From Rebecca billardiae RCC1528 (Eukaryota > Protista > Haptophyta): a DNA stretch of 64,000 nucleotides. A model generated the notes under the pieces. The model saw only the letters and a program-made list of their open reading frames with translations. It searched no databases and was not told the origin of the DNA. Location of the stretch: positions 2,418,001 through 2,482,000 of the forward strand of contig OZ251223.1 of the NCBI GenBank assembly GCA_965240325.2. The letters run 5' to 3'. The position numbers were made by a program, and so were the translations under genes. Shown here piece after piece: positions 1 through 64,000 of the stretch (its first letter is position 1; each line of letters begins with the position of its first letter).

Positions 1-953
1 AGGCACATCCACGGGCTGGCGTTCAGCCACCTCTCCAGGGCGCGTCCAGCCAGCGCGAGGCGCTGCCAGAGGCCCCCTTGCCTGCGCTTGCGGCGGCGGA
101 GTTTCTCGATGTCCCTTTGACCGGGGTAGTCGTCCAGGTTGTACCAGCCGCCATGCACCTTGAGGCCCTTGAGCTCTGGCAGCGTGATGCCCCACGTCCA
201 GCCGTGCAGGCGCGCGAGTGCGTGCAGCGCTGCGCGTACTTTCGCGAGCGTCGGATGCCTCGCGAGAGGCTTCCCGGGGACCGCTTCCATGGCGACCAGC
301 AGCCCTTCCGACTGTGTGTCCAGGACGAGCAGTGTTCGCGCTATCGGGACCGACGCTGGAGGTCCGATGAGCCGCGGCTGGTGCCACTTCCACCAGCTGT
401 GCACGTTCCTGCCATGCCAGTCGTCAATCGCAACGCCGCCGGTGCCCTCGGCTCGCGAGGCATTCTGGGCCGTGCCAAGAAACTGGTAGACCTGCTTGAC
501 GATGATGCGACTCCCCAGCAGACGATACACGTTGCGCATGTGTATGCCCGGGACCATCAGGCTCTTGACCAACCGAATGCGCGGCATGCGGCCAGCTGCT
601 GGCGCGAACCCGGGCCCGTGCTCGCGTTCGATGGCTGCGACCATGGACGCGACCCTCTGCTCGCTGAGCCGTGGTGGTGGTGGCTCATCGCGCAGATGCC
701 GTCGCTCCAATTCGCGCTCGAGGATGGCGCCGCTCACTCGAGCTTGTTGGGCGACATCGCACGCGTCGGCGCGCATCGCCCACCGCCACTGGCGCTCGCT
801 GCACCGACTCGTGTTGAGGGCAGGTGTGATGGTGAGGCGTGCAGCCTCGATCATGGGCAGCAGACAAATGCTCGCGGTCGAACGCGTCGCCACCGCCGTC
901 GCGTGCGGCGGCAGCGCTGCGAGAGCCAGCACGACCGCCGCACGCCCCAACAT
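1..953 (-). CDS. Protein-kinase-like phosphotransferase (ecdysteroid-kinase-like/APH family) with N-terminal signal peptide; runs off the window edge
   Basis: Manual translation from ATG at 953 is open to base 1: MLGRAAVVLALAALPPHATA...IIVKQV...LLVAMEAV...VRAALHALARLHGWTWG...GGWYNLD...NASPWMCL. The 'AL..LARLH..W' helix is typical of EcKL/APH proteins; the expected HGD motif would lie just outside the window. Not in the ORF track because there is no stop. Confidence 0.6.
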   Translation of the reverse strand, partial: MLGRAAVVLALAALPPHATAVATRSTASICLLPMIEAARLTITPALNTSRCSERQWRWAMRADACDVAQQARVSGAILERELERRHLRDEPPPPRLSEQRVASMVAAIEREHGPGFAPAAGRMPRIRLVKSLMVPGIHMRNVYRLLGSRIIVKQVYQFLGTAQNASRAEGTGGVAIDDWHGRNVHSWWKWHQPRLIGPPASVPIARTLLVLDTQSEGLLVAMEAVPGKPLARHPTLAKVRAALHALARLHGWTWGITLPELKGLKVHGGWYNLDDYPGQRDIEKLRRRKRRQGGLWQRLALAGRALERWLNASPWMC

Positions 954-1393
954 AAATACAGCCAAGGGGTCTTATACAAATTCAGCCCGAGCGTCTCGTG
1001 CAGCCCCCGGGGCGAGGCATCTCGAGGCGCAGGACATCGCCCCGTGTGCGCTTAACATGGAGTCGTTCGTCGACCATCCACTCGGGGATGGAATCATAGA
1101 CGCGACGCATCTCGGCGAGGGCAGCCCTGGGAGCAGGTTGAGGCCCTCCCATTGGGACCACCGCCACAGCGCCGGCGAGGCACCACGTCTGTGCGTCGCC
1201 GTTCACGGCGACACAACTCACGAACCGTGCAGTCGAACCGGCTGCAGCTGAGACACTTTTTTTTCTCCGGCCGAGTCACGCGCGTGTTTCCTGCGCTCGT
1301 CATCGCGTGGTTATCGAAACGACTATAAGCCAAGACTTTGATCGCAGATCGGACGCCCTACTATATGATGTGAGTACTCGTCATGACGGACAC

Positions 1394-1455
1394 GTTTGTA
1401 TGAAAGTAGGGGGAATGTCTGTATGAAAGTAAGGGGAATGTTTGTATGAAAGTAA
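1394..1455. repeat. 23-bp tandem repeat, about 2.7 copies
   Basis: GT(T/C)TGTATGAAAGTA(G/A)GGGGAAT units start at 1394, 1417 and 1440. Confidence 0.85.
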
Positions 1456-2015
1456 CGGCTCTTCACATACGAAGATTGGACGCCTCGCGCGCGAACATTG
1501 CCGTATTTGCCAATACGGTAGAGGAGTCGGGGGGGGGGAGCATCAGGTAAAAGTGTGTTGTGCGTAACGACGTGGTATGCAACGGGCAGGCGTCAGACGG
1601 TCAGCAAGCTGTATAGCAGCAGATCGAGCAGCAGAGAGTGAGAGACAAACACCAGGGTCAGCGCGAGCTCCTCGCCGTCGTCCCCCCCCCCTCGTAGTCG
1701 CCCATCACTCCATCGCCGAGCGGAAGCTCGACGCACCGTCTGGTGTCGACGCGCGCGCGCCATCGCGGTGGTCGCGGTGCCACGCGTCGTCAGCCGTCGT
1801 CTCGAAGTGACCAATATAACGTATAACCCACTTTTTAAAGTCTCCGGTGCACCAATAACGGTACTTTTCCCTTTCGTCATTTTGGTCCGGCGGCCCCCGA
1901 ATCCGAGTGACCGGGTGCAATTAGGTTCAAGGTTGCGGGATGAACCGTTGCGCCAGCAGCCGCCATTTCCCCGGGCCGGACAAGCGGGATCCAGGTGCTG
2001 GAGTGCCGCTTCGCC

Positions 2016-2429
2016 ATGCGCGCGGCGATTGTCCTTGTGCTGGCACTCGCCGCGGTGCCAATAGGCGGGTATTGGGCCCACACGCGATTGCCCCAAGCGA
2101 GGCGCGCGCGCATGTCGTGCCGCTGCTCCGACGCTCTGGACGAGAGCGATCGCATCGAGCTCGTGCGAGCCCGGCTGGAAGAGCGGCACACAAAGGAGCT
2201 GCTCCGGCGGCCGCGGCGCTACCTCTCGTTCGAGCACGCGCGTCAGTGGGCAAGGGCCATGTGGTTCACCTGTAAGGACGATTGGATGCTGATGCTCGAC
2301 CGCGGGGAGAAGCGAAATCCGTACATCCCCCGGAGGCCAGACGAATATTACGCGGACAAGGGGTGGACTGACTGGGACGACTTCCTCAACGGTGAGTGGG
2401 GACCGGACTTCGAGCGCAGCGGGCACTAG
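2016..2429 (+). CDS. Small signal/transit-peptide protein with one 'integrase repeat unit'-like domain
   Basis: MRAAIVLVLALAAVP leader, then YLSFEHARQWARAM...W...IPRRPDEYYADKGWTDWDDFL, the F..AR...W...P..P...Y...GW..W.DFL repeat seen in algal and phage proteins. Confidence 0.65.
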   Translation: MRAAIVLVLALAAVPIGGYWAHTRLPQARRARMSCRCSDALDESDRIELVRARLEERHTKELLRRPRRYLSFEHARQWARAMWFTCKDDWMLMLDRGEKRNPYIPRRPDEYYADKGWTDWDDFLNGEWGPDFERSGH

Positions 2430-3208
2430 GGCGAATTCCGGCTCATCCTATCCCATACGGGCCGCATCGCATCGCGATTCGCGACGCTGGCTCACCGGTC
2501 ACTTGCCTGCCCCGAGGCCCCTGGACTTGTCGTGTCCAGACCACTTCCACCCGTTGCGATGACACAACGACTGCTGATCGGAGCCGTCCTTGGCTCATTT
2601 TTTTGCCGCCTCGGGATCGCCCTGGACTGGCTTCATCAGCATACGGATTCCCCCAAATGCAATGCGGAGGAGACCACCTGGATCTGAATTTACATGACGA
2701 CCAACAGTTCGTGCTGGGCATCACGCTTCAGTACTACTGTCTACTCTCTGAGTAGCCTTCCGGGCCTAAACGCGGCAGCCTCGCCGGCCGTCACACGCAA
2801 TATACTTTAGTGTTGATGAATACGACAGTCAGCGGTATACTCCGGCGCGATGGCCGCGGTATAGTGAAGGCTGACGATCGGTGTTACCAGTCTGATGAGC
2901 GATGTACAGTGATTCTCAGAACGTCAACGTACATACAGTAGCTTAAGCTAGTTATTGTTAATAACGACTCTCTCTCTCTGGCACTCCGTCGTCTCGATCT
3001 GTATATGTATGCATGTAACTATGTAGTATGCTATGCATGCATGTATATGTCGAATTAAATTACAATATATTTATTTAGCTATACGTCGATTATAGAATTA
3101 TGTCATCAGCAGCAGCAGCGAAGTTTCGGCGGCGAGCGTTCCGATGACCTCGCGACGATGGCCTCGCAGACCTTCCGCACCGCACAGCCAGCAGGATCGA
3201 GACGACAC

Positions 3209-5647
3209 TTAGGACCCGTGCTTCCTTGTCGTGGGATCGTTGCTGCCAAAGGGTGTCATCATCGCATCCGACGTGCGGGGCCGCTTGTGTGTGCCGGGAG
3301 TGCGGTGCTGCGCCCGCTGCGCTGAGCCGTTCGCCGACGCTCGTGCAACCTGCTGCGCGGCGTGGGCATGCACGCGCCCGCCATCGCCTCCACTCCTGGG
3401 TCCCGGCGCCGATGACAGGCCCATCGGTCGTGCTGGGGTGCGTGTCTGTGGCGCCCCTGGCGTTCCCGAGCCTCCAGCAGCGACGGCCGCTGGCCGGGGC
3501 AGTGCGTGCCGGGCGCCAGAGCCTGCCAGCATGGGCGTCGCGCCCTGCCCGCGCGGGCCCGGCGGCGGGGTGCCACTTGCGCAGGCGGCGTGTGGGAACG
3601 AGAGCCACGGCTGCTTGCACGCCAGCCCCTGGTGCTGGTCGCCCCCAGGTGTGATCGGCCGGCGTCCACTCGCATCGGCGCGCTGGTGACTGCTGTCGTG
3701 TGGCGTCGAGCGGCTGCCCGGCGGCGGCCGTGCCTCTGCCTCGCCGCTGCTCCACTCACGCCGCAGCTGCGCGAGCCAGGCCCCATCCAAGGCCACGCCG
3801 CGCTCGGCCACTGCGCCCGCCTCGGCAGCGGCAGCGGCAGCGCCGCCGTTCTGTGTCGCGCGTTGAGCGCCGGCGCTGCCCCGCCCCTCACGCGCCTCCG
3901 CCTGCTCCGCCGCGTGCGCGCGCGCGGCCAGGTGCGAGAGCGCTGTCGCCCTGCGCCTGGAGGCGAGGAACTCCCGACGGTGGTCCCAGCCGGACATGTC
4001 GTGTGGCTTCCGCGCGGGGCCCGGCGCCGGCGGGTGGGATGGCTGCGCCGGAGGCGCGTCCTGCGCGCGCGGCGCGGCCCCCGTCTCCGCCGCATCGGCC
4101 GTCGCGCCGTCCTCAGCAGGCAGCAGGTCGACGGCCCAGAGGGCGCCGTTCGAGTCAAGTGCCCACATGGTGCGCCTCGGCGCGCCCGCCGGAGGCGCGC
4201 CTCGCTCGGGCGCGCCGAGGCACAGCCCCGTCAGCGGGCGGTTCACGCACTGCCAGCTGCCAAGCGCGCTCGCTCCGTCGAGCACGCTGCGCGCGAGCGG
4301 GGCCGGCCCAGGCGCGTGCGCCGAGCGCGCCCACACCGGGTGCCACGTCGCGTCTGCGGCGCGCACGTCGACGCGCAGGACCGCCGCGGGCTCCGTGCAG
4401 AAGCGCAGCAGCGGCGCCGCGGCCGGCGCGCTCTGCTCGCCCTCCTCCACGCCGAGCGGCGGCACGAACGATCGCCACGACAGCAGAGGGCGGCGCAGGA
4501 AGCGCGCGTCGAGCACAAGCAGCTGCCGAGCGCTCGCGACCGCGAGCTGTGGCGGGGGCGCGCACGCGTCGGCGGCGGGCCCCGCGTGGTCAGAAGCGGC
4601 GGCGATGGCGAGGATGGGCTCCGAGGCGGGCAGGCCGAGGTCCATGCACGTGGCACCGCCGGCGCCACCCGCGGCGCCGCGTGCCAACGCCAGCGCCGTG
4701 CACGAGCCGAGCGGCGGCGCGCGCGTGTCGATTCGGCGCACCTCCAGTGAGTCTGCATGCCACAGCTGCCGAGGGTGCGTGCCGTACGCGACGGCGTGCC
4801 AGCTGGTCGGCTGCGCGCGGCTGCCGCACGGGCCGCCCGCGCGACGCACCGGCACGCACGCCGTCTCCTCCACGCCCGCGCCCCCGCCGCGCCCTCGGTC
4901 CAGCAGCAGCGTGCGCACGCGGCCGTCGCTCGTCGCCAGGGCGAGCTCACCCGCCGCGTGCGGCGAGAAGGCCGCGTCGGCCGCGTACGCGGGCGTGCGC
5001 ACGCTGCACGCCGGGAGCAGACGCACCGCGCCTGACGCGTCGTCGCCGCCGCCGTCCGCGTCGAGCGCGCGCAGCACGTGCACGCTGTACGTGGTGCGCG
5101 CGCCCACGAGCGTGGCGCCGTGCACGCGCGCGGCGCCGCTCAGCACCTGGTGCACGGCCGACTCCACGATGGCGCCCTCAGACCAGGCGCCCGCGTCTGG
5201 CCGGCCACGGTCGAGGCGGCAGGTGGAGACACACTCCGGCGTGCTCTCGAGGCACGCGACGCCGACGCCTCCCTCCGAGCAGCACGCCAGCTTGGTGCCG
5301 GCCAGCGCGTCGTACTGCCGAAGCTGCGCCTCCTGGGCTGCCTCCTCGCGCAGCAAGGACGAGAGCAGCTGCCGAGGGATGTGCGGATGGCCGCGCGCCT
5401 CGTAGAAGTCGATTTGCTCGTTGACGCGCTCGTCGTCTCTCGTGGGCGCGCTGGCCTGCTCCTCCTGTGCCCTTCGCCGCGCCTCCGCGAGCGCAGCGGC
5501 GCTCGGAGGCTGTCGCGCCGCGAGCGGCCGGAAGCCGAGTCGAGACACGAGGTACGCCGAGCTGACTGGGCGGTGCCGCTCGCCCCACACAGCCCCAAAC
5601 ATCCCGAACGGACCGACGTCCGCCACCCCGTGCTCCCAGGACTGCAT
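3209..5647 (-). CDS. TAF1C: TAF1C/Rrn6-like RNA polymerase I core factor subunit (beta-propeller)
   Basis: 812-aa ORF with DAAFSPHAAGELALATSDGRV, WHAVAYGTHPRQL..AD...V.RIDTR and LLVLDARFLRRPLLSW, matching conserved TAF1C blocks. Start codon uncertain. Confidence 0.6.
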   Translation of the reverse strand: MQSWEHGVADVGPFGMFGAVWGERHRPVSSAYLVSRLGFRPLAARQPPSAAALAEARRRAQEEQASAPTRDDERVNEQIDFYEARGHPHIPRQLLSSLLREEAAQEAQLRQYDALAGTKLACCSEGGVGVACLESTPECVSTCRLDRGRPDAGAWSEGAIVESAVHQVLSGAARVHGATLVGARTTYSVHVLRALDADGGGDDASGAVRLLPACSVRTPAYAADAAFSPHAAGELALATSDGRVRTLLLDRGRGGGAGVEETACVPVRRAGGPCGSRAQPTSWHAVAYGTHPRQLWHADSLEVRRIDTRAPPLGSCTALALARGAAGGAGGATCMDLGLPASEPILAIAAASDHAGPAADACAPPPQLAVASARQLLVLDARFLRRPLLSWRSFVPPLGVEEGEQSAPAAAPLLRFCTEPAAVLRVDVRAADATWHPVWARSAHAPGPAPLARSVLDGASALGSWQCVNRPLTGLCLGAPERGAPPAGAPRRTMWALDSNGALWAVDLLPAEDGATADAAETGAAPRAQDAPPAQPSHPPAPGPARKPHDMSGWDHRREFLASRRRATALSHLAARAHAAEQAEAREGRGSAGAQRATQNGGAAAAAAEAGAVAERGVALDGAWLAQLRREWSSGEAEARPPPGSRSTPHDSSHQRADASGRRPITPGGDQHQGLACKQPWLSFPHAACASGTPPPGPRGQGATPMLAGSGARHALPRPAAVAAGGSGTPGAPQTRTPARPMGLSSAPGPRSGGDGGRVHAHAAQQVARASANGSAQRAQHRTPGTHKRPRTSDAMMTPFGSNDPTTRKHGS

Positions 5648-5709
5648 GGGTGTGCTCTCGACCCAAGGCGCACGTCAGCTCGTCGCTGCCGCCATCGTCA
5701 GCCACGGCG

Positions 5710-6615
5710 ATGGCGGCCCGTGCGACTACGACGATTTGGTATTGGCAGCTCCTGCTGACGCTTCCCTCCAGCTTGGGCGTCCTCGGAGGCGCTAGCCCGA
5801 GCCCGAGTGCACGCCCGGTCGTGCTCATCGACGCGTGCAACTGCGGGCTTCGCTTCGTGGCATCCAAAGCCAAGCGCGTACCGCTGCTCCTCAGCTGCGC
5901 GGGCGATCGCACGCGCGGTGCGCGGGATCTTGGACCATCCCTGAACAAGTGGCTCTTAGCGAACGATGCGTTTGGCGCATGCGTCTTTGACGGCAAGGCC
6001 GATGCCGGGCGATACGCCTCACGCCACTACGAGCTGCACGCCCGGCTGAGCGCGGAGTTCACGGCGGCGGACGTGAGCGCTGATGACGTCATCATTGAGC
6101 GTTGTCATGGCACCGCGCTCACCATCGAGCGCGACCTCACGCTACTCCGCGCCGCGGAGCAGCTCGAGTCATCCCACGGCAAAGTTGCATCTGGCAGCTG
6201 GGTACAGCTGACGCTCCGGCAACATCCGCCGTACGCGCGCGAGAGCGAGCTGACTCGCGCATGGGCACGGCCGAGCAGACACGTGTACACGTGTGCCGCT
6301 GGCTCTGCGCCAGCCACTCGCCTGGCCTCGCAGCTGCGTGCCGTGGAGGAGCGAGGGTCCGCCGATGGCATCTCCGCGCCTCGACTCTCCCGAGGGCCCG
6401 CGCTTGTCGTCACGGCGGACAAGCGACTGCGCTCAGCGTGCGAGCGTGCGGGAGCCATCGTTGTCGCACCTGCTCTCGTACTGGATACGACGTCAGGGGC
6501 GCGGACGGCCACACTTGACGGCACTTGGCAGCGGAGCATGGATGGCACTGCGACAGCGTCGCGTGCGCGCCCCCAGCCGGCTGCTCGCAGCAGCAGAGGT
6601 GCCGACGGGTCGTGA
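5710..6615 (+). CDS. YacP/Rae1-like NYN (PIN-fold) ribonuclease with hydrophobic N-terminal leader
   Basis: Motifs VLIDACN, CVFDG, SADDVIIE and VVTADKRLRSAC..AGA occur in the order of the YacP-like NYN domain. Confidence 0.7.
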   Translation: MAARATTTIWYWQLLLTLPSSLGVLGGASPSPSARPVVLIDACNCGLRFVASKAKRVPLLLSCAGDRTRGARDLGPSLNKWLLANDAFGACVFDGKADAGRYASRHYELHARLSAEFTAADVSADDVIIERCHGTALTIERDLTLLRAAEQLESSHGKVASGSWVQLTLRQHPPYARESELTRAWARPSRHVYTCAAGSAPATRLASQLRAVEERGSADGISAPRLSRGPALVVTADKRLRSACERAGAIVVAPALVLDTTSGARTATLDGTWQRSMDGTATASRARPQPAARSSRGADGS

Positions 6616-6758
6616 CTAAGCTAGCTGCCAGGTGAGATTCGTCGTCGACAACAAGTGGACGACGTCGACACCACCCCGGCCCCCCGGCCCCCGGGTCGCC
6701 GGGAGCAATACATCATCGGAATAAATTAGTTAGGAGTAGCCTACTGAGACTGTAGGCA

Positions 6759-6759
<1 letters not shown>

Positions 6760-6815
<56 letters not shown>

Positions 6816-6844
6816 TATATGTATGTGTGTGTGTGTGTGTGTGT
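6760..6844. repeat. (TA)n/(TG)n compound microsatellite
   Basis: Direct reading of the sequence. Confidence 0.95.
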
Positions 6845-7274
6845 AGCTAGTGTGTGTGTACTGTGTGTGTAACTGAGTGTAAGCAGACAAGCTGATAGTG
6901 TGTATATGTCCCGCGCTGTCAGCGCATCGGCGCTTATACAGTTAGATACGGACGGTACTGATGCTGATAGCATCATATATGGCGGTAGAAACAACCTGGT
7001 AGAATCCGATAGCTTACAGCTAGCTCGGCAGTCCGGTAGAATATCGGCGCGACTGCTCACAGTAGCAATGACTACTACCTACCGCCAGTGCGGACGCGCG
7101 ACTACGTCGCCGTCTAGCTACTGCTACTCCGTCGCTTGTCATCCGAGACTGCTAGCATCATGCTGGCTGCCTCATGCTGCGCCCGTTGGATCAGTACGCG
7201 AAGCATCTCCTATCAGAACGGAATTACGGAATATGGACGACGATCATGCAGAGTCACGCGCGCTTTCGTACGCG

Positions 7275-8177
7275 TTAATCGCGATCTGGCACCCCCTCCT
7301 CGTCAGTCCCTGCGCCATACTGCTCATGGGACGAGGCGCCATGCCGCCGCAGATGCACCGCTGTCATCAGACTCACCTGATCTGCGCGTGAGCAGTGCGG
7401 CCAGCTGCCCCCGTCCTTTAGGTGCGCCTGCCGCGCCTGCGGGAAGCGACGGACGAGCTGTGCGTGGGCGAGCTGCAGCAACTCGCCGGCGTCCGGCGTG
7501 GAGATGACGGTGATGCTCGTCTCGGCGAGCTCGAGCCGACCCACGTGCCCGGGCGAGCACAGGAGCGTCAGCCGCGAGCCAATCGCATCGCCATCCATCT
7601 CATCCAGCTCGCGCGCGGCTGCGTCGACTGATGCAGTGATGCGCACCTCGAGCGCGTCGCGCGGGAAGTGCTCGAGGACGATCTTCTTCAGGATGAAGGG
7701 TGGCATGTACGCGAAGAGCGCCGTGCACGCCGCGGCGCGCGCTGCGAACACGGACGTGTCCGCAAAGCTGTTGCACAGGACGACGGACAGCACGTACGCG
7801 GGCATGAATTCAGCCAGCTTCAGCGCGAGAAATCCTCCGAGGTCGAGGCCGAGGAAATGGGCGGACCGGACGCCGATCGTATCAAGAAAGGTCTTCATCT
7901 GTACCACCCACTCCGTGTGAGACCATGACGGCGGCGGCTCGACGCAGATCACGCGCGCGTGAAAGCTGGAGAGAGCGACGCAGGTGCGGGCAAACTGCTT
8001 GCCGCCGCCGATCAGCCCGGGAAGACAGACGAGCGGCACGGCATCCGGAGCGGCGGACGGTGGCCTCGCCGAAGAGTCGAAGAATGACCACGTGGACTCG
8101 CCGATCGTCAGCGTCTGACGCGCCACAGATGCCCGCCATTCGTTGGCCACCCTATCGATGATCGCAGGTGCCGCCAT
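7275..8177 (-). CDS. SPG21: Maspardin (alpha/beta-hydrolase fold)
   Basis: PLVCLPG, HFLGLDLGGFLA, VVLCNSFADTSVF, SRLTLLC and AHLKDGGSWP..SRADQVSL...HLRR follow maspardin along its whole length. Confidence 0.85.
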   Translation of the reverse strand: MAAPAIIDRVANEWRASVARQTLTIGESTWSFFDSSARPPSAAPDAVPLVCLPGLIGGGKQFARTCVALSSFHARVICVEPPPSWSHTEWVVQMKTFLDTIGVRSAHFLGLDLGGFLALKLAEFMPAYVLSVVLCNSFADTSVFAARAAACTALFAYMPPFILKKIVLEHFPRDALEVRITASVDAAARELDEMDGDAIGSRLTLLCSPGHVGRLELAETSITVISTPDAGELLQLAHAQLVRRFPQARQAHLKDGGSWPHCSRADQVSLMTAVHLRRHGASSHEQYGAGTDEEGVPDRD

Positions 8178-8509
8178 CGTTGATCCTATGCGTTGATCCA
8201 CCACTTCAATGAGGTAGTACAGTTTATTTGTTTTAACGTGCGTAAGGCTCACGGTGGCAGGTTGCCGCGCCATCCTTCATCGCACGCTCTCCGAAGAGAG
8301 TGGCTGCATGTGACACAGTACTTGTACGCCTGAGCTGTGTGCGTCTCTTATTCTGAGTAAACTGTACTACTCATGTGTACTGTAGCAGCTAGCACTGAGC
8401 ACATTCCACATGTATGATGTGGCGGAGTGTTGTACAGTAGCCACGTGACACAGTATTTATAATAACACTCATTAACAGTACTCTGAGTCGTGCCGAGATG
8501 ATCTCGGAT

Positions 8510-10906
8510 TCACGTCTGGGTCGAAGAGCCTTCAGGCGAGGCGCTGAGGCGGCGCTGCCACTCGGCGAGGCCGACCACGTGCACAGTGGCGTTACCAGCA
8601 CCATTGCCGCCGCCCTGTGCCGGAGACTGCCGCGTGCCCTCGTCGTCGGCGCTGGCAGAGGCACCGGCGGCGCGAGCGAGGGCGGCCTCCGACGGCCGCC
8701 ACGCCTCGAGCGGCTTGAGCGTCGCATACGCGCGCGCCGCGGACGTCGCGCCGCGCCAGGGCCCGCCCGCCTCGTGCACGCGCAGCCGTATCTGCCGCCA
8801 GTCGTCGTGCAGCTCTGGGTGCAGGTGGGGCAGCTGGATGCGCGTGAGGCGGCGCACCAGCCGCTGCTGCAGCGGGTGCGCCACCTCCGTCCACTCGATG
8901 CGCTCGAGCACGCACGCTGTCGGCTCGAACTCGGAGCGGCCGCCCGTGTGCGCGCGCCGGATGGCCTGCTGCCCGTCCTGCCCCATCGGCGTCCATGTGC
9001 CCGCGTACACCACCTCGGTCTCGCTGTAGCTGACGCGCACGACGCGGCCGATCACCGCGACGCGCCCCTTCATCCGCGTGCACTCGAGCGCGAGCCGCGA
9101 CGACACCGCCGCCTTGCCCAGCCAGCGGCCGCCGCCGAGCGCGTCGTACTGCACGTCGTCGGCGAGCAGCGCGCTCACGCGCACGTCGAGCGAGGCGTGC
9201 GAGCTCGCGCGGCCGCTCAGCGCGGGCGCGCCCCGCGCGGGCCGGTGCGCGTGGTGGTGGAAGTAGACAAAGTCGTGGTGCGTGAGCGGCGCGCCCACCA
9301 CTCGCTCGAGCGACTCGAGGGAGCCGTCCGCGCCCCACGTGGCGGCCTCGTGCACCTTGACGACCGAGCTGTCCGCCCACGCGTTCTCGTCCTGCGCGGC
9401 GATGGCGTAGCCAACGCTCGTGCCGCGCGGCGCGTCGGGCAGCCGCACCACCGGCTCCGCGCGCAGCACGCCCTTGCCCTCCGCGAGCGTGCGGCAGAAG
9501 CTCTCAATCTCAGCACCCACCTCGTCGCGCCCCTCGAGGGCGCGCTCGCTCGTCACGCCGCCCGGCTGCACGCTGGTGACGCGCAGCCGCACGCCCTCGG
9601 CGAGCACGTCGGCGTACGACGCGGCCTTGCCCGCGTGCAGCATGCGCACCAGCGCGGCGTGGAGCGCCTCCCACGTCGTCGTGGGCACCGCGGGAGCGCG
9701 CCCATCTGGCGAGGCGCGCAGCTCGCGCAGTGAAGCGCGCAGCTCGGCGGGGCTCGCGCCGCCGAGCCGCTCCGTCTGGCTCCCGGCACGCCGCCCGGCG
9801 CTCTGGGCACGCCGGGCGCGGGCGTGCCCGCCGGGCGCCGCGCGCGATGAGCGCGCGTCGAGCAGCCTGTCCGAGAAGGACAGCGCGCGCACCACCTCCT
9901 GGCGCCTCGCTTTGCGATCGGCGTCGGGTTCCGCGTCGGACGAGGGCGGGGCCGGCTGCGCGCCGCCGCCGTTCGGCGTGCTGCGTGCGCCGTCGTCGGC
10001 GCGTTCGGCCGCGCCCTGCGCCGCAGGCTGGAAAGAGACGATCGCGTGCGTGATGGCGCGCACGGCCGTGCGCTCGTCGTTCCAGCACAGCGTCTCCTGC
10101 AGCACCGTCTGGCCGTCAGCCGCGCGCGGCGCGCCGGCGCGCGCCGCGCCGGGTGGCACAAAGCGGCCGCTGATCGTGACCTGCGACGCATTGGGCGAGA
10201 GCTCGATGCCGTCGGTGATGTGGCGCACGCGACCGCGCATGCGCACCGCGAGCTTGCCCAGCTCCTCGCCCACCGCGCTCTTGCCGCGCACCACCCGCCC
10301 GCCCGCGGTGAAGAGCTGCACGTCCGGGTGCAGGCGGTCGAGCACACCCACCCACTTGTCGCCGTCGGCGAGCGTGTTCACCCACTCGCGGTGCGTGGGC
10401 GGCGCCGGGTCGACGCGGACGATGCGCTCGATCAGCCCCTTCTCGCTCCACGAGATACGCTCCGCCACTCGGAACGGCTCGCGGCGCCCCTTGGCGCGGG
10501 GCGCGCTGCGGAAGGTTGTCTTTGTCTCGCCGAGCGCCGTCAGCGACACGGACTCGATGTGCGCGATGCGCCCAGCGTGCACGCGCTCCGCGACCGTGCG
10601 CAGCTTCTCAAGCACGCTGTCACGCCCTCGCACCAGCTCGTGGTGCGCGCGCGGCGCGCCGGGGCCTGCGCGCTGCTCGAGCACCACGTCGAGCGTCAGC
10701 AGCCGCTTGATGTCCACAAACTTGGCGCGGTCGCAGAGGTGGACGAAGATCTCGTGCTGGCTCGCGACGTTGTACACGCGCCCTTTCGCGTCCACCCGCT
10801 CGCCGCGCCGCACACTCGCGCCATCGTCCTCGGCCGGCAGGCCCGCAACATCCGGCTCCGATGCGTCGCCAGAACCATCATCGCGCGGCGCGTCGTCAGC
10901 CGCCAT
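8510..10906 (-). CDS. Protein with four tandem SnoaL/NTF2-like repeats
   Basis: 798-aa ORF with four 'L..DV......GR/K..V...L' units: LLTLDVVLEQ..VRGRDSV; LHPDVQLF..VRGKSAV; LAEGVRLR..LEGRDEV; LADDVQYD..LGKAAV. Confidence 0.55.
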   Translation of the reverse strand: MAADDAPRDDGSGDASEPDVAGLPAEDDGASVRRGERVDAKGRVYNVASQHEIFVHLCDRAKFVDIKRLLTLDVVLEQRAGPGAPRAHHELVRGRDSVLEKLRTVAERVHAGRIAHIESVSLTALGETKTTFRSAPRAKGRREPFRVAERISWSEKGLIERIVRVDPAPPTHREWVNTLADGDKWVGVLDRLHPDVQLFTAGGRVVRGKSAVGEELGKLAVRMRGRVRHITDGIELSPNASQVTISGRFVPPGAARAGAPRAADGQTVLQETLCWNDERTAVRAITHAIVSFQPAAQGAAERADDGARSTPNGGGAQPAPPSSDAEPDADRKARRQEVVRALSFSDRLLDARSSRAAPGGHARARRAQSAGRRAGSQTERLGGASPAELRASLRELRASPDGRAPAVPTTTWEALHAALVRMLHAGKAASYADVLAEGVRLRVTSVQPGGVTSERALEGRDEVGAEIESFCRTLAEGKGVLRAEPVVRLPDAPRGTSVGYAIAAQDENAWADSSVVKVHEAATWGADGSLESLERVVGAPLTHHDFVYFHHHAHRPARGAPALSGRASSHASLDVRVSALLADDVQYDALGGGRWLGKAAVSSRLALECTRMKGRVAVIGRVVRVSYSETEVVYAGTWTPMGQDGQQAIRRAHTGGRSEFEPTACVLERIEWTEVAHPLQQRLVRRLTRIQLPHLHPELHDDWRQIRLRVHEAGGPWRGATSAARAYATLKPLEAWRPSEAALARAAGASASADDEGTRQSPAQGGGNGAGNATVHVVGLAEWQRRLSASPEGSSTQT

Positions 10907-11291
10907 CGCTGCTGCTTCGCCGCGATAACGGCGCAGTCCGGTGCTTTCACGATGAATAAAAAGGCGCGGAGAATTGAGCAGATCGAATTACCAAATTGGC
11001 CCGCCGAGAAATGCCAGCCATGGACAGCTCAAGGCGCGAATCCGAAGCTAAAAACAGTAACTACCCCATTATAATAAGCTAACTACGACTGACTATCTCG
11101 CCTACCTGAGCTGTGTGCGTCTGGAGCGGGCATTGCTCTGCCACCAACGCCGACTTGTCGACGATCGCGGGTGCTGCTGCCGACGAATCAGGAGACCAGC
11201 GCCGTCATGACTGTCGTCCCATTAAATCATGGACTCAGTCATCGCCGTCTCAAAGTCAAAGTGTCTGTACCATGCTGCGTACTGTCAAGGC

Positions 11292-12644
11292 TCAGGCGGT
11301 GGCAGATCGGACGGCCTCGCCGGCGATGATGTCGTCCAGCTCACCGTCGTCGATCATACGCCCGAGCGCCTCATCAGTGACGCATGCAGTGTCGCAAAAC
11401 GTCTCCCACGGGATCCCCGCCGCCAGCGCAGGGATGAGACTGGTCGCACTCCGCGTGTCGGCATCAGCGTCGGCGTCACCATCGCCGTTGGGGAAGCGAG
11501 CCAGCATGGAGCAGGGGCCAGCGGCACGCGGCGCCGCTGCGCGTGCCTCGCCTTGCCGCGCATGCTCGCGTGGCGGAGACGGCATAGTCTCCTGTGGCAG
11601 GGCGGCGCATGGCTTCTCTGAAGCCGTCGCACCGCCGCACCACTCTGCGTCGGCTGTCCGTGCGCGCGGCCTGCCTGAAGGCGGCAGGGGCTTGAGGCGC
11701 ACGGAGGTCCACACCGTGCGGCCCCGCTGCTGCACCACCATGCGGCCGTCGAGCGCGTACTCCTTCGCCTCGCCACCGTGATGGAGGCGAATGGTCGCAT
11801 CGGCCCGTGCGTGCCCGTGCTGTGCCACCTCCGTGGGGACGAAACCCGTCGAATCCAGCGAGATCTGCTGCCACATGCTGCTGATCACTCCGCTCAGCAC
11901 GCGCGCATTGCGCGGCGTGCGCGTGAGCTCGTTGACCAACTCGAATCCGCTCGGAGGTGGCTGGACGCCAACCGTGTCGGCGGCCGGTGTGTCATGCCAC
12001 GTCGTGGGTTGCACCACGATCCGATTGCGCCCGTGCTCGAAGCACCGCGTGATCACCAGCCCGCCGTCCACGTGCCACTCCTGCAGGAACTGCGGGATGC
12101 CAATCGATGCTGGCATGGTCTGCGCTCTGCCGCGCGACTCCGCGCCGACCGCCTCGGCGTGCAGCGCCTCACTGGGCTCGACGGCGTGCCGTTGGGCTAC
12201 GCTGGCAGCGAGAGCCATCGAGCGCCTGTCGCGCGTGCCGCGCGCGCTGAGGATGAGCTGTCGCAGCACCGCGAGCTGGGCGGGGCGATAGCTACGGAGT
12301 GAGTCCAGCACGCTGCCGACAAGCGGGACGACGCGCAGCCGGAAGAGCGAGGCGGGTACGACGACAGGGTGCGTGTGGCTGGTCGTAGGAGCGGCGTGGC
12401 TCCCACGCTCGTCGTGCGTCGCACTGCCCTCTGTAAGCAGGGTGCACATGGCCGGGGCCAGCCACGCGGGTGACGCGGCGTTGCTCCGCCGGTGGGCCGA
12501 TACCTGAGCGCTGCATCGCAGCCCGCGCGCACGACAACGTGAACAGGTCGCTGGACAGGTCGATGAAGGGCCTGTGGGGCGGTCACAGCGCAGCTTTGCG
12601 CGTTGGCACTCCCAGCATGCGCTCGCATGCGCGGGCTTGCACAT
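11292..12644 (-). CDS. Zn(II)2Cys6 binuclear-cluster transcription factor
   Basis: N-terminal ACWECQRAKLRCDRPTGPSSTCPATCSRCRARGLRC fits C-x2-C-x6-C-xn-C-x2-C-x6-C. Confidence 0.8.
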   Translation of the reverse strand: MCKPAHASACWECQRAKLRCDRPTGPSSTCPATCSRCRARGLRCSAQVSAHRRSNAASPAWLAPAMCTLLTEGSATHDERGSHAAPTTSHTHPVVVPASLFRLRVVPLVGSVLDSLRSYRPAQLAVLRQLILSARGTRDRRSMALAASVAQRHAVEPSEALHAEAVGAESRGRAQTMPASIGIPQFLQEWHVDGGLVITRCFEHGRNRIVVQPTTWHDTPAADTVGVQPPPSGFELVNELTRTPRNARVLSGVISSMWQQISLDSTGFVPTEVAQHGHARADATIRLHHGGEAKEYALDGRMVVQQRGRTVWTSVRLKPLPPSGRPRARTADAEWCGGATASEKPCAALPQETMPSPPREHARQGEARAAAPRAAGPCSMLARFPNGDGDADADADTRSATSLIPALAAGIPWETFCDTACVTDEALGRMIDDGELDDIIAGEAVRSATA

Positions 12645-12824
12645 CAGTGCCGGCCGGGGGTGGCGGCCGGAAGCACAGTCTGCGTTCTTGATCGGTCGGT
12701 GTTTTTGACTTTTTTCGGGCCGAGGAATCCACCGCGACGACGACGTCCCACGGACGTCGGACGGTGCCCGTGCCAAAATGACCATATCAAATGCCCAAAT
12801 TTGAAGGCGGCGTCAACGGCAGCC

Positions 12825-14420
12825 ATGGACGCGCGGCAGGTGCAAGGCACAGCGACGCTGCAGCTGGGGCAGTTCGCAACCGAGTACACAATCACCGCAC
12901 TCGCGAGCGAGCTCGTGCCTCTCATCTCGGCCGCGATCGCCGACGAGCTCAAGCGGCACATCACCGCCTCCCTGCAGCCGATCCGCGACGACATCCGCGC
13001 GCTCGCGATGCAGGCGCGCCCAGCGGCGGGTGGTGCAGGCGGCGAGGTGGGGGCCGGCGGTGACGGGCGATCCATCGTGTTCATCTGCGACCCCACCGTC
13101 AGCGCACCCACGTACGAGTCCGTCGGCCCCGCGCCCACGCCAGCCGCGCGGCAGGTGCCGGAGGACCAAGCGCCACAGCCCCGTTGGGCCACGCCGGCGC
13201 CCACGGAGCCCGAGCGGGGCCCTGAGAGTGCGGCGGCGGCGGAGCCCCCGAGCGCGCACCGTGCGACGCTCTCGGCCGCACCGCCGGCCCCAGCTTCCCA
13301 GCGCATCCCGCCGCCACCGGCGACCGACGCGCGACCCGCGTCCTCGGCAGACCGGGCGGCGACGGACGCTGCGGCATCTCCTCGGATGCCGAGTGATCGG
13401 CCCATCCCAGTGATGCGCGTTCCTACTCCTCGCGAGCGGCCTCTGCCCGGGCCGCCGCGCGCGGCAGATCTCGGCCCCGAGGTGCAGCCGCTGGGCGAGC
13501 TCGCTACCTGCTCGGTGCGGCCGCGCGCGCGCGTGCGCGTGCGCCGATGCCGCGATGCCCTCTCGTAGGCATCCCAGGCCCATTGCGCCGCCCTCACCGC
13601 CGCCACATCTCCCGTCCACCTGGGCGCGGCGCGGCCGCAGGTGTGCGGCCGGCAGTTCGCGGCGGCGCGGCTCGCGCGGCACGAGGCCATCTGCGCCAAG
13701 TCGCACGCCAAGAAGAAGCCCGCCGACAGCGAGGAGCGGGGTGCCTCGCTCTCAGGCGCGAAGGACGTCGAGAACGAACGCGCCACGCCCTCGCCGCCGC
13801 CTGCCAGGCCACGGGTGCGCACTACGGGATGCGCGTGCGCACGCCCGGGCGTTCTGGGTGGACGCCCGTGCGTGGCTGCCTCTTCACATGCCGCGCGGCC
13901 GCCCTGCGCGCACCATGCCCCTCGTGACGCCGCTCCCCACCGCCGCGCGCACTCCCTTCCCTGTCGTGCGCCCCGCTCGGCCCCGCAGCCAGCCGCCAGC
14001 GCGCTGGGCGGGCCGCGGGGCGGAGATATGGAGCGCGTGCCTTGCCCGCACTGCGGCCGCAAGTTTGGCCCTGAAGCGGCCGAGCGCCACATCCCGATCT
14101 GTGAGCGCAACGCGGACAAGGCTCGCATCCGCGAGCTGACTAAGGAGGCGTCGTTCGCGCCGCCCGAGCGCCCGGGCGCGCACGGCGCAGCCCGAGGCAA
14201 GAGGCGACCCACATCGCTGGCGGGCGCGCAGCAACCGAGGCGCGCGCAGTCGGCCGGGCGACAGCGACTGTCTTCAACGACGTCGAACGTGCCAGGACAG
14301 TTCGATGCCTCGGCCTCGTCGATGGCCTCGTCGACAAGCGGCACGCACCATCACCGCATGCGCGCATCGATGGGCGGAGGAGCGTCTGCATTGCGCCCGC
14401 ACCATGCTGAGTATGAGTAA
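12825..14420 (+). CDS. C2HC zinc-finger protein (ZC2HC1-like), spliced
   Basis: GT-AG intron 13515-13640 joins TCS|VCGRQFAAARLARHEAIC. Second finger PCPHCGRKFGPEAAERHIPIC. Probable in-frame intron 13815-13988. Confidence 0.8.
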
Positions 14421-14488
14421 CTGAGTCCATTAGGGCCGTGCGCCCTCAACTTCGTTGTTCACTACCCGAAGATCGGCGTAGCCGCGAT

Positions 14489-14489
<1 letters not shown>

Positions 14490-14522
<33 letters not shown>

Positions 14523-14570
14523 ATGCTGAACTATATATAGTTCAGCATCAATATATATATATATATATAA
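14490..14570. repeat. Interrupted (TA)n microsatellite around an inverted repeat
   Basis: TA runs flank TTGATGCTGAACTATATATAGTTCAGCATCAA, which is itself a palindrome. Confidence 0.85.
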
Positions 14571-14793
14571 ATTATTATGGGCGGCGCGCAGATGCAGGGA
14601 TGATTAATGCTGCATGCTGTCTGCTGACGATTCATTAATATGATTATGAAGCGGCCACTACGCCGTACTCGTCGACTCGCTACTCGTGAGTCTCGTCAGT
14701 CTCGACGAGCCGGACTACGACGCGAGACTCAAGACTACGTCCTCTGCTGAGTGCTACCGTGTCCAGCTGTCGTCATCGGAGTCGTCATCATCA

Positions 14794-17142
14794 TCATTGC
14801 ACCTGCCATGAGAAGGCAGGCAGCGCACGGAAGAGCGCCGTCCGCACGAGCTCGTTGAACTCGTTGAACGCGTCGAGCCCGTCGCCGCCCCAGTAGCCGT
14901 GGATGAGCGAGTCGATCATGCGCTTGTCCTCCTCGACGGACGCGTGCGCGTCGCGCGCGTCGAAGCGCGCGAGCACCGACTCGACCACCCGACGGTCGGC
15001 CTGCAGCGCGCGCAGGAACATGGCGCGCTCGGCGCGGTCCATCGTGATGTGCAGCTCGACGTCGTCGTACAGCTGCGAGCTCGCAATCTCGAAGAGGCAC
15101 CACGCGCGCGTGAGGGCGAGCGGGCTGTGCCACGGGTCGAGCACGATCACCGTGCGCCCGATGTACGCCTGGATGTCGCCGATCGCCTTCACGTCGCTCG
15201 CGACGTCCGACTGGCGCAGGCTGAGCACGTCGAGCCAGACGTACACGTCCGAGAGGCGCACCGAGTGCATCTCGGCGTGGAGGTCGATGGCGTCGAGCAG
15301 CTTGGCCCACGCGCACTGCTGCGCGTGGCTGACAAAGATGGTCGCCTCCGCGACGGCGGGGGAGCCATCGTCCGCGAGCGCGCCCGAATGCAGCTGCGCA
15401 AACGATGTGCCCGCCTCCGCGGTGAGCGCGCGCACGACCTTGCCCACCTCGTGCGTGCTCGTCGCCGAGGTGATGCCGTGCTCGGCGGCGAATGCGCCGA
15501 GGAAGCGGCGCGAGACGCCGAGCACGAGGGGCACCGCCTCGCCGCTGGAGGAGAGCGCGACGGGCGCGGTCCTGCGCGAGCGCGGCGGCGACGGCTGCTG
15601 CGGGGCCACCCTGGCCTCCGAACGGAACGACTGGCGCAGCGAGCGCGAGTCCTGCGCCGACAGCGGCGGCGGCAAGGTGTCCGATTGGAACGACGGGCGC
15701 ACCGAGCGCGAGTTCTCCGAGAGGCGCGGCGGCGTGGCTGGATGCGCCGAATGGCTGTCGTCCGCAGTGGCGCCGCACGCGCGCCGGACGAGCCGCCATG
15801 TCCGCCGGCGCAGCCAGTGCAGCGGCAGCTTGGGCACGCGTGTCGAGACCGGGTGCAGCGCGTAGGTCTGCACGTACCCCGTGCCGTTCAGCGCCACGAC
15901 GTACAGCAAAGTCGCGACCATCAGCACGTACGGCCAGTGGAGTGCCGGCAGCAGAAGGGCGGCGAGGAGAACTGAGGCGACGGACGCGCCAATCACCTGG
16001 CGCATCCGGCGGCGCAGCCGCATGCCGACGCCGACGGGGAGGCGCTGCGTCGATCGGCTGCCGCTGAGGCTGCGCACGAGCGCGTAGCTGGGCACCAGCA
16101 TCAGCAGCGGGCACACGAGGAGCACGCCGATGTCCCTCAGCCGCTCCGTCGTGTCGTCGTGCCACGCGTACAGGGCCGCGCCCGCGCACACGGTGGCGGC
16201 CAGCACGGCGGTCGCAAAGATGAGCGAGGGCTGGCGCATCGCGGGCCGCAGCTGCAGGCTGGCGAGGCCGCCGGTGTCGAGCGCGCTGCCGAGGTACACG
16301 AGGAAGAGCGCGCTCCCGAGCAGCCCGAGAGCCGCCTGCAGCGTGAGCAGCAGCGCGGCAGACTCCACGTCCAGCGTGCCGCGCGACCACAGCGGGTCGA
16401 CCACGCCCAGCGCCACGCGCACGAGGCCGGCGAGGATCTGCACGAGCATCATCACGTGCGCGATGTTGGCGCGGAGCCCGCCGTCCTCGCGAACGAAGGC
16501 GTACAGGTGGCAAGCGGCAAGCTCAACCAGCTCGAGCGAGTTGAGCGCGACCAGCGCCTGCCATGCGACGAGCGCGGGGGAGGAGCGCATGCGGTCCCAC
16601 CGCGTGGCCGAAGGCCGGACTCGGGCGTGCACGCGCGCGCCGGCGCGGAGGGAGGCGAGCAGGCCCTCGCCGGCGCGTTGCGTGATCTCGGCGGCCACGC
16701 CTGCGCTCGACTCCCTGCTGTCCCCGAGCACCCAGCACATCTTGCACCGGCCCGGTGTGGCGCCGAGCGCGACCGAGTCGTCCAGCCACGCGAGCCATGC
16801 GACTGCACCCTCGCGTGCGGCGCCGCGAGAGTGCATCTCGGCGCTGCACCGGCCCAGGTCGGGCTGGTCGTGCACAACAATGCGTCCGTGTAGCGACGCA
16901 TTATTGACTGCTGCGCTCGCCTCGCGCAGCGCGGGCGGGCACGCCGAATAGTCCCACGCGCTGCGCGCGGTCAGCACGAGCTGCGCGTCCACGTCAAACG
17001 CCACGGGAGCAAACGCGTACGCGCCAGCGAGCAGTCGCAGGCCGGCGAGCTCGGGCGGGGCAGTCACCACGAGGTCACCGGCGACACGGCTGACGAGCGC
17101 CGGCAGCACCACGGCCGCGCCGAGGATCCGTCGTCGCGGCAT
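14794..17142 (-). CDS. Receptor-like protein: signal peptide + PA domain + 7 TM helices + cytosolic HET/TIR-like domain
   Basis: 782-aa intronless ORF. PA motif LHGRIVV...GRCS.E.....A.EGAVA; seven hydrophobic segments at about 16580-15860; C-terminal FVSHA..WLDVLSLRQ..VLDPWHSP..LTRAWCLFE..A.AS.EED...I. Confidence 0.7.
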   Translation of the reverse strand: MPRRRILGAAVVLPALVSRVAGDLVVTAPPELAGLRLLAGAYAFAPVAFDVDAQLVLTARSAWDYSACPPALREASAAVNNASLHGRIVVHDQPDLGRCSAEMHSRGAAREGAVAWLAWLDDSVALGATPGRCKMCWVLGDSRESSAGVAAEITQRAGEGLLASLRAGARVHARVRPSATRWDRMRSSPALVAWQALVALNSLELVELAACHLYAFVREDGGLRANIAHVMMLVQILAGLVRVALGVVDPLWSRGTLDVESAALLLTLQAALGLLGSALFLVYLGSALDTGGLASLQLRPAMRQPSLIFATAVLAATVCAGAALYAWHDDTTERLRDIGVLLVCPLLMLVPSYALVRSLSGSRSTQRLPVGVGMRLRRRMRQVIGASVASVLLAALLLPALHWPYVLMVATLLYVVALNGTGYVQTYALHPVSTRVPKLPLHWLRRRTWRLVRRACGATADDSHSAHPATPPRLSENSRSVRPSFQSDTLPPPLSAQDSRSLRQSFRSEARVAPQQPSPPRSRRTAPVALSSSGEAVPLVLGVSRRFLGAFAAEHGITSATSTHEVGKVVRALTAEAGTSFAQLHSGALADDGSPAVAEATIFVSHAQQCAWAKLLDAIDLHAEMHSVRLSDVYVWLDVLSLRQSDVASDVKAIGDIQAYIGRTVIVLDPWHSPLALTRAWCLFEIASSQLYDDVELHITMDRAERAMFLRALQADRRVVESVLARFDARDAHASVEEDKRMIDSLIHGYWGGDGLDAFNEFNELVRTALFRALPAFSWQVQ

Positions 17143-17401
17143 GGAGGCCCTCGCGCCACCCCTGGTGACCGCTCCAGCTGGTCAAGTGGCAGGCGCAGCG
17201 CCACGAGCTCGTCGGCCGTGCGCTCCGCCGTCGTGGGCGAGAGCGGCGGGCTCTGCGCGTCGCCCACCTCGCCCTCCGAGGTCCTTGGTGAATCTTGGTG
17301 GGTCGACCACTGAGTTACCAGTAAAGAAACGGTTCAAGCCGATTGGTTGCGCCTGTTGGTTCATTTAGCTAACACCTTGTCTCATATCTGTAAGGTGCAA
17401 A

Positions 17402-17527
17402 ACGACCTTACTGTACCTCAATACTGTACCTGCTCGCTTACAGTCATGAACAGTTTACTCCCTACGACCTTACTGTACCTCAATACTGTACCTGCTCGCT
17501 TACAGTCATGAACAGTTTACTCCCTAC
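17402..17527. repeat. 62-bp exact tandem duplication at the 5' break of the LINE-like remnant
   Basis: ACGACCTTACTGTACCTCAATACTG...TTTACTCCCT occurs at 17402 and 17464. Confidence 0.9.
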
Positions 17528-20260
17528 ATTTGCCTCCACCATCGTCACCGGGAGAAATTCTGTACGACGCATGGGGTGGGCACTGCTCCCATCCGAAGTG
17601 AACCTCGGCAGCAAGCTGATGCAGCAGCTGTGCCCCGGTATCGGGATGCTGGCCACAAACCGGACCCACAGGGCATATACAAGACTCGCAGCAATGCCAG
17701 GGGCAGCTGCCCTCCCCTGCTTGGCACCACACGGCCTCCCTGACGCGAACGGAGAGATGCTCAGCCGGATCGAGCACTCACTGGTAAACGGTACCCAGCA
17801 CGTGTTGCTAGGTGTGCTCATGCAGCAGCCACCAAGACAGATGGTCTCCACTGCGTTCTATGCGGAGCTGTCCTCACTGCCACATAGGTCCCGCCCGGCG
17901 GTGATACTGGCAGTGAGGGATATGCTGAGGGCAGTCCTGACTGACCAGAGCTACTACAGGTACCTGGGGCACGTGCCTGCCGCCAAGCGCACTATCTGTG
18001 ATCCACCCAATCCCCGCCATCTGCCGGCACTTCCTGTACCTGGCATGCTAATGGTGGCCACTGACGGCTCATTCGATGCAGAGAACGGACAGGCTGCATG
18101 TGCCTTTTCCTTCTTCAGTGGCAACAATTACATTTACACTGCCCCTGTGCATGTGTTATTGTGTATTGCTCCAAGTTCGAGGGGCACCAGGCACCAGGCC
18201 CAGCCGAATTCATGGCCATCACCGATGCATTGGTACAGATTGACCCCACCGCCAACCTGCTGGTGTGCACTGACCTGCAGGAAATGGTAAAGGCCGCCGA
18301 AATGTGGCAAAACGACCCCTGGGACCGACGGCTGCGGCAGGGGCACCACGCGTACGCACCATACATCGCCAGGGTCATGAACCTGGTGGGCTGGCGCCGC
18401 CTGATGCATGGCAGCACCACTTCATTTGAGCATGTCAAGGCGCGCTCTGCTGACGATGCGGCCGCGCTACACCTCAGCCTCACTCACACTCAGGGGGACC
18501 AGCACTGCACCGTCAGCCAACACAGTGTGGCGGCTTTGCGCCAAGCAGGGATGAACCCCAAAACCCTGCTCAACGCCTGCAGCGATGCTGGGGCCAAGCT
18601 ATGCTGCTCTGACCCCACAACCCCCTGTGTGACTCACAAGAGAGGTGGCCACCCAAATGCGGGTTCTCATGCGCTGGTACAGCTGGCCAACGGAGAGCCA
18701 GTGGCAGGCAGAATCAAGCCCCTTGTGCATGACAGTGTGCTGTCACAAAGGGCAACGCACCTGCAAGCCACCAAGCCCAGCTGTGACTTGGTGGGTGAAT
18801 GGACTGGCGTGTGGCCAGAGGCCTCCACTGGCATCCTACGGACCTGGCAGGCCAGCACTGTGCCTGCCTACTACATACTCCACCACGGATATGAGTTCCT
18901 GCAGCCGGCTGCCCTGCGAGACCCGACGTTGTTATCTGTGCGATTCCAGTCGGGGGCTGCATTTAGCGATGCCTGCCCCCTCTGTGATCATACTCCACTG
19001 CTACATCCAGCGCCAGATACTGAACACCACCTCTTCTCCGAGTGCCCTGAGGTCGATGCCTACCGCGAGGCTGCTGCCAGAAGCATATCGCATATAATTG
19101 AGCCCTTCATGCAGGGACAGGCCGCAGCATGGAACTTGGCGCGACATGTGTGCTCTGGGGCTGCCCTCGTGGGCAGGGTGCCCAGCACACTGAAGACCAC
19201 TGTGGGGGGCAACGTGCATCTCGGCAGGAGCATGCACGTGGCCTTACTGAAGGCAGGGCTAGGCATCATGCAGGCCCGCAAGGACGTGGACTCCCAGCTG
19301 TCAAAGGCAGGGCGTCTCCTCCGACATGCCAGGGAGCTTCGGCCGCCGCCTGGGCACGACCAGGGGGGGCAGCCCCCTCCCCCACAGGCACAGGCAGGCC
19401 CAGGAGGGGCGATTGCCATGAATAATCAGTTACAGGGGCCACCTGTCATCCAGCAGCAACCCCCTGCCCAGGCTGGCCAGGGCTGGCAGGCAGGCGCGGG
19501 GCAGGCCAACCTGCACCAGCCAATAGCGCGCGGTCACCACGTGCGCCCTCAGCTACTCTTGCGGGCATGGCCCCTACAGCGTGCTCGCCCCCTCCCTATG
19601 GTGATTGCGTGGCCTCTGCAGCCTGCCACACCTCTTGTGGCATGGCCGCTCCAATATGTTACCCCACTGGCTCGCCGCGATGTGCGTCCGTCGGACAATG
19701 TGTTGACACATGGGGGCCCTGAGATTGAGGCAGATCCTGCTGCGGGCAGTCACACTGGTCACGGAGCTCACAACGGCATTACACAATCAGACACTGGACA
19801 GCAGGCCACACAGCCACCTGCTGGCTCTGCCAAGACACTGGCAGCCCCCAGGCGCAGGCTGCCTCCTCCTAGTCAAGCTCAGCAAGACAGCCCCCCGCCC
19901 AAACGACACTGCCCACCCCGCCAGGCAAATGTGCCTATCCTAACACCAACTGGCAGGCAGGCTCAGCCTGCACAGCGAAGTATGCAACCCCCTGCAAAGA
20001 GCAGCAGAAAGAGGCGCGCAAACGACTCCTCCCCAGGCGTATTAGCCATCGCCACCACTCTGCTTGCCTCCTACAGCGGCCCACGCCCTGACTTGATGCC
20101 CGATATCGCACACATGTCTGACATGACACCATCTGCCTCCATAGCAGCACGAGTGAAATACAGGCGCCTCACTGCCAGGACCAGTGGCCCAGACCCCGGC
20201 CCAGCTACTGGGCTCGCTGACAGCCCCCTCCGTCCCCTCCCCCGCGCAGGGATCGGCTAG
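17508..20260 (+). mobile_element. 5'-truncated, frameshifted non-LTR retrotransposon ORF2 remnant (RNase H + CCHC knuckle + Pro/Gln tail)
   Basis: ATDGS in one frame; PAEFMAI..AL, VCTD, FEHVKA and N...D..AK in the next frame (shift at about 18140-18190); CPLC..EHHLFSECP. GC is lower than in host genes and no RT is retained. Confidence 0.75.
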
Positions 20261-20572
20261 TGGCTGGCCCTCTGCCCACACTGGGGCACCCTAAGGGGTG
20301 CCCAGTCTGCCGACTCGGCTCAAACTCGATGATCTCGAATTGCAAGGCAGTGCACTGCTGGTACCTGGGACCACCCCACAGTGTTGGGCTTGTATGCTGT
20401 CGGCAATGGCATACCCCCGCCCCCTCTGGAGGCGGGCTGTCCACAGCGGAGTGGTGTCAAGGCACTTGGTGTATCGGTCAGTGGTTTGAGGTTGGGTGAG
20501 GGTGGTGGTTGGTTGGGGGCTGGCCAGGGTAGGGCTGGAGGCTTCGGCCGCCAGTCTGATCACCCGGAGCCC

Positions 20573-21036
20573 GTTATTGTTCTATAACCGTTCGGTTATA
20601 GGGGTATAACTGGGCCAGCCCGCCGCCATGATCGGCTGCTCCTCAATGCTGCTAACCGCTGCTGACCTGCTAGGGCGGCTGACCGGACCGTGCCTGGGCG
20701 GGCAGCAAGCTCCGGGCGTCGGGTGCGCGCCCAGCGAAGCGGTATGATTCCTGGGCGGGCTATATACGGGCAGCCGGACCCGCCTGTACCGAACCGGTAG
20801 ATTCTACCTCTGAGCGCCGCCGATGCGGGCCGCGGCAGGCCTGCTCTTCGGCAGCCGAGGCGGGGCGGGGCCTGGGCTGATAGCCCCAGCTGCTCAGCAG
20901 CACTTCGGTCCACCGACCGTACCCCGCTCGGTGGCGACTCCTCGGCTAAGGGCGGGCGCAACCCTCGTCGGCTGCGAGCGGGCCGTCGGCTTATTCCTCC
21001 TCGGGTGCGGGCGGTGGCGTCGCTACTGATTTCGCA
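20573..21036 (+). repeat. Left terminal direct repeat of element 1
   Basis: Appears identical to 25792-26255 (offset 5219); the ORF-track translations of the two copies are identical. Confidence 0.95.
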
Positions 21037-21038
21037 TC

Positions 21039-22844
21039 ATGATCTGCATTTCGGCTGCGCTCTCGCTGGGGCGCCTGGTGGCCCTCCGCGGCGGCCGCAC
21101 TCGCGAGCGACAGGGCCCGGCCACGGGTCGCGGCGGTGCTCAAGACGCTCAAGGACCCGTGCCCGCGTCGGCGGCGCCGGCGGCCCCGTCGGTGAGTACC
21201 CCGCTAGCGGCGAGTGCCGCGCTGGTCCCGCCGGCGCACCCGGTGGAGGGGATCCCGCTCAGCGCCGGCGTCGCGGCGCAGCTCACCGCGCAGCTGGCGC
21301 AGCTGTCGCCGTTGCTGGCCCAGCTCGCCGCGTTGGTCCCGGCGGGGGCGGCGGGGCTCGCCCCGGCGGCGCCGGCCCTGCTCGCCCCGACGCCTACCGT
21401 CCCGGCCGCGCTGCCCCGCCCGCCCACCTCGGTCCCAGCGGCGGCCGCGGCGGCGATGCCTCCGCCTGCCTCCTCGGATCCGCTGCTCCCCAGCCTCGCA
21501 CCCACGCTCGGAGCGGCTGCTTCTGCTGCTCCCGGGGTTTCGGTCGCGCTGGACGCGGCGGGCGCGGCGGCGGCGGCCGCGCCGTCGTCGCTGCTTGCGG
21601 GCCTCGCGGCGCACGCGCTCGCCCCCGGCCTTACCGCGCTACCGGCGGGGACGGCGGCGGCGGCGGCCGACCGCGCGCCGGGGGGCGCTGCTGGCCCTGC
21701 CTCTACCGCCGCGCTGCCCGCTCACGCCGCCGGGCTCGGGTTCTCGGCCCAGTCGGTGGCGGCGCTCATGCAGGCGATGTCGGAGCAGGCGGGGGCGTCG
21801 TCGGGGGCCGGCCCGGCGCGCCGGGTGGTCGCGGACCCGGCGCGTGACGCGCCCCGCGCGCTCGTGGTGCGCGACTCGTCTGGCCAGCTCTGCACGAGCT
21901 ACAACCTGCGCGATATGGTCCAGGCATTTCCAGGCCTGGGGGAGCGCTTCGCTCGCGAGTTCTCTCGCGGGGGGCGTCTCCTCGGCGGGGTGCAGCCGAA
22001 GGATCAGCCCTTCCAGTCCCTCGAGGCGCTGCTGGGCTGCCTCACGACGACGTTTATCCCGGCCGCCTCGCCAGATGACCCCTCCCCAGCCTCTCATTGG
22101 TCGCCGGCCATGCGGGCCGAGGCGCTCGAGTTCTCGTCGTGGCTCGAGCAGCTGCGCGGCCTGATGCCCGCCGAGTCCCTCCTCTCGGTGGTGAACAAAT
22201 CGTTCGTTGCCGCCGCGGCGGAGGAGCGGCGCTCGGGCCGCGCGTCATCGATCCTCTTCCTGCGCGACAGCGAGTCGGCCGAGGCGCGCGCGCTCAACGC
22301 CGAGCTGACGGCGGCGCAAGCGGTGTCGGCGTCGCTGCGCGCGGCCAACGCCGCGGTCGCGGCCGCTCCTATGCTGAAGCGGTCGGCGCCGGCGGGCGAT
22401 CGCGACGCGGGGGCGGCGTCGCAGCGGCCTCGCCTCGCACCCGCCGAGCTGGGTGGGGCCGGCGGCGCGGCGCTCGAAGCGGCGGGGGGCGGGGGCGGGG
22501 CGCTCCCGCCCGGCGGCGGTGGGGGCTTCGCGCCGCGCACCGCGCGGCCTGACCACTACGTCCCGCCGTCGCTGCAGAAGTTTGTGGGCGCGGGGGGCGC
22601 ACCGCTGCTCACCAAGGCGCAGGCGAACGCGGCGCACGCCTGCCAGCGCTTCCAGCTCACTGGCGAGCGCTGCACCTTCGCGTCATGCCCGATCGGCCGC
22701 GGCGGCACGGCGTTTGGCCCCGGCGAGTTCGACGAGTTCCACGCGCCGCGGTGTGCCATTTGCGCGTCGCCCGATCACCTCGCGGGGGCCCACGCGGTGG
22801 GGCTGTCCGGCGACGGCTGGCCGGCGGCGGTGGGCCGCATCTAG
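21039..22844 (+). CDS. Gag-like ORF1 with C-terminal Cys/His fingers
   Basis: 601 aa, Ala/Pro-rich; CQRFQLTGERCTFASC...H and CAICASPDHLAGAH; lies directly upstream of the RT ORF. Confidence 0.7.
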   Translation: MICISAALSLGRLVALRGGRTRERQGPATGRGGAQDAQGPVPASAAPAAPSVSTPLAASAALVPPAHPVEGIPLSAGVAAQLTAQLAQLSPLLAQLAALVPAGAAGLAPAAPALLAPTPTVPAALPRPPTSVPAAAAAAMPPPASSDPLLPSLAPTLGAAASAAPGVSVALDAAGAAAAAAPSSLLAGLAAHALAPGLTALPAGTAAAAADRAPGGAAGPASTAALPAHAAGLGFSAQSVAALMQAMSEQAGASSGAGPARRVVADPARDAPRALVVRDSSGQLCTSYNLRDMVQAFPGLGERFAREFSRGGRLLGGVQPKDQPFQSLEALLGCLTTTFIPAASPDDPSPASHWSPAMRAEALEFSSWLEQLRGLMPAESLLSVVNKSFVAAAAEERRSGRASSILFLRDSESAEARALNAELTAAQAVSASLRAANAAVAAAPMLKRSAPAGDRDAGAASQRPRLAPAELGGAGGAALEAAGGGGGALPPGGGGGFAPRTARPDHYVPPSLQKFVGAGGAPLLTKAQANAAHACQRFQLTGERCTFASCPIGRGGTAFGPGEFDEFHAPRCAICASPDHLAGAHAVGLSGDGWPAAVGRI

Positions 22845-24602
22845 GGGGCGGCGGCGGCGGCGGGTGGCGAGAACGCCGGCGTCGATGCGCTCGACCTGCC
22901 GGTGTCGTGGGCTGCCGGTGCGGCCCCTACAGTGACCTGCCCGCCGATCACAGCCGCCGAGATGTGCCAGCGCTCGCGCATGCTGGCTGGCCTCGCCGCC
23001 AGGCTGCCAGTCGCGCCGACCGCGCTCCAACTTCGTTTCCAGCAAGTGTCTGCGTTCCTGCTGGGCGGCGCGGGCGTCGACCTGTCGCGCGAGCTGCGCG
23101 ACGGCGTCGACGTGCTCTTCGCCGGCCAGCCGTCTGCCGCATTCCGTCCCAATCATCCTTCAGCGCGCGCTTTCCCCGAGTTTGTCGACGCTCGCATCGC
23201 GGAGTACGTCTCTCTCGGCGTTTTGGCTGGCCCGTTCCAGCACCGCCCCTTCCCGCGCGCGCGCATGGTCGTGTCCCCGCTGGGCTCGGTGCCCAAAGAT
23301 GGGGGCGCCGACAGGCGCCTCATCGTCGACATGACCGCCTCGGGCGTGAACCCGCGGGTGCACGCCCCTTCCTTCTCCTTCGAGCGCATCGACCGCATGC
23401 TGTCTTCCCTCACGCCTGACTCTTACGTGTTCAAGGTGGACATCGCGCGCGCGTACACGCGGATGGCCGTACGTCCGGAGGACTACAGCCTGCTCTGCGT
23501 GTTCTGGCGCGGGTTCTACTACTTCTTCACATCTCTTCCCTTCGGTCTCGCATCCTCTCCTTACTGGTTTGTGCGCCTGTCCGACGCCGTTCGCGACGCC
23601 TTCGTCGCGCGTTGGTCCGGCCTCCTCTCGTTCAGCCTCGGTTCGTACATCGACGATTTCTTCGGGTGGGGCGATCGCAAGGCCGATCTCGAGGCGGCGT
23701 TCGAGCGGCTGTGCGCCACGCTGACCGCCATGGGCCTCGACCCGGCCGACAAGCCGGGCAAGCTCGTGGCGCCCGCCAAGCGCGCCGTGGTCCTGGGCTT
23801 TGACGTCGACGTCGCCAACGATGCCGTCTCGCTGCCGGCAGAGAAGCGCGCGCGGTACGCCGCGCTCCTCTCCGAGCTGCGGGCATCGCAGCCCTCCGAG
23901 CGTGAGCTGCAGAAGCTCATTGGCTGCCTCGGCTGGGCGGCTACGATCCAGCCGTCGTGCCGGGCCTTCCTTCGCCCCTTCGTCGATCTCGCGCACACGC
24001 CGTCGGCGTTTGCGCAGGGCCGTCTCTCGACCCAGCTCGGCGCCGCGCTGCCCAGCGAGTGCGCATTCTTCGCCGCGCTCCTCGAGCGGGGTGCCGGCTG
24101 GCGGCGGCTGTTCCGCCCGGTGGGCCTGGCGGTGGGCGCGCCGGTGATTGCTACCGACGCCGCCTGGGAGGCGGCGGGCGGCGGCGCCGCCTGCTCCAAC
24201 GGCTGGGCGCTGCGTAAGGACTTGGCGTCGCTGCGCGTGTCGGGCGAGCTGAGGCACATCGCAGACATGGAGCTGTACATGCTCCTCCATGCTGCCATCG
24301 AGTGGGCGCCGTACTTGGCGGGCTGCCACGTTCGCCTTTTCACGGACAGCAAGGTGGCCCTCGGGTGGCTGCGCCGGTGGCGTGTGCCGGGCTCGGCGCT
24401 GCTCAATGGCCTCCTGCAGCGCCTCTCGCTGCTGGTGGCGGAGCACGCGATCACGCTCTGGTGCTGCCATCTACCCGGTGCTCGCAACCGCCTCGCCGAC
24501 GCCCTCAGCCGGCGCCGGGAGACGTCGGCTGACATGTGGCTCGAGCTCTGCTCGCTCGCGGCCGAGCCTCGGTTAGCGGGCGAAGCGGCGCTGGCCCTTT
24601 GA
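22845..24602 (+). CDS. DIRS/Ngaro-type reverse transcriptase + RNase H
   Basis: SPLGSVPK, RRLIVD, KVDIARAY, LPFGLASSP, YIDDF; RNase H ATDA, HIADMEL, FTDS, GARNRLADALSR. The frame is open from immediately after the gag TAG. Confidence 0.92.
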   Translation, partial: GAAAAAGGENAGVDALDLPVSWAAGAAPTVTCPPITAAEMCQRSRMLAGLAARLPVAPTALQLRFQQVSAFLLGGAGVDLSRELRDGVDVLFAGQPSAAFRPNHPSARAFPEFVDARIAEYVSLGVLAGPFQHRPFPRARMVVSPLGSVPKDGGADRRLIVDMTASGVNPRVHAPSFSFERIDRMLSSLTPDSYVFKVDIARAYTRMAVRPEDYSLLCVFWRGFYYFFTSLPFGLASSPYWFVRLSDAVRDAFVARWSGLLSFSLGSYIDDFFGWGDRKADLEAAFERLCATLTAMGLDPADKPGKLVAPAKRAVVLGFDVDVANDAVSLPAEKRARYAALLSELRASQPSERELQKLIGCLGWAATIQPSCRAFLRPFVDLAHTPSAFAQGRLSTQLGAALPSECAFFAALLERGAGWRRLFRPVGLAVGAPVIATDAAWEAAGGGAACSNGWALRKDLASLRVSGELRHIADMELYMLLHAAIEWAPYLAGCHVRLFTDSKVALGWLRRWRVPGSALLNGLLQRLSLLVAEHAITLWCCHLPGARNRLADALSRRRETSADMWLELCSLAAEPRLAGEAALAL

Positions 24603-24663
24603 CGCCGGGCGTTCTCGCCGCTCGGCGCGCAGGCTCGCCCCCGGCCATCTCCCCCTTCTTCGT

Positions 24664-25020
24664 TCAGCGATCCGCGCATCGCTTTCCTGCAATCTCATCT
24701 TCCATCAGCGATATGCACATCGCTTGCTTGCAATCTCATCTTTCAGCGATATGCACATCGCTTGCTTGCAATCTCATCTTTCAGCGATATGCACATCGCT
24801 TGCTTGCAATCTCATCTTTCAGCGATATGCACATCGCTTGCTTGCAATCTCATCTTTCAGCGATATGCACATCGCTTTCCTTGCAGTCTCACCTTTCAGC
24901 GATGTGCACATCGCTTGCTTGCAGTCTCATCTTCGGTCTGCGATGTGCACATCGCTTGCTTGCCATCCCTTATTCTCTCAGCGGTCGATATGCACATCGC
25001 GTGCTGTCGCTTCTTGCGAT
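24664..25020. repeat. 38-bp minisatellite, about 9 units, each with an 18-bp near-palindrome
   Basis: TCAGCGATATGCACATCGCTTGCTTGCAATCTCATCTT units at about 24664, 24705, 24743, 24781, 24819, 24857 and 24896, then degenerate. Confidence 0.92.
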
Positions 25021-25791
25021 CTCGTCGCTCAGCGGCAGGCGTCTTTCGTCGCTGCCTTCACCACGGCAGACCGGGCAGACCTTGCCCCGGCGCCCGTTCC
25101 TATCAAAGACCCTGCCAGCGGGCGGGCCTCCGCCCTGCGCTCTCCGCCGGGTGCGATCCGGTCGGTTTCAGCGTGGGCTTCGGGCGGCCGCTACCCTCCA
25201 AGCGCCACTCTGCGCCAGGCGGCCGAGGCCCTTCATGCTGGGCAAACAAGCCGGGAATACCCGGCGGTAATGGACAACCCCATCGTGGCCGCAGCCGCGG
25301 GGTGTGTGGCGCTCGCGGCGGCGGCGGTGGGCTCGGGCCCGAACGCGGCGGGGGTCCGAGCGTACGTCGCCTTCTTTCACTCGGGTGGCGTGGCGCCAGT
25401 GTGGCCCCCGTCTCGCGTCTCTTCCCACCCTTCCCCTCTGCGGCGGCGGCCCGGACGGCCTCGAGCCACCGGCCCCCGGGCCACCGGGCCTCCACCTCTC
25501 CGAGGTGTGGCACCCTTCTACGCGACGGTGGCCGGGAGCCGCCGCCCCTCAGCCAGTCCCCTTGCTGATCAACTGCGACCCTCGTTAGATAGCGCGGGTT
25601 GCGGGCAGAGTCGGGGCGACTGGCAAAGAGGGGGGTCGGCAGGCCCATCGCTACCTTAGCCGCGTAGCCGGAGCGTCGCGCGGAAGGAGGAATAGCAGTC
25701 GGGCGCTCCGCCGCTACTGTCACCCGGCCGCCGCCCCCGCGGCTGCCGCCGGACCGCGGGCCGAGTCCGCCGCGAGGCGGGCCTGGTCCCA

Positions 25792-26255
25792 GTTATTGTT
25801 CTATAACCGTTCGGTTATAGGGGTATAACTGGGCCAGCCCGCCGCCATGATCGGCTGCTCCTCAATGCTGCTAACCGCTGCTGACCTGCTAGGGCGGCTG
25901 ACCGGACCGTGCCTGGGCGGGCAGCAAGCTCCGGGCGTCGGGTGCGCGCCCAGCGAAGCGGTATGATTCCTGGGCGGGCTATATACGGGCAGCCGGACCC
26001 GCCTGTACCGAACCGGTAGATTCTACCTCTGAGCGCCGCCGATGCGGGCCGCGGCAGGCCTGCTCTTCGGCAGCCGAGGCGGGGCGGGGCCTGGGCTGAT
26101 AGCCCCAGCTGCTCAGCAGCACTTCGGTCCACCGACCGTACCCCGCTCGGTGGCGACTCCTCGGCTAAGGGCGGGCGCAACCCTCGTCGGCTGCGAGCGG
26201 GCCGTCGGCTTATTCCTCCTCGGGTGCGGGCGGTGGCGTCGCTACTGATTTCGCA
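25792..26255 (+). repeat. Right terminal direct repeat of element 1
   Basis: Matches 20573-21036. Confidence 0.95.
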
Positions 26256-26948
26256 CCCTGAGTTATAAAGGGGAATTTAGAAGGTATGGGGTACTAATAA
26301 GCTCAGGCAGGCGAGTGGCGACGCCCGCCAACTGTCGCCCCCATGAAGCCATTGTTGCCGATGGTAGTATCGTATTCCATCTGGATCGGATGATGGCGCA
26401 CAAGGGTGCGCGCCTGCACGGCAGCCACGCCGGACTCGCTGCGCCTCTTGGCTCGCGCCCCCACAGAGCGCCGCTAGGACTTGAACTTGGTGTGCGTGCC
26501 GCAGCCGACCGCGCCCGAGGCACCAATCTCTTTTTTGGACCATTCAACGCGGCGAGTTCGGCGCCGTCGACAGGTACGATGGTCAGAACGCCTCTATAAT
26601 GCCCACGCGGTGGTGTTCTGCGCGTCGGAGCGGCAGGGAACTGCTGCGACCCCGTCGCGGGGAATGGTCCGCACAAATTCGCGCACGTGCGGCGGACGTG
26701 CGCGTGGGCGCGCGGTGTACTGTCACGACCGGTGTTCAGCCGGCGGCATAACGATGGCGGCTGCCCTGACACTTACAATAAGAATACCGGGTCGTCGTCG
26801 GCCCTAAGGTAGTATGACGCGCGCGTACCATATAAAGTGCACTGTACATGCATCATACGGCAAATTGTGTAGTCGCGTGGAATCCGTATCCACTCCAGGA
26901 GGCAGGAGCGACCACCTATCACTGCTTACGGCCCTGAGTCACCTTATC

Positions 26949-27849
26949 TCACTTGCGGAAGAAGAAGTTGAACGGCGGGCTCGCCGTGCCCGCGGCGTCA
27001 CGCACCTCGCCGAGCTCGCGCTCGGCGGCCTCGCACCGCGCCTTGAGCTTGCGGAGCTCGCGCGCAAGCGCAGCCTTCTCGTCCTCCGCATGCGCCAGCC
27101 GCAGCTTGGTCGGCACGAGGTACTGCCGCAGCTCGAGCACCTCGTTGTACAGCTCCTCGTTGGCGAGGCTGAGCTCGGCGTTCTCTTGCGTGAGCTCATG
27201 CAGCTCGTCATCGCGCGTGGCGAGCTGCCGCTCGAGCTCGAGCACGCCCACGTCGCGCGGGCTGAGCGCCAGCGCCTGCAGCTCGGCCAGCTCGCGCGAG
27301 AGCCGCAGCGCGCACGCCGCGACCGCGTGCGCGTGCTCCTCGCGCGGTGTCGCGGCGGTGACGTGCGCCGCCTCAGCGTTTGCAACGTGCGGTGGCGCGC
27401 TGTCGCGCGCCGCCGAAGCCACGCGCAAGACCGGCGGCGGCACCGCCAGCGCGGGCCTCGGCGGCGACGTCGGCGCGTCGCGCACCGGCTCGGCCGTGGG
27501 CGCAGCCGCCGCGCTCGCAGACGCGCGCGCGCCCGCGGCGGCGAGGGCGGCGGCGCGTTGCTCGCGCGCGGCGAGCGCCGCGCGCCGCTGCAGCGCCGCG
27601 CGCCACGCCGCACGCAGCACTCGCACCGCGTGCCGCGCGCGGCCGAACGCGAGCCGCGCGCGCCGCGCGCGCCACGTCGCCTGCAGCGCGGCCGCGGCGG
27701 CGCCAAGCCGCACGCGCAGCTGTCGCTCGAGCCTCGCCAGCACGCCCGCGGCGAGGAAGACGCGGCTCGTGCCGACGAGGTAGCTGCCGCCGGCGGGCGC
27801 GGATGGCAGCCCCGCCGCGAGGCACAGGGCTTCGCACCGCGCCCGGAGC

Positions 27850-27881
<32 letters not shown>

Positions 27882-30335
27882 CGGCCTCGCGGTCGGCCGA
27901 TTCGCGGCCGCGAGCGGCGCGAATCGGCGCGCAAACTCGGACAGCGCCAGCCGAGACGGGTAGCCGCCGCGCGCGACGCGCACGGCGTCGACGAGCCCCG
28001 CGCACGCGAGCTGGCGGCGCACCAGCGCGGCGTCCACGCTGCGCGCCCGCCCCGCGTGGTTGGGCTTGACGCAGCGCACAAAGTGCACCTGCGTGCCGCC
28101 CAGCAGCCCGAGCAGCTCCGCCAGCGCGTCCGAGAATGCCGCCGCCACGCCGATCAGGTGCTGTGCGCGCCCGCCGCCGCCGCCGCCGCCGGGGTCGGAC
28201 GCGGCGGACGCGTCGCGCTTGGCCGCCGCGCCGCGCCGCTTCTCGCGCCGCCGCGCCGCGCTCCCGCCTGCCGCCGCGCCGCCGCCGCCGCCGCCGCCGC
28301 TGCTCGCCGCGCGCGCGGCGCCGCCCACGTGCGAGTGCGCGCGCGCCAGCTCGGCATCGAGCCCCGAGCCGAAGAGCGCGCGCACGAGCGGCGCGCCCGA
28401 GTCGGCCATCAGCGCGGAGAGCTCGGCGTACAGCGCGTCCTTGTTCTTCGCGAGGAAGTCCGACGCGTCGTACGTCACGGGCAGCGCGTAGTGCCGCACA
28501 CCAAACAGCGGGCGCTCGGCGCGCACGCGCGGCGTGCTGAACGCCGGGTGGCGGCCGTGCCGCGCCGCCAGCTTGGTCACAAAGGACGCGCCGTCGTTCG
28601 AGGGGAACATACACTCCTCGTTGAGCAGCGGGAGGATGCCCGCCGGCCGCGCCTCGAGCAGCTCGAGCACCGCCGAGTTGTCCAGCGCGCCCAGCGCCGC
28701 CTCGGGCAGCGCCACGCCCTCCGCCTCGTACTCGGCGCGTACCCTCAGGATGGCCGCCCGGTGGAAGAGCGCGTGCAGCCTCTCGTTGGCATAGTTGATG
28801 CACAGCTGCTCAAAGCCGTTGGTGTCGAAGGCCTCGAAGCCGAAGATGTCGAGGACGTACAGCCGGCGCCCCTCGTGCCGCGCCGCGCCCCGCGCGTGCC
28901 CCGCCTCGGACAGCGCCGCGTTCAGCGCCGTCACCACGTGGTCGAAGAGGCGCGAGTACAGGGCCTTGGCGAGCGCGTCGCACGAGTCGCGCGCCTCGGG
29001 CACCGACTTGGGCACGCGGCAGACCTCGCCGCCCGCGGCGATCTGGCGCTCGCACAGCGCGCCGCCGAGCGCGGGCGCGTCGACGCGGAGCAGCCGCGCG
29101 CACGCCTCCAGCGCGCGCGCGCCCTCGGCGCCGCCGCCCTCCACCTCGGCGCGCTCGCCGTCCGCGTCTGCGGCCACAAAACCGACCTCAGACAGCCACA
29201 GGCAGGCGGCCACGACGCTCAGCAGCGCGGTGCGCGCGCCGCGCGACGGGAGCAGCCGCTCGAGCCGCGCGAGGGTGTCGTCGCACGCCGCCGCGTCGTC
29301 CAGCGCGCCGCCCTCCGCGTCGCGCAGCCCCTCCAGCCCCGCCCCGGGCAGCAGGCACGCGTACCCACCCGCACGCAGCAGCCCCAGCTCTGACAGCATC
29401 TCGTCGTCCGCCGCACGCTCGGGCGCGGCGTGCGCGCGCGGCGCGTGCGCGCGCGCGCACAGCTGGTAGAAGACGTGGAAGCTGCGCTCGCCGTGCGCGT
29501 GCTCCACCACGCGCGCCTGCTCGAGCAGGTAGTGCGAGAGCGCGCCCCCCGCCACGCGCCCCTCGCCGTCCAGGCACACCTCGATCAGCCGGCCGAAGCG
29601 CGACGAGTTGTCGTTGCGCTGCGTCTTCGCGTTGCCAAACGCCTCGAGGAGCGGGCCGCTCTCGAGCAGCTGCGCGCAGAGCGCCGCGCCGCGCGCCGTC
29701 GCCGCGCGCGCGCTCCCGCCCAGCAGCTCCGCCGCCACCGCGAAGAAGTGCAGGCACAGCTTGCACGACTCGGTCTTGCCCGCGCCGCTCTCGCCCGAGA
29801 CGACGATCGACTGCGCCTCGCCCGCGCGCATCAGCGAGGCGTACGCGACGCCGGCGACTTCGAAGAGGTGGGGGGGGAGGCCGGACGCGTCACCGGGCAG
29901 CACGTCGCGCGTGCCCAGCGCGTACGTGCGCTCGCACCGCGCGTCCCGCAGCGGCGGGATCAGCCTGAACGGGTTCACGGCGACGAGGAGGCCGCCCGCG
30001 CGCGTGTAGATGCGCTCGTGCGGCTCGCGCGAGAGGAAGCGCGAGGCGATTGCGTGCAGCGTGCACGGGTCGTTCAGCACGCTCAGCTCTCCAAGGTCGT
30101 CGGCCGTGTCCGCGTGCCTCGGGTTGGCCGCGAGCAGCTCGCGCATCGGCACGTCGCGCGCCTCGCCGTCGTCAAAGCTGACGCGCGCGCTCGACGCGGG
30201 CGTGCTCACGAGCGCTGGCACGATCTCGCCGCGCAGATAGAGCGCGCCGTCCGCCCCGCCCGAGGGGCTCTCGTACCACACGTCGTCGCCCACCTGGAGC
30301 ATCGGCGCAGCGGACGCTGCATCTGACGACGCCAT
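26949..30335 (-). CDS. Myosin (motor domain, IQ-like neck, short coiled-coil tail), intronless
   Basis: GESGAGKT, LEAFGNAKT.RNDNSSRFG, LDIFGFE, FEQLCINYANERL, HFVRCVKPN; LQATWR IQ-like motif. Confidence 0.95.
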
Positions 30336-30675
30336 CCTCGGCCCGACCAGCGCGGGCGCCTCTTCGACCACCGCGGCGCCGCGATCGACAGTTGGTGGAC
30401 GACGTTTAGCAGGCGGCAACCTGCAGGCGGCCGCCAAAAATGGGCATCAATGGCGTCGTCGGCGTCGGGCGTCCCGGAGGCCCTCTCGTGCTGCTACTGG
30501 TGATCTTCATTTGAGACCCTGTGGTCACCACGGCTTGTGAGCAGGAGCGTGCGTTGGATACTGACACCGTCCCGCCACAGCCCGCCGATCCACCCGTCGG
30601 AGCTGACGTCAGTGCTGTCGCGTCCCTGCGCCCGAGGCTAACCCCCGCGGCGAGTGGCCTGCGGCCGTCACGGGC

Positions 30676-33600
30676 TCACGAGGTCATCTGCTTGGTGAGC
30701 ATGTCCTGGTAGATCTCGACCTGCTCGCGGTGGCGGATGTTCATGAGCGCGAGGCCGATCTGCATCGAGATGGCATTGCACTGGTGCAAGTCACGCTTGT
30801 CAAAAGGCATGCGCTCCCCGCTGCGTGGGTCGAGCTTGTTGATGAGCTGTACGGCGCCGATCACTTCGCCGTCGCCATCGCTGCGCAGCGCGCGGCGGCG
30901 GTCGCGCCGGGTGAGACAGCAAAGGTGGGTATGCAACGAGCCGGCACACGGGGGTTTGCGCGGCGCGTACTGCAGTGGGAGGCAGAGCATCGACACTGTC
31001 CGAAAGCCCGAGCCCTTGTCCACCGCCGGGTTGAAGTTGGGATGCGAGTAGCAGTCCTGCGGATGCCCGGCGCAGGGGCGCCGTCGTCAGCCAGCGCACG
31101 GCTGCACGCAGGTATCGGCTGTGATGGGAGCGGGTGCGCGCACCTCGACGAGAATGTTCTCGTTGTTGACGACCGCCAGGCCGATGACGCCGAGCCGCAC
31201 GCCCGACAGCCTGCGGCGGCAAGGGGCGACGGCGCGTGTCCGCGCGCGCGGACGCATGGTCAGCTCACCATGCGGCCGCAGGCGAGGCCGCGCGCGACGT
31301 GCTGCAGGCGCGCACTTGAGCTCGAAGTTCTTGGCTCCGGCCGCAAAGCATGACGTGAGAGTGTTGCGCTTCCAGTCGTACAGGTAAAGTGTCGAGCGCT
31401 CGGCGTGGATCAGCCGCTGGAACGTCGTCATCACGTTCTCCGTGAGCTCGTTCACGTCGGACGCGTTCATGAGCGTGAGCTGCACCTCGTTCACAATCTC
31501 CGCCTCGCGCGCCTTGGGCAGGCGCGTGCACGCGACGTTGGCGATCGTGCGGTACCAGGTGAGGAGTCGGCGGTCACGCGCGCGCAGCTGCTCGACCGCG
31601 ACGCCCTTGAGAGCCAGCTTGAACGCGAGCTTGCGCATGTGCGGGCTGCCGCCGCTGAATCCACCGCCACGCTGCTTGCGCACGTGCTCGAGCCTCTCGA
31701 TGCTGGCGCAGGCGTGCCGCGCTGCCGCCTCCACAAACACGCGCAGCTCGACGAGCGCCGGGCTGCTCGCGTCCACGTAGAGCTCTGGCACGGGCGCGAC
31801 GATGACGCTCATGACGTACCGGCTCGTCTCCACCTCGAACGGCACAAGGATGAGCGGCTGCCCCTTGACGAGCGTGCCGTCGATCGCGGGGGTGTACTGT
31901 TTGTTGCCCATCGGCCGGAAGATGAGCCGCGTCACCGGGGCATCCGAGCGCAGCATCTCCGCGACGATGCCAGTGGCGTCGGTCGCCCATGGCAACGAGA
32001 GCGGCACCGTCTCGTCGCCCTGCGTCGCGTAGCACGTCAGCGCGCCGCGCGGAGAGAGATGGTACAGTCGGATGAAGGTCTGGCCTGCGCGCTGCATCTG
32101 CTCGCATGCGGTCACGAGGCGCGCGTGGATGACCGCCTCGGTGTCGCCCGCGCTCGACGAGCTGAGCAGCCAGACGAGGGCCTGCAGCTTGCGAGCCGTG
32201 GCCTGCTGCGGCAAGGTCCACGATGCGACGGTCTGCTCAGCCACGCTCGGGAGCAGAAAGTGCTCGTCGGCCGCCAAGGCCACGGCCAGCATGGCCGCCA
32301 CGTTGGTGTTGCCACCCACCGTCGACGGGATGGCGACTGCCGAGCGCGACGACTGTGCGCGCCCGAGCTTCGATTTGGACGGGCTTGACGGTCCGCCCGT
32401 GCCCACGCCCGACGTGACTTGCGCATCGGGCGTCGACGTCTTGCGCGCGCCGGCTTGGGCGAGCTCCTCCCCCCTGCTATTGCCCCGCTTCAGCTTGGAG
32501 GGTGGGCGCGGCACGGCGTCGCGCTTTGGCGGCGCCTGCTCTGAGTTGACCCGCCGCGGCTTGTTCGATCCCGAGCGGGTCGGCGGCGTGGCGGCGCGAT
32601 CGTTCGGCGACTCAGGCTGGGCCTCGGTCGCATGCTCAGCGCTGCTCTCGCCGAGCTCAAAGTCGACTTGGCCGCGTGCGGCCAGGCCGGCCCCCGCGTC
32701 GCCGGTCGCCGATGCGTCCGACCGCTCTCCGGCGTCGTGTTTGTCCAGGATGCCATCATCACCTGAGTGCGTGCCGTCCTCCGTCGCGAAGCTGGGCTCG
32801 ACAGACGACGTAGGCTCTGCGGGCGGCGAATCATCGCTGCGCGCCTTTCGCGAGGGCTCAGATGGCGGCACCGTGGTCGCGCGATGCTGGCGTGCCGACT
32901 CCGGCTGCGCGGCGGCGCTCGGCTGCGCTGCCGGCGGTGCTGCGACCGGTGTCGGGGCCGGCAGTGCAACCGGCGCCGCGCTCGGCAGCGTGACCTGGTG
33001 CGTATCCGCCGAGGGGAGTGGTGGCACCCGATGCAGCGCGGCTGGAGGGAGAGCCGGCGGTGCCACCGGCGGTGCGGTCAGTGGTCCAATGGCCAGCTCG
33101 AGCGGCAGTGGGCTGATCATATCTGCCTCGGAGGACCATCCAGTGCGCTCGTCGTCGATCGCGTGATGGTGATGGACTGGCTGCAGGCCGCCCCCGCCCA
33201 GCGTGATCCCGACCGGCATACCGCGGTCGATGGGCTGTATCGTGCGATCCTGGCCGAGCTGCGAGTTCGACGGCCCCGAGGCCAGCGCACTCGCCCGTGC
33301 GTACCTGACGTGCTCGCCTGCGGAGCTTGTCATCGGCCGGTGCTCCTGCTCGTGCCCCGCGACTGAGGGGCGGAGGGGAGCAGTCGACGGCCGTTCTGAT
33401 GGCGACCGTCGCTCCGAGACGGCTGCCGGATCGACGTGGTCGCCGTGTAGCGCCCAGCTGTGCCATTGCGCGCGAATGTTCTCCATCCGCTGCCGCGCTG
33501 CGCCCACGTCGAAGCTCGATGATTCGGAAAGGAGCTCGTCCGTGAGCCTGAACAGCTCGGCGATGAGCTCTCCCACCTCGCCCATCCCACCTTGCAGCGC

Positions 33601-33969
33601 ATCGCGGCCTCCGGGGATGGCGAGGAGTGTCGAGAGCTCTCTCGAGGCAGTGCCGTTCAGGCATCGGACGATGCACCGGTTCGCCCGCACATTCAGCCGC
33701 AGCTGGTGCGTGTTTGCGCCCGACCAGAGGTACGACGCCTTGCTGTAGCCGGTCTTTGGGTCGCGGAACGCGAGGCTCACGTCGTTTGGCGGCGAGAGCG
33801 ACTCCCAGCGAGTCGCGCGCATGCGGCGAACGCGAGGACCAACGGGAGACAGACCCGCCGTGCTGCCGAGCATGACGCGCGCCCTCCCCTCAGGAGCCGA
33901 CCTCGGTAGCTCGATCTCGCTTGCCAAGTGCGGGCCTGTTACGCGTGCCCCATGGAAGACTTCTGCAGG
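30676..33969 (-). pseudogene. GAF-domain protein; main body of a gene whose first 23 codons (39867-39797) appear separated by the DIRS element
   Basis: Introns 31315-31211, 31143-31057 and 30970-30881 assemble AERSTLYL...DCYSHPNFNPAVDKGSGFRTVSMLCLPLHDGDGEVIGAVQLINK..FDKRD, a PDE-type GAF domain. The 3' end is uncertain. Confidence 0.75.
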
Positions 33970-33999
33970 TTTGCCCACAGTCAGTTAAGACCATCAGTT

Positions 34000-34163
34000 G
34001 CCATAAGCTACGCTCTTTAAGTGTACGCCCTCCCAGTGGGAGGTATGGCCCCGGCACGCGGGCTATTCCCGCGTGCGCACAGCCATAAGCTACGCTCTTT
34101 AAGTGTACGCCCTCCCAGTGGGAGGTATGGCCCCGGCACGCGGGCTATTCCCGCGTGCGCACA
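34000..34163. repeat. 82-bp exact tandem duplication containing two hairpins per unit, between A2 and B2
   Basis: Units 34000-34081 and 34082-34163; stems CCTCCC/GGGAGG and GCACGCGGG/CCCGCGTGC. Confidence 0.92.
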
Positions 34164-34194
34164 CAGACCCAACAGAGGGGTGGGAGAGGCCGGG

Positions 34195-34510
34195 TGACGC
34201 GTGTGGATCCTCACAGGAGCCACACAAGTCAACAGAGTGGGAGGTGACCAAGTTTTTGGCCCCCTCCTCGGGCGGAGCACGAGCGCGCCGCGCCGTTGGC
34301 GACGGCACGCGCCGCGCCGGTGCACCGGCGCGCTTAATAGCAGCGCGCTCCGTCGAGCACTCGCGACGAAGCAGCCGGCGCACGGCGCAGCGGGCTGGCC
34401 GATGGCGGCGGCGGCCATGCATGAACCTCGGCCGCCATCGGGAAAACCCGTGCTCACCGCCCGGACCACGATGACGATGCAAACCCATGGAACAGTGAGT
34501 GACAGAGCAT
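34195..34510 (-). repeat. Repeat A2 of DIRS element (316 bp)
   Basis: Matches 39481-39796. Confidence 0.95.
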
Positions 34511-34533
34511 TTGCCCACAGTCAGTTAAGACCA

Positions 34534-35634
34534 TCAGTTGCCATGAAGAAGAGACCTCGGGGGCGGCGCCGGTGCCAGCCAGCCGAAGAGCCGCCAGCAC
34601 GCGTCGTCAGCGATGCACGTCGGGTCGATGTAGTCGTGCACCGCAGCCGAGCGGATCGACCAGCCACCCATGTGGCAGATCTTGTCGAGCACAACATTGA
34701 TCGCGCTCGACGCGCTCGCCGCGCCCTTGCGCGCCGAGTGAGACGTCCACTTCTGCCCCAGCGGCGCGCGTGCCCCGAGGTGGTGCAGGACGAGCTGCAG
34801 CCACTCGTCCAGCACGGGAGCGCGGAAGCGGCGCCCGCGCTCCCACGGCAGCGCAAAGTAGCTCGCGCCGGGAGCCGCCGGCCCGCGCAAGCGCTCCCAC
34901 GTGCGCAGCAGGCGCTGCACGTCCGGCAGCGCGCCCTCCGGAATGCGGATCACGCGCGAGTGCCGCCGGTGCGAGCGCCCCTTCTCGCGCACGTTGACGA
35001 GCGCGATGCCGCCGTGCTGCGTGTCGATGTCGGAGCAGCGCAGCGCGGCGCCCGTGTCCGAGCGCGCGAACCAGACGAAGTTGAGCACCACCGCGACCGC
35101 AGCGCGGAAAAGCTGCGCAGGCCGCGGATCGCGCGCGGAGACGCGCACGCGCGCACCCAGCGCCCAGTCGAGCGCCTCGGAGACGACGCGCGCCGGGAGG
35201 TACACCCGCTCCGCGGCGCGGCCGCCCTGCAGCTGCCGATTGGCGAGGCCCCGCCGAAAGCGGGTCACCGCCGGGCCGATCGCGGGCCGCTCGAGCAGCA
35301 AGTCGCGATGCACCGCGTTGATCGCGGAGAGGTACGGCTGCAGGCTGTCCGCCGCGACCGTGCCGCGCGCGCCAATGTGCGCGAGGTAGCGCAGCACCGT
35401 CGCCGTCGAGGCAGGCAGCGCCGCAGGCGAGTCCGCCTGCGACGCGCACCACGCCTCAAAGGCCGCCCAGTGACGGCCGTATGCGCGAGCCGAGCTGGAC
35501 TGCAGGCTGGACGCGAGCGTGTCCAGCACGAACGCCGTTTGCGGCGTGTCGCCCAGCTGCGCCGCCCACGCGCGAGCGGCCGCCGCCGCCCAAGGCACGC
35601 GCGGGGCAGGCCCCGCCACGTGCGGCGGGGTCAC
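34534..35634 (-). CDS. Tyrosine recombinase of DIRS element
   Basis: AY.RHW..F..WC, LQPYLSAIN..H, FARSDT, EKG, SHSARKGAAS, GGW, DYIDP: catalytic R-K-HxxR-W-Y set intact. A GTG at 35634 overlaps the RT stop (GTGA); the true start is uncertain. Confidence 0.92.
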   Translation of the reverse strand: MTPPHVAGPAPRVPWAAAAARAWAAQLGDTPQTAFVLDTLASSLQSSSARAYGRHWAAFEAWCASQADSPAALPASTATVLRYLAHIGARGTVAADSLQPYLSAINAVHRDLLLERPAIGPAVTRFRRGLANRQLQGGRAAERVYLPARVVSEALDWALGARVRVSARDPRPAQLFRAAVAVVLNFVWFARSDTGAALRCSDIDTQHGGIALVNVREKGRSHRRHSRVIRIPEGALPDVQRLLRTWERLRGPAAPGASYFALPWERGRRFRAPVLDEWLQLVLHHLGARAPLGQKWTSHSARKGAASASSAINVVLDKICHMGGWSIRSAAVHDYIDPTCIADDACWRLFGWLAPAPPPRSLLHGN

Positions 35635-38228
35635 CCGCGCCGCCGCAAGCGGAACACCGCGAGCGGCGCGAGGTGCGTCGCCCGCATGACCCGCGGCGAC
35701 GCCGCCGGGTGCACGTCCACCGAGCTGCTGGCCGGCAGCAGCACGAGATCGGCAGCGAGCTCGAAGAGGCGCTGAAACCAGCTTTGCGCGGGCCAGTACG
35801 GCGCGACCACCGTCGCGTCGGGGCGCTGCTCCTCGAGCAGCTGCGCGACCTGGTCGAGCAGCCGCGTCGGCGGGAAGACGTAATTGTTCTCGCCGCGCCA
35901 ATCGCGCGAGAAGGCGTTCACCGCCTCGACCGCGCCGCCCGCCGGAGTCAGCGCGTTGCAGCGCGCGAGCAGCCGATTGTCCGGCGCCGCGAAGCGATCG
36001 ATCGTGTGCGGCCCCCAGCGGCGCTCGAGCGCCGCAAAGGCCGCCGGGCGCAGCGACGTCTCGTCCTCCGCGCGCAGCCGGCTGAGCGAGTCCGCCCCGA
36101 CGTTGTCCTCGGAGCGGATGTACTCGACCCGCAGGTCGATGCCCTCCGAGTCGAGTAGCCACCAGACGCGGCGCAGCAGCCGCATCAACTCGCGCGAGCG
36201 CGACGTGCCCGCCGTGAGGATCTGCCGCACCGCCTGGTTGTCCTCCCATAGGAGGACGGCGCGCCCACGCAGGCGCGAGATGAACGCGTCGAGCGAGCGC
36301 TGTACCGCGAGAAGCTCGAGGTACGTGATGTGGTGGCCTCGCTCGCGCGGCGTCCAAAACCCGTGCGCGGGCACGGTCTCCTCCAGCATGCCGCCCCAGC
36401 CGCGGCGGCTCGCGTCGCAGTGCAAGGTGACCTCGGCCGGCGAGCGCCAGATCGCCCGGCTCACCGCCGCGGTGGGCAACGCCGCCCACCAGCGGAGGTC
36501 GCGCAGTGCCTGCCGCGTGAGCCGCACGAGCGAGCCCCACGACGCGCGGGACGCGATGACCGTGTGCAGCTCGCGCAGGTAGAAGCGCGCGGCCGGGCAC
36601 GCGAGGTGCACCGACTGAGCGCGGCCCACCAGGCAGGACAGCCGGATCGCCGAGACGAGCCGGCGGCGGCTCGCGGCGACGCAGAGCAGCTCGCGAGCCT
36701 GGGCTGCGATCTGCTGCTGCTTGCGCGGCGGCACGAGGAAGAGGCCGCGCGCGGTGTCCACCTCGATGCCGAGGTGCTCGAGCCGCTGCGTCGGCTCCCA
36801 GAAGCCCTTGTCCGGATGGCGGACAAGGCCGAGCCGGTCGAGCAGCTGCTGGACGAAGCGCCGACACGCGAGGCAGCTGTCGCGGGAGGGGGCGACGATG
36901 AGGAAGTCGTCCACGTACGGCAGCACCCGCATCCCGCGCGCCGCCGGATCGCGCCGTCGGACGCGCCGCAGCAGCGCGCGCGCCGCCGCGCTCAGCGCGC
37001 CCGCGCGCTGAGCCACGCGCGGCGCCGCGCGCGGCGCGCGCAGCTGCTGCACCATCACGCGCATCACCTTGGTGAAGACGTATGGGCTGAGGTTCCAGCC
37101 GAAGGGCAGCGCCGCGCACTGGAAGTAGCGCGGCGCGCCGTCGGGCCCCGGCAGGCTGAACGTGAAGTAGCGCCGGTGCTCGGGATGGATCCCGATGGCG
37201 TGGTATCCATCCTGCAGATCGAAGGATAGCATCCAATCGCCTCGACGCGCGAGCCGCTGCAGCCGCCGGAGGGACTCGTAGCGGCAGCTGGCCGGCGCGC
37301 ACCACTCGTTCAGCGCGCGGAGGTCGACCACCAGGCGCCACTTGGGTGGCGCCCCGGGCGGGGTGGGCTTGGGCACGAGGAAGGCCCGGCTCACGTGCGA
37401 GCGGCACTCCGCCGGCTCCCACGCGCCCGTCGCCAGGCAGCGCGCGGTCTCCTGCTCGAGGAAAGCGAGCTGCTCGGGCGTCGCGTCCGTCAGGCTCTCG
37501 CCCAAGTGGAAGGGCGGAGGCGGCCGCCCGCGAAGCCACGGGCAGCGCACGCCCTCGCGCAGCCATCGCAGCACGCGCGGGGACGCGCCGGCACGCTGCC
37601 ATTCGGACAGCTGCCGGCGGACGCGGTGGCGCAGCTTGGGCGAGCTGCGCACGGCCGGCGGCGGCGTCGGGGCGCGCCGCGCCGGCGGGGATGACGAGTC
37701 GCCACCGTGGGCGAGCTGCGGCCCGCCCATGCGGGCGGGCCAGGAGCCGGCCCCCGACGACGGGGGTCGGCTCCGCCGGTCGGGCGGGCGCGATGTCGCG
37801 TCCGCCCGCTCGCGCGCCCGGAAGGCCGGGCGCGGAGTCGGCGACCGGCCGCGCGCGCGCGCGCTCCCAAGTGGGGAGTCGCCCGCGCGCGCGCGCGGCC
37901 GGCGGCGAGGGGGCGGCGCCGGCCCGGCGTCGCGCCCCAGTGGGCGCGCACGTCGGGGCAGCGGGGGAGGCGGCGGCGAGCGATCGCCACCGCCACCCCC
38001 GCCACCGCGCCGCGCCGGCGGGCCCCCTCGCCGCGCCTCACTTGCGAGAGGCGCGCTGCGCGCCGGCGGCAGCGCCCCTGCCGCCGCCGCCGGCCCCACG
38101 GCCCGAGCCGCCGCCGCCGCCGCCGCCACCGCGGCCGCGGAGGCCGGAGCCGCGACCCGCGCCGCCGCCGCCGTGGCGTCCGCCGCCGCCGCCGAGCTCC
38201 GAGTGCGCGCCCGTGTCCGAGCCACCAT
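35631..38228 (-). CDS. DIRS reverse transcriptase + RNase H + adenine-methyltransferase-like domain
   Basis: FLVPK, RLVVDLR.LN, DLQDGY, LPFGWNLSPYVF, YVDDF; CDAS, HITYLEL, EDN, N..ADSLSR; WGPHTIDRFA..N, DW..ENNYVFPP, P.WPAQSW. Confidence 0.93.
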   Translation of the reverse strand: MVARTRARTRSSAAAADATAAAARVAAPASAAAVAAAAAAARAVGPAAAAGALPPARSAPLASEARRGGPPARRGGGGGGGDRSPPPPPLPRRARPLGRDAGPAPPPRRRPRARAGDSPLGSARARGRSPTPRPAFRARERADATSRPPDRRSRPPSSGAGSWPARMGGPQLAHGGDSSSPPARRAPTPPPAVRSSPKLRHRVRRQLSEWQRAGASPRVLRWLREGVRCPWLRGRPPPPFHLGESLTDATPEQLAFLEQETARCLATGAWEPAECRSHVSRAFLVPKPTPPGAPPKWRLVVDLRALNEWCAPASCRYESLRRLQRLARRGDWMLSFDLQDGYHAIGIHPEHRRYFTFSLPGPDGAPRYFQCAALPFGWNLSPYVFTKVMRVMVQQLRAPRAAPRVAQRAGALSAAARALLRRVRRRDPAARGMRVLPYVDDFLIVAPSRDSCLACRRFVQQLLDRLGLVRHPDKGFWEPTQRLEHLGIEVDTARGLFLVPPRKQQQIAAQARELLCVAASRRRLVSAIRLSCLVGRAQSVHLACPAARFYLRELHTVIASRASWGSLVRLTRQALRDLRWWAALPTAAVSRAIWRSPAEVTLHCDASRRGWGGMLEETVPAHGFWTPRERGHHITYLELLAVQRSLDAFISRLRGRAVLLWEDNQAVRQILTAGTSRSRELMRLLRRVWWLLDSEGIDLRVEYIRSEDNVGADSLSRLRAEDETSLRPAAFAALERRWGPHTIDRFAAPDNRLLARCNALTPAGGAVEAVNAFSRDWRGENNYVFPPTRLLDQVAQLLEEQRPDATVVAPYWPAQSWFQRLFELAADLVLLPASSSVDVHPAASPRVMRATHLAPLAVFRLRRRG

Positions 38229-39384
38229 CGGCCTCGACGCCGCCCAAGCCGCGGCCCGTCGCCGCCAGCACGCGCAGGTGCGAGGCCTTGGCCGCGCGGA
38301 AGTACTCCTCCTGCGCGCGCGCGACGTCGGCGTCGAGCGGGACCCCGTCCGCCGCGTCGATCCGGCGCTCGACGAACTCGGAGATGAAGTCGAGCTCGGC
38401 GCGCTGCGCCGCGTTGAGCTCCTTCGGGAAGCGCGCGCGCACCAAGTCGAGCGAGTAGGCGCGGTGGAGCATCTTGGAAACGCCGTCGACCGTGTTGAGC
38501 ACGCGCTGCACGTCGTCGCCCGTGATCTCCTCGCCCACGTTCAGATCCGCGATGATCGCCTCGAGCTCCCGCTCCGCGTTGAAGAGCGAGAAGAGGCACG
38601 ACGAGTTGAGCACGACGCTGCGGCAAACCGCCGACTGCTGGCGCAGCTCCCCGTGACCCTTGTGGAGACGCTGGATCGCCCAGTTGCCGTACTCGGTGAA
38701 GAGCTGGGGCTTCACCTTCTGGCCCCCCGGGATGTTGACGGTGCGAAGGAACGGGTTGTTGTCGGCGACCGGGGCGTAACGCCGGCCGGCCTCGTCCTCC
38801 GAGTTGACGCCGCGGCCGTCCTGCTCGCGCGTCTGCAGCGCCTCGATCGCGGCGCCCTGCGCGTCCATGCGCTCGACGAGCGAGCTCATCACGTCCTGAA
38901 AGGCCGACATGGACGTGGCGATCGACTCAACCTGCTCGGAGAGACGCTCAAGGCCGGAGCCGGCCCGGGGCGAAGCGCCGGGCAGAGCGGCGCGGCGCAG
39001 TGGGTCCGGTGTAGGCGGCCGACCGCCATCGCCGTCCCCGTCCGTGTCCCCGCCCTCGTCGCCCTCGAGGCCAGAGCAGTCCTCGTCGTCGTCGCCGCCG
39101 CCGTCGCCGTCGTCGTCGTCGCACGCCGCGGCCGAGCCCGCAGCGCGCGCCGCAGCGCGCGCCGTGGAGCGCGGAGGAGCGCCGGAGACGCCGCCGCGCG
39201 CGGCGTCGCCGGTCTCGGCGTTGGTCTTGGGGCCGGTGCCCAGGCGCGCGCTCCGGCGCGCCTGGCCCGCGGGTGGCACGCGCGCGTCCGTCGTCGCGCG
39301 CGCGCCGGCAATCATTTCCTCCTGGTTCTCGCCGCGCTCGTCGCCAGCGGCAGGAGTAGGAGGGGTGGTGCGCTTGGCGGACAT
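38038..39384 (-). CDS. Gag-like ORF1 of DIRS element
   Basis: ORF after A1 starting MSAKRTT, with a coiled-coil segment; overlaps the RT ORF in another frame, as is usual for DIRS elements. Confidence 0.7.
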   Translation of the reverse strand: MSAKRTTPPTPAAGDERGENQEEMIAGARATTDARVPPAGQARRSARLGTGPKTNAETGDAARGGVSGAPPRSTARAAARAAGSAAACDDDDGDGGGDDDEDCSGLEGDEGGDTDGDGDGGRPPTPDPLRRAALPGASPRAGSGLERLSEQVESIATSMSAFQDVMSSLVERMDAQGAAIEALQTREQDGRGVNSEDEAGRRYAPVADNNPFLRTVNIPGGQKVKPQLFTEYGNWAIQRLHKGHGELRQQSAVCRSVVLNSSCLFSLFNAERELEAIIADLNVGEEITGDDVQRVLNTVDGVSKMLHRAYSLDLVRARFPKELNAAQRAELDFISEFVERRIDAADGVPLDADVARAQEEYFRAAKASHLRVLAATGRGLGGVEADGGSDTGAHSELGGGGGRHGGGGAGRGSGLRGRGGGGGGGGSGRGAGGGGRGAAAGAQRASRK

Positions 39385-39480
39385 GATCCCCGAGCGCCTC
39401 TTCGACGGAGAGAAGAGCTTCGCCGGCAGGAGGCCGGCGGGGAGGTAGCTTGTCACGCGGAGCCGAAGGCGCCGCGGAGT

Positions 39481-39796
39481 TGACGCGTGTGGATCCTCAC
39501 AGGAGCCACACAAGTCAACAGAGTGGGAGGTGACCAAGTTTTTGGCCCCCTCCTCGGGCGGAGCACGAGCGCGCCGCGCCGTTGGCGACGGCACGCGCCG
39601 CGCCGGTGCACCGGCGCGCTTAATAGCAGCGCGCTCCGTCGAGCACTCGCGACGAAGCAGCCGGCGCACGGCGCAGCGGGCTGGCCGATGGCGGCGGCGG
39701 CCATGCATGAACCTCGGCCGCCATCGGGAAAACCCGTGCTCACCGCCCGGACCACGATGACGATGCAAACCCATGGAACAGTGAGTGACAGAGCAT
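39481..39796 (-). repeat. Repeat A1 of DIRS element
   Basis: Matches 34195-34510. Confidence 0.95.
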
Positions 39797-39862
39797 GAGT
39801 TGCTCACCAGTCCGGTAGCCGGGGTACCGGGTGCCGCAAGCACTGTGGCTTGGCGGCAGTCC

Positions 39863-39990
39863 GCCATCGTTTCCACCGATGACGTACAGCGGGGCGGACG
39901 GGGCCGAGGAGGAGGCCGCCTGTTGCTGACGCCTATCAGCTCGACAGCGCCGCCGTGCGTGAGCGTTGCCTGGAGCCCCGGGCCATCGAG
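39863..39990 (+). pseudogene. Decayed, internally deleted copy of the 5' end of the LC4-like gene (42457-42664)
   Basis: GCCATCGTTTCCA.CGATG..., GACGCCTATCAGCTCGACA and GCCGCCGTGCGTGAGCGT.GCCTGGAGCCCCGG.CCAT.GAG are shared. Confidence 0.8.
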
Positions 39991-40059
39991 ACCGCCGACC
40001 CGCCCCGTGCGAAATCGTTGCGGTGGATGAGATCAGCCGTCAGAGAACCCACATCTCGC

Positions 40060-42300
40060 ATGCGGCTCGCTCGCGAGGGCTGCGTCCTCCTCCTCCTGGT
40101 GCTCATCGCCGAGCCTCTCGTGGGTGCGTCGCCCGGCAAGCCGCAGAGCGGCGAGCCGCGCATCTCATCGCCGCACATCGTCTTTGTCCTCGTGGACGAT
40201 TGGGGCTCTGCCGACGCTGGCTGGCGTGAGCGCGCACTGGGCTTGCCCGAGACGCTCCATACACCTGAGCTCGACGTATGCGCCCTCCGCACCAGCGCCC
40301 ACACGCCGCGCTCGCCCTTCTCGTGCTCAGCGCGCACCTCTCCACCTGGGCCCACCCGTGACCCGCGATTCGCGCATCAGGCGCTCAGCGGTGCGCACGC
40401 GGTGCACCTCGAGCACTACTACACGCAGTCGCTCTGCACGCCGAGCCGCGCGGCGCTCCTCACCGGCAGGCTGCCGCACCGTCTCGGGCTGCAGCACGAC
40501 CTCATCCAGCCGCTGGCGCGGCTTTGCCTGCCGCCCGCCGTCGGCACGCTCGCCGACGGCCTGCGCGCGCTCAACTACTCGACCCACCTCGTGGGCAAGT
40601 TCCACCTCGGCCACTACAAGGAGGCGTGCATGCCGTGGCGCCGAGGCTTCGACTCCTTCTACGGCATCCTGGGCGGCCACGCGGATCACTACACGAAGGC
40701 GAGCGGCCGGCGCGGCGCGCCAGACTTCCGCTCGTCGCGCGGGCCGCTGCCGATCCCCCCGGAATGCGCGCCGCCGGCCGGCGCCGAGCCCCCCGAGTCG
40801 TGCCACTCGCACGAGCAGTACACAGCACGCGCCGAGCAGCTGGTGGCCGCGCACGCGCGGAGGCACGCGGCCCGGCCGCTCTTCCTGCTGTGGTCGCCCC
40901 AGCTCGTGCACATGCCGCTGCAGGCGCCCTCGCGCTTCGTGGCGGCCGTGGACGCGCGGCGCGTGGCCGAGGACCGCCGCCGCAAGTACGCCGCGATGGT
41001 GGCCGCGCTCGACGAGGGCGTCGGGCGGCTGGTGGCGGCGTTGCGCCGCGCGCGCATGTGGTCGTCCACGCTGCTCGTCGTCGCGTCGGACAACGGCGGC
41101 TGGCGCAGCTTCGGCGGGTCCAACTGGCCGTCTCGCGGGACGAAGGGCACCGTCCGCGACGGCGGGATGCGCACCTTCCCGTTCGTGCACGACGGCTCGC
41201 GCGGGCGGTTCCTGCCCTCGGCCCGGCACGGCATCGCGCGGCTCTCCTCGCTGTTCCACGTCGCCGACTGGCTGCCCACGCTCGTGCGCGCGGCGACGGC
41301 GCACGACACGCGCGGCGCGACGCTCGCGTTCGGCGCAGCCGCCGGCGTGGGCGGTGGCGCTGCCATGGGCGGTTGTGCGTGCGCGCCGCTGGACGGGGTC
41401 GACCAGTGGGCCGCGCTGCAGGCGGCGCCCGCAGCGGCCACCGGCGTACCCGACGCCTCGGAGACGGCCCCGGCGTGCGCGGCGGCGCTGGACGGCGTGC
41501 CCCCCTCGGCTGAGGGCGCGCGCCCGGCCCCTCGCCCGCCGCGCACAGAAGTCCTGCTGCACCTCGAGCCGCCCCCGGACTCCGGGCCGCCATCGATCGG
41601 CACGGCCGCGCTGCGCGTTGGGCGTTGGAAGCTGCTGTCGCACCCGGCCGGCTTTGGCCAAAACACGCTCGCCAAGAGCCACTTCGACGGCTGGTGCGGC
41701 AACTGCCGCGCGCGCGCCGGCTGCGTGTTGCCACCGGGCAGCGCGCCTGGCGGCTACTGGTGGAAGCGCTCGCGCACCGTGCCCCTCGGCGGCGAGGTGT
41801 GCTGCTGGCACGGACAGCCCTCGCTCGGCCCGGCCGGAGACTGGACCACGCCGAGCGCTGCCTCGAATGGTAGCGCGGACGCGCCGGTGGTGGCGTGCCG
41901 CCCGTTGCCGCGCGATTCGCGCGGGACGCTGCGGCTGCCCGCGCGCGCGGAGATCGAGCTGTACGACGTGTGCGCCGATCCGCACGAGACGGCTGATCTG
42001 GCGCAGGCCGAGCCGCAGGTCGTCGCGGCCCTGCGGGCGCGTCTCAAGGCGTACGCGCGCACGAGCGCGCCGTGCTGCTCGTGCGTCGCACCCAGGTGGG
42101 ACGCGCTCGAGAAGACCCTCGCGCCACGCGACGGCCGTTTCGGCGCGTTCAACGACGAGCGCGACCTGGGTGAGCTCAATCACACCGCGTTCGCGAGTGC
42201 GTGCGGGCTGCAAGCGACACATCCCGACACATCGGCGATGGCCGTGCTCTGCGATAGTCGTGGCAGCGCGAATGTCAGCCAGCATCAGGCCGTCTGCTGA
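40060..42300 (+). CDS. Secreted formylglycine-dependent arylsulfatase (ARSB/I/J-like)
   Basis: Signal peptide, HIVFVLVDDWG, CTPSRAALLTGR, GKFHLG, SDNGG, NWPSRGTKGT, FHVADWLPT; probable in-frame intron 40276-40380. Confidence 0.92.
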   Translation: MRLAREGCVLLLLVLIAEPLVGASPGKPQSGEPRISSPHIVFVLVDDWGSADAGWRERALGLPETLHTPELDVCALRTSAHTPRSPFSCSARTSPPGPTRDPRFAHQALSGAHAVHLEHYYTQSLCTPSRAALLTGRLPHRLGLQHDLIQPLARLCLPPAVGTLADGLRALNYSTHLVGKFHLGHYKEACMPWRRGFDSFYGILGGHADHYTKASGRRGAPDFRSSRGPLPIPPECAPPAGAEPPESCHSHEQYTARAEQLVAAHARRHAARPLFLLWSPQLVHMPLQAPSRFVAAVDARRVAEDRRRKYAAMVAALDEGVGRLVAALRRARMWSSTLLVVASDNGGWRSFGGSNWPSRGTKGTVRDGGMRTFPFVHDGSRGRFLPSARHGIARLSSLFHVADWLPTLVRAATAHDTRGATLAFGAAAGVGGGAAMGGCACAPLDGVDQWAALQAAPAAATGVPDASETAPACAAALDGVPPSAEGARPAPRPPRTEVLLHLEPPPDSGPPSIGTAALRVGRWKLLSHPAGFGQNTLAKSHFDGWCGNCRARAGCVLPPGSAPGGYWWKRSRTVPLGGEVCCWHGQPSLGPAGDWTTPSAASNGSADAPVVACRPLPRDSRGTLRLPARAEIELYDVCADPHETADLAQAEPQVVAALRARLKAYARTSAPCCSCVAPRWDALEKTLAPRDGRFGAFNDERDLGELNHTAFASACGLQATHPDTSAMAVLCDSRGSANVSQHQAVC

Positions 42301-42472
42301 CTGACACAGTGACACTACAGTCTACTAGTACTAGTACACGCGGTAAGTAGCGCTACTACTTGGCTGTACAGTTTACTATAAGAATAAGAGACGCACACAG
42401 CTCAGGCAGGCGAGATTGGCTTCCGGAACGTCGGCCATCATCGTTTTTTCCCGCCGGCCATCGTTTCCAGCG

Positions 42473-43126
42473 ATGGCGTCCGGCGGAGCGGACGGCGCTG
42501 AGGAGGAGGAGGAGGCGCCGCCTGTTGTGGTGCCGAGCGTCAGCATCCCACCGGGAACTGCGCTTGACGCGAACGAAAGGGCGACAGCCTCCTCCATCTT
42601 CGACGCCTATCAGCTCGACAATGCCGCCGTGCGTGAGCGTCGCCTGGAGCCCCGGACCATTGAGGTGATGGAGACGGAGCGCGTGCGGCAAGCCCTCGCA
42701 GACGCGGGCTACGCGGTCACCGGCAACGAGCTCTTCGCCCTCGTCAGCGCGGCTGATCCAGCCGCTATCGGTGTCCTCACGCGTGAAACATTTTTAGCCG
42801 TGCTCAGCCGCCAGAAGATGCTGGCACTCGAAGCAGCGCGCACAGCGGACACGTTCAAGGCATACGTCGCACTAGGTGGCACGGTGAACCGCACGGATAA
42901 GGTGCGCTTGCAGCCTTTGCTCGAGGTTGTTCGCGACTTTGGCATCCCGCTCGATCTACGGCGGGGCACAGAGGGGATCGTCCAGCGCAGAATGCGCGCG
43001 TTTGAAGAGGTGCTCGCCATGGGCGGGGAGCTCGATGACGACGAGCTGGATGATCTCAAGGCCACCGAGGCCGTCGACTTTGACGACCTCGAGGCATTTG
43101 TTTCCTCGGCCCGCGCGTCTGGATGA
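42473..43126 (+). CDS. EF-hand protein similar to flagellar outer-arm dynein light chain LC4
   Basis: ELFALVSAADP...G.L....FL.V..RQK and DTFKAYVALGG..NRT.KV..L..VVRDFGI.LD resemble the LC4 family; the EF loops are degenerate. Confidence 0.6.
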   Translation: MASGGADGAEEEEEAPPVVVPSVSIPPGTALDANERATASSIFDAYQLDNAAVRERRLEPRTIEVMETERVRQALADAGYAVTGNELFALVSAADPAAIGVLTRETFLAVLSRQKMLALEAARTADTFKAYVALGGTVNRTDKVRLQPLLEVVRDFGIPLDLRRGTEGIVQRRMRAFEEVLAMGGELDDDELDDLKATEAVDFDDLEAFVSSARASG

Positions 43127-43356
43127 CTACACTACTACTCGATGCATCCTTGCAGCGTCAGCGCGCGATCGATCATCACGTGATTCACGACGGCGATATG
43201 CCGCCTGACCGGTGCCAACTCGCCCGACCGAATCTTACAGCAGTCTAGGCAGAGTAGTTGTACAGTCACAGACGAGCGCAGTCATGACTTATGATTATGA
43301 GGAACGACGATTGATATACAGTAAGTAACCTGCGCTGGCGCGCTTATTCATCCTCT

Positions 43357-43839
43357 TCACGGCACAGCTGCTGCTTCTACCGTACTTCAGCAGCAGCAGC
43401 GCGCAGATTATTATATATATACTATTATATTACTACGACACGTCGCGTCGCCCAGTCATCCCTGGGCCTGGTAGTGACCGACGCCGGCAAGCGCCGACGA
43501 CGAGCTAGCAGATATCCGTCTCACTCTCTCCGTCTCTCTCTCGCTCTAGCTATATATATATTCTATAGACGATAGACTCTAGTACCTGCCCGTGCAGCTG
43601 GCGGTGCCGCACAGGCAGGGCGTCGGGGCAGCGGTGTGCGATCCAGCCGCGGCTCCCATCGCGTTGCGCGCGGCGAGCCCCGGCGGCTTTTCGTATGCAG
43701 CGGCGCTCTTGTACCCCAGCTCCTCGCCCTTGCTGATCTTGCGGCGCGTCACGAACTGAACCCACTTTTGGGGCACGCCCTTGGGGCTGCTGGAGCCGTG
43801 GGGCTGAGCGGGCAGCGCGTCGGCTCGATGAGGTTGGGC
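43357..43839 (-). pseudogene. Tandem duplicate of the SET-gene 3' end and downstream flank (source 43840-44355)
   Basis: Contains the same terminal codons (QKWVQFVTRRKISKGEEL...CLCGTASCTGRY*), with indels. Confidence 0.9.
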
Positions 43840-44097
43840 TCACGGCACAGCTGCTGCTTCTACTACTTCATCAGCAGCAGCGCGCAGATTATATATATAT
43901 ATATATATATATACTATTATATTATTACTACGACACGTCGCGTCGCCCAGTCATCCCTGGGCCGCCTGGTAGTGACCGACGCCGCGCCGGCAAGCGCCGC
44001 CGACGAGCGTCGAGCTAGCGCAGATATATCGTCCGTCTCACTACTCTCGTCTCCGACTCTCTCTCGCTCTAGCTACATATTCTATAGACGATAGACT

Positions 44098-47000
44098 CTA
44101 GTACCTGCCCGTGCAGCTGGCGGTGCCGCACAGGCAGGGCGTCGGGGCAGCGGTGTGCGATCCAGCCGCGGCTCCCATCGCGTTGCGCGCGGCGAGCCCC
44201 GGCGGCTTTTCGTATGCAGCGGCGCTCTTGTACCCCAGCTCCTCGCCCTTGCTGATCTTGCGGCGCGTCACGAACTGAACCCACTTTTGGGGCACGCCCT
44301 TGGGGCTGCTGGAGCCGTGGGGCAGCGGGCAGCGCGTCGGCTCGAGGTTGGGCTCGCACGAGAAGTTGATGAAGGCGGCGACGTTGCACACGCGGTGCGC
44401 GTCGATCAGATGCCCGCCGCCAATGTCGAAGGTGTAGCTGCAGTGGTCTGGTCGGCGCAGGTCCTCCTCGGCCGTGATCAGCTCGCCGGCGTACGTGCAG
44501 ACGGCCACGCCCCGGTCCAGATTGCGCAGCGTGCGCACGCCCCAGCCGCGCTTGCCGGTCCAGAACACCTCGAGCTCGACGTGCACGAGCTCCGGGCTGA
44601 CCATCTGCTCCGCCGGGATCGGCCTGCACTGCCGACCCAGCAGCGGCATGGGCACAGCGCGCATCGCGCACGGCACGGTCACGTAGGTGAGCCTCGGCGG
44701 CTGCGTGTTCGGCGCGCCGCGCGCGTCGCATCGGACAGGCGTGGGCTCGAGGCCCGCCGAGAGGTCGGCGCAGATCCCGGCCTCGTCGACGGCGAGGGGC
44801 GCGAGCTCGGGCCAGCCGGCGCGATCGAGGCCGTGCGCCGAGGCCCAGTGCACGAGCACGGGGAGGCAGCGGCCGTGCGCGCCGCTCGCACGCGCCCAGC
44901 TCGCGAGCTCGGCGGCGCCCGCGCGCGGCTCGCGCCGCTCGAGCAGCAGCAGGGCGACATCCGCCGCGCCGGCCACGATCGCGCTGTCCATCAGCACGTC
45001 CGCAAGCGAGCTGCCGACCGTGTTCGGGTCGGTTGGCGAGGCTGACTGGGCGAGCGGCGGCGCGGCGCCCGCGGCCGAGGCGCACGTGCGCAGCAGAGCC
45101 TCGAGCATCGGCGCGTCGTTGCGCTCGGCGCACACGCGCAGCGTGGCCTCGCTGATCGGGGGTGGGTAGCGCCCCTTGAGCAGCCGCAGCGCCAGCTCGC
45201 GCTCTCCCAGCCGCACGTGCTCCTCGAGCTGAGCGCACGGGTCGGGAGGGGGCGAGCCCGCGCGAGGCCCGTCCCGCTGGCCGTCCTCGTCACAGTCGTC
45301 ACGGTCGGAGTCGTCGGCCTCGGAGGCGGAGGAGGTGGTGGCGCTGCCGCCCGGTCCGCTCACTCGGTAGCTGCGCGCACGAGCCGCGCGCACAGCCCTG
45401 CGCGGGCCGTCGGCGCCGTCTGCCGAGTCGCGAGCGTCCGCCGCCTCCTCCTCCTCCTCCTCCGCCTCCTCATCCGCCTCCTCCTCCTCCTCCTCCTCCG
45501 CCTCCTCCTCCGCCTCCTCCTCCTCTGAGTCCTCCGCCTCCTCCTCCTCTGAGTCCTCCGCCTCCTCCTCCTCTGAGTCCTCGCCCTCCTCGTCCTCGCT
45601 GTACGATGGGTCGTGCGCCCCACGCACCTCGGCGATCAGCTGCTTCGCCGCGCCGCACGCCTTGCCCACGAAGACGTTGAGCGCCTGCTTGAGCTTGGCG
45701 CGCACGGCCGCGTCGCCGCACTCCGCGCTCGCGAGGTCCACGAGCTGACGGAACGCCCGCGAGCCCCCGGCCGTGTTGGTCGTCATCCGGTGGGCCTCGC
45801 GCAGCTGCGCGTGCCAGCCCGAGAACGCGCACGGCGGCTTGCCCAGCATCCGATCGAGATTCGTGGTCGCCGCCGAGAGCCCCGCCAAGTGGAGCGGCGC
45901 GAGCACGCTCTTGCGCAGCCCGCGCGCCAGCGTCTCCGCTTCGGCGGCGGGCAGGCTGTCGTCTTCACGCGCGCGCTCGATCGCGCGCTCCACGTACAGC
46001 CTCACGTACTCGCACATCTTGTCGTCCGAGCCAGGCACGCGCGCGACCACGTTCGCGGCCTTGCGCAGGTACCCGCGCCACGTGGTGTTGAGGCCCTCCT
46101 GGAAGAGCAGGCCCGAGACCTTCGCCGCCCATTTGCCACGCTTGCGCGGCTTCGGCGCGGCCGCCTGCGCGGCGTGCGGCGCCGCGCGCTTGCGAGGCGC
46201 GTTGGGTGCAGCACGACCGGAGCTCGGCAGCGGCGCGTCCTCCTCCTCCTCCTCCTCCTCCTCCTCCTCGCCCTCCTCCTCGTCCTCCTCCTCGCCCGCC
46301 TTCTCGTCCTCCTCCTCCTCCTGGCCCCCCGCCGCGGACAGTGGCGTGTACGGCATCCGCGTGAGCAGCGCGACCAGGTCGCGCCGACCCCACGCCATCG
46401 CGACGTCCGCCGCGAGCAGCCGCGGGACGCCGTCCACCCGGCGCGCCTTGTGCAGCAGGTGCAGCCCGTTCTCGCACCGGCGGTTGTTCGGCTCGGCGCC
46501 AACCGCCAGAAGCGCGCGCACGACGTCCGCGCGCTGCTCGTCGTCCGCGCCGTCGCGCTGCACGCACGCCCAGTGCAGCGGCGTGCAGCCGTCGGCGTCG
46601 GTCACGTTCGGGTCCGCCTTCGCCTCGAGCAAGGCGCGCACGATGCCGAGCCGGCCGAATTCGCATGCCTTGTGCAGCGCGGTGTACCCGTGCTTCACGC
46701 GCTCGTCTGGGCGCACGCGCACATCGCTCAGCAGCGCGCGCACCGTGGGCTCGTGGTTGGACTGGGTCGCCGAGAAGAGCGGGTGGCCCTTGCCCGAGAG
46801 CACTGGCCCGTTCGGATCATGCACGACGCGCAGCGCGAGGCTTGTCGAGCTGCACATTGCGAGCGGCGTGCCCTTGGCGTGCACGTCCGCCGTCACGGCG
46901 CTGTGCAGCAGTGGCATGCTCGGGTTGTCCTCAAACGGCGGGAGCTCGTTGCCGGTGCGCTCGGCGCCAAACTCGTCGTAGCGGAAGTGCGGCGCGACCA

Positions 47001-47637
47001 TGTTCGTGTTACACGCCTCGACGAACGTGCGGATCGCCTCGTGCGAGTCGACCGGGGGGCGCTTGGACCGCGCCTTCCGCGGCTGCGGCTGCACGCCGCC
47101 AGGGTGCTCTCGCGCGCCCTCTTCGGGGTGTGGCGTGGCGGCGTGCGCGAACTCGTTGTGCTTGAGCCATCCGAGGCAGGCCAGCAGGCGCCAGTCCACT
47201 GACAGACAGTAGCACGGCGGCGTCCGCAACATCGCCTCCATCGCCAGCGCCTCGTCGCGGCCGCGCAGCAGCCGCATGCACATCCACGCCGATGGCTGGT
47301 TCTTCTTCAGATCGCTCTCGGGGGTGCCGGCCACGACCTCGGGGGCCGAGGTGACGCCCGCATGGGCTGCAAGCGCCGAGAGACTCGTGCGGAGCGCCAG
47401 GGCCGAGGTGATGCCCGCACGGGCTGCAAGCGCCGAGAGATTCTGCACCGGGTTGGATTCCGCCGACATGTCTGCGAGCGACGTGTACGCGCGGTGCAAC
47501 GCGTGCGCCGCGAGCGCCTGCGCAGTTTGCTCACGCGTGCCCTGGGGTGTAGAGACGACGTACTCGTCTATCCAGCCCGCTGGGATGAGCGTCCCCGGCA
47601 TCAGGCTAGCCAGCTCGTCTCGGAGGTCGGCATCCAT
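44098..47637 (-). CDS. Ankyrin-repeat + SET/post-SET protein (G9a/Suv39-like architecture)
   Basis: GYTALHKAC, GCTPLHWAC; acidic tracts; DLSAGLE..PV, KRGWGVRT, YAGELIT, NVAAFINFSCEPNL, CLCG...C. Confidence 0.85.
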   Translation of the reverse strand: MDADLRDELASLMPGTLIPAGWIDEYVVSTPQGTREQTAQALAAHALHRAYTSLADMSAESNPVQNLSALAARAGITSALALRTSLSALAAHAGVTSAPEVVAGTPESDLKKNQPSAWMCMRLLRGRDEALAMEAMLRTPPCYCLSVDWRLLACLGWLKHNEFAHAATPHPEEGAREHPGGVQPQPRKARSKRPPVDSHEAIRTFVEACNTNMVAPHFRYDEFGAERTGNELPPFEDNPSMPLLHSAVTADVHAKGTPLAMCSSTSLALRVVHDPNGPVLSGKGHPLFSATQSNHEPTVRALLSDVRVRPDERVKHGYTALHKACEFGRLGIVRALLEAKADPNVTDADGCTPLHWACVQRDGADDEQRADVVRALLAVGAEPNNRRCENGLHLLHKARRVDGVPRLLAADVAMAWGRRDLVALLTRMPYTPLSAAGGQEEEEDEKAGEEEDEEEGEEEEEEEEEEDAPLPSSGRAAPNAPRKRAAPHAAQAAAPKPRKRGKWAAKVSGLLFQEGLNTTWRGYLRKAANVVARVPGSDDKMCEYVRLYVERAIERAREDDSLPAAEAETLARGLRKSVLAPLHLAGLSAATTNLDRMLGKPPCAFSGWHAQLREAHRMTTNTAGGSRAFRQLVDLASAECGDAAVRAKLKQALNVFVGKACGAAKQLIAEVRGAHDPSYSEDEEGEDSEEEEAEDSEEEEAEDSEEEEAEEEAEEEEEEEADEEAEEEEEEAADARDSADGADGPRRAVRAARARSYRVSGPGGSATTSSASEADDSDRDDCDEDGQRDGPRAGSPPPDPCAQLEEHVRLGERELALRLLKGRYPPPISEATLRVCAERNDAPMLEALLRTCASAAGAAPPLAQSASPTDPNTVGSSLADVLMDSAIVAGAADVALLLLERREPRAGAAELASWARASGAHGRCLPVLVHWASAHGLDRAGWPELAPLAVDEAGICADLSAGLEPTPVRCDARGAPNTQPPRLTYVTVPCAMRAVPMPLLGRQCRPIPAEQMVSPELVHVELEVFWTGKRGWGVRTLRNLDRGVAVCTYAGELITAEEDLRRPDHCSYTFDIGGGHLIDAHRVCNVAAFINFSCEPNLEPTRCPLPHGSSSPKGVPQKWVQFVTRRKISKGEELGYKSAAAYEKPPGLAARNAMGAAAGSHTAAPTPCLCGTASCTGRY

Positions 47638-47824
47638 CGCGTGGGTTCGGTGAGCGCTTGAGAACAGCAGCGTCGCGCCAACCACCGCTCGCGTCGGCGA
47701 GCGAGCGTTCGCGCCCTCACCGGCGCGCTCGGAGGACAGGTCGAAGCGGACAGCTGGACACGCTGCACAGCCGGACAAAAATGGACAAGCCCGGACTCAA
47801 GCCGCGGCGAGTCGGCACGACGCC

Positions 47825-49559
47825 ATGGACCCGCTCTCGCTGCTCCGCGAGCACAACATCGCCAACAAGCCGGTGCTGCTGCAGGGCGAGCAGCTCGTCT
47901 TTGGCAGCGTGCGACTCTCGCGCGACTCGCCCACAGCGTACCGCTCGCTCAACGGCACCGGACCCTTCTACGCGATCGATCAGCTATGGTTCTTCCTGCA
48001 GAACTCCAAGCTCTCGCACGCGCAGTACCTCATGGCGTGCAACAAGAACAAGATCAAGGCGGTCTCGCTCCCGGACAAGCGTGACCTCCTTGCGTACCTC
48101 ACCGGCCAGACCGACACCTCCGCGGCCATCGACCTCGCCAACGCGCCGCTCGTCGGCGAGGTCGACGCTGCGGGCGTCGAGCAGCCAGCGCAGAAGCGCG
48201 CGCGGCCCGCGGACGGCGCGGCCGAGCTGGAGGATGAGCAGGAGACGCAGGAGCTGATCGCGCGCGCGCGCCAGATCGTCGAGGCGGCGCTTGACGGGCC
48301 CGCGCTCATCACCGTCGACGCCGCGGCCGACGCGCCCGCAGCCGCCGCACCGGCCGCTGAGGGCGAGCCCGCGGCGGCAGCAGCTGCGGGGCGCGCGCGC
48401 GTCAAGCGGCGGATTGCACCGCTTCCGACAGGCGGGATGCTGCGCGCGCTCGTGGCGGCGGACATGGCCGAGACCGAGCAGATCGTCTCTCGCGAGCTGC
48501 GCACCGCCACCCGCTCCTCCGTGCTGCTCTCCCCCGCGGGCAAGGAGTTTCAGCGCGTCGAGCAGATTGTGCGAGGCCTGCGCGAGCAGGCGCGGCGGCA
48601 TGGCGGCGCGCCGCCGCCGGCCGACCGGAGGGCGGCGAGCGCGGGCGGCGGGCCAGCGCGCGCGTCGCGCGAGGCGCCGTCGTCGCGGGCCGGCGCGCCG
48701 CCCGGCGGCGCGCCGCCGCCCGGCGCGCCGCCGCAGTCGCGCCGACCGGGCGGCGACCAGCGGCCATCGAGCTCGAGCGGCGGAGGCGGTGGCACTTCGC
48801 GGCCGCTCATCATCGTGGTGCCTGCCGCCATCACGTGCACGATCAACATGTGGAACGTGAAGGACTTCCTCGCGAAGGGCATGTGCGTGCTGCGCTCGCG
48901 CGGACCGGCGCTCGCGCGCGCGCTGCATGGCTGCCAGGCTGGCGGCCGGCACCTGCCGCCGCGCTCACCAGCTAACGCGCGCCTCGCGCCTCGCGCCTCG
49001 CGCCCTCGCCCGGCCGGCCCGCTCGCAGGTACGTGCCCACGGCGGAGAAGCGAAAAGACCCTGCGGCCAAGAAGGAGAGCCTGATCACCCACTCGCACAA
49101 GCTGAGCACGGGCCAGACATTGCGCTTCGAGGTGAGCTGCGCGTGCGCGCCGCCTCGCGATGTGCGCGCGTGCGCGTCGCGCGCTGCTGAGCAGCGGTGC
49201 CCCGCCGTGCGCTGGTGCCGCTCCCCCGCCCGCGGGCACAGATTGTGGACAACGTGGCCAAGCTGAGCGAGCGCGACTGGAAGCGCGTGGTCGCGGTGTT
49301 CGTGCAGGGCTCGAGCTGGCAGTTCAAGGGCTGGCCCTTCCGCGACACCGTCGCCATGCTCGCCAACGTGCGCGGCTTCTACGTGCGCTTCAGGGAGGAG
49401 GTGCCGCCGCAGATGATCACGTCCTCGGACGTCAAGTCGCTCATCCTCTCCAAGGAGCAGTCGAAGCGCTACCTGGACTCGGCGGTCGTGAAGGAGTTCT
49501 GGGCGACGCTCGAGAAGTTCCTGGTGCAGCACAAGCGCGAGCTCATCGGCTTGCGATGA
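47825..49559 (+). CDS. CDC73: Parafibromin/Cdc73, PAF1 complex subunit
   Basis: MDPLSLLRE, DKRDLLAYLTG, PLIIVVP..INMWNVKDFL, DWKRVVAVFVQGSSWQFKGWP; introns 48883-49028 and 49132-49241. Confidence 0.95.
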
Positions 49560-49905
49560 TGGCCAGTTGCTGGCGCGCCACGGCGGATCGGTCTCGTGGC
49601 GATGGCGGCGACGATCGTGCAGTGGGCTGAGCTCGTGGATCCGCGCGAGCTAACAGTACTGTGGTCTGTTTTGTGGCTGTGTCTTTGTGCAGTGTTGGAT
49701 GGCGTCAATCACGCCTTAGCCAAGTGTGCACGTCAAAACTATACATAGTAAACTGTAATAATATATCGTCGGATTTATAATAATGCTGCCCTCTGCTCCT
49801 GAAGGGGCAGGGGCGGGCCCGCCGGGCCGCCGGCCGTGCCGCGTGCGTGCGCAGCGCGCACCGTCGGGCGTCGGCGTAACTCAGGAGCATGCCCGAGCGT
49901 ACTAC

Positions 49906-50047
49906 TGGTACCGCACGTCGTCAGCGGGCGCGGACTATAACGAGAGTAAGTAACGGCCGGGCGCTGTTGGTACCGCCCGTGGCGCCCGTCAGTCGTCAGT
50001 CAGCGGGCGGGCGTGGACTAACTCAAGTAACGGCCGGGCGGCGCTGT
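49906..50047. repeat. Diverged 2-copy tandem repeat
   Basis: TGGTACCGC...GTCAGCGGGCG..GGACTA...AAGTAACGGCCGGGCG..CTGT at 49906 and 49968. Confidence 0.7.
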
Positions 50048-50691
50048 AGCTTAACGGGCCGCACGTACTGTAGCCCGTGATCGACACATGGTCTGGGTCA
50101 TGGGCTCGCACGACCATGACTCATAGTCATGCTGATGAGTTCCGTTGCGGCCGACACCCACTGCCGAGTGACTGCGTCTGTCTCTGCTTGTATCAGCAGT
50201 GATGCCACTATCCGACTGGCGTCTACTTACTACTAGTTAGCATTTATTAGCATTTATAATCATCACTACAATATTATCACTCACTACATTGTACAATCAG
50301 CTAACTAGTGTGGGGGGTCAGTCGACACCTCGAGCCTCGGTGCATAAAAAGGTCCCTGCTGACGTGCTCCGGTCGCGAGCATGGCCCATCACGGCCCCGG
50401 CCGGGGCTATGCCAACTGTCGGTTGATTGACACTAGACTACGCCACTGGCACTCTACAGTACTGTACAGTACTTCTTTGAGTAGTAAGCTACTGCCACTG
50501 AGTCAAGGGGGCCGCCGTAGAGTGCTGGGCGTGACGATCCCCAAGCCGGCTGGGCGTGAACTCAGAATACTGCGCCCGCCCGCCCGAGCGTAGAGCGACC
50601 GTCTCGAGCGCGCGGGCCAGCCGCGTCGGCGCGAGCCTGCTTCATCGGCCTCGACGAGTCCGAGTCGCATCCGCCCAGCGGAGTCGGCGGC

Positions 50692-52066
50692 ATGTCAAGC
50701 AAGGTGAGTCGCACCACCGAGGCCTTGGCGTATCTGGGCTCATTTGGCGTCTACTTCGCGTTCGTCCGCCTCGTCCACGCCGCCAGGCTCGACCTGCGTC
50801 CCGACTCGCTGGGCGCCATCGCCCGCACACTCGTGGGCACTGATCGAGTGCCGCACTCGCGCAGTGATGACCTCAAGAAGGGAGAAAAGGGCCCGAAGGG
50901 CGGGGATGCGAAGAGCCAAGCAGATGATGCGCCGTTCGAAAAACGTGCGATGCGGCTGCTCATGTGCATCGTCGGCATCCAGGTCAGCTACCTCTGCTGG
51001 GGAGGTGCGCAGCGCGTGGAGCCCCGCGCGCCGTAGCCGCCTGGACCACCAGGCAGCTCAGCCTCCGCCCGCGGCTGACGCGCGCTCGCGTTCGCACGAT
51101 CGTCGTGTGTGCCACCCGTGGTCCCGCGCAGTGATGCAGGAGCGCATCATGACGCGGCCGTACGGCCCCGAAGCCGTGCGCTTCCAGTCGTCTCGCTTCC
51201 TCGTCTTCTCGAACCGGCTGGCTGCCTTCTTGCTGGCCGATCTCGTCGTCAAGTGGCAAGGCGGGGCGGTCGACTCGACGCCGCCTTTTCGGTTCTCACT
51301 GTGCGCCACCTCCAACATCCTCTCGTCGGTGTGCCAGTACGAGGCGCTCAAGTTTGTCTCCTTCCCGACGCAGGTGCTCGCCAAATCGTGCAAGATGCTC
51401 CCAGTGATGCTCATGGGGTACGTCGTGGGGCGGAAGCGGTATCCGCTGTCCGACTGGCTCGTCGCGGTCGTGGTTACGGCGGGCGTGGTTGTCTTCAAGC
51501 AGGCCGAGCTCGCCGACACCAGCCGAGCGCATGCGCGGCCGAGCGCGGGCGAGCTGTCGGGGGGCGAGGCGATCGGCTACAGCCTGATCGTCGGGTACAT
51601 TGGCTTCGACTCATTCACGTCCAACTGGCAGGGGGCGCTCTTCAAGGAGTACTCGGTGACGCCGCTGCAGATGATGCGCCAGGTGAACATGTTCTCTGTG
51701 CTATTCGCCGCGACGGGCTTGCTGCTCACCGCCGAGGCATTCGAGCTCCCGCGCTTCTTTGCCAGCCACCCCGACTGCGCGCTGCACGTTGCCATGATGT
51801 CCGTGTGCTCGGCGATTGGTCAGCTGTTCATCTTCTTCACGATCAAGCACTTCGGCGCGCTGGCCTTTGCGACCATCAATACGGTGCGCACCATGTTCTC
51901 GGTGGTGCTGTCCTTCTCCATCTTCGGCCACGCGATCAATGCCGCCGAGGCTGGAGGCATCGCGCTTGCCTTCTCTGCGCTTGCCGCACAGGTGGGCATC
52001 AAGTGGGCACGGCAGCTGCGCAAACGGCGCCCACCGCCAGCTGTGGCGTCGGGAGGGGGCAACTAA
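50692..52066 (+). CDS. SLC35B2: PAPS transporter 1 (UAA family nucleotide-sugar transporter)
   Basis: Intron 51005-51131 gives SYLCWGVMQERIMT; FLVFSNR, CQYEALKFVSFPTQVLAKSCKMLPVM, FDSFTSNWQ, GQLFIFFTIKHFG. Confidence 0.9.
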
Positions 52067-52791
52067 ACGACGACAGCTTACACCGTTAGCGGTGGCCCGA
52101 GCCACAGCAGCTGCAGCAGCCGACTCGGGCGACTGCACGACAGCAATATGTACGGCCCGACATTTATTTATTTATTTAATATATATATATATATACGACT
52201 GATAATAAATTTTACTGAACTTAACCAGACAGTCCGCCCACCTGGCCACCAACGCCGACTTCGTGTCGACGATCGGGCACTGCCGCCGACGAATCAGGAG
52301 ACCCGCGTCGTCCTACGATCATCCTACCGCCTGTGTCGTTAAATCATATAGAATGAGTCCGGACCTGCAGACCGGAGCAGTCAGTGAGCCGTCTACTATG
52401 TAAGGCTACGCCGTTACGCGTTGTCGCCTGCGCCTGCCGGGAGTGACACTTAGGAGTAATATATTTTAAAAAAATATGTCGTAGTATATATTAATTCATC
52501 ATATCAGTTCATGCAGACGTCTGTCAGACACGGTCGGATCGGCATGCAGTCGTCATAAGTAGTTATCAGACATATACTGCATAGAGTGTAGTCAGTAAGC
52601 TATCACCGCGCCAATAATCAAGGCCACTCCAGCGTTGATGACTTGAGTATGCTGGATCATCTAGTCGTACCGTATGCGGTATGCTGCCATAGTGCTTGAA
52701 GTTCCTGGAAACAAGCGCGCAAAGACAAGTCGCGATGTGCCAGCGCAGCCCGGGCGCGCACCAGTGATCAGACTCAGAGTACGATGGCAGC

Positions 52792-53427
52792 CTACTGCTC
52801 GCCATCCAGCGGTGCAACGGCAGTGATGAAGACAACAGCATAGTCACGATGCTCGCAGCCGTCGATCTTGGGCATGGGGCCACCAGGAGTGACGGGGAAG
52901 TCGTTGCCATTCGCGCTGCCGGGTGAAGCGCCCGGCCTGACCGGCTTGTACCGCGCCGCGCGGCAGGGTAGATGGGTTATATCAAACAGTGTGCCCTCCG
53001 CAAGCTCCCACTCCCCTGATGGACGCACTGTGAGAACGGTCGTCACTTCTCGGTCACCCGTGACCACGTATCGCCCGGGAGTGATGGGGAAGTCAGGCTT
53101 CTCCATGATCCGGCCATATTCCTCGATCCAGAAGTCAGCGGGGTCGAACTTCCAGCCTGCCCTCGCAACCCCGCCCTTCGCGTCAAGCGACGGCCAGTCT
53201 CGCAGCTGTACACCGCGGGGGCCTGGGTCGACACGCCAAATGCCCCACTCGTGCGCGTTCGTGCCCGATCGTGCCGACGGATCCCCAAGGGCTGCGATAA
53301 ATTGCGTCTGCACTCGCTTGAAGCCGCCCACGTTCCCCATGGCAGTCGAGATCGACAAGGCGAGGCTGAGGGCCACGGCAGCTGGCATCACCAGAGCGCG
53401 CCGCGGGAACTCGGATTGGAGATTCAT
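52792..53427 (-). CDS. Conserved hypothetical protein with signal peptide (start 53427 or 53388)
   Basis: Globular-looking intronless ORF: TQFIAALGDP.A.SG, WGIWRVDPGPRGV, GWKFD..DFWIEE.G.IME.P, THLPCR.ARY. Confidence 0.7.
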   Translation of the reverse strand: MNLQSEFPRRALVMPAAVALSLALSISTAMGNVGGFKRVQTQFIAALGDPSARSGTNAHEWGIWRVDPGPRGVQLRDWPSLDAKGGVARAGWKFDPADFWIEEYGRIMEKPDFPITPGRYVVTGDREVTTVLTVRPSGEWELAEGTLFDITHLPCRAARYKPVRPGASPGSANGNDFPVTPGGPMPKIDGCEHRDYAVVFITAVAPLDGEQ

Positions 53428-53490
53428 CACGACGACGATTCGACGAACTGCATATTATCGAGAGCAGCATGGCGGCTGCATGAGCTGATC

Positions 53491-54321
53491 ATGGCAGCTT
53501 GGTGGGACCTGCACCTTTGGCTTGCGTGCTGCGCGCTCGGAGTGCTCGTGGTACAAGCAGAGCCTCCAGTTGAGCTCTTCACATATGCACATCGGCGGGA
53601 AGATGGCCGCACATTGCTCGTCGACAACGAGGCAGCCGCTCGCCGCGCCGGGATGCCCGCACTCATCAGCATCCATGAACGTGCACTGCATTCACTTGGG
53701 CGCAGCGTGCGCATTGGCGAGGCACACACGCGCGGCTTGCTACACCGCGGGGTGTGGCTCTTCGTTCTCGACGGCCTCGGCCGCATTCTGCTTCTGAAGC
53801 GGACGGCCACTGTGGTCACCTGCCCGTCGGCTTGGGGCCTCGTCGGGGAGCACTGCGCGGTTGCGGAGCCCTGGGAGGCCACCGGACGCAGGGCACTCAC
53901 GGAGGAGCTGGGGTTGAGCGACACGATCGCCGATAGGATTCAAGTGCGACAACTCGGCGCGCCTCTCATCATCCGCACGGACTACGCCGTGGAGGGCGGC
54001 GCAGCGCGTGACCGTGTGCTTGGTAGGAAGGCCGACCTGCAGGTGACAGCTATCCTCGCTGCGACACTGCCGCGTGGGGCCGAGCACGGACTGAGGTTCG
54101 ACACCGACGTCGCAGATACTCGCTGGGTTCAGTCTGAGGACATCTTGCGTCTCGTCCGTCGGCACGATCATCCCGAGTCAAGGTCACACGATCGGGCGAG
54201 TGCGAGGACTGGGAACTCATCGATGGTGGCCTCTTCTGCCCTGGACGGAGCGCTGTGTAATCGTCTCTTAGCGCAGCTGATGGCGGTGGCACTCCAACGA
54301 CTTCGCCGAGAGGAGCGCTGA
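53491..54321 (+). CDS. Nudix-fold protein, type-1 IPP-isomerase-like, with signal peptide
   Basis: AHTRGLLHRGVWLFV, ILLLKR...VTCP.AW, GEH....E.....RRALTEELG. Confidence 0.8.
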   Translation: MAAWWDLHLWLACCALGVLVVQAEPPVELFTYAHRREDGRTLLVDNEAAARRAGMPALISIHERALHSLGRSVRIGEAHTRGLLHRGVWLFVLDGLGRILLLKRTATVVTCPSAWGLVGEHCAVAEPWEATGRRALTEELGLSDTIADRIQVRQLGAPLIIRTDYAVEGGAARDRVLGRKADLQVTAILAATLPRGAEHGLRFDTDVADTRWVQSEDILRLVRRHDHPESRSHDRASARTGNSSMVASSALDGALCNRLLAQLMAVALQRLRREER

Positions 54322-54998
54322 GTGGAAGGGCATGATGATGTGGAGCTTCACGAGGCCAGGTGAAGCCGGGTGCTGCTGGGTGGGTACTGTAGCCTACTAG
54401 ATGACGCCAGCGCGCCCGGAGCTGCGCGGCCCCGGGCCGTTGTCGTTGATTCTTCGAGTTGGCACGGTCCGCGGCGGCGGCGTGCCGAGTCAGATAGATC
54501 CTCTGTTCCGAAGCAATTATTCGATGATATGTATCTCGCTGCTACTCACAGCAGCGCTACGGCTGCTAGCGCAGCGTAGCCCGTTGACAAGCAGCGCGCG
54601 AACTACGACTGTAAGTGTTAGTGTAACTGCTAGGGCCTCGTCGTCAGGGCTCCGTAGGCTCGCGTTGACATTAGTGACTGGCGCCCGAATATATAGTTTC
54701 CGGCCTAAAGGCTAAATCCGGGGGCAGTATTCTTAACGCACCGCCGCGACGACTCGTCAGCTGAAGCTGACTATGATGATCACGAGACGACGCCTCGGAT
54801 AGATAGGATTACGAGACCGCGATGATGATCGAATAATGGTCAATATAATATAATCAGCAGCATCACTAATCATTAGCGCAAGCTACAGTAGTGAGTATAA
54901 ATGCTTACATTGATACTAGAGACAACAATGATCATGTCTCTCACAGTGTGACACTGTGAGTGAGTCACAGTGATGCCGCCGCCGGCATTACCATGGCC

Positions 54999-55748
54999 TC
55001 ATCCAGCATTGTTCAAGTCCTTCAGCTCCAGGCTGTCGACGACACCGCGGAGTGCATCGCGCTGCGCGTCCCACGACGCGCCAATCGGCGCATGTGCTGA
55101 GAGCACTACCATGTGGTTCGCAAAGTTCACGTCCTGTACATGAAGGGGAGTGGGGCACATGCGCCGCAGAAACCAGGGTGGGTATGGGAAGGGCGCGAAA
55201 GCGGGGTGGGGTGGGAGGGGGGGGCGGTGGCGCACCTTCTTGAGAGCGACGGCGGTAAATCCGCGGTCGGTGTCAGTCTGTGACTCGAAGATGAAGGCGT
55301 CCTGCTCGCCCATGCGCGCACGGCGTTGGGCGAGCACCTGACCGACAACGATGCGGTCGGCGGCTGCCTCGATACTTCCAAAGGCATCTACAGATGTGTA
55401 CTGCGGGCCAGGCGGGAGTGTCTGGGTGGTGAGCTCGACAGCAGCGCCATCCGGGCCGTTGAAAGTCACCGAGCCACCAAACGCCAGCCTCTCCGCGGCT
55501 TGTCCGAAGAGGCCGCCTGCAGTGCTCCGCGAAAACCCAGTGGGAGCTGCGAAGCTGAATCCAATCACGTCGTTTGCGAAGATGGACGGGCCACTCGCAG
55601 CCGCTCGCACAGGGCGTGCGCAGGTGAGAAACGCTGAGCTTGATGCGCACGCCGCTGCTGCCTGCCTCACGAACTCTCTCCGCGGGGCCTGAAGGCTCGG
55701 TGCCAACCCAGAGACTAGCAGCGTGGCCACCGCCGCCGCTGGCGCCAT
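54999..55748 (-). CDS. PsbP-domain thylakoid lumen protein
   Basis: Leader with twin-Arg (RRE) and AxA site; FSFAAP.GF, SVDAFGS, W......LRGVVDS; probable intron 55235-55134. Confidence 0.7.
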   Translation of the reverse strand: MAPAAAVATLLVSGLAPSLQAPRREFVRQAAAACASSSAFLTCARPVRAAASGPSIFANDVIGFSFAAPTGFSRSTAGGLFGQAAERLAFGGSVTFNGPDGAAVELTTQTLPPGPQYTSVDAFGSIEAAADRIVVGQVLAQRRARMGEQDAFIFESQTDTDRGFTAVALKKVRHRPPLPPHPAFAPFPYPPWFLRRMCPTPLHVQDVNFANHMVVLSAHAPIGASWDAQRDALRGVVDSLELKDLNNAG

Positions 55749-55860
55749 CGTGGAGTGCCAACCGGAATACTTGTCATGGTATAATAATACGATCGTACTC
55801 CGGGGACACGTCCGACGTCCCCCGGCCCGTCCTCTGCGATCGCGTGCAAGGCTGCCACGG

Positions 55861-56721
55861 ATGCCGCGTGGAAGAGGCCTTGCGGTGGACGTGTCCAGTC
55901 CGACACGCGCGGTCACGGCGTCCGCGGCGCCATCAGACAGCTCTCTGCCACTGGGCATCGTGGAGGATGGAGATGCGCCCAAGCAAGCTGGTCACGTGCG
56001 CTTCGTTTGCATCAGCGACACGCACGGGATGCATGGCAAAGTGCGCGTGCCCGCTGGCGACGTGCTTGTCCACTGTGGCGACTTCACGTCGACGGGGGAG
56101 CAGGGCCAGGTGGCCTCGCTCGAGGCGTGGCTCTCGAGCCTCCCGCACGAACACAAGGTCGTGATTGCCGGCAACCACGACGTCACGTTCCATCCAGAGC
56201 ACTACCAGGCCAACCACCAGCGCTACCATCGCCATCCGTACGACTGCGAGCAGGTGCGGCGTATCCTGACCGAGAGTGCCAGCGTCACGTACCTCGAGGA
56301 CTCGGCCGTGACGATCCACGGCCTCCGTGTGTACGGGTCTCCATGGCAACCCGAATTCTGCAACTGGGCCTTCAGCCTGAAACGCGGAGCTGAGTGCCAA
56401 GCGGTGTGGGCGGGAATCCCAGACGACACCGACATCCTCCTCACGCACGGCCCGCCGGCCGGGCACGGCGACACTTGCTGGGGTGGCGGTGCTCAGGTGG
56501 GCTGCGAGCACCTCATGCACCGGGTGCGACGTGTACGCCCCCGCTACCACATCTTTGGCCACGTGCACGAAGGCTACGGTGTGACACACGACGGCGCCAC
56601 CACATTCGTCAATGCGAGCACTTGCAACCTTCGGTACCAGCCAAATAACCCGCCAATCGTCTTCGACGTGCCGGTCCCATCGACGTTTGCCGGCGAGCTC
56701 ACAGCTGATGACGCGCCGTAG
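55861..56721 (+). CDS. Metallophosphoesterase, MPPED1/2-like
   Basis: ISDTH, HCGDF, IAGNHD, GSPWQPEF..WAF, THGPP, FGHVHE. Confidence 0.92.
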   Translation: MPRGRGLAVDVSSPTRAVTASAAPSDSSLPLGIVEDGDAPKQAGHVRFVCISDTHGMHGKVRVPAGDVLVHCGDFTSTGEQGQVASLEAWLSSLPHEHKVVIAGNHDVTFHPEHYQANHQRYHRHPYDCEQVRRILTESASVTYLEDSAVTIHGLRVYGSPWQPEFCNWAFSLKRGAECQAVWAGIPDDTDILLTHGPPAGHGDTCWGGGAQVGCEHLMHRVRRVRPRYHIFGHVHEGYGVTHDGATTFVNASTCNLRYQPNNPPIVFDVPVPSTFAGELTADDAP

Positions 56722-57471
56722 TAGCCGATGATATGATGAGTCTCAGAGTAGGCTACTGACATTCGGATCGATTATATTATTAGCTGACTAACTACTGCGC
56801 TAGCAGACTCTACTAAATAACTAATATTAATATAAGCGGCTACCTGAGCCGGGAATCCGCGTGAATTCCCGGCATGATAAGTCCGTAATGACGCTCGGGT
56901 CAGTCACTCTCGTGATCACGGTCTGAGCTCGTCGCCAGTCCGGCCGTCGCAGCAGTTATTAGTCGTCACAGAGTCAGGTAGCTACCGGCCTACCGCCTGA
57001 TCACCGCGCCCGGGTAAGCCTGGCGACCGCCACAGGCCGGTATAAGCTAGCTGGCTAGCATAAGTAGCAGCACTGTTTAGTGACTATGTAAGAACTGTAG
57101 CCCGGCGGAGCCCGCCTTCGTCCGCCTTATTCGACTAACGCTAATAACGTATATGCGCCGTCAAGTTTGATTCAGTCTGACGTAGTATTTTCAGATGCAT
57201 GTGGTCCGACGGTCTCTGCAGTTTGTAGCTACTACGACTAGCAGCTAGGTCAATAGTACGGAGAGTACCGCTTGTACTGTTAGATGCCGTTATGACATGC
57301 AGTGATGACCCGTCCGGGTAATCGCCGCGGCCCGCCGATCGGGGCTGCTCGATCGAGTGCCTGGCGGCCATCAGCAACGGGTCACATATCGCGCGCGTGT
57401 CATCCGGATGTGTGCTCAGACTGCTCTGCGCGGGAGGCATCAAATGCCGACGGGCCGTCGGACCGACCGAC

Positions 57472-58473
57472 TTAGACGATGTTGATGACACTCTTGCCCC
57501 GCGCTCCACCGGTGTCGAGCATCTGGAAGGCAGCCTGGCTTTGCTCCAGCTTGAAGCGCTGGTCGATCGTCGGCTTGAGGACGGCTCGGTCGGCCAGCTC
57601 CGCGAGGTGCTCAAGGTCGGCGCGGTTGATGCTGACTACGAACGGCTTCGAGCTCTGCCCCTTGCCCAGCACCCAGCTTGCCTGCAGCATCGACGTCATC
57701 ACAAAGTTGCCTCCGATCGGTACGTACGTGCCGGTGGGTGCGAGGGCGGGTTGCAGCTCCTTGATCGGCCTGTGCGCGGCCGTGTCGATGATGACGTCGT
57801 AGTGCGCCCCCGTTGTCACGAAGTCTGTGACCTTGTAGTCGATCACTGCATCCGCACCGAGCGCCTTCACCATGGGAACAGACTTGGTGGAGCACACGGC
57901 GGTGACGTGCGCGCCATAGTGCTTGGCCAGCTGGACTGCGTAGTGGCCAATGCCCCCGGCCGCGCCGTTGACGAGGACCTTGTGCCCGGAGCGGACAGCG
58001 CCGTGATCACGCACCGCCTGCAGCGCGGTCATGCCCGCGGCGGGGAGCGCTGCAGCCTCCTCGAAAGAGAGCTTCGTCGGCTTTGTGGTCAGCGTGTCCT
58101 CCTTCACGCACACAAACTCAGCGAAAGCACCGAAGCCGACGTCCGAGATGTCGCCAAACACCTCGTCACCAGCCTTGAGCCGACGTACGTCCGGGCCGAC
58201 CTGCTGCACTACCCCCGCGACATCCGCACCGGGGACAGGATACTTTGGCTTGGTGAGGCCAAATCCGAGCCGGATGACCGCGGGCTCACCCTTCATGAGG
58301 TGCCAGTCACCGCGATTGAGCGAGGCAGCGTGCACCTTGACGAGCACCTGGTCCGCCTTTGGGATGGGCTTGAGCACCTTCTCCACCTGCACGACGCTCG
58401 GCGGTCCGTAACGGCGAAAGGTTGCCGCCCTCATCTCGGTGTTCGAGTCGTTCGTGGCAGTCGGCGTCGGCAT
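57472..58473 (-). CDS. Zinc-independent MDR-family NAD(P)-dependent oxidoreductase
   Basis: YGPP.V, VKVHAASLN..DW, G.DVAG.V, GAFAEF, VLVNGAAGGIG..AVQLAK, LGAD.VIDY; intronless. Confidence 0.92.
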   Translation of the reverse strand: MPTPTATNDSNTEMRAATFRRYGPPSVVQVEKVLKPIPKADQVLVKVHAASLNRGDWHLMKGEPAVIRLGFGLTKPKYPVPGADVAGVVQQVGPDVRRLKAGDEVFGDISDVGFGAFAEFVCVKEDTLTTKPTKLSFEEAAALPAAGMTALQAVRDHGAVRSGHKVLVNGAAGGIGHYAVQLAKHYGAHVTAVCSTKSVPMVKALGADAVIDYKVTDFVTTGAHYDVIIDTAAHRPIKELQPALAPTGTYVPIGGNFVMTSMLQASWVLGKGQSSKPFVVSINRADLEHLAELADRAVLKPTIDQRFKLEQSQAAFQMLDTGGARGKSVINIV

Positions 58474-58830
58474 GCGGTCGCGGCGTGGACGTCCCCGGGA
58501 CCAAGCCGCTACTCTACCGTTGGCTTCAGGCGTAGTAAGTAAGCGGATTCCTCCGGAAGTTTCGCCTAATTTTATAGTAGAAACTTTATTTCGGCAACTG
58601 AAAACGATATATATTTTGGGCGCAACTTTCAGTTGCGCCCAATGCACAAAGACACCGCCACAAAACAGACCGGCGCAGGCAGGCGAGGGGCGCGTTGCCG
58701 CACAGTATGTATTCTTCATATCACCACAGACCCTAGCTTGCCAGTGCGGCCGGGCGGCCGGCCCAACCTTCAACCTGAAACGACCGTATCTTTGCACAGC
58801 TCCCGCCGCTCGCCATCGGAGGCGTCGAGA

Positions 58831-60738
58831 TCAGATCGCAAGACACAGCGCCACTTGCCCGGTGTCCAGCATCCTCGCTGGGTCGACGAGGTGCTCGACG
58901 ACCACTGCGGACGGCTCCGCTGCGGAGTAGACTCTGTAGATGTGATACGCGTCGCCCATCTTGCACGCGAGCTCCCACTCGCGGCGCGTGAGGTGGAAGA
59001 CGTTGCTCCGCGCGTGCCGTGTCGACTTGACCTCGACGTACGTGATCTTGCCCCCTCCCTCGATGAGCTCGAGGTCATACCCGAGTCCGGACTCCTCCCG
59101 CTCGTTCACCCAGTTCACGGTGGCACCCGGGCGCGTGAGCAGCAACAGCTGGTAGACGAGCGCCTCGCCCCAGCGCCCGACGGCGCGCAGCTGCTGCTCG
59201 CGCGCCGCACCGCCCGGCGCGGGCGGCGGGGCCAGCGGCAGGCATGCCTGCACGTCGGCGCACGGCACGCGCACTGGGCCTCCGCCGAGTGGGCGGGTCA
59301 CCGACACGCACGCGGACTCCAGGGCGCCGAGCAAGGAGGCGTCGGGGCCAAGCGCCGCGCGTCGGCTGCAAGTGCGCGGGCCCGGCGGCGTGTCGTCGCG
59401 TGGGCGCTTGCACGCACGGTCGTCATCGTCGCAGACTGCTCGGGCCTCGCCGTCGCGCTCCGCGCGCACGCCGTGTGCGCCGGGGCTCCCCGCCGGGGCC
59501 TGCCCACCGCCGGTGGCAGGCTTGCAAGGTCGGCTCTGCAGCGCATACGCCACGGCGACGTCGAGCAGTGCGCTCCCCTCCGCGTCGGACAGCGGCTGGG
59601 CAGGCGGCGGCGCGTCGCCAGCATCCGGAGCAGGATCTGCCGAGGGCATGGCCACTCGCAGTGCGGAGCGCGCCACGGCGCGCGCAGCCGCCGAGGGCCG
59701 CACATGGCCCGCCTCCTCGAGTGCGCGCGCGCAGCACTGGGCATAGTGGGCGATCATCGAGCGCGCGCACGGGCTCGACGCGGGCGCTGCGGCCGGCGTG
59801 TCGACGTCGGCGGTCATCTCGAGCGCCTGCTCTGCTGCGTCCGCGTCCTCCTCCTCGCCGACCTCCTCCTCGTCTTCCCCTCCATCCGCCTCTGCCGACG
59901 CGTCGCGCGAGCTGCGCCGTTGCCGGCCGCGGCGCGAGGGCCGGCGCGGCTGCTGCCGAGCGTGATGCTCGGCGTGGGTGAGGGCCGTGTTGAATGCCGC
60001 TGCGAGCAGCTGCTGCTCGCGACGCCACGCGTGGCTCGCCATGAGCAGCAACGGCCGCACCTCGCCCACAATCACGCCAAGCTCGCGCACGGCCGACACG
60101 CCGTGCCGTGCGCACAGGTGCGAGCAGAAGCCTTCCCGCTCGCGCGCGCCTGCGCGTGTCGAGCGCGCATACTCGCGGAGCTCGGCCAGCACCGCGGCTG
60201 CCGAGAGCGATGCGGCGGGTGGGCGCGTTGAATTGAGCTGCCACTTCAGCCGGACGAGCGGATGAGCGCACAGAGGGCCCAGCCCAAAGGCATCGAACGT
60301 GGGAGGGCCGGTGCACGCGCCGAGGGCATCCTGCTGGTCGTTTTCCAGGTCGATCTCAGCGGGATCACGGCGGTCGTCGCGTGGCGGCTGTCCGCACGCC
60401 CCCTCGTGCAGCGGCGACAGACCGAACGAGGCGAGCACGACGGGCAGCTCGTCCTCGAGGTCGCGCAGAGCCGCGATCGGCCGCGAGTCGACAAACGCCA
60501 GCACAAACCCGTCGACACAGCGCTGCATGTGCGCGAGCTGCACGAGGGCAGGCACGCTGTGCAGGTCGACATGATGCGCAAGCGGCCCTAACACGTGCAT
60601 CACCTCGCTCAGCACGGCCGCATGCGTCACGTAGTTGCCGGAGCCGGCGATGCGCAGCGCCCCGCGCAGCGCGAGCGCATTGGCGTCAGCCATGCTGGTC
60701 CGGGCGAGCAGCCAAGCGCGAACACCGGAGTTCTTCAT
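58831..60738 (-). CDS. Short NO VEIN-like protein: NOV N-terminal domain + DUF3883 (NOV_C) PD-(D/E)XK-type domain (start 60738 or 60693)
   Basis: VPAL.QL.....VDGFV.AF...R.I.ALRDLE, F..FGLGPL..HPLV, ELGV; C-terminal GRWGE.LVY, WVNE..ESGLGYD, YVEVKST, F.LT.REW. Confidence 0.8.
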   Translation of the reverse strand: MKNSGVRAWLLARTSMADANALALRGALRIAGSGNYVTHAAVLSEVMHVLGPLAHHVDLHSVPALVQLAHMQRCVDGFVLAFVDSRPIAALRDLEDELPVVLASFGLSPLHEGACGQPPRDDRRDPAEIDLENDQQDALGACTGPPTFDAFGLGPLCAHPLVRLKWQLNSTRPPAASLSAAAVLAELREYARSTRAGAREREGFCSHLCARHGVSAVRELGVIVGEVRPLLLMASHAWRREQQLLAAAFNTALTHAEHHARQQPRRPSRRGRQRRSSRDASAEADGGEDEEEVGEEEDADAAEQALEMTADVDTPAAAPASSPCARSMIAHYAQCCARALEEAGHVRPSAAARAVARSALRVAMPSADPAPDAGDAPPPAQPLSDAEGSALLDVAVAYALQSRPCKPATGGGQAPAGSPGAHGVRAERDGEARAVCDDDDRACKRPRDDTPPGPRTCSRRAALGPDASLLGALESACVSVTRPLGGGPVRVPCADVQACLPLAPPPAPGGAAREQQLRAVGRWGEALVYQLLLLTRPGATVNWVNEREESGLGYDLELIEGGGKITYVEVKSTRHARSNVFHLTRREWELACKMGDAYHIYRVYSAAEPSAVVVEHLVDPARMLDTGQVALCLAI

Positions 60739-60849
60739 GGAACCGCGCGCGGTCTCGTCTTTCACTGTTCGCTCCGCCCGGGCCGGTGGCGGCGCTTGAC
60801 TTTGTGCCCCGTCTCGTGGAGTCGGTGCATTGGGGGCGAAAGGGGAGCG

Positions 60850-63800
60850 ATGGCGTCGAGGCTGCTTCCGCGCGGTCTGCCGATGAGCGACGACCCGACG
60901 CGGCGGCTCGGGAACGACCCGCTCGCCGATCTGCCCGTGGTCGAGCCGCCGAGCGCGCACACGCTCGGCGAGGTGGTCGCGAACGTTTCGGACAAGTTTG
61001 GCGCGGCGCTCGAGTCCGCGCCCGCGCTGCCTCGGCCGCTCCCGCGTGGGTACCACTACATCTCTGCGGGCGCGCTGCGCGACGAGCTCGAGGACATCGC
61101 GCCGCTCGTGCCCGTGACGCCGGCGCTCAGCACGACCGTGCGTGAGTTCCAGCTGCTCAAGCTGTTCTACTGCAAGGCGCGCGAGTTTGCGCACGCGCAC
61201 ACGCGCTCGATGACGCGCAACTTTTTGTGGGCGAAGCTGATTGGGATCCTCACCTTCCTCCTCGCCGCGATCGTCGCGCTCGTCTCCACCAGCGAGGAAG
61301 ATTCGGACGAGCCGGCCGACGCTGGCGACGGCGAGTCCTCGTCGCTCACTGCGCTCGGCATCTTTGCGGGCGTGGTCGCGACGCTGGTCTCGGCGATGAC
61401 GTCGTGGATGGCGTTCGCAGGGTACGCCACGCGGACCAGCGGCCACCAGGCCGCGGCGGACGCCTTCGACGAGGTCGCGGAGGACGTGCTCTCGATGGCC
61501 GCCGCGATCGACGCGGAGAAGGCGCGCGCGCTGCACGGCGCGTGCAGCCACCTGCACACCGACTGGCTCACCGTGATCTCGCGCGACCTGCCCGAGCTCG
61601 TGCGCAAGGCGCTCAAGTCGATCATGTCGTGCGCGTGCTGCCTCTCGGCCGAGAAGGCGCTCGAGCGCCAGCGCGAGCAGAAGCAAGCGCGCACCTCTGC
61701 GCTCGCGGAGCGCGCGCGCCGCCGCGCCAGCCTGACGGGCTCGATGATCTCGGGCGCGGACGGGCCCAACCTGACGTTGCAGACGCTGCACCGCCGCGCG
61801 GTCGAGCTGCAGATCGCGCACGCGACGCGCGGGTACCTGAACCGCTCGCGCGACGACACGCTCGCCTTCTGGATGCTCGTCCTCTCCACCATCACCGGCC
61901 TCCTCCTCTTCCAGGGAGGCTCGGGCTTTGGCCGCTGGCTGGCAAACCTGCTCGCGACGATCGCCACCGGGCTGGCCGCGTTCGCGCGCTTCATGGCGTT
62001 CGACAGCAAGGCGACGGCGCACCGGCGCACGTCGCGCCGGTACGCCGCGATCGCGCGCGACTCGCGCGTCGTGCTGGTCACCGGCACCAGGCGGCAGCAG
62101 CGCGTCGCGGCGCAGGGGCTCGGCAGCAAGATGGCGGACGCCGAGGACGAGGCGCCGCGGCTGCCGCCCGCGCCCGTGCTGTGGCTGCTGCGCGACGAGA
62201 AGGGGCGGCTGCTGCTGCCGATCCTGACGGGCGGCAGCGGCGTGGTGGGCGAGGACGACGGCGCGCCCGGCGCGTGCTTCGGCCTCGCCCCGCCCCTCCC
62301 CACCTTCCGCGGGGACGAGCACGGCAGCCAGCCCTCCGCCTCCTCCCTCTCCTCCCTCGCCTCCCTCGCCTCCGTGCTGCTCGGCCGGCTCCGCCGCGGC
62401 GACAAGGGCGACAAGGGCGACAAGGGCAAGGATGCGGAGCAGGGCAAGGGGCAGAACGGCGTGGAGGAGCACGGCCCCAAGGAGGAGGAGGCGCACAAGA
62501 ACGAGGAGGAGAAGCACAAAAAGCACAAGAAGCACGACCACGCCGACCACGCCGACCACGAGCTCGGCGAGGGCGAGGACGGCGAGGTGGCGGCCGCCCA
62601 GCAGAGCGGCGAGTCGCGCGGCGGCGGCGCGCTCAGGAGGCTGCGCCAGAGGCGCGCCGAGGATCGCGAGCGGAAGGCGGAGGAGCGCGAGCCGACGCGG
62701 CCCTCCGAGTTCGACGACGAGGCGCTCGCGCGGCTGCGCAAGCTCCACCTGCGCGCGCAGCTCGCCGCGCTCGGCGTGCGGTACGCTGCCGCGTACGAGG
62801 CGATGCCGCCTGTGCCGCGCCGCGTGCGCGCCAAGCACGCACACATCAAGCTGCGGGCGCTCGCGCGCGACGCGAAGCGCGTGGCGCCGCTCGGCGAGGC
62901 GGTGGTGTATACGAGCTCGCGCTCGAAGCGGCGGGTGGAGCTGCTCGTCGGCTGGTGGAAGCGCGCGACCGACCTCGCCGAGGCGCACGCCGAGCTCGCC
63001 GAGGAGAACCGCGTGCGTCTCTCGCGCGTGCAGATGCTCGGCCTCGCGATCGCGACGTGTGTCGCCACGCTGCTCATCCTGGACAACCACTCGGCGGAGA
63101 TCGCCGCCGGCGTGGGCGGCGTGGGCGACGCGGCGAACAGCACGGCGGCCGGGCTCGCCGACGGCGCGGCCGTCGGCCGCGAGGGAGCCGCGCGCGAGGG
63201 CCGGCGCCTCCTCGCCGAGGCCGCCACCGTGTGCGCGGCGCGTGCGCTCGTGCCCCTCGCGGCGCGGGCGGTGGCGGGCGTGGCGGGCGCCGCGGCGGGC
63301 GCGCTGAGCGGGCAGGGCGCGGAGGGCGCGGAGGGCTGGCGCCGCCGTCTCGCCGAGCTCGCCGACGAGCCCTCGGCACCCTCCGCGCGCGCGTCCAACG
63401 AGACGCTGCCCCCCGCCGACGCCGACGCCCCCGAGCCGCACAAGCACCACCACCAGCGCGCGGACGTGGTCCACAGCGGGCTGGTCGTCGGGCTGACCGG
63501 CTTTGGCACCGCCATCGTCGCCGCGCTCGTCACCTTCGGCAAGCTCGCGGGGTACGAGGCGAAGGCGAACGAGCACTTGGTCGCCTCGCGCGACTTTGCG
63601 TCCGTCAGCGCGGAGATCGAGGAGCTGCTCGTCGCGCTGCACGCCGAGGCGACCAACCTCGACCCCGACGCCGACCCGACCGACGTGGACGAGTCGGGCT
63701 CGGACGCGGAGGCGCTTTTCCGAGCGCTTGATTATGTCGACGGCACGCCCGACCCCGATGAGGAGCGCGACCTGAGCTCGGCAGGGCCGGCGGCGCGCGT

Positions 63801-64000
63801 GTCGAAGCGGGGCGGCGTCGCCGGGCTCGCGGAGGACCTCAGCCTCGCGCTCAGCCAGGACTCGCAGGCGTTTGTCGTGGCGGTGGACGTGCAGCCCCTC
63901 CCGCCGCAGATGGCGCTCGACCGACAGATCAAGATGCAGGCGCGCGCGCACCGCGCGCGCGCGTACGCGCCGCACCGGCCTGACGCCCACAAGCGCGCCG
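60850..64000 (+). CDS. Membrane protein with three tandem SLATT-like (2TM effector) domains; runs off the window edge
   Basis: Manual translation from ATG 60850 is open to the window end (>1000 aa). Three units of 'A....AH' + TM-TM + 'Y/F...A..H..A/S..F/Y' at about 61150-61500, 61780-62070 and 62950-63630. Absent from the ORF track. Confidence 0.7.
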   Translation, partial: MASRLLPRGLPMSDDPTRRLGNDPLADLPVVEPPSAHTLGEVVANVSDKFGAALESAPALPRPLPRGYHYISAGALRDELEDIAPLVPVTPALSTTVREFQLLKLFYCKAREFAHAHTRSMTRNFLWAKLIGILTFLLAAIVALVSTSEEDSDEPADAGDGESSSLTALGIFAGVVATLVSAMTSWMAFAGYATRTSGHQAAADAFDEVAEDVLSMAAAIDAEKARALHGACSHLHTDWLTVISRDLPELVRKALKSIMSCACCLSAEKALERQREQKQARTSALAERARRRASLTGSMISGADGPNLTLQTLHRRAVELQIAHATRGYLNRSRDDTLAFWMLVLSTITGLLLFQGGSGFGRWLANLLATIATGLAAFARFMAFDSKATAHRRTSRRYAAIARDSRVVLVTGTRRQQRVAAQGLGSKMADAEDEAPRLPPAPVLWLLRDEKGRLLLPILTGGSGVVGEDDGAPGACFGLAPPLPTFRGDEHGSQPSASSLSSLASLASVLLGRLRRGDKGDKGDKGKDAEQGKGQNGVEEHGPKEEEAHKNEEEKHKKHKKHDHADHADHELGEGEDGEVAAAQQSGESRGGGALRRLRQRRAEDRERKAEEREPTRPSEFDDEALARLRKLHLRAQLAALGVRYAAAYEAMPPVPRRVRAKHAHIKLRALARDAKRVAPLGEAVVYTSSRSKRRVELLVGWWKRATDLAEAHAELAEENRVRLSRVQMLGLAIATCVATLLILDNHSAEIAAGVGGVGDAANSTAAGLADGAAVGREGAAREGRRLLAEAATVCAARALVPLAARAVAGVAGAAAGALSGQGAEGAEGWRRRLAELADEPSAPSARASNETLPPADADAPEPHKHHHQRADVVHSGLVVGLTGFGTAIVAALVTFGKLAGYEAKANEHLVASRDFASVSAEIEELLVALHAEATNLDPDADPTDVDESGSDAEALFRALDYVDGTPDPDEERDLSSAGPAARVSKRGGVAGLAEDLSLALSQDSQAFVVAVDVQPLPPQMALDRQIKMQARAHRARAYAPHRPDAHKRA

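Follow-up and report, generated by a model that had tools for sequence, protein, structure and literature searches.

Here, we describe a gene from the haptophyte Rebecca billardiae RCC1528 that encodes, in a single chain, a signal peptide, a protease-associated (PA) ectodomain, a seven-helix core with a GPCR fold, a linker, and, on the inner side, a domain of the TIR/HET superfamily. The gene lies on the minus strand of the window, by which we mean the whole 64,000-nucleotide stretch of DNA that was analyzed, and its frame of 782 aa runs from ATG to stop with zero internal stops. Its features are as follows.

14794..17142, minus strand: complete coding frame in a single exon, with 782 codons followed by a stop codon at 14794-14796; an identical 782-aa entry is present in the protein collection
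17077..17142, minus strand: signal peptide, aa 1-22 (MPRRRILGAAVVLPALVSRVAG), read from the sequence; hydropathy peak at 6-28, pLDDT below 50 for residues 1-21
16603..17076, minus strand: PA-fold (protease-associated) ectodomain, aa 23-180, from Foldseek, Pfam and the paralogue alignment
15853..16587, minus strand: seven-helix bundle with GPCR fold, aa 186-430, from the AlphaFold2 helices
15532..15852, minus strand: cytoplasmic linker, aa 431-537, from composition; basic next to the membrane, then a low-complexity tether rich in Ser, Pro, and Arg
15352..15531, minus strand: helical subdomain at the N-terminal end of the C-terminal domain, aa 538-597 (LGVS...TT.EV...S.AE), conserved in two family alignments, pLDDT 89-96
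14797..15351, minus strand: TIR-superfamily (HET-like) core, aa 598-782, with FVSHA as strand A, WLDVLSLRQ as strand B plus BB loop, and LTRAWCLFE at the start of helix C
15088..15090, minus strand: codon of Glu685 (in WCLFE), the candidate catalytic residue, invariant in the family alignment

The signal peptide claimed in a preliminary description of this DNA holds up, with a basic n-region and a hydrophobic core in residues 1-22, and the three motifs that it had read in the C-terminal domain (hereafter the tail; 245 aa, aa 538-782) are indeed present, FVSHA at 15322-15336, WLDVLSLRQ at 15211-15237, and LTRAWCLFE at 15088-15114. Comparison of the whole protein and its parts with Pfam, NCBIfam, and PDB sequences returned nothing significant, and none of the three domains (PA, 7TM, and tail) passes a curated Pfam threshold. 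A word-index protein search with the full protein recovered, apart from the query, a single TPR-linked relative, and with the PA-7TM alignment it recovered the query alone; in view of the length window and low-complexity words of this search, its blanks carry little weight. A scan of the locus for bacterial promoters and terminators found nothing, and is irrelevant for a eukaryote.

The layout recurs within the genome and beyond it. The count of paralogues that the preliminary description had called for yielded 57 PA-7TM loci, of which 50 or more carry a tail: at 48, the two parts follow one another collinearly on the same strand, and a broader profile joined two more. Among six loci first scored as tail-less, two turned out to carry a diverged tail, and a search of the six for other effector domains found no Pfam family. 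Paralogues share 33-49% identity with the gene. The full three-part layout is also found in 20 of the best 150 representatives from other assemblies, and the full design occurs in at least one other organism. Because it recurs at 48 to 50 or more other loci of the genome and in these 20 outside representatives, the layout is more than a product of chance.

Structure models, for which the alignments were shallow (13 and 9 sequences), assign folds to all three parts. For the ectodomain, the best Foldseek match was the PA domain of the aminopeptidase 2ek8 (E 9e-5, 24% identity), followed by the PA domain of plant VSR1 (E 5e-4 to 4e-3, TM 0.56-0.67 by target) and then by the ZNRF3 ectodomain. The PA-like domain proposed earlier therefore stands as a fold, but it misses the Pfam threshold: PF02225 scores 13 bits against the query (E 0.12), under its cut-off of 23.9 bits, and reaches E 6e-4 in two of 31 relatives. 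Residues conserved among the paralogues in the PA alignment include G86, S100, E102, P130-G131, G140-D141, and R143. In their order of parts (signal peptide, N-terminal PA ectodomain, membrane anchor, and cytoplasmic effector), plant VSR1 and RMR and animal ZNRF3, RNF43, and RNF13 resemble our protein. In those proteins the PA ectodomain binds peptides or protein ligands, and in VSR and RMR its role is in cargo sorting. However, they cross the membrane once and end in a RING or sorting tail, the effector of RMR and ZNRF3 being a RING domain, whereas here a seven-helix bundle leads to a TIR-like tail.

AlphaFold2 places seven membrane helices at residues 189-220, 227-248, 259-289, 300-326, 330-361, 370-400, and 404-428, matching the number given in the preliminary description; a hydropathy scan supports six of the seven, with helix 1 below its threshold. 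The helices are arranged as in GPCRs, with the N terminus outside. Since Lys and Arg are concentrated in the inner loops (15 versus 2 in the outer loops), the PA domain faces outward and the tail lies inside, in line with the odd helix count and the orientation first suggested. In contrast to GPCRs and GPCR-fold orphans, neither the query nor its relatives match any Pfam 7TM family, and with the output domain in cis, coupling to G proteins would be unnecessary. A G-alpha model searched over the genome gave weak partial matches, one of which reaches the cut-off only when summed with neighboring matches. The linker (aa 431-537) is rich in Ser, Pro, and Arg as described earlier (44% S+P+R), and its counterparts in the paralogues span 80-175 aa and are unconserved and unalignable.

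The tail was modeled with a pLDDT of 90.6 and has the flavodoxin-like alpha/beta fold of the TIR superfamily, with alternating strands A-E and helices. In a structure search, the best 16 of 48,161 chains were all TIR domains, which bears out the TIR-type fold expected from the motifs, and the best viral match was a TIR/WD40 protein. The match to TIR structures spans residues 61-245 of the tail model, outside of which lies the N-terminal helical subdomain (aa 538-597), a family-specific element. At the level of named families the picture differs. Pfam TIR models (PF01582 and PF13676) did not match the query even at E 10; TIR_2 matched three of 101 relatives (best E 0.011) and found 18 other places in the genome but none of the PA-7TM loci. 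Likewise, Pfam HET (PF06985, threshold 22.5 bits) did not match the query, and its signals in five of 101 relatives (best E 0.003), or one of 31 receptor-type relatives (E 0.0088), all fell below threshold. Searching the whole genome with the HET model gave zero matches, which is uninformative given that the controls were silent too. HET, TIR_2, and ThsB were the only families to recur at sub-threshold level, HET being the commonest. Judged by curated thresholds, the tail is thus outside both Pfam HET and Pfam TIR, and it belongs to an unnamed, very large sister family of 7,245 representatives at 50% identity.

Conservation within this family centers on Glu685, the only invariant column among 101 diverse members, which sits on the helix following the third strand and is preceded, four residues upstream, by a conserved Trp; columns around it conserved at 90% or more are F, S, H, W, D, P, W, R, W, and C. 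The family consensus can be written as three blocks, FVSHAW, WxDxFxxNQH, and LTRAWCLxE. Aligned by hhalign with the TIR_2 domains of the same genome, the tail matched over strands A-B only under default settings (probability 25-37%), and under relaxed settings over a full collinear alignment, at a low probability of 43%, that pairs Glu685 with the invariant TIR_2 Glu, FVSHA with strand A, and WxD with strand B. With TIR domains (Pfam TIR/TIR_2; SARM1, plant TNL TIRs, bacterial ThsB and AbTir) the tail shares the flavodoxin-like fold, FVSHA on strand A, the Asp after strand B, and, it appears, an invariant Glu within W-x-x-x-E at the start of helix C, which follows the third strand. FVSHA resembles the bacterial 'FISHA', and W-x-x-x-E presumably corresponds to the plant 'WCLxEL' and to W638/E642 of SARM1. 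As in Toll-like receptors, the domain occupies the cytoplasmic end of a membrane receptor, but TIR receptors span the membrane with a single helix where this protein has a seven-helix GPCR fold. The tail further differs from TIR domains in its extra 60-residue N-terminal helical subdomain and C-terminal helix, and canonical TIRs lack the WxDxFxxNQH block. The parallels with fungal HET (PF06985) drawn previously appear to be borne out in the order of the three conserved blocks and in the R-x-W-x-x-x-E spacing, both of which agree with the blocks described in PMC4986451. The HET consensus consists of strand A, W.D..CI.Q, and R.W..QE. HET is a remote relative of TIR with homologues in haptophytes, stramenopiles, and green algae, and its blocks map onto TIR up to helix C (PMC4986451). 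Both families have undergone large lineage-specific expansion, HET genes in fungi being the comparison, though HET occurs in soluble proteins (as an NLR head or by itself), whereas the tail described here ends a seven-helix receptor.

Elsewhere in the family, as the preliminary description had stated for algae, the domain usually comes with TPR arrays, which 44 of the 66 best-scoring soluble relatives sampled carry. Receptor-linked tails fall into one 31-row clade (SH-aLRT 98), which includes a 7TM-tail version without the PA domain on a probable giant-virus contig and holds zero TPR-bearing proteins. The remaining 15 rows of this clade are proteins of 242-434 aa that start near the tail, and two of these short proteins are fragments, since they begin inside helix 7.

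On balance, and with modest conviction, we favor a single-chain membrane sensor in which candidate ligand-driven clustering would lead to an output from the Glu685 pocket of the tail. After cleavage of the signal peptide, the PA-fold domain would face the outside or a lumen, the GPCR-fold bundle would span the membrane, and a flexible tether of about 100 residues would hold the TIR/HET domain in the cytoplasm. We infer that a ligand, on binding the PA domain or the bundle, shifts receptor conformation or clustering, that clustering may join the tails, as TIR domains require, and that the tail may then act via the pocket of the strictly conserved Glu685, either by cleaving NAD(P)+ or a related nucleotide or by producing a nucleotide signal. 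Homodimer prediction for the tail, with a score of 0.00, speaks neither for nor against self-association.

Two other readings keep this architecture and change what the tail does. It might be a non-enzymatic adaptor that, on activation, uses homotypic contact to draw in other proteins bearing this domain, in the way that Toll-like receptors recruit MyD88, an alternative we regard as rather unlikely while granting it some weight. Its candidate partners, under the same reservation, would be receptor-free copies in the genome, soluble copies of the wider family usually carrying TPR arrays. Animal TIR domains are often adaptors rather than enzymes, and activity of HET is not established (PMC10197012). 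However, among 101 very diverged members one Glu never varies and a conserved Trp precedes it by four residues, a pattern that fits catalysis more than a contact surface. Improbable, in our judgment, is an enzyme of the TIR/nucleoside 2-deoxyribosyltransferase fold group that acts on a substrate other than NAD+ (for example, in nucleoside or nucleotide hydrolysis or in nucleic-acid processing), given that all 16 of the best structural matches are TIR domains proper and that the sub-threshold signals point to HET, TIR_2, and ThsB and none to deoxyribosyltransferases.

The remaining readings question the receptor itself. That the protein serves endomembrane sorting or quality control, its PA domain binding lumenal cargo as in plant VSR/RMR, would agree with VSR1 and then ZNRF3 being the nearest PA structures after the aminopeptidase, yet sorting receptors are single-pass and few, in contrast to a GPCR-fold bundle with a TIR-like tail in about 50 diverged copies, and the viral copy dispenses with the PA domain; we consider it very improbable that this is a sorting protein and not a signaling receptor. 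Barely credible is a merger in one frame of two genes, PA-7TM and a separate tail, through a spacer left open by chance at high G+C. G+C content is indeed about 70%, spurious frames of 300-590 codons occur on the same stretch, and the short proteins of the receptor clade start near the tail. Nevertheless, about 50 loci share the same strand, order, and open frame even though their linkers cannot be aligned, all three parts occur together in the 20 representative proteins of other assemblies, and the two short proteins that begin inside helix 7 are fragments.

For the favored membrane sensor, a precedent comes from a related haptophyte. Genes for TIR proteins with a multi-helix N terminus were described in Gephyrocapsa huxleyi in 2025, where they are induced early in giant-virus infection and proposed as receptors (PMC12489294). 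Like our protein, those of G. huxleyi combine an extracellular region or several membrane helices with an inner TIR domain bearing a conserved Glu; they differ in being defined by HHsuite matches to Pfam TIR families, and, compared by description only, in having neither a PA domain nor a GPCR fold described, the PA-7TM-tail design being undescribed there (PMC12489294). We found no paper or curated family describing this design; the proposal of a candidate new receptor class should be tempered in view of these haptophyte multi-helix TIR genes (PMC12489294). Because about 50 diverged copies exist alongside a probable giant-virus copy, our findings suggest that recognition of biotic cues (virus, microbe, or non-self) is a likely role, rather than housekeeping. 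It is possible, but doubtful, that these proteins constitute an undescribed class of protist surface immune receptors in which a variable PA ectodomain and a GPCR-fold bundle are joined in cis with a HET/TIR-type nucleotide-cleaving effector, bypassing G proteins, which has grown to about 50 diverged copies that recognize viruses, microbes, or non-self, and from which a giant virus took a PA-less copy as a decoy or counter-defence.

TIR-type domains are common to the innate immunity of bacteria, plants, and animals, and to our knowledge have so far been known only on single-pass receptors (Toll-like) or in soluble sensors. A GPCR-fold receptor with such a domain in cis would, if true, represent a third wiring, and would provide a seven-helix receptor with a G-protein-independent output. 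As the tail family sits between fungal HET and TIR, any activity of the tail would also bear on the function of HET. Expanded roughly 50-fold in a bloom-forming algal lineage, and with a copy on a probable giant-virus contig, these proteins are candidates for immune recognition in marine algae, which is poorly known.

The putative receptor is encoded by a single frame of 782 codons that runs from ATG to stop on the reverse strand (window 14794..17142). G+C in this region is 60-73%, and because alternative reading frames here run for 300-590 codons without a stop, openness by itself is little proof of a gene. Two overlapping frames, of 592 and 358 codons, have an Arg/Ala/Pro/Gly-rich composition and look like artefacts of high G+C. 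The motifs quoted in the preliminary description were found where it had placed them, with FVSHA at 15322-15336, WLDVLSLRQ at 15211-15237 and LTRAWCLFE at 15088-15114. Downstream, and convergent to the receptor gene, is a C2HC zinc-finger gene at a distance of 374 bases from the receptor stop codon; the upstream frame of 720 codons has no Pfam family match, and the neighbors give no sign of a functional cluster.

Features around the receptor gene (window positions)
13641-14420, forward strand: C2HC zinc-finger gene of 259 codons with two C2HC-type fingers (Pfam zf-C2HC_2, E 1e-17)
14735-16513, reverse strand: 592 codons, overlapping the receptor gene in another frame
14899-15975, forward strand: 358 codons, overlapping the receptor gene in another frame
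18098-20260, forward strand: 720 codons, second half Gln/Pro-rich

Pfam and NCBIfam scans of the whole protein returned no significant match, and a PDB sequence search gave a single weak match to the PA region of the aminopeptidase 2ek8 (E 1.8). The N-terminal halves of nine paralogues can be aligned end to end at 32-36% identity, and an AlphaFold2 model of aa 1-441 built from this alignment (pLDDT 77.5, pTM 0.79) comprises the parts listed below.

Parts of the N-terminal half in the AlphaFold2 model
aa 1-21: signal peptide, disordered
aa 23-176: alpha/beta domain
aa 189-220, 227-248, 259-289, 300-326, 330-361, 370-400 and 404-428: seven long helices

The signal peptide and PA-like domain proposed from the sequence are both upheld, the former by the hydrophobic N-terminus, disordered in the model, and the latter by Foldseek, in which the alpha/beta domain matches the PA domains of aminopeptidase 2ek8 (E 9e-5, 24% identity) and plant vacuolar sorting receptor 1 (E 5e-4 to 4e-3), and also matches ZNRF3; the Pfam PA threshold is not reached, with E 0.12 for the receptor protein and 6e-4 for its best relative. 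All seven of the helices counted earlier were recovered in the model, and six appear as strong membrane segments in a hydropathy scan that also marks a hydrophobic stretch at the N-terminus; the first helix lies under the hydropathy threshold and was called from the model. In an exhaustive structural comparison of the bundle against 48,161 chains, places 1-50 were all GPCRs or GPCR-like folds, including MRGPRD, GPR6, GPR3, mu-opioid receptor, GABA-B, Frizzled-4 and LYCHOS, and these 50 scored Z 16.3-19.1 across 211-255 aligned residues, exceeding the comparison tool's caution line for helical bundles. Predicted inward loops carry 15 Lys+Arg versus two in outward loops, which places the PA domain outside and the C-terminus inside, as had been proposed. 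When language-model features of aa 1-441 were used to search a protein atlas, the closest clusters (scores 0.90-0.92) held unnamed eukaryotic proteins, 461-607 aa long, from Endomyxa and Zoopagomycota; PA is present in 10% of the members of one such cluster, a lead that PA-7TM proteins may occur outside algae.

The linker (aa 431-537) consists of a basic stretch after helix 7 followed by a tract rich in Ser, Pro and Arg (44%). The corresponding segment of paralogues is unalignable and varies from 80 to 175 residues, which fits a flexible tether. The linker of the receptor also contains a duplicated motif, SRSVRPSFQSD / SRSLRQSFRSE, 16 residues apart (aa 477-507; window 15622-15714, reverse strand), found in none of eleven other paralogue linkers examined, which may represent a phosphorylation-type site or mere low-complexity drift.

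Thirteen copies of the tail, the last 245 residues of the protein, align well and yield a confident model (pLDDT 90.6, pTM 0.89). Its best 20 Foldseek matches in the PDB are all TIR domains, each at weak E-values (0.02-0.2); among viral structure predictions, the Tetraselmis virus 1 TIR/WD40 protein matches best (E 2.7e-3). By sequence, the top two hits in an anti-phage library are ThsB TIR-like models. The first 60 residues of the tail form a helical, family-specific subdomain outside the TIR match. Across 101 diverse tail domains, the most frequent Pfam families were HET (five, best E 0.003) and TIR_2 (three, best E 0.011), none reaching Pfam thresholds. Canonical TIR_2 has 18 matches in this genome, 10 of them over the cut-off and none at PA-7TM loci. 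Two genes carry tandem TIR_2 pairs in one ~890-codon frame (G000:C5:1949398-1950210 and G000:C13:1545244-1546164, in the Rebecca billardiae assembly). Compared with a profile of eight of this genome's TIR_2 domains, the family profile scored a probability of 25-37% in default hhalign and 43% under relaxed settings (pair E 2.5e-4), the latter as one collinear 120-column alignment that pairs FVSHA with strand A, WxD with the Asp after strand B, and the family Glu with the invariant TIR_2 Glu. That residue, E685, is the sole invariant column in the 101-sequence alignment, in which F603, S605, H606, W636, D638, G662, P670, W671, P674, L677, R679, W681, C682 and D739 show conservation of 90% or more. 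A strand, a loop and W-x-x-x-E at a helix start is the pattern of plant TIRs (WCLxEL) and SARM1 (W638/E642), and we take the tail blocks WxDxFxxNQH and RxWxxxE to be those of fungal HET. HET is itself a remote TIR relative, and haptophytes, stramenopiles and green algae also have HET homologues (Dyrka et al., PMC4986451). The HET/TIR-like label given to the tail at the outset holds for its TIR-type structural matches and HET-like blocks but not at Pfam HET or TIR thresholds. In our reading the tail represents a HET-like TIR-superfamily branch that has no name and lies outside both Pfam families.

A tail profile search of 1.84 billion representatives returned 7,245 proteins at E <=1e-3, 4,140 at E <=1e-10 and 562 at E <=1e-30. 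As the preliminary description had held, the domain is usually joined to TPR arrays, with TPR_12/TPR_10/NPHP3-type repeats in 44 of the 66 soluble relatives scanned. Predicted-structure clusters from oomycetes, haptophytes and chlorophytes share the domain across all 245 residues (TM 0.85-0.88) and include proteins in which it is fused to methyltransferase, DUF285 or HNOB modules. Besides the receptor itself, 20 of the 150 top-scoring representatives combine PA, bundle and tail, including P0013, which has at most 41% identity to anything in this genome and thus comes from another organism. Searched across this genome (72 Mb, 41 contigs), the tail gave 128 matches at exon level, compared with 59 for the PA-7TM half; a tail lies downstream on the same strand at 48 of 57 PA-7TM loci, and 19 tail loci stand without a PA-7TM half, so that the paralogue count called for at the outset comes to about 50 loci of this design. 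Six apparently tail-less PA-7TM loci were examined, revealing a diverged tail in two and none within the stretch covered in four; from these four, the receptor module seems also to stand alone.

PA and seven-helix paralogues of 590-740 codons without detectable tail within the stretch covered (Rebecca billardiae assembly, G000)
C22:900000-905000
C19:1026300-1031300
C19:794000-799000
C17:178500-184000

A further relative, P0152 (617 aa; L031:3549-5402), has seven helices and the tail, without PA; its tail matches at 33% identity (E 3e-38), and the similarity of its bundle is weak and collinear. The P0152 gene sits on a 14,137-bp contig, SRR24908252_29725, which is AT-rich, with tightly packed, intronless genes including an RNA polymerase second-largest subunit (Rpb2 family), a DEAD/ResIII helicase, an AAA ATPase, a RING protein and a 998-aa nucleoside hydrolase, and on these grounds is probably from a giant virus. 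In an unrooted, quick maximum likelihood tree of 101 tail domains (short search), all receptor-linked tails and the viral-type tail fall in one 31-row clade (SH-aLRT 98) that contains no TPR-bearing proteins. The remaining rows of the clade are proteins of 242-434 aa, two of which start inside helix 7 and are thus fragments. This single clade suggests that the receptor fusion arose once. No account of such a fusion emerged from full-text literature searches on GPCR-TIR, 7TM-TIR and related terms, nor did any appear among the papers listed when the PA domain was paired with 7TM receptors; the components are of known kinds, and neither their combination nor the unnamed tail family is described.

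The protein thus unites a secreted-type N-terminus, a PA-fold ectodomain, a GPCR-fold bundle and a cytoplasmic TIR-superfamily domain within a large, diverged repertoire, and Glu685 is a strictly conserved acidic residue of the tail's predicted pocket. We propose that a ligand would engage the PA domain or the bundle, that the tails would be drawn together on activation, and that the Glu685 pocket would then cleave NAD(P)+ or a related nucleotide, or make a nucleotide signal. The main alternative is that the tail serves as an adaptor for soluble proteins bearing this domain. MyD88, MAL and TRIF, all adaptor TIRs, match the tail model as well as enzymatic TIRs do, and HET activity is not established in the literature (PMC10197012). 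In Gephyrocapsa huxleyi, TIR genes with multi-helix N-termini are reported to be induced early in virus infection (PMC12489294). Together with the expansion of the family and its probable viral copy, this induction suggests that these receptors may have an immune or non-self role.

What the first reader, a model, noticed from the sequence alone, without database searches (positions are those of the whole stretch)
60850..64000. Unannotated >1000-aa protein with three concatenated SLATT-like domains
Seen: repeat 1 KAREFAHAH..TM..TM..AGYATRTSGHQAAADAF; repeat 2 RAVELQIAH..TM..TM..MAFDSKATAHRRTSRRY; repeat 3 RATDLAEAH..TM..(long loop)..TM..AGYEAKANEHLVASRDF; with a His/Lys/Glu-rich linker. Known: SLATT domains are usually single 2TM units predicted to oligomerise into pores. 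Inference: a pre-concatenated pseudo-oligomeric channel/effector, with more repeats possibly beyond the window. The supplied track shows only its antisense and off-frame shadows.
Basis: partly seen in the sequence, partly recalled or inferred. Interest (0 to 1): 0.78.

Follow-up and report, generated by a model that had tools for sequence, protein, structure and literature searches.

The report
Alternating four-unit SLATT membrane protein gene
This GC-rich alga has a real, previously unlisted gene whose single long protein strings together several copies of a two-helix membrane module (SLATT) that bacteria and giant viruses use as single copies; the chained layout is kept in other protists, but a pore or immune role is not shown.

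Summary
The plus-strand frame from the ATG at 60850 to the window end (1050 codons, still open) is the true coding frame. Third-position GC is at least 0.87 in every 90-nt window and drops just upstream. The 1719-aa antisense ORF over this stretch is a shadow.

The protein has three SLATT hairpins. NCBIfam SLATT_4 scores 98.9 bits, E 2.4e-28, in three stretches. Alone, the units score E 4e-11, 3.5e-13 and 6e-4.

New here: the units are of two kinds, in the order A-B-A. Four related environmental contigs carry A-B-A-B genes, and one carries an A-B gene. The closest relative (36% identity) is collinear with this protein to the window's last residues and then has a type-B unit. A fourth unit therefore probably lies just past base 64000; it was not seen.

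An exhaustive search of 1.84 billion cluster representatives found only 34 relatives. Of the 20 whose origin I looked up, all came from metagenomes or raw-read assemblies and none had an informative name. The nearest folds are single-unit SLATT proteins of algal giant viruses.

No nucleotide-signal gene lies nearby. The head-to-head NOV_C nuclease-like neighbour is real, but a SLATT gene is absent at the one related NOV_C locus I could read.

A pseudo-oligomeric pore is plausible but untested. No RNA data could be obtained.

The scan has already reported four-unit SLATT genes elsewhere in this genome; this is a further paralogue.

The parts
60850..63999 (+). Coding sequence of the multi-SLATT protein: 1050 codons, one uninterrupted frame, open at the window end.
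   Evidence: Open frame; GC3 at least 0.87 throughout with onset at 60850; collinear with P0001 from aa 27 to aa 1044.
60946..61125 (+). N-terminal extension of type-A unit 1 (aa 33-92), with the conserved P-x-L-P-R-P-L-P-x-x-Y motif.
   Evidence: Type-A consensus; aligns to P0001 and also to the stretch before unit 3; pLDDT 80-90.
61132..61494 (+). SLATT unit 1, type A (aa 95-215). TM1 is aa 128-148 (61231-61293); the acidic loop has no K/R; TM2 is aa 166-186 (61345-61407).
   Evidence: SLATT_4 E 4.1e-11 alone; type-A HMM 144.5 bits against type-B 45.6; hydropathy; charge bias.
61762..62079 (+). SLATT unit 2, type B (aa 305-410). TM1 is aa 338-356 (61861-61917), followed by a 5-residue loop; TM2 is aa 362-382 (61933-61995).
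   Evidence: SLATT_4 E 3.5e-13 alone; Pfam SLATT_4 27.6 bits and PADLOC 2TM effector models; type-B HMM 126.7 bits against type-A 41.5.
62146..62235 (+). C-terminal extension of the type-B unit (aa 433-462), with the conserved P-x-L-P-P motif.
   Evidence: Type-B consensus; aligned with P0001.
62236..62664 (+). Disordered, charged His/Lys/Glu/Asp-rich linker (aa 463-605), partly made of 9-nt tandem repeats.
   Evidence: pLDDT below 50 for aa 463-592; repeats at 62342-62373, 62398-62427 and 62512-62560; no aligned counterpart in P0001; GC3 0.97-1.00.
62665..62940 (+). N-terminal extension of type-A unit 3 (aa 606-697), a second copy of the unit-1 extension.
   Evidence: 40% identical to P0001 529-672; cross-aligns with the N-terminal extension of unit 1.
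62941..63624 (+). SLATT unit 3, type A (aa 698-925). TM1 is aa 727-745 (63028-63084). An Ala/Gly-rich 132-residue loop spans aa 746-877 (63085-63480). TM2 is aa 878-898 (63481-63543).
   Evidence: Local unit HMM hits the two halves (34 and 29 bits); SLATT_4 on the second half, E 5.8e-4; type-A HMM 80.1 + 44.1 bits against type-B 16.2 + 25.8; loop pLDDT below 50; 9-nt repeats at 63259-63345.
63625..63999 (+). Inter-unit tail (aa 926-1050), cut by the window end. In the closest relative a type-B fourth unit follows this stretch.
   Evidence: Aligns to P0001 766-884; fourth unit just downstream in L001.
60739..60849 (.). 111-bp spacer between the two divergent ATGs; presumed shared promoter and 5' leader region.
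   Evidence: Sequence; frames. Promoter function is inferred.
58834..60738 (-). Head-to-head neighbour: a 635-aa protein with a C-terminal NOV_C/DUF3883 (PD-(D/E)xK nuclease-like) domain.
   Evidence: Pfam NOV_C E 7.6e-20; PADLOC TmtA-type C-terminal hits; minus-frame codon-position GC; nearest named relative is Diacronema lutheri KFE25_006443.

Best explanation
Bases 60850-63999 are the first three quarters or so of a single-exon nuclear gene of a very GC-rich haptophyte-type alga. It encodes a long membrane protein built only of SLATT two-helix hairpins joined by disordered linkers. The hairpins are of two kinds that alternate: A (with an N-terminal P-x-L-P-R-P-L-P extension), B (with a C-terminal P-x-L-P-P extension), then A again. 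A fourth, type-B unit is expected just beyond the window. Shown: the frame is real, the units are SLATT homologues, the A/B split is robust, and A-B-A-B is kept in other protist contigs. Inferred: each hairpin sits with both ends in the cytoplasm and its loop outside. The four hairpins of one chain pack into an eight-helix membrane bundle topped by a cytoplasmic collar of the pre-TM1 and post-TM2 helices, which carry the family's conserved His, Glu and Arg. That bundle would take the place of the homo-oligomer that single-unit bacterial and viral SLATT proteins are thought to form. It would act as a gated device that changes membrane permeability. The gate would be the cytoplasmic collar, possibly by binding a small ligand between units, as proposed for the cADPR-activated bacterial SLATT effector ThsH.
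For: Real gene: GC3 0.87-1.00 in every 90-nt window with onset at the ATG; collinear 29-40% identity with P0001 across all segments. SLATT membership: NCBIfam SLATT_4 98.9 bits, E 2.4e-28, 3 stretches; each unit alone matches; 41 of 46 family units hit SLATT_4; nearest folds are giant-virus SLATT proteins. Two unit types: a 100/99-supported split in a 49-unit tree, with query units 1 and 3 in A and unit 2 in B; HMMs built without the query or L001 give 144.5 vs 45.6, 41.5 vs 126.7 and 124 vs 42 bits. A-B-A-B in L001, L002 and L006; one contig holding P0009 and P0019 fits the pattern; a stand-alone A-B gene in L007. Topology: K/R-rich flanks and K/R-free loops in units 1 and 2. Fold: SLATT cores pLDDT 80-95; the two-unit model has pLDDT 78 and pTM 0.63. 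Oligomer and ligand-pocket idea for SLATT: 10.64898/2025.12.03.692087.
Against: No function of any kind was tested. The fourth unit was not seen. Model coordinates and PAE could not be inspected, so packing of the hairpins into one bundle is not shown; the whole-chain pTM is only 0.46. The TM helices carry only Ser/Thr-type polar residues and no charged ones, so a wide aqueous pore is not evident. No SMODS, SLOG, TIR or RT partner is nearby. No RNA run was listed. SLATT pore formation is itself still a prediction in bacteria.
Confidence: 0.5

Rival explanations
1. It is a SLATT-fold membrane protein that conducts nothing. It would be a scaffold, anchor or sensor whose helical hairpins and long disordered cytoplasmic linkers organise or tether other proteins at a membrane.
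For: TM helices lack charged residues. About a third of the chain is disordered linker. Neighbourhoods are ordinary housekeeping genes. Fold searches give only generic helical bundles outside the viral SLATT matches.
Against: The conserved positions are the juxtamembrane His/Glu/Arg and the TM Ser/Thr, not the linkers, which vary freely between relatives. Related bacterial SLATT proteins are needed for cell-killing defence.
Confidence: 0.28
2. The SLATT gene and the divergent NOV_C/DUF3883 nuclease-like gene form a two-gene defence module that shares a 111-bp bidirectional promoter. One would be the sensor or nuclease and the other the membrane effector.
For: The two ATGs are head to head, 111 bp apart. 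The NOV_C domain matches C-termini of PADLOC defence proteins such as TmtA (E 1e-20). SLATT is a defence effector in bacteria.
Against: The nearest NOV_C relative (Diacronema lutheri, L004) and its near-identical environmental copy L005 have no SLATT unit within the 10 kb (L004) or the 0.5-4.4 kb (L005) held on each side. The SLATT relatives in L001, L002, L006 and L007 have no NOV_C neighbour. Operon-like logic is weak in eukaryotes.
Confidence: 0.1
3. It is an endogenised giant-virus or polinton-like-virus SLATT gene (a viral relic), not a host gene with a cellular role.
For: The nearest structural and language-model neighbours are single-unit SLATT proteins of Nucleocytoviricota and a Tetraselmis PLV. 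SLATT genes are common in PLVs (PMC12220804).
Against: Host-like extreme GC3 and neighbours. No viral hallmark gene is nearby. The four-unit chained form was seen only on eukaryote-like contigs with introns. The viral proteins matched are single units of 170-290 aa.
Confidence: 0.08
4. It is not a functional gene but a chance open frame or pseudogene in GC-rich DNA.
For: GC-rich DNA gives many long ORFs in all frames. No RNA evidence could be obtained.
Against: Strong codon-position GC asymmetry in this frame only. Significant family profile hits for three separate stretches. Collinear homology to a 36%-identical relative.
Confidence: 0.02

Closest known systems
SLATT_4 (Pfam PF18186 / NCBIfam NF033632), single-unit proteins of giant viruses and polinton-like viruses of algae and protists
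   Same: The hairpin is the same: a pre-helix ending in A-H, TM1, a short loop, TM2 and a post-helix with a conserved His. This is the best profile match for all three units and the best fold match (Pyramimonas orientalis virus, Aureococcus anophagefferens virus, Heterosigma akashiwo virus, Tetraselmis viridis virus S1).
   Different: The viral proteins are 170-290 aa with one unit. Here several units of two diverged kinds are fused in a fixed A-B-A(-B) order. They carry extra P-x-L-P extensions and long linkers, and the gene sits in a cellular genome.
Bacterial SLATT effectors of CBASS, Thoeris type VII (ThsH) and DRT3/DRT10 systems
   Same: They belong to the same domain superfamily. PADLOC '2TM effector' models hit unit 2. 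Their proposed mode of action is assembly of several hairpins in the membrane, with ligand pockets between cytoplasmic parts.
   Different: The bacterial proteins are single units encoded next to a signal generator (SMODS cyclase, TIR, reverse transcriptase). No such partner is adjacent here. Assembly would be built into the chain rather than signal-induced.
Four-unit SLATT genes reported earlier by this scan in the same genome (notes s1-341033, s1-363235)
   Same: Same genome, same domain and the same idea of four hairpins in one chain.
   Different: This is a different locus and paralogue. Its partner is a NOV_C gene, not a second SLATT gene. Those loci could not be read here, so their A/B order was not compared.
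Single-chain channels made of concatenated repeats (four-domain Nav/Cav channels, two-pore K2P channels); an analogy by design only
   Same: An oligomer of like subunits is replaced by internal repeats in one chain, which allows the repeats to diverge (here A against B).
   Different: There is no sequence or fold relation. No selectivity filter or voltage sensor is present, and conduction is not shown.

Membership tests
[quoted passage not shown] | Profile match at or above the curated cut-off. | tested here: met
   NCBIfam NF033632 scores 98.9 bits against a cut-off of 55, E 2.4e-28, summed over 3 stretches. Pfam PF18186 scores 27.6 against 27, on unit 2 only. Single units alone score 43, 49.7 and 19.8 bits, below the cut-off.
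SLATT superfamily | Two transmembrane helices forming a hairpin, flanked by a cytoplasmic helix before TM1 and one after TM2. | tested here: met
   Hydropathy peaks lie at aa 128-148/166-186, 338-356/362-382 and 727-745/878-898. AF2 models show long helices running through these segments with pLDDT 80-95. K/R-rich flanks and K/R-free loops in units 1 and 2.
SLATT superfamily | Genomic association with a nucleotide-signal or nucleic-acid generator (SMODS, SLOG, TIR, reverse transcriptase). | tested here: not met
   The upstream 10 kb holds NOV_C, a zinc dehydrogenase, Metallophos and NUDIX genes. The loci of relatives hold housekeeping genes. The downstream side lies outside the window. This is a contextual feature, not a structural one, and viral SLATT genes also lack it.
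SLATT superfamily | Oligomerisation into a membrane-permeabilising assembly. | not testable with these tools
   This is only a prediction in the literature.
A-B-A-B chained SLATT family (defined here and in earlier scan notes) | Alternating type-A and type-B units in one gene. | tested here: inconclusive
   A-B-A is seen in the window. The fourth unit lies outside the window. It is present in L001, L002 and L006.

The most novel reading that the evidence does not exclude
The A-B-A-B chained SLATT proteins are a eukaryotic class of single-chain, ligand-gated death or ion channels. The pockets between the cytoplasmic collars of neighbouring units would bind a nucleotide-derived signal, such as a cADPR-type product of the many TIR/HET-like proteins that earlier scan notes report in this genome. 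That would be a protist version of the bacterial TIR-SLATT (type VII Thoeris) pathway with the effector oligomer pre-assembled in one polypeptide.
Probability: 0.12. Interest if true: 0.85.

Novelty: new variant of a known kind. Interest (0 to 1): 0.58.

Why it matters
SLATT is one of the commonest predicted membrane effectors of bacterial anti-phage systems, yet how it works is still unknown. A natural single-chain version with a fixed number (four) and order (A-B-A-B) of hairpins would suggest the stoichiometry and asymmetry of the working assembly. It would also be an easier target for structure and electrophysiology than a signal-induced homo-oligomer. It extends the list of bacterial-type immune modules found in cellular genomes of marine algae, whose giant viruses and virophage-like elements carry the single-unit form. 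If it is a gated pore, it is a candidate player in algal cell death or virus-host conflict.

Tried and rejected
- **Word-indexed protein search.** The whole protein gave nothing. The two-unit alignment returned only P0029. Low-complexity words probably swamped the index, so neither result was used as evidence.
- **Metagenome scan to extend the gene past base 64000.** 64 pattern hits, none confirmed. The fourth unit therefore could not be read.
- **Viral contig scans.** The unit alignment was too diverse to search with. P0013 gave nothing.
- **RNA evidence.** No sequencing run was listed.
- **Solved structures by sequence.** None found.
- **Fold searches.** PDB by Foldseek, PDB by VIA-align and the ESM Atlas gave only generic helical hairpins or bundles (best Z 8.8, TM at most 0.35). 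These were rejected as uninformative.
- **Intron in the unit-3 loop or the linker.** Rejected, because GC3 stays at 0.97-1.00 there.
- **Other SLATT units in the window.** None found.
- **Extra enzymatic or sensor domains in long relatives.** None found.
- **NOV_C plus SLATT as a conserved pair.** Not seen at any other locus I could read.
Full report
**1. Is the gene real?**
The region is very GC-rich (0.69-0.80) and has long ORFs in several frames. The plus frame is open from 60592 to 63999 and runs off the window. Its first ATG is at 60850, which gives 1050 codons.

Codon-position GC settles which frame is real. In this frame GC3 is 0.87-1.00, GC2 about 0.5 and GC1 about 0.75 in every 90-nt window from codon 1 to the window end. 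The three windows just upstream have 0.63-0.77. The 1719-aa antisense ORF (58831-63990) puts the GC-rich position first in the codon over this stretch, so it is a shadow there. Below about 60700 the same minus frame becomes the real frame of a neighbouring gene.

The long Ala/Gly-rich loop and the charged linker keep GC3 at 0.97-1.00, so I read them as coding and not as introns. They contain 9-nt tandem repeats. This suggests recent low-complexity expansion.

No RNA run was listed for this stretch. Transcription is therefore not shown.

**2. Are the three repeats real, and are they SLATT?**
Hydropathy gives three pairs of TM helices: aa 128-148/166-186, 338-356/362-382 and 727-745/878-898.
- The units resemble each other more than shuffled controls (z 3.0 to 7.7).
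- The whole protein scores 98.9 bits (E 2.4e-28, three stretches) on NCBIfam SLATT_4, whose cut-off is 55.
- Pfam SLATT_4 just passes, on unit 2 (27.6 against 27).
- PADLOC '2TM effector' models hit unit 2.
- Taken alone, the units give E 4.1e-11, 3.5e-13 and 5.8e-4 on SLATT_4. Unit 3 scores less because its 132-residue loop splits the match.
- K/R-rich flanks and K/R-free loops in units 1 and 2 fit hairpins with both ends in the cytoplasm.

**3. Relatives.**
The word-indexed search was blank. An exhaustive phmmer run over 1.84 billion cluster representatives found only 34 proteins at E up to 0.001. The best, P0001, is 36% identical. The 20 hits whose cluster records I looked up come from metagenomes or Logan assemblies; only three records carry any name, and that name is 'hypothetical protein'.

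P0001 lies on an 18-kb eukaryote-like contig among tubulin-cofactor, glycosyltransferase and acyltransferase genes. It is collinear with the query from the N-terminus through all three units to query residue 1044.

A local unit HMM shows one to three units per called protein, and 41 of 46 extracted units hit SLATT_4. Long relatives carry no other Pfam domain.

**4. Two unit types and a four-unit layout.**
A maximum-likelihood tree of 49 units splits them into two groups with 100/99 support.
- Type A holds query units 1 and 3, units 1 and 3 of the L001 and L002 genes, and the first unit of every protein called with two full units.
- Type B holds query unit 2, L001 unit 2, L002 units 2 and 4, the second units of those two-unit proteins, and nearly all the single-unit hits.

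HMMs built without the query and without L001 confirm this:

| Unit | Type-A HMM (bits) | Type-B HMM (bits) |
|---|---|---|
| Query unit 1 | 144.5 | 45.6 |
| Query unit 2 | 41.5 | 126.7 |
| Query unit 3 (two halves) | 80.1 + 44.1 | 16.2 + 25.8 |

Type A carries an N-terminal extension with P-x-L-P-R-P-L-P-x-x-Y. Type B carries a C-terminal extension with P-x-L-P-P.

Four-unit A-B-A-B genes are seen at these loci:
- **L001.** A further type-B unit (47.0 against 19.7 bits) lies just past the stop of P0001. It is reached through two frame changes that GC3 follows.
- **L002.** P0006 plus P0005 make four units, separated by a short GT..AG intron.
- **L006.** P0004 plus P0010 are two A-B halves of one gene.
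- **The contig shared by P0009 and P0019.** It probably carries another such gene.

L007 holds a stand-alone A-B gene.

In L001 the fourth unit starts about 147 codons after unit 3 ends. By the same spacing it would start about 20 codons beyond this window. I could not read that DNA, because the metagenome scan found no copy.

**5. Structure.**
- AF2 on aa 30-470 (A plus B) with 21 aligned sequences gave mean pLDDT 78 and pTM 0.63. Each unit is a long helix running through TM1, a loop, and TM2 continuing into a cytoplasmic helix.
- The 1050-residue model has SLATT cores at pLDDT 80-95. Aa 463-592 of the linker and the unit-3 loop (about aa 755-870) are mostly below 50, and pTM is 0.46.
- I could not inspect coordinates or PAE, so packing of the hairpins against each other is not shown.
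- No solved relative exists by sequence.
- PDB and ESM Atlas fold searches give only generic helical matches.
- Against viral models, the top matches are single-unit SLATT proteins of algal and protist giant viruses and a Tetraselmis polinton-like virus. They have probability 1.00 and TM by target 0.4-0.67, with a best E of 4e-4. This agrees with the language-model neighbours.

**6. Neighbourhood.**
The minus-strand gene at 58834-60738 starts 111 bp from the SLATT ATG. It ends in a NOV_C/DUF3883 domain (E 7.6e-20) that resembles C-termini of PADLOC defence proteins. Its sequence keeps a D...E-V-K pattern of the PD-(D/E)xK type (read).

Its nearest named relative is Diacronema lutheri KFE25_006443, at 49% identity over the C-terminal third. 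That locus has no SLATT unit within the 10 kb held on each side, and sits next to a TauD gene. None of the SLATT relatives' loci has a NOV_C gene. The pairing is real here but not found conserved.

Further upstream lie a zinc dehydrogenase, a Metallophos phosphoesterase and a NUDIX gene.

**7. What is known.**
- Papers in the library treat SLATT as a predicted pore-forming effector of bacterial systems. In DRT10 its activation is called an open question.
- In type VII Thoeris, the SLATT effector ThsH responds to cADPR. It is modelled as a membrane filament with charged pockets between protomers.
- SLATT genes are reported in giant viruses and polinton-like viruses.
- One preprint mentions a SLATT-domain gene of Gephyrocapsa huxleyi that is regulated during infection.
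- I found no paper describing chained or alternating SLATT units in a cellular eukaryote. This is absence within the held library only.
- Earlier notes of this scan report four-unit SLATT genes elsewhere in this genome. This locus is a further paralogue.

**8. Verdict.**
- The SLATT assignment is supported.
- 'Three equal repeats' becomes A-B-A, with a fourth B unit likely.
- The pseudo-oligomeric pore is a reasonable but untested mechanism.

I file it as a new variant of a known kind.

Noticed in passing
window 58834-60738 (-), spacer 60739-60849: A 635-aa protein with a C-terminal NOV_C/DUF3883 nuclease-like domain keeps a D...E-V-K pattern. It is head to head with the SLATT gene, 111 bp between the ATGs. 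Its N-terminal 560 aa have no family match. The nearest named relative is Diacronema lutheri KFE25_006443, which hints that the genome is a Pavlovales-type haptophyte.
   Followed up: partly
window 58831-63990 (-): The 1719-aa antisense ORF is a composite. Its 3' third is the real NOV_C gene, and the rest is the in-frame shadow of the plus-strand SLATT gene. An ORF-based gene caller would merge or mis-call both.
   Followed up: yes
window 53251-54321 (+), 55723-56721 (+), 57475-58797 (-): NUDIX, calcineurin-like phosphoesterase (Metallophos) and zinc-dehydrogenase ORFs lie just upstream. NUDIX and Metallophos enzymes often process nucleotide-derived signals. Their nearness to a SLATT gene may be chance in a eukaryote.
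   Followed up: no
window 62342-62560 and 63259-63345: 9-nt (three-codon) tandem repeats encode the Gly-Asp-Lys, Lys-His-Lys and Asp-His-Ala runs of the linker and part of the Ala/Gly-rich loop. This is in-frame microsatellite growth of disordered segments. The closest relative has a 35-residue loop where this protein has 132.
   Followed up: partly
L007 2136-4244 and 4701-6338: The stand-alone two-unit (A-B) SLATT gene sits next to a gene with Ion_trans_2 (two-pore K+ channel type) and WW domains, and near an EF-hand gene.
   Followed up: no
L001 9700-10366; L002 about 2106-2160; L006 about 1515-1580: Prokaryote-style gene calls cut the four-unit genes into pieces at short introns or frame changes. 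Database proteins of this family therefore look like one-, two- or three-unit proteins when the genes have four units.
   Followed up: partly
L003 1609-2205: A single-unit type-B SLATT protein (198 aa) lies on a low-GC (0.39) contig with a DUF1823 gene. This shows that single type-B units also occur outside the chained genes. The origin of the contig (host or virus) was not resolved.
   Followed up: no
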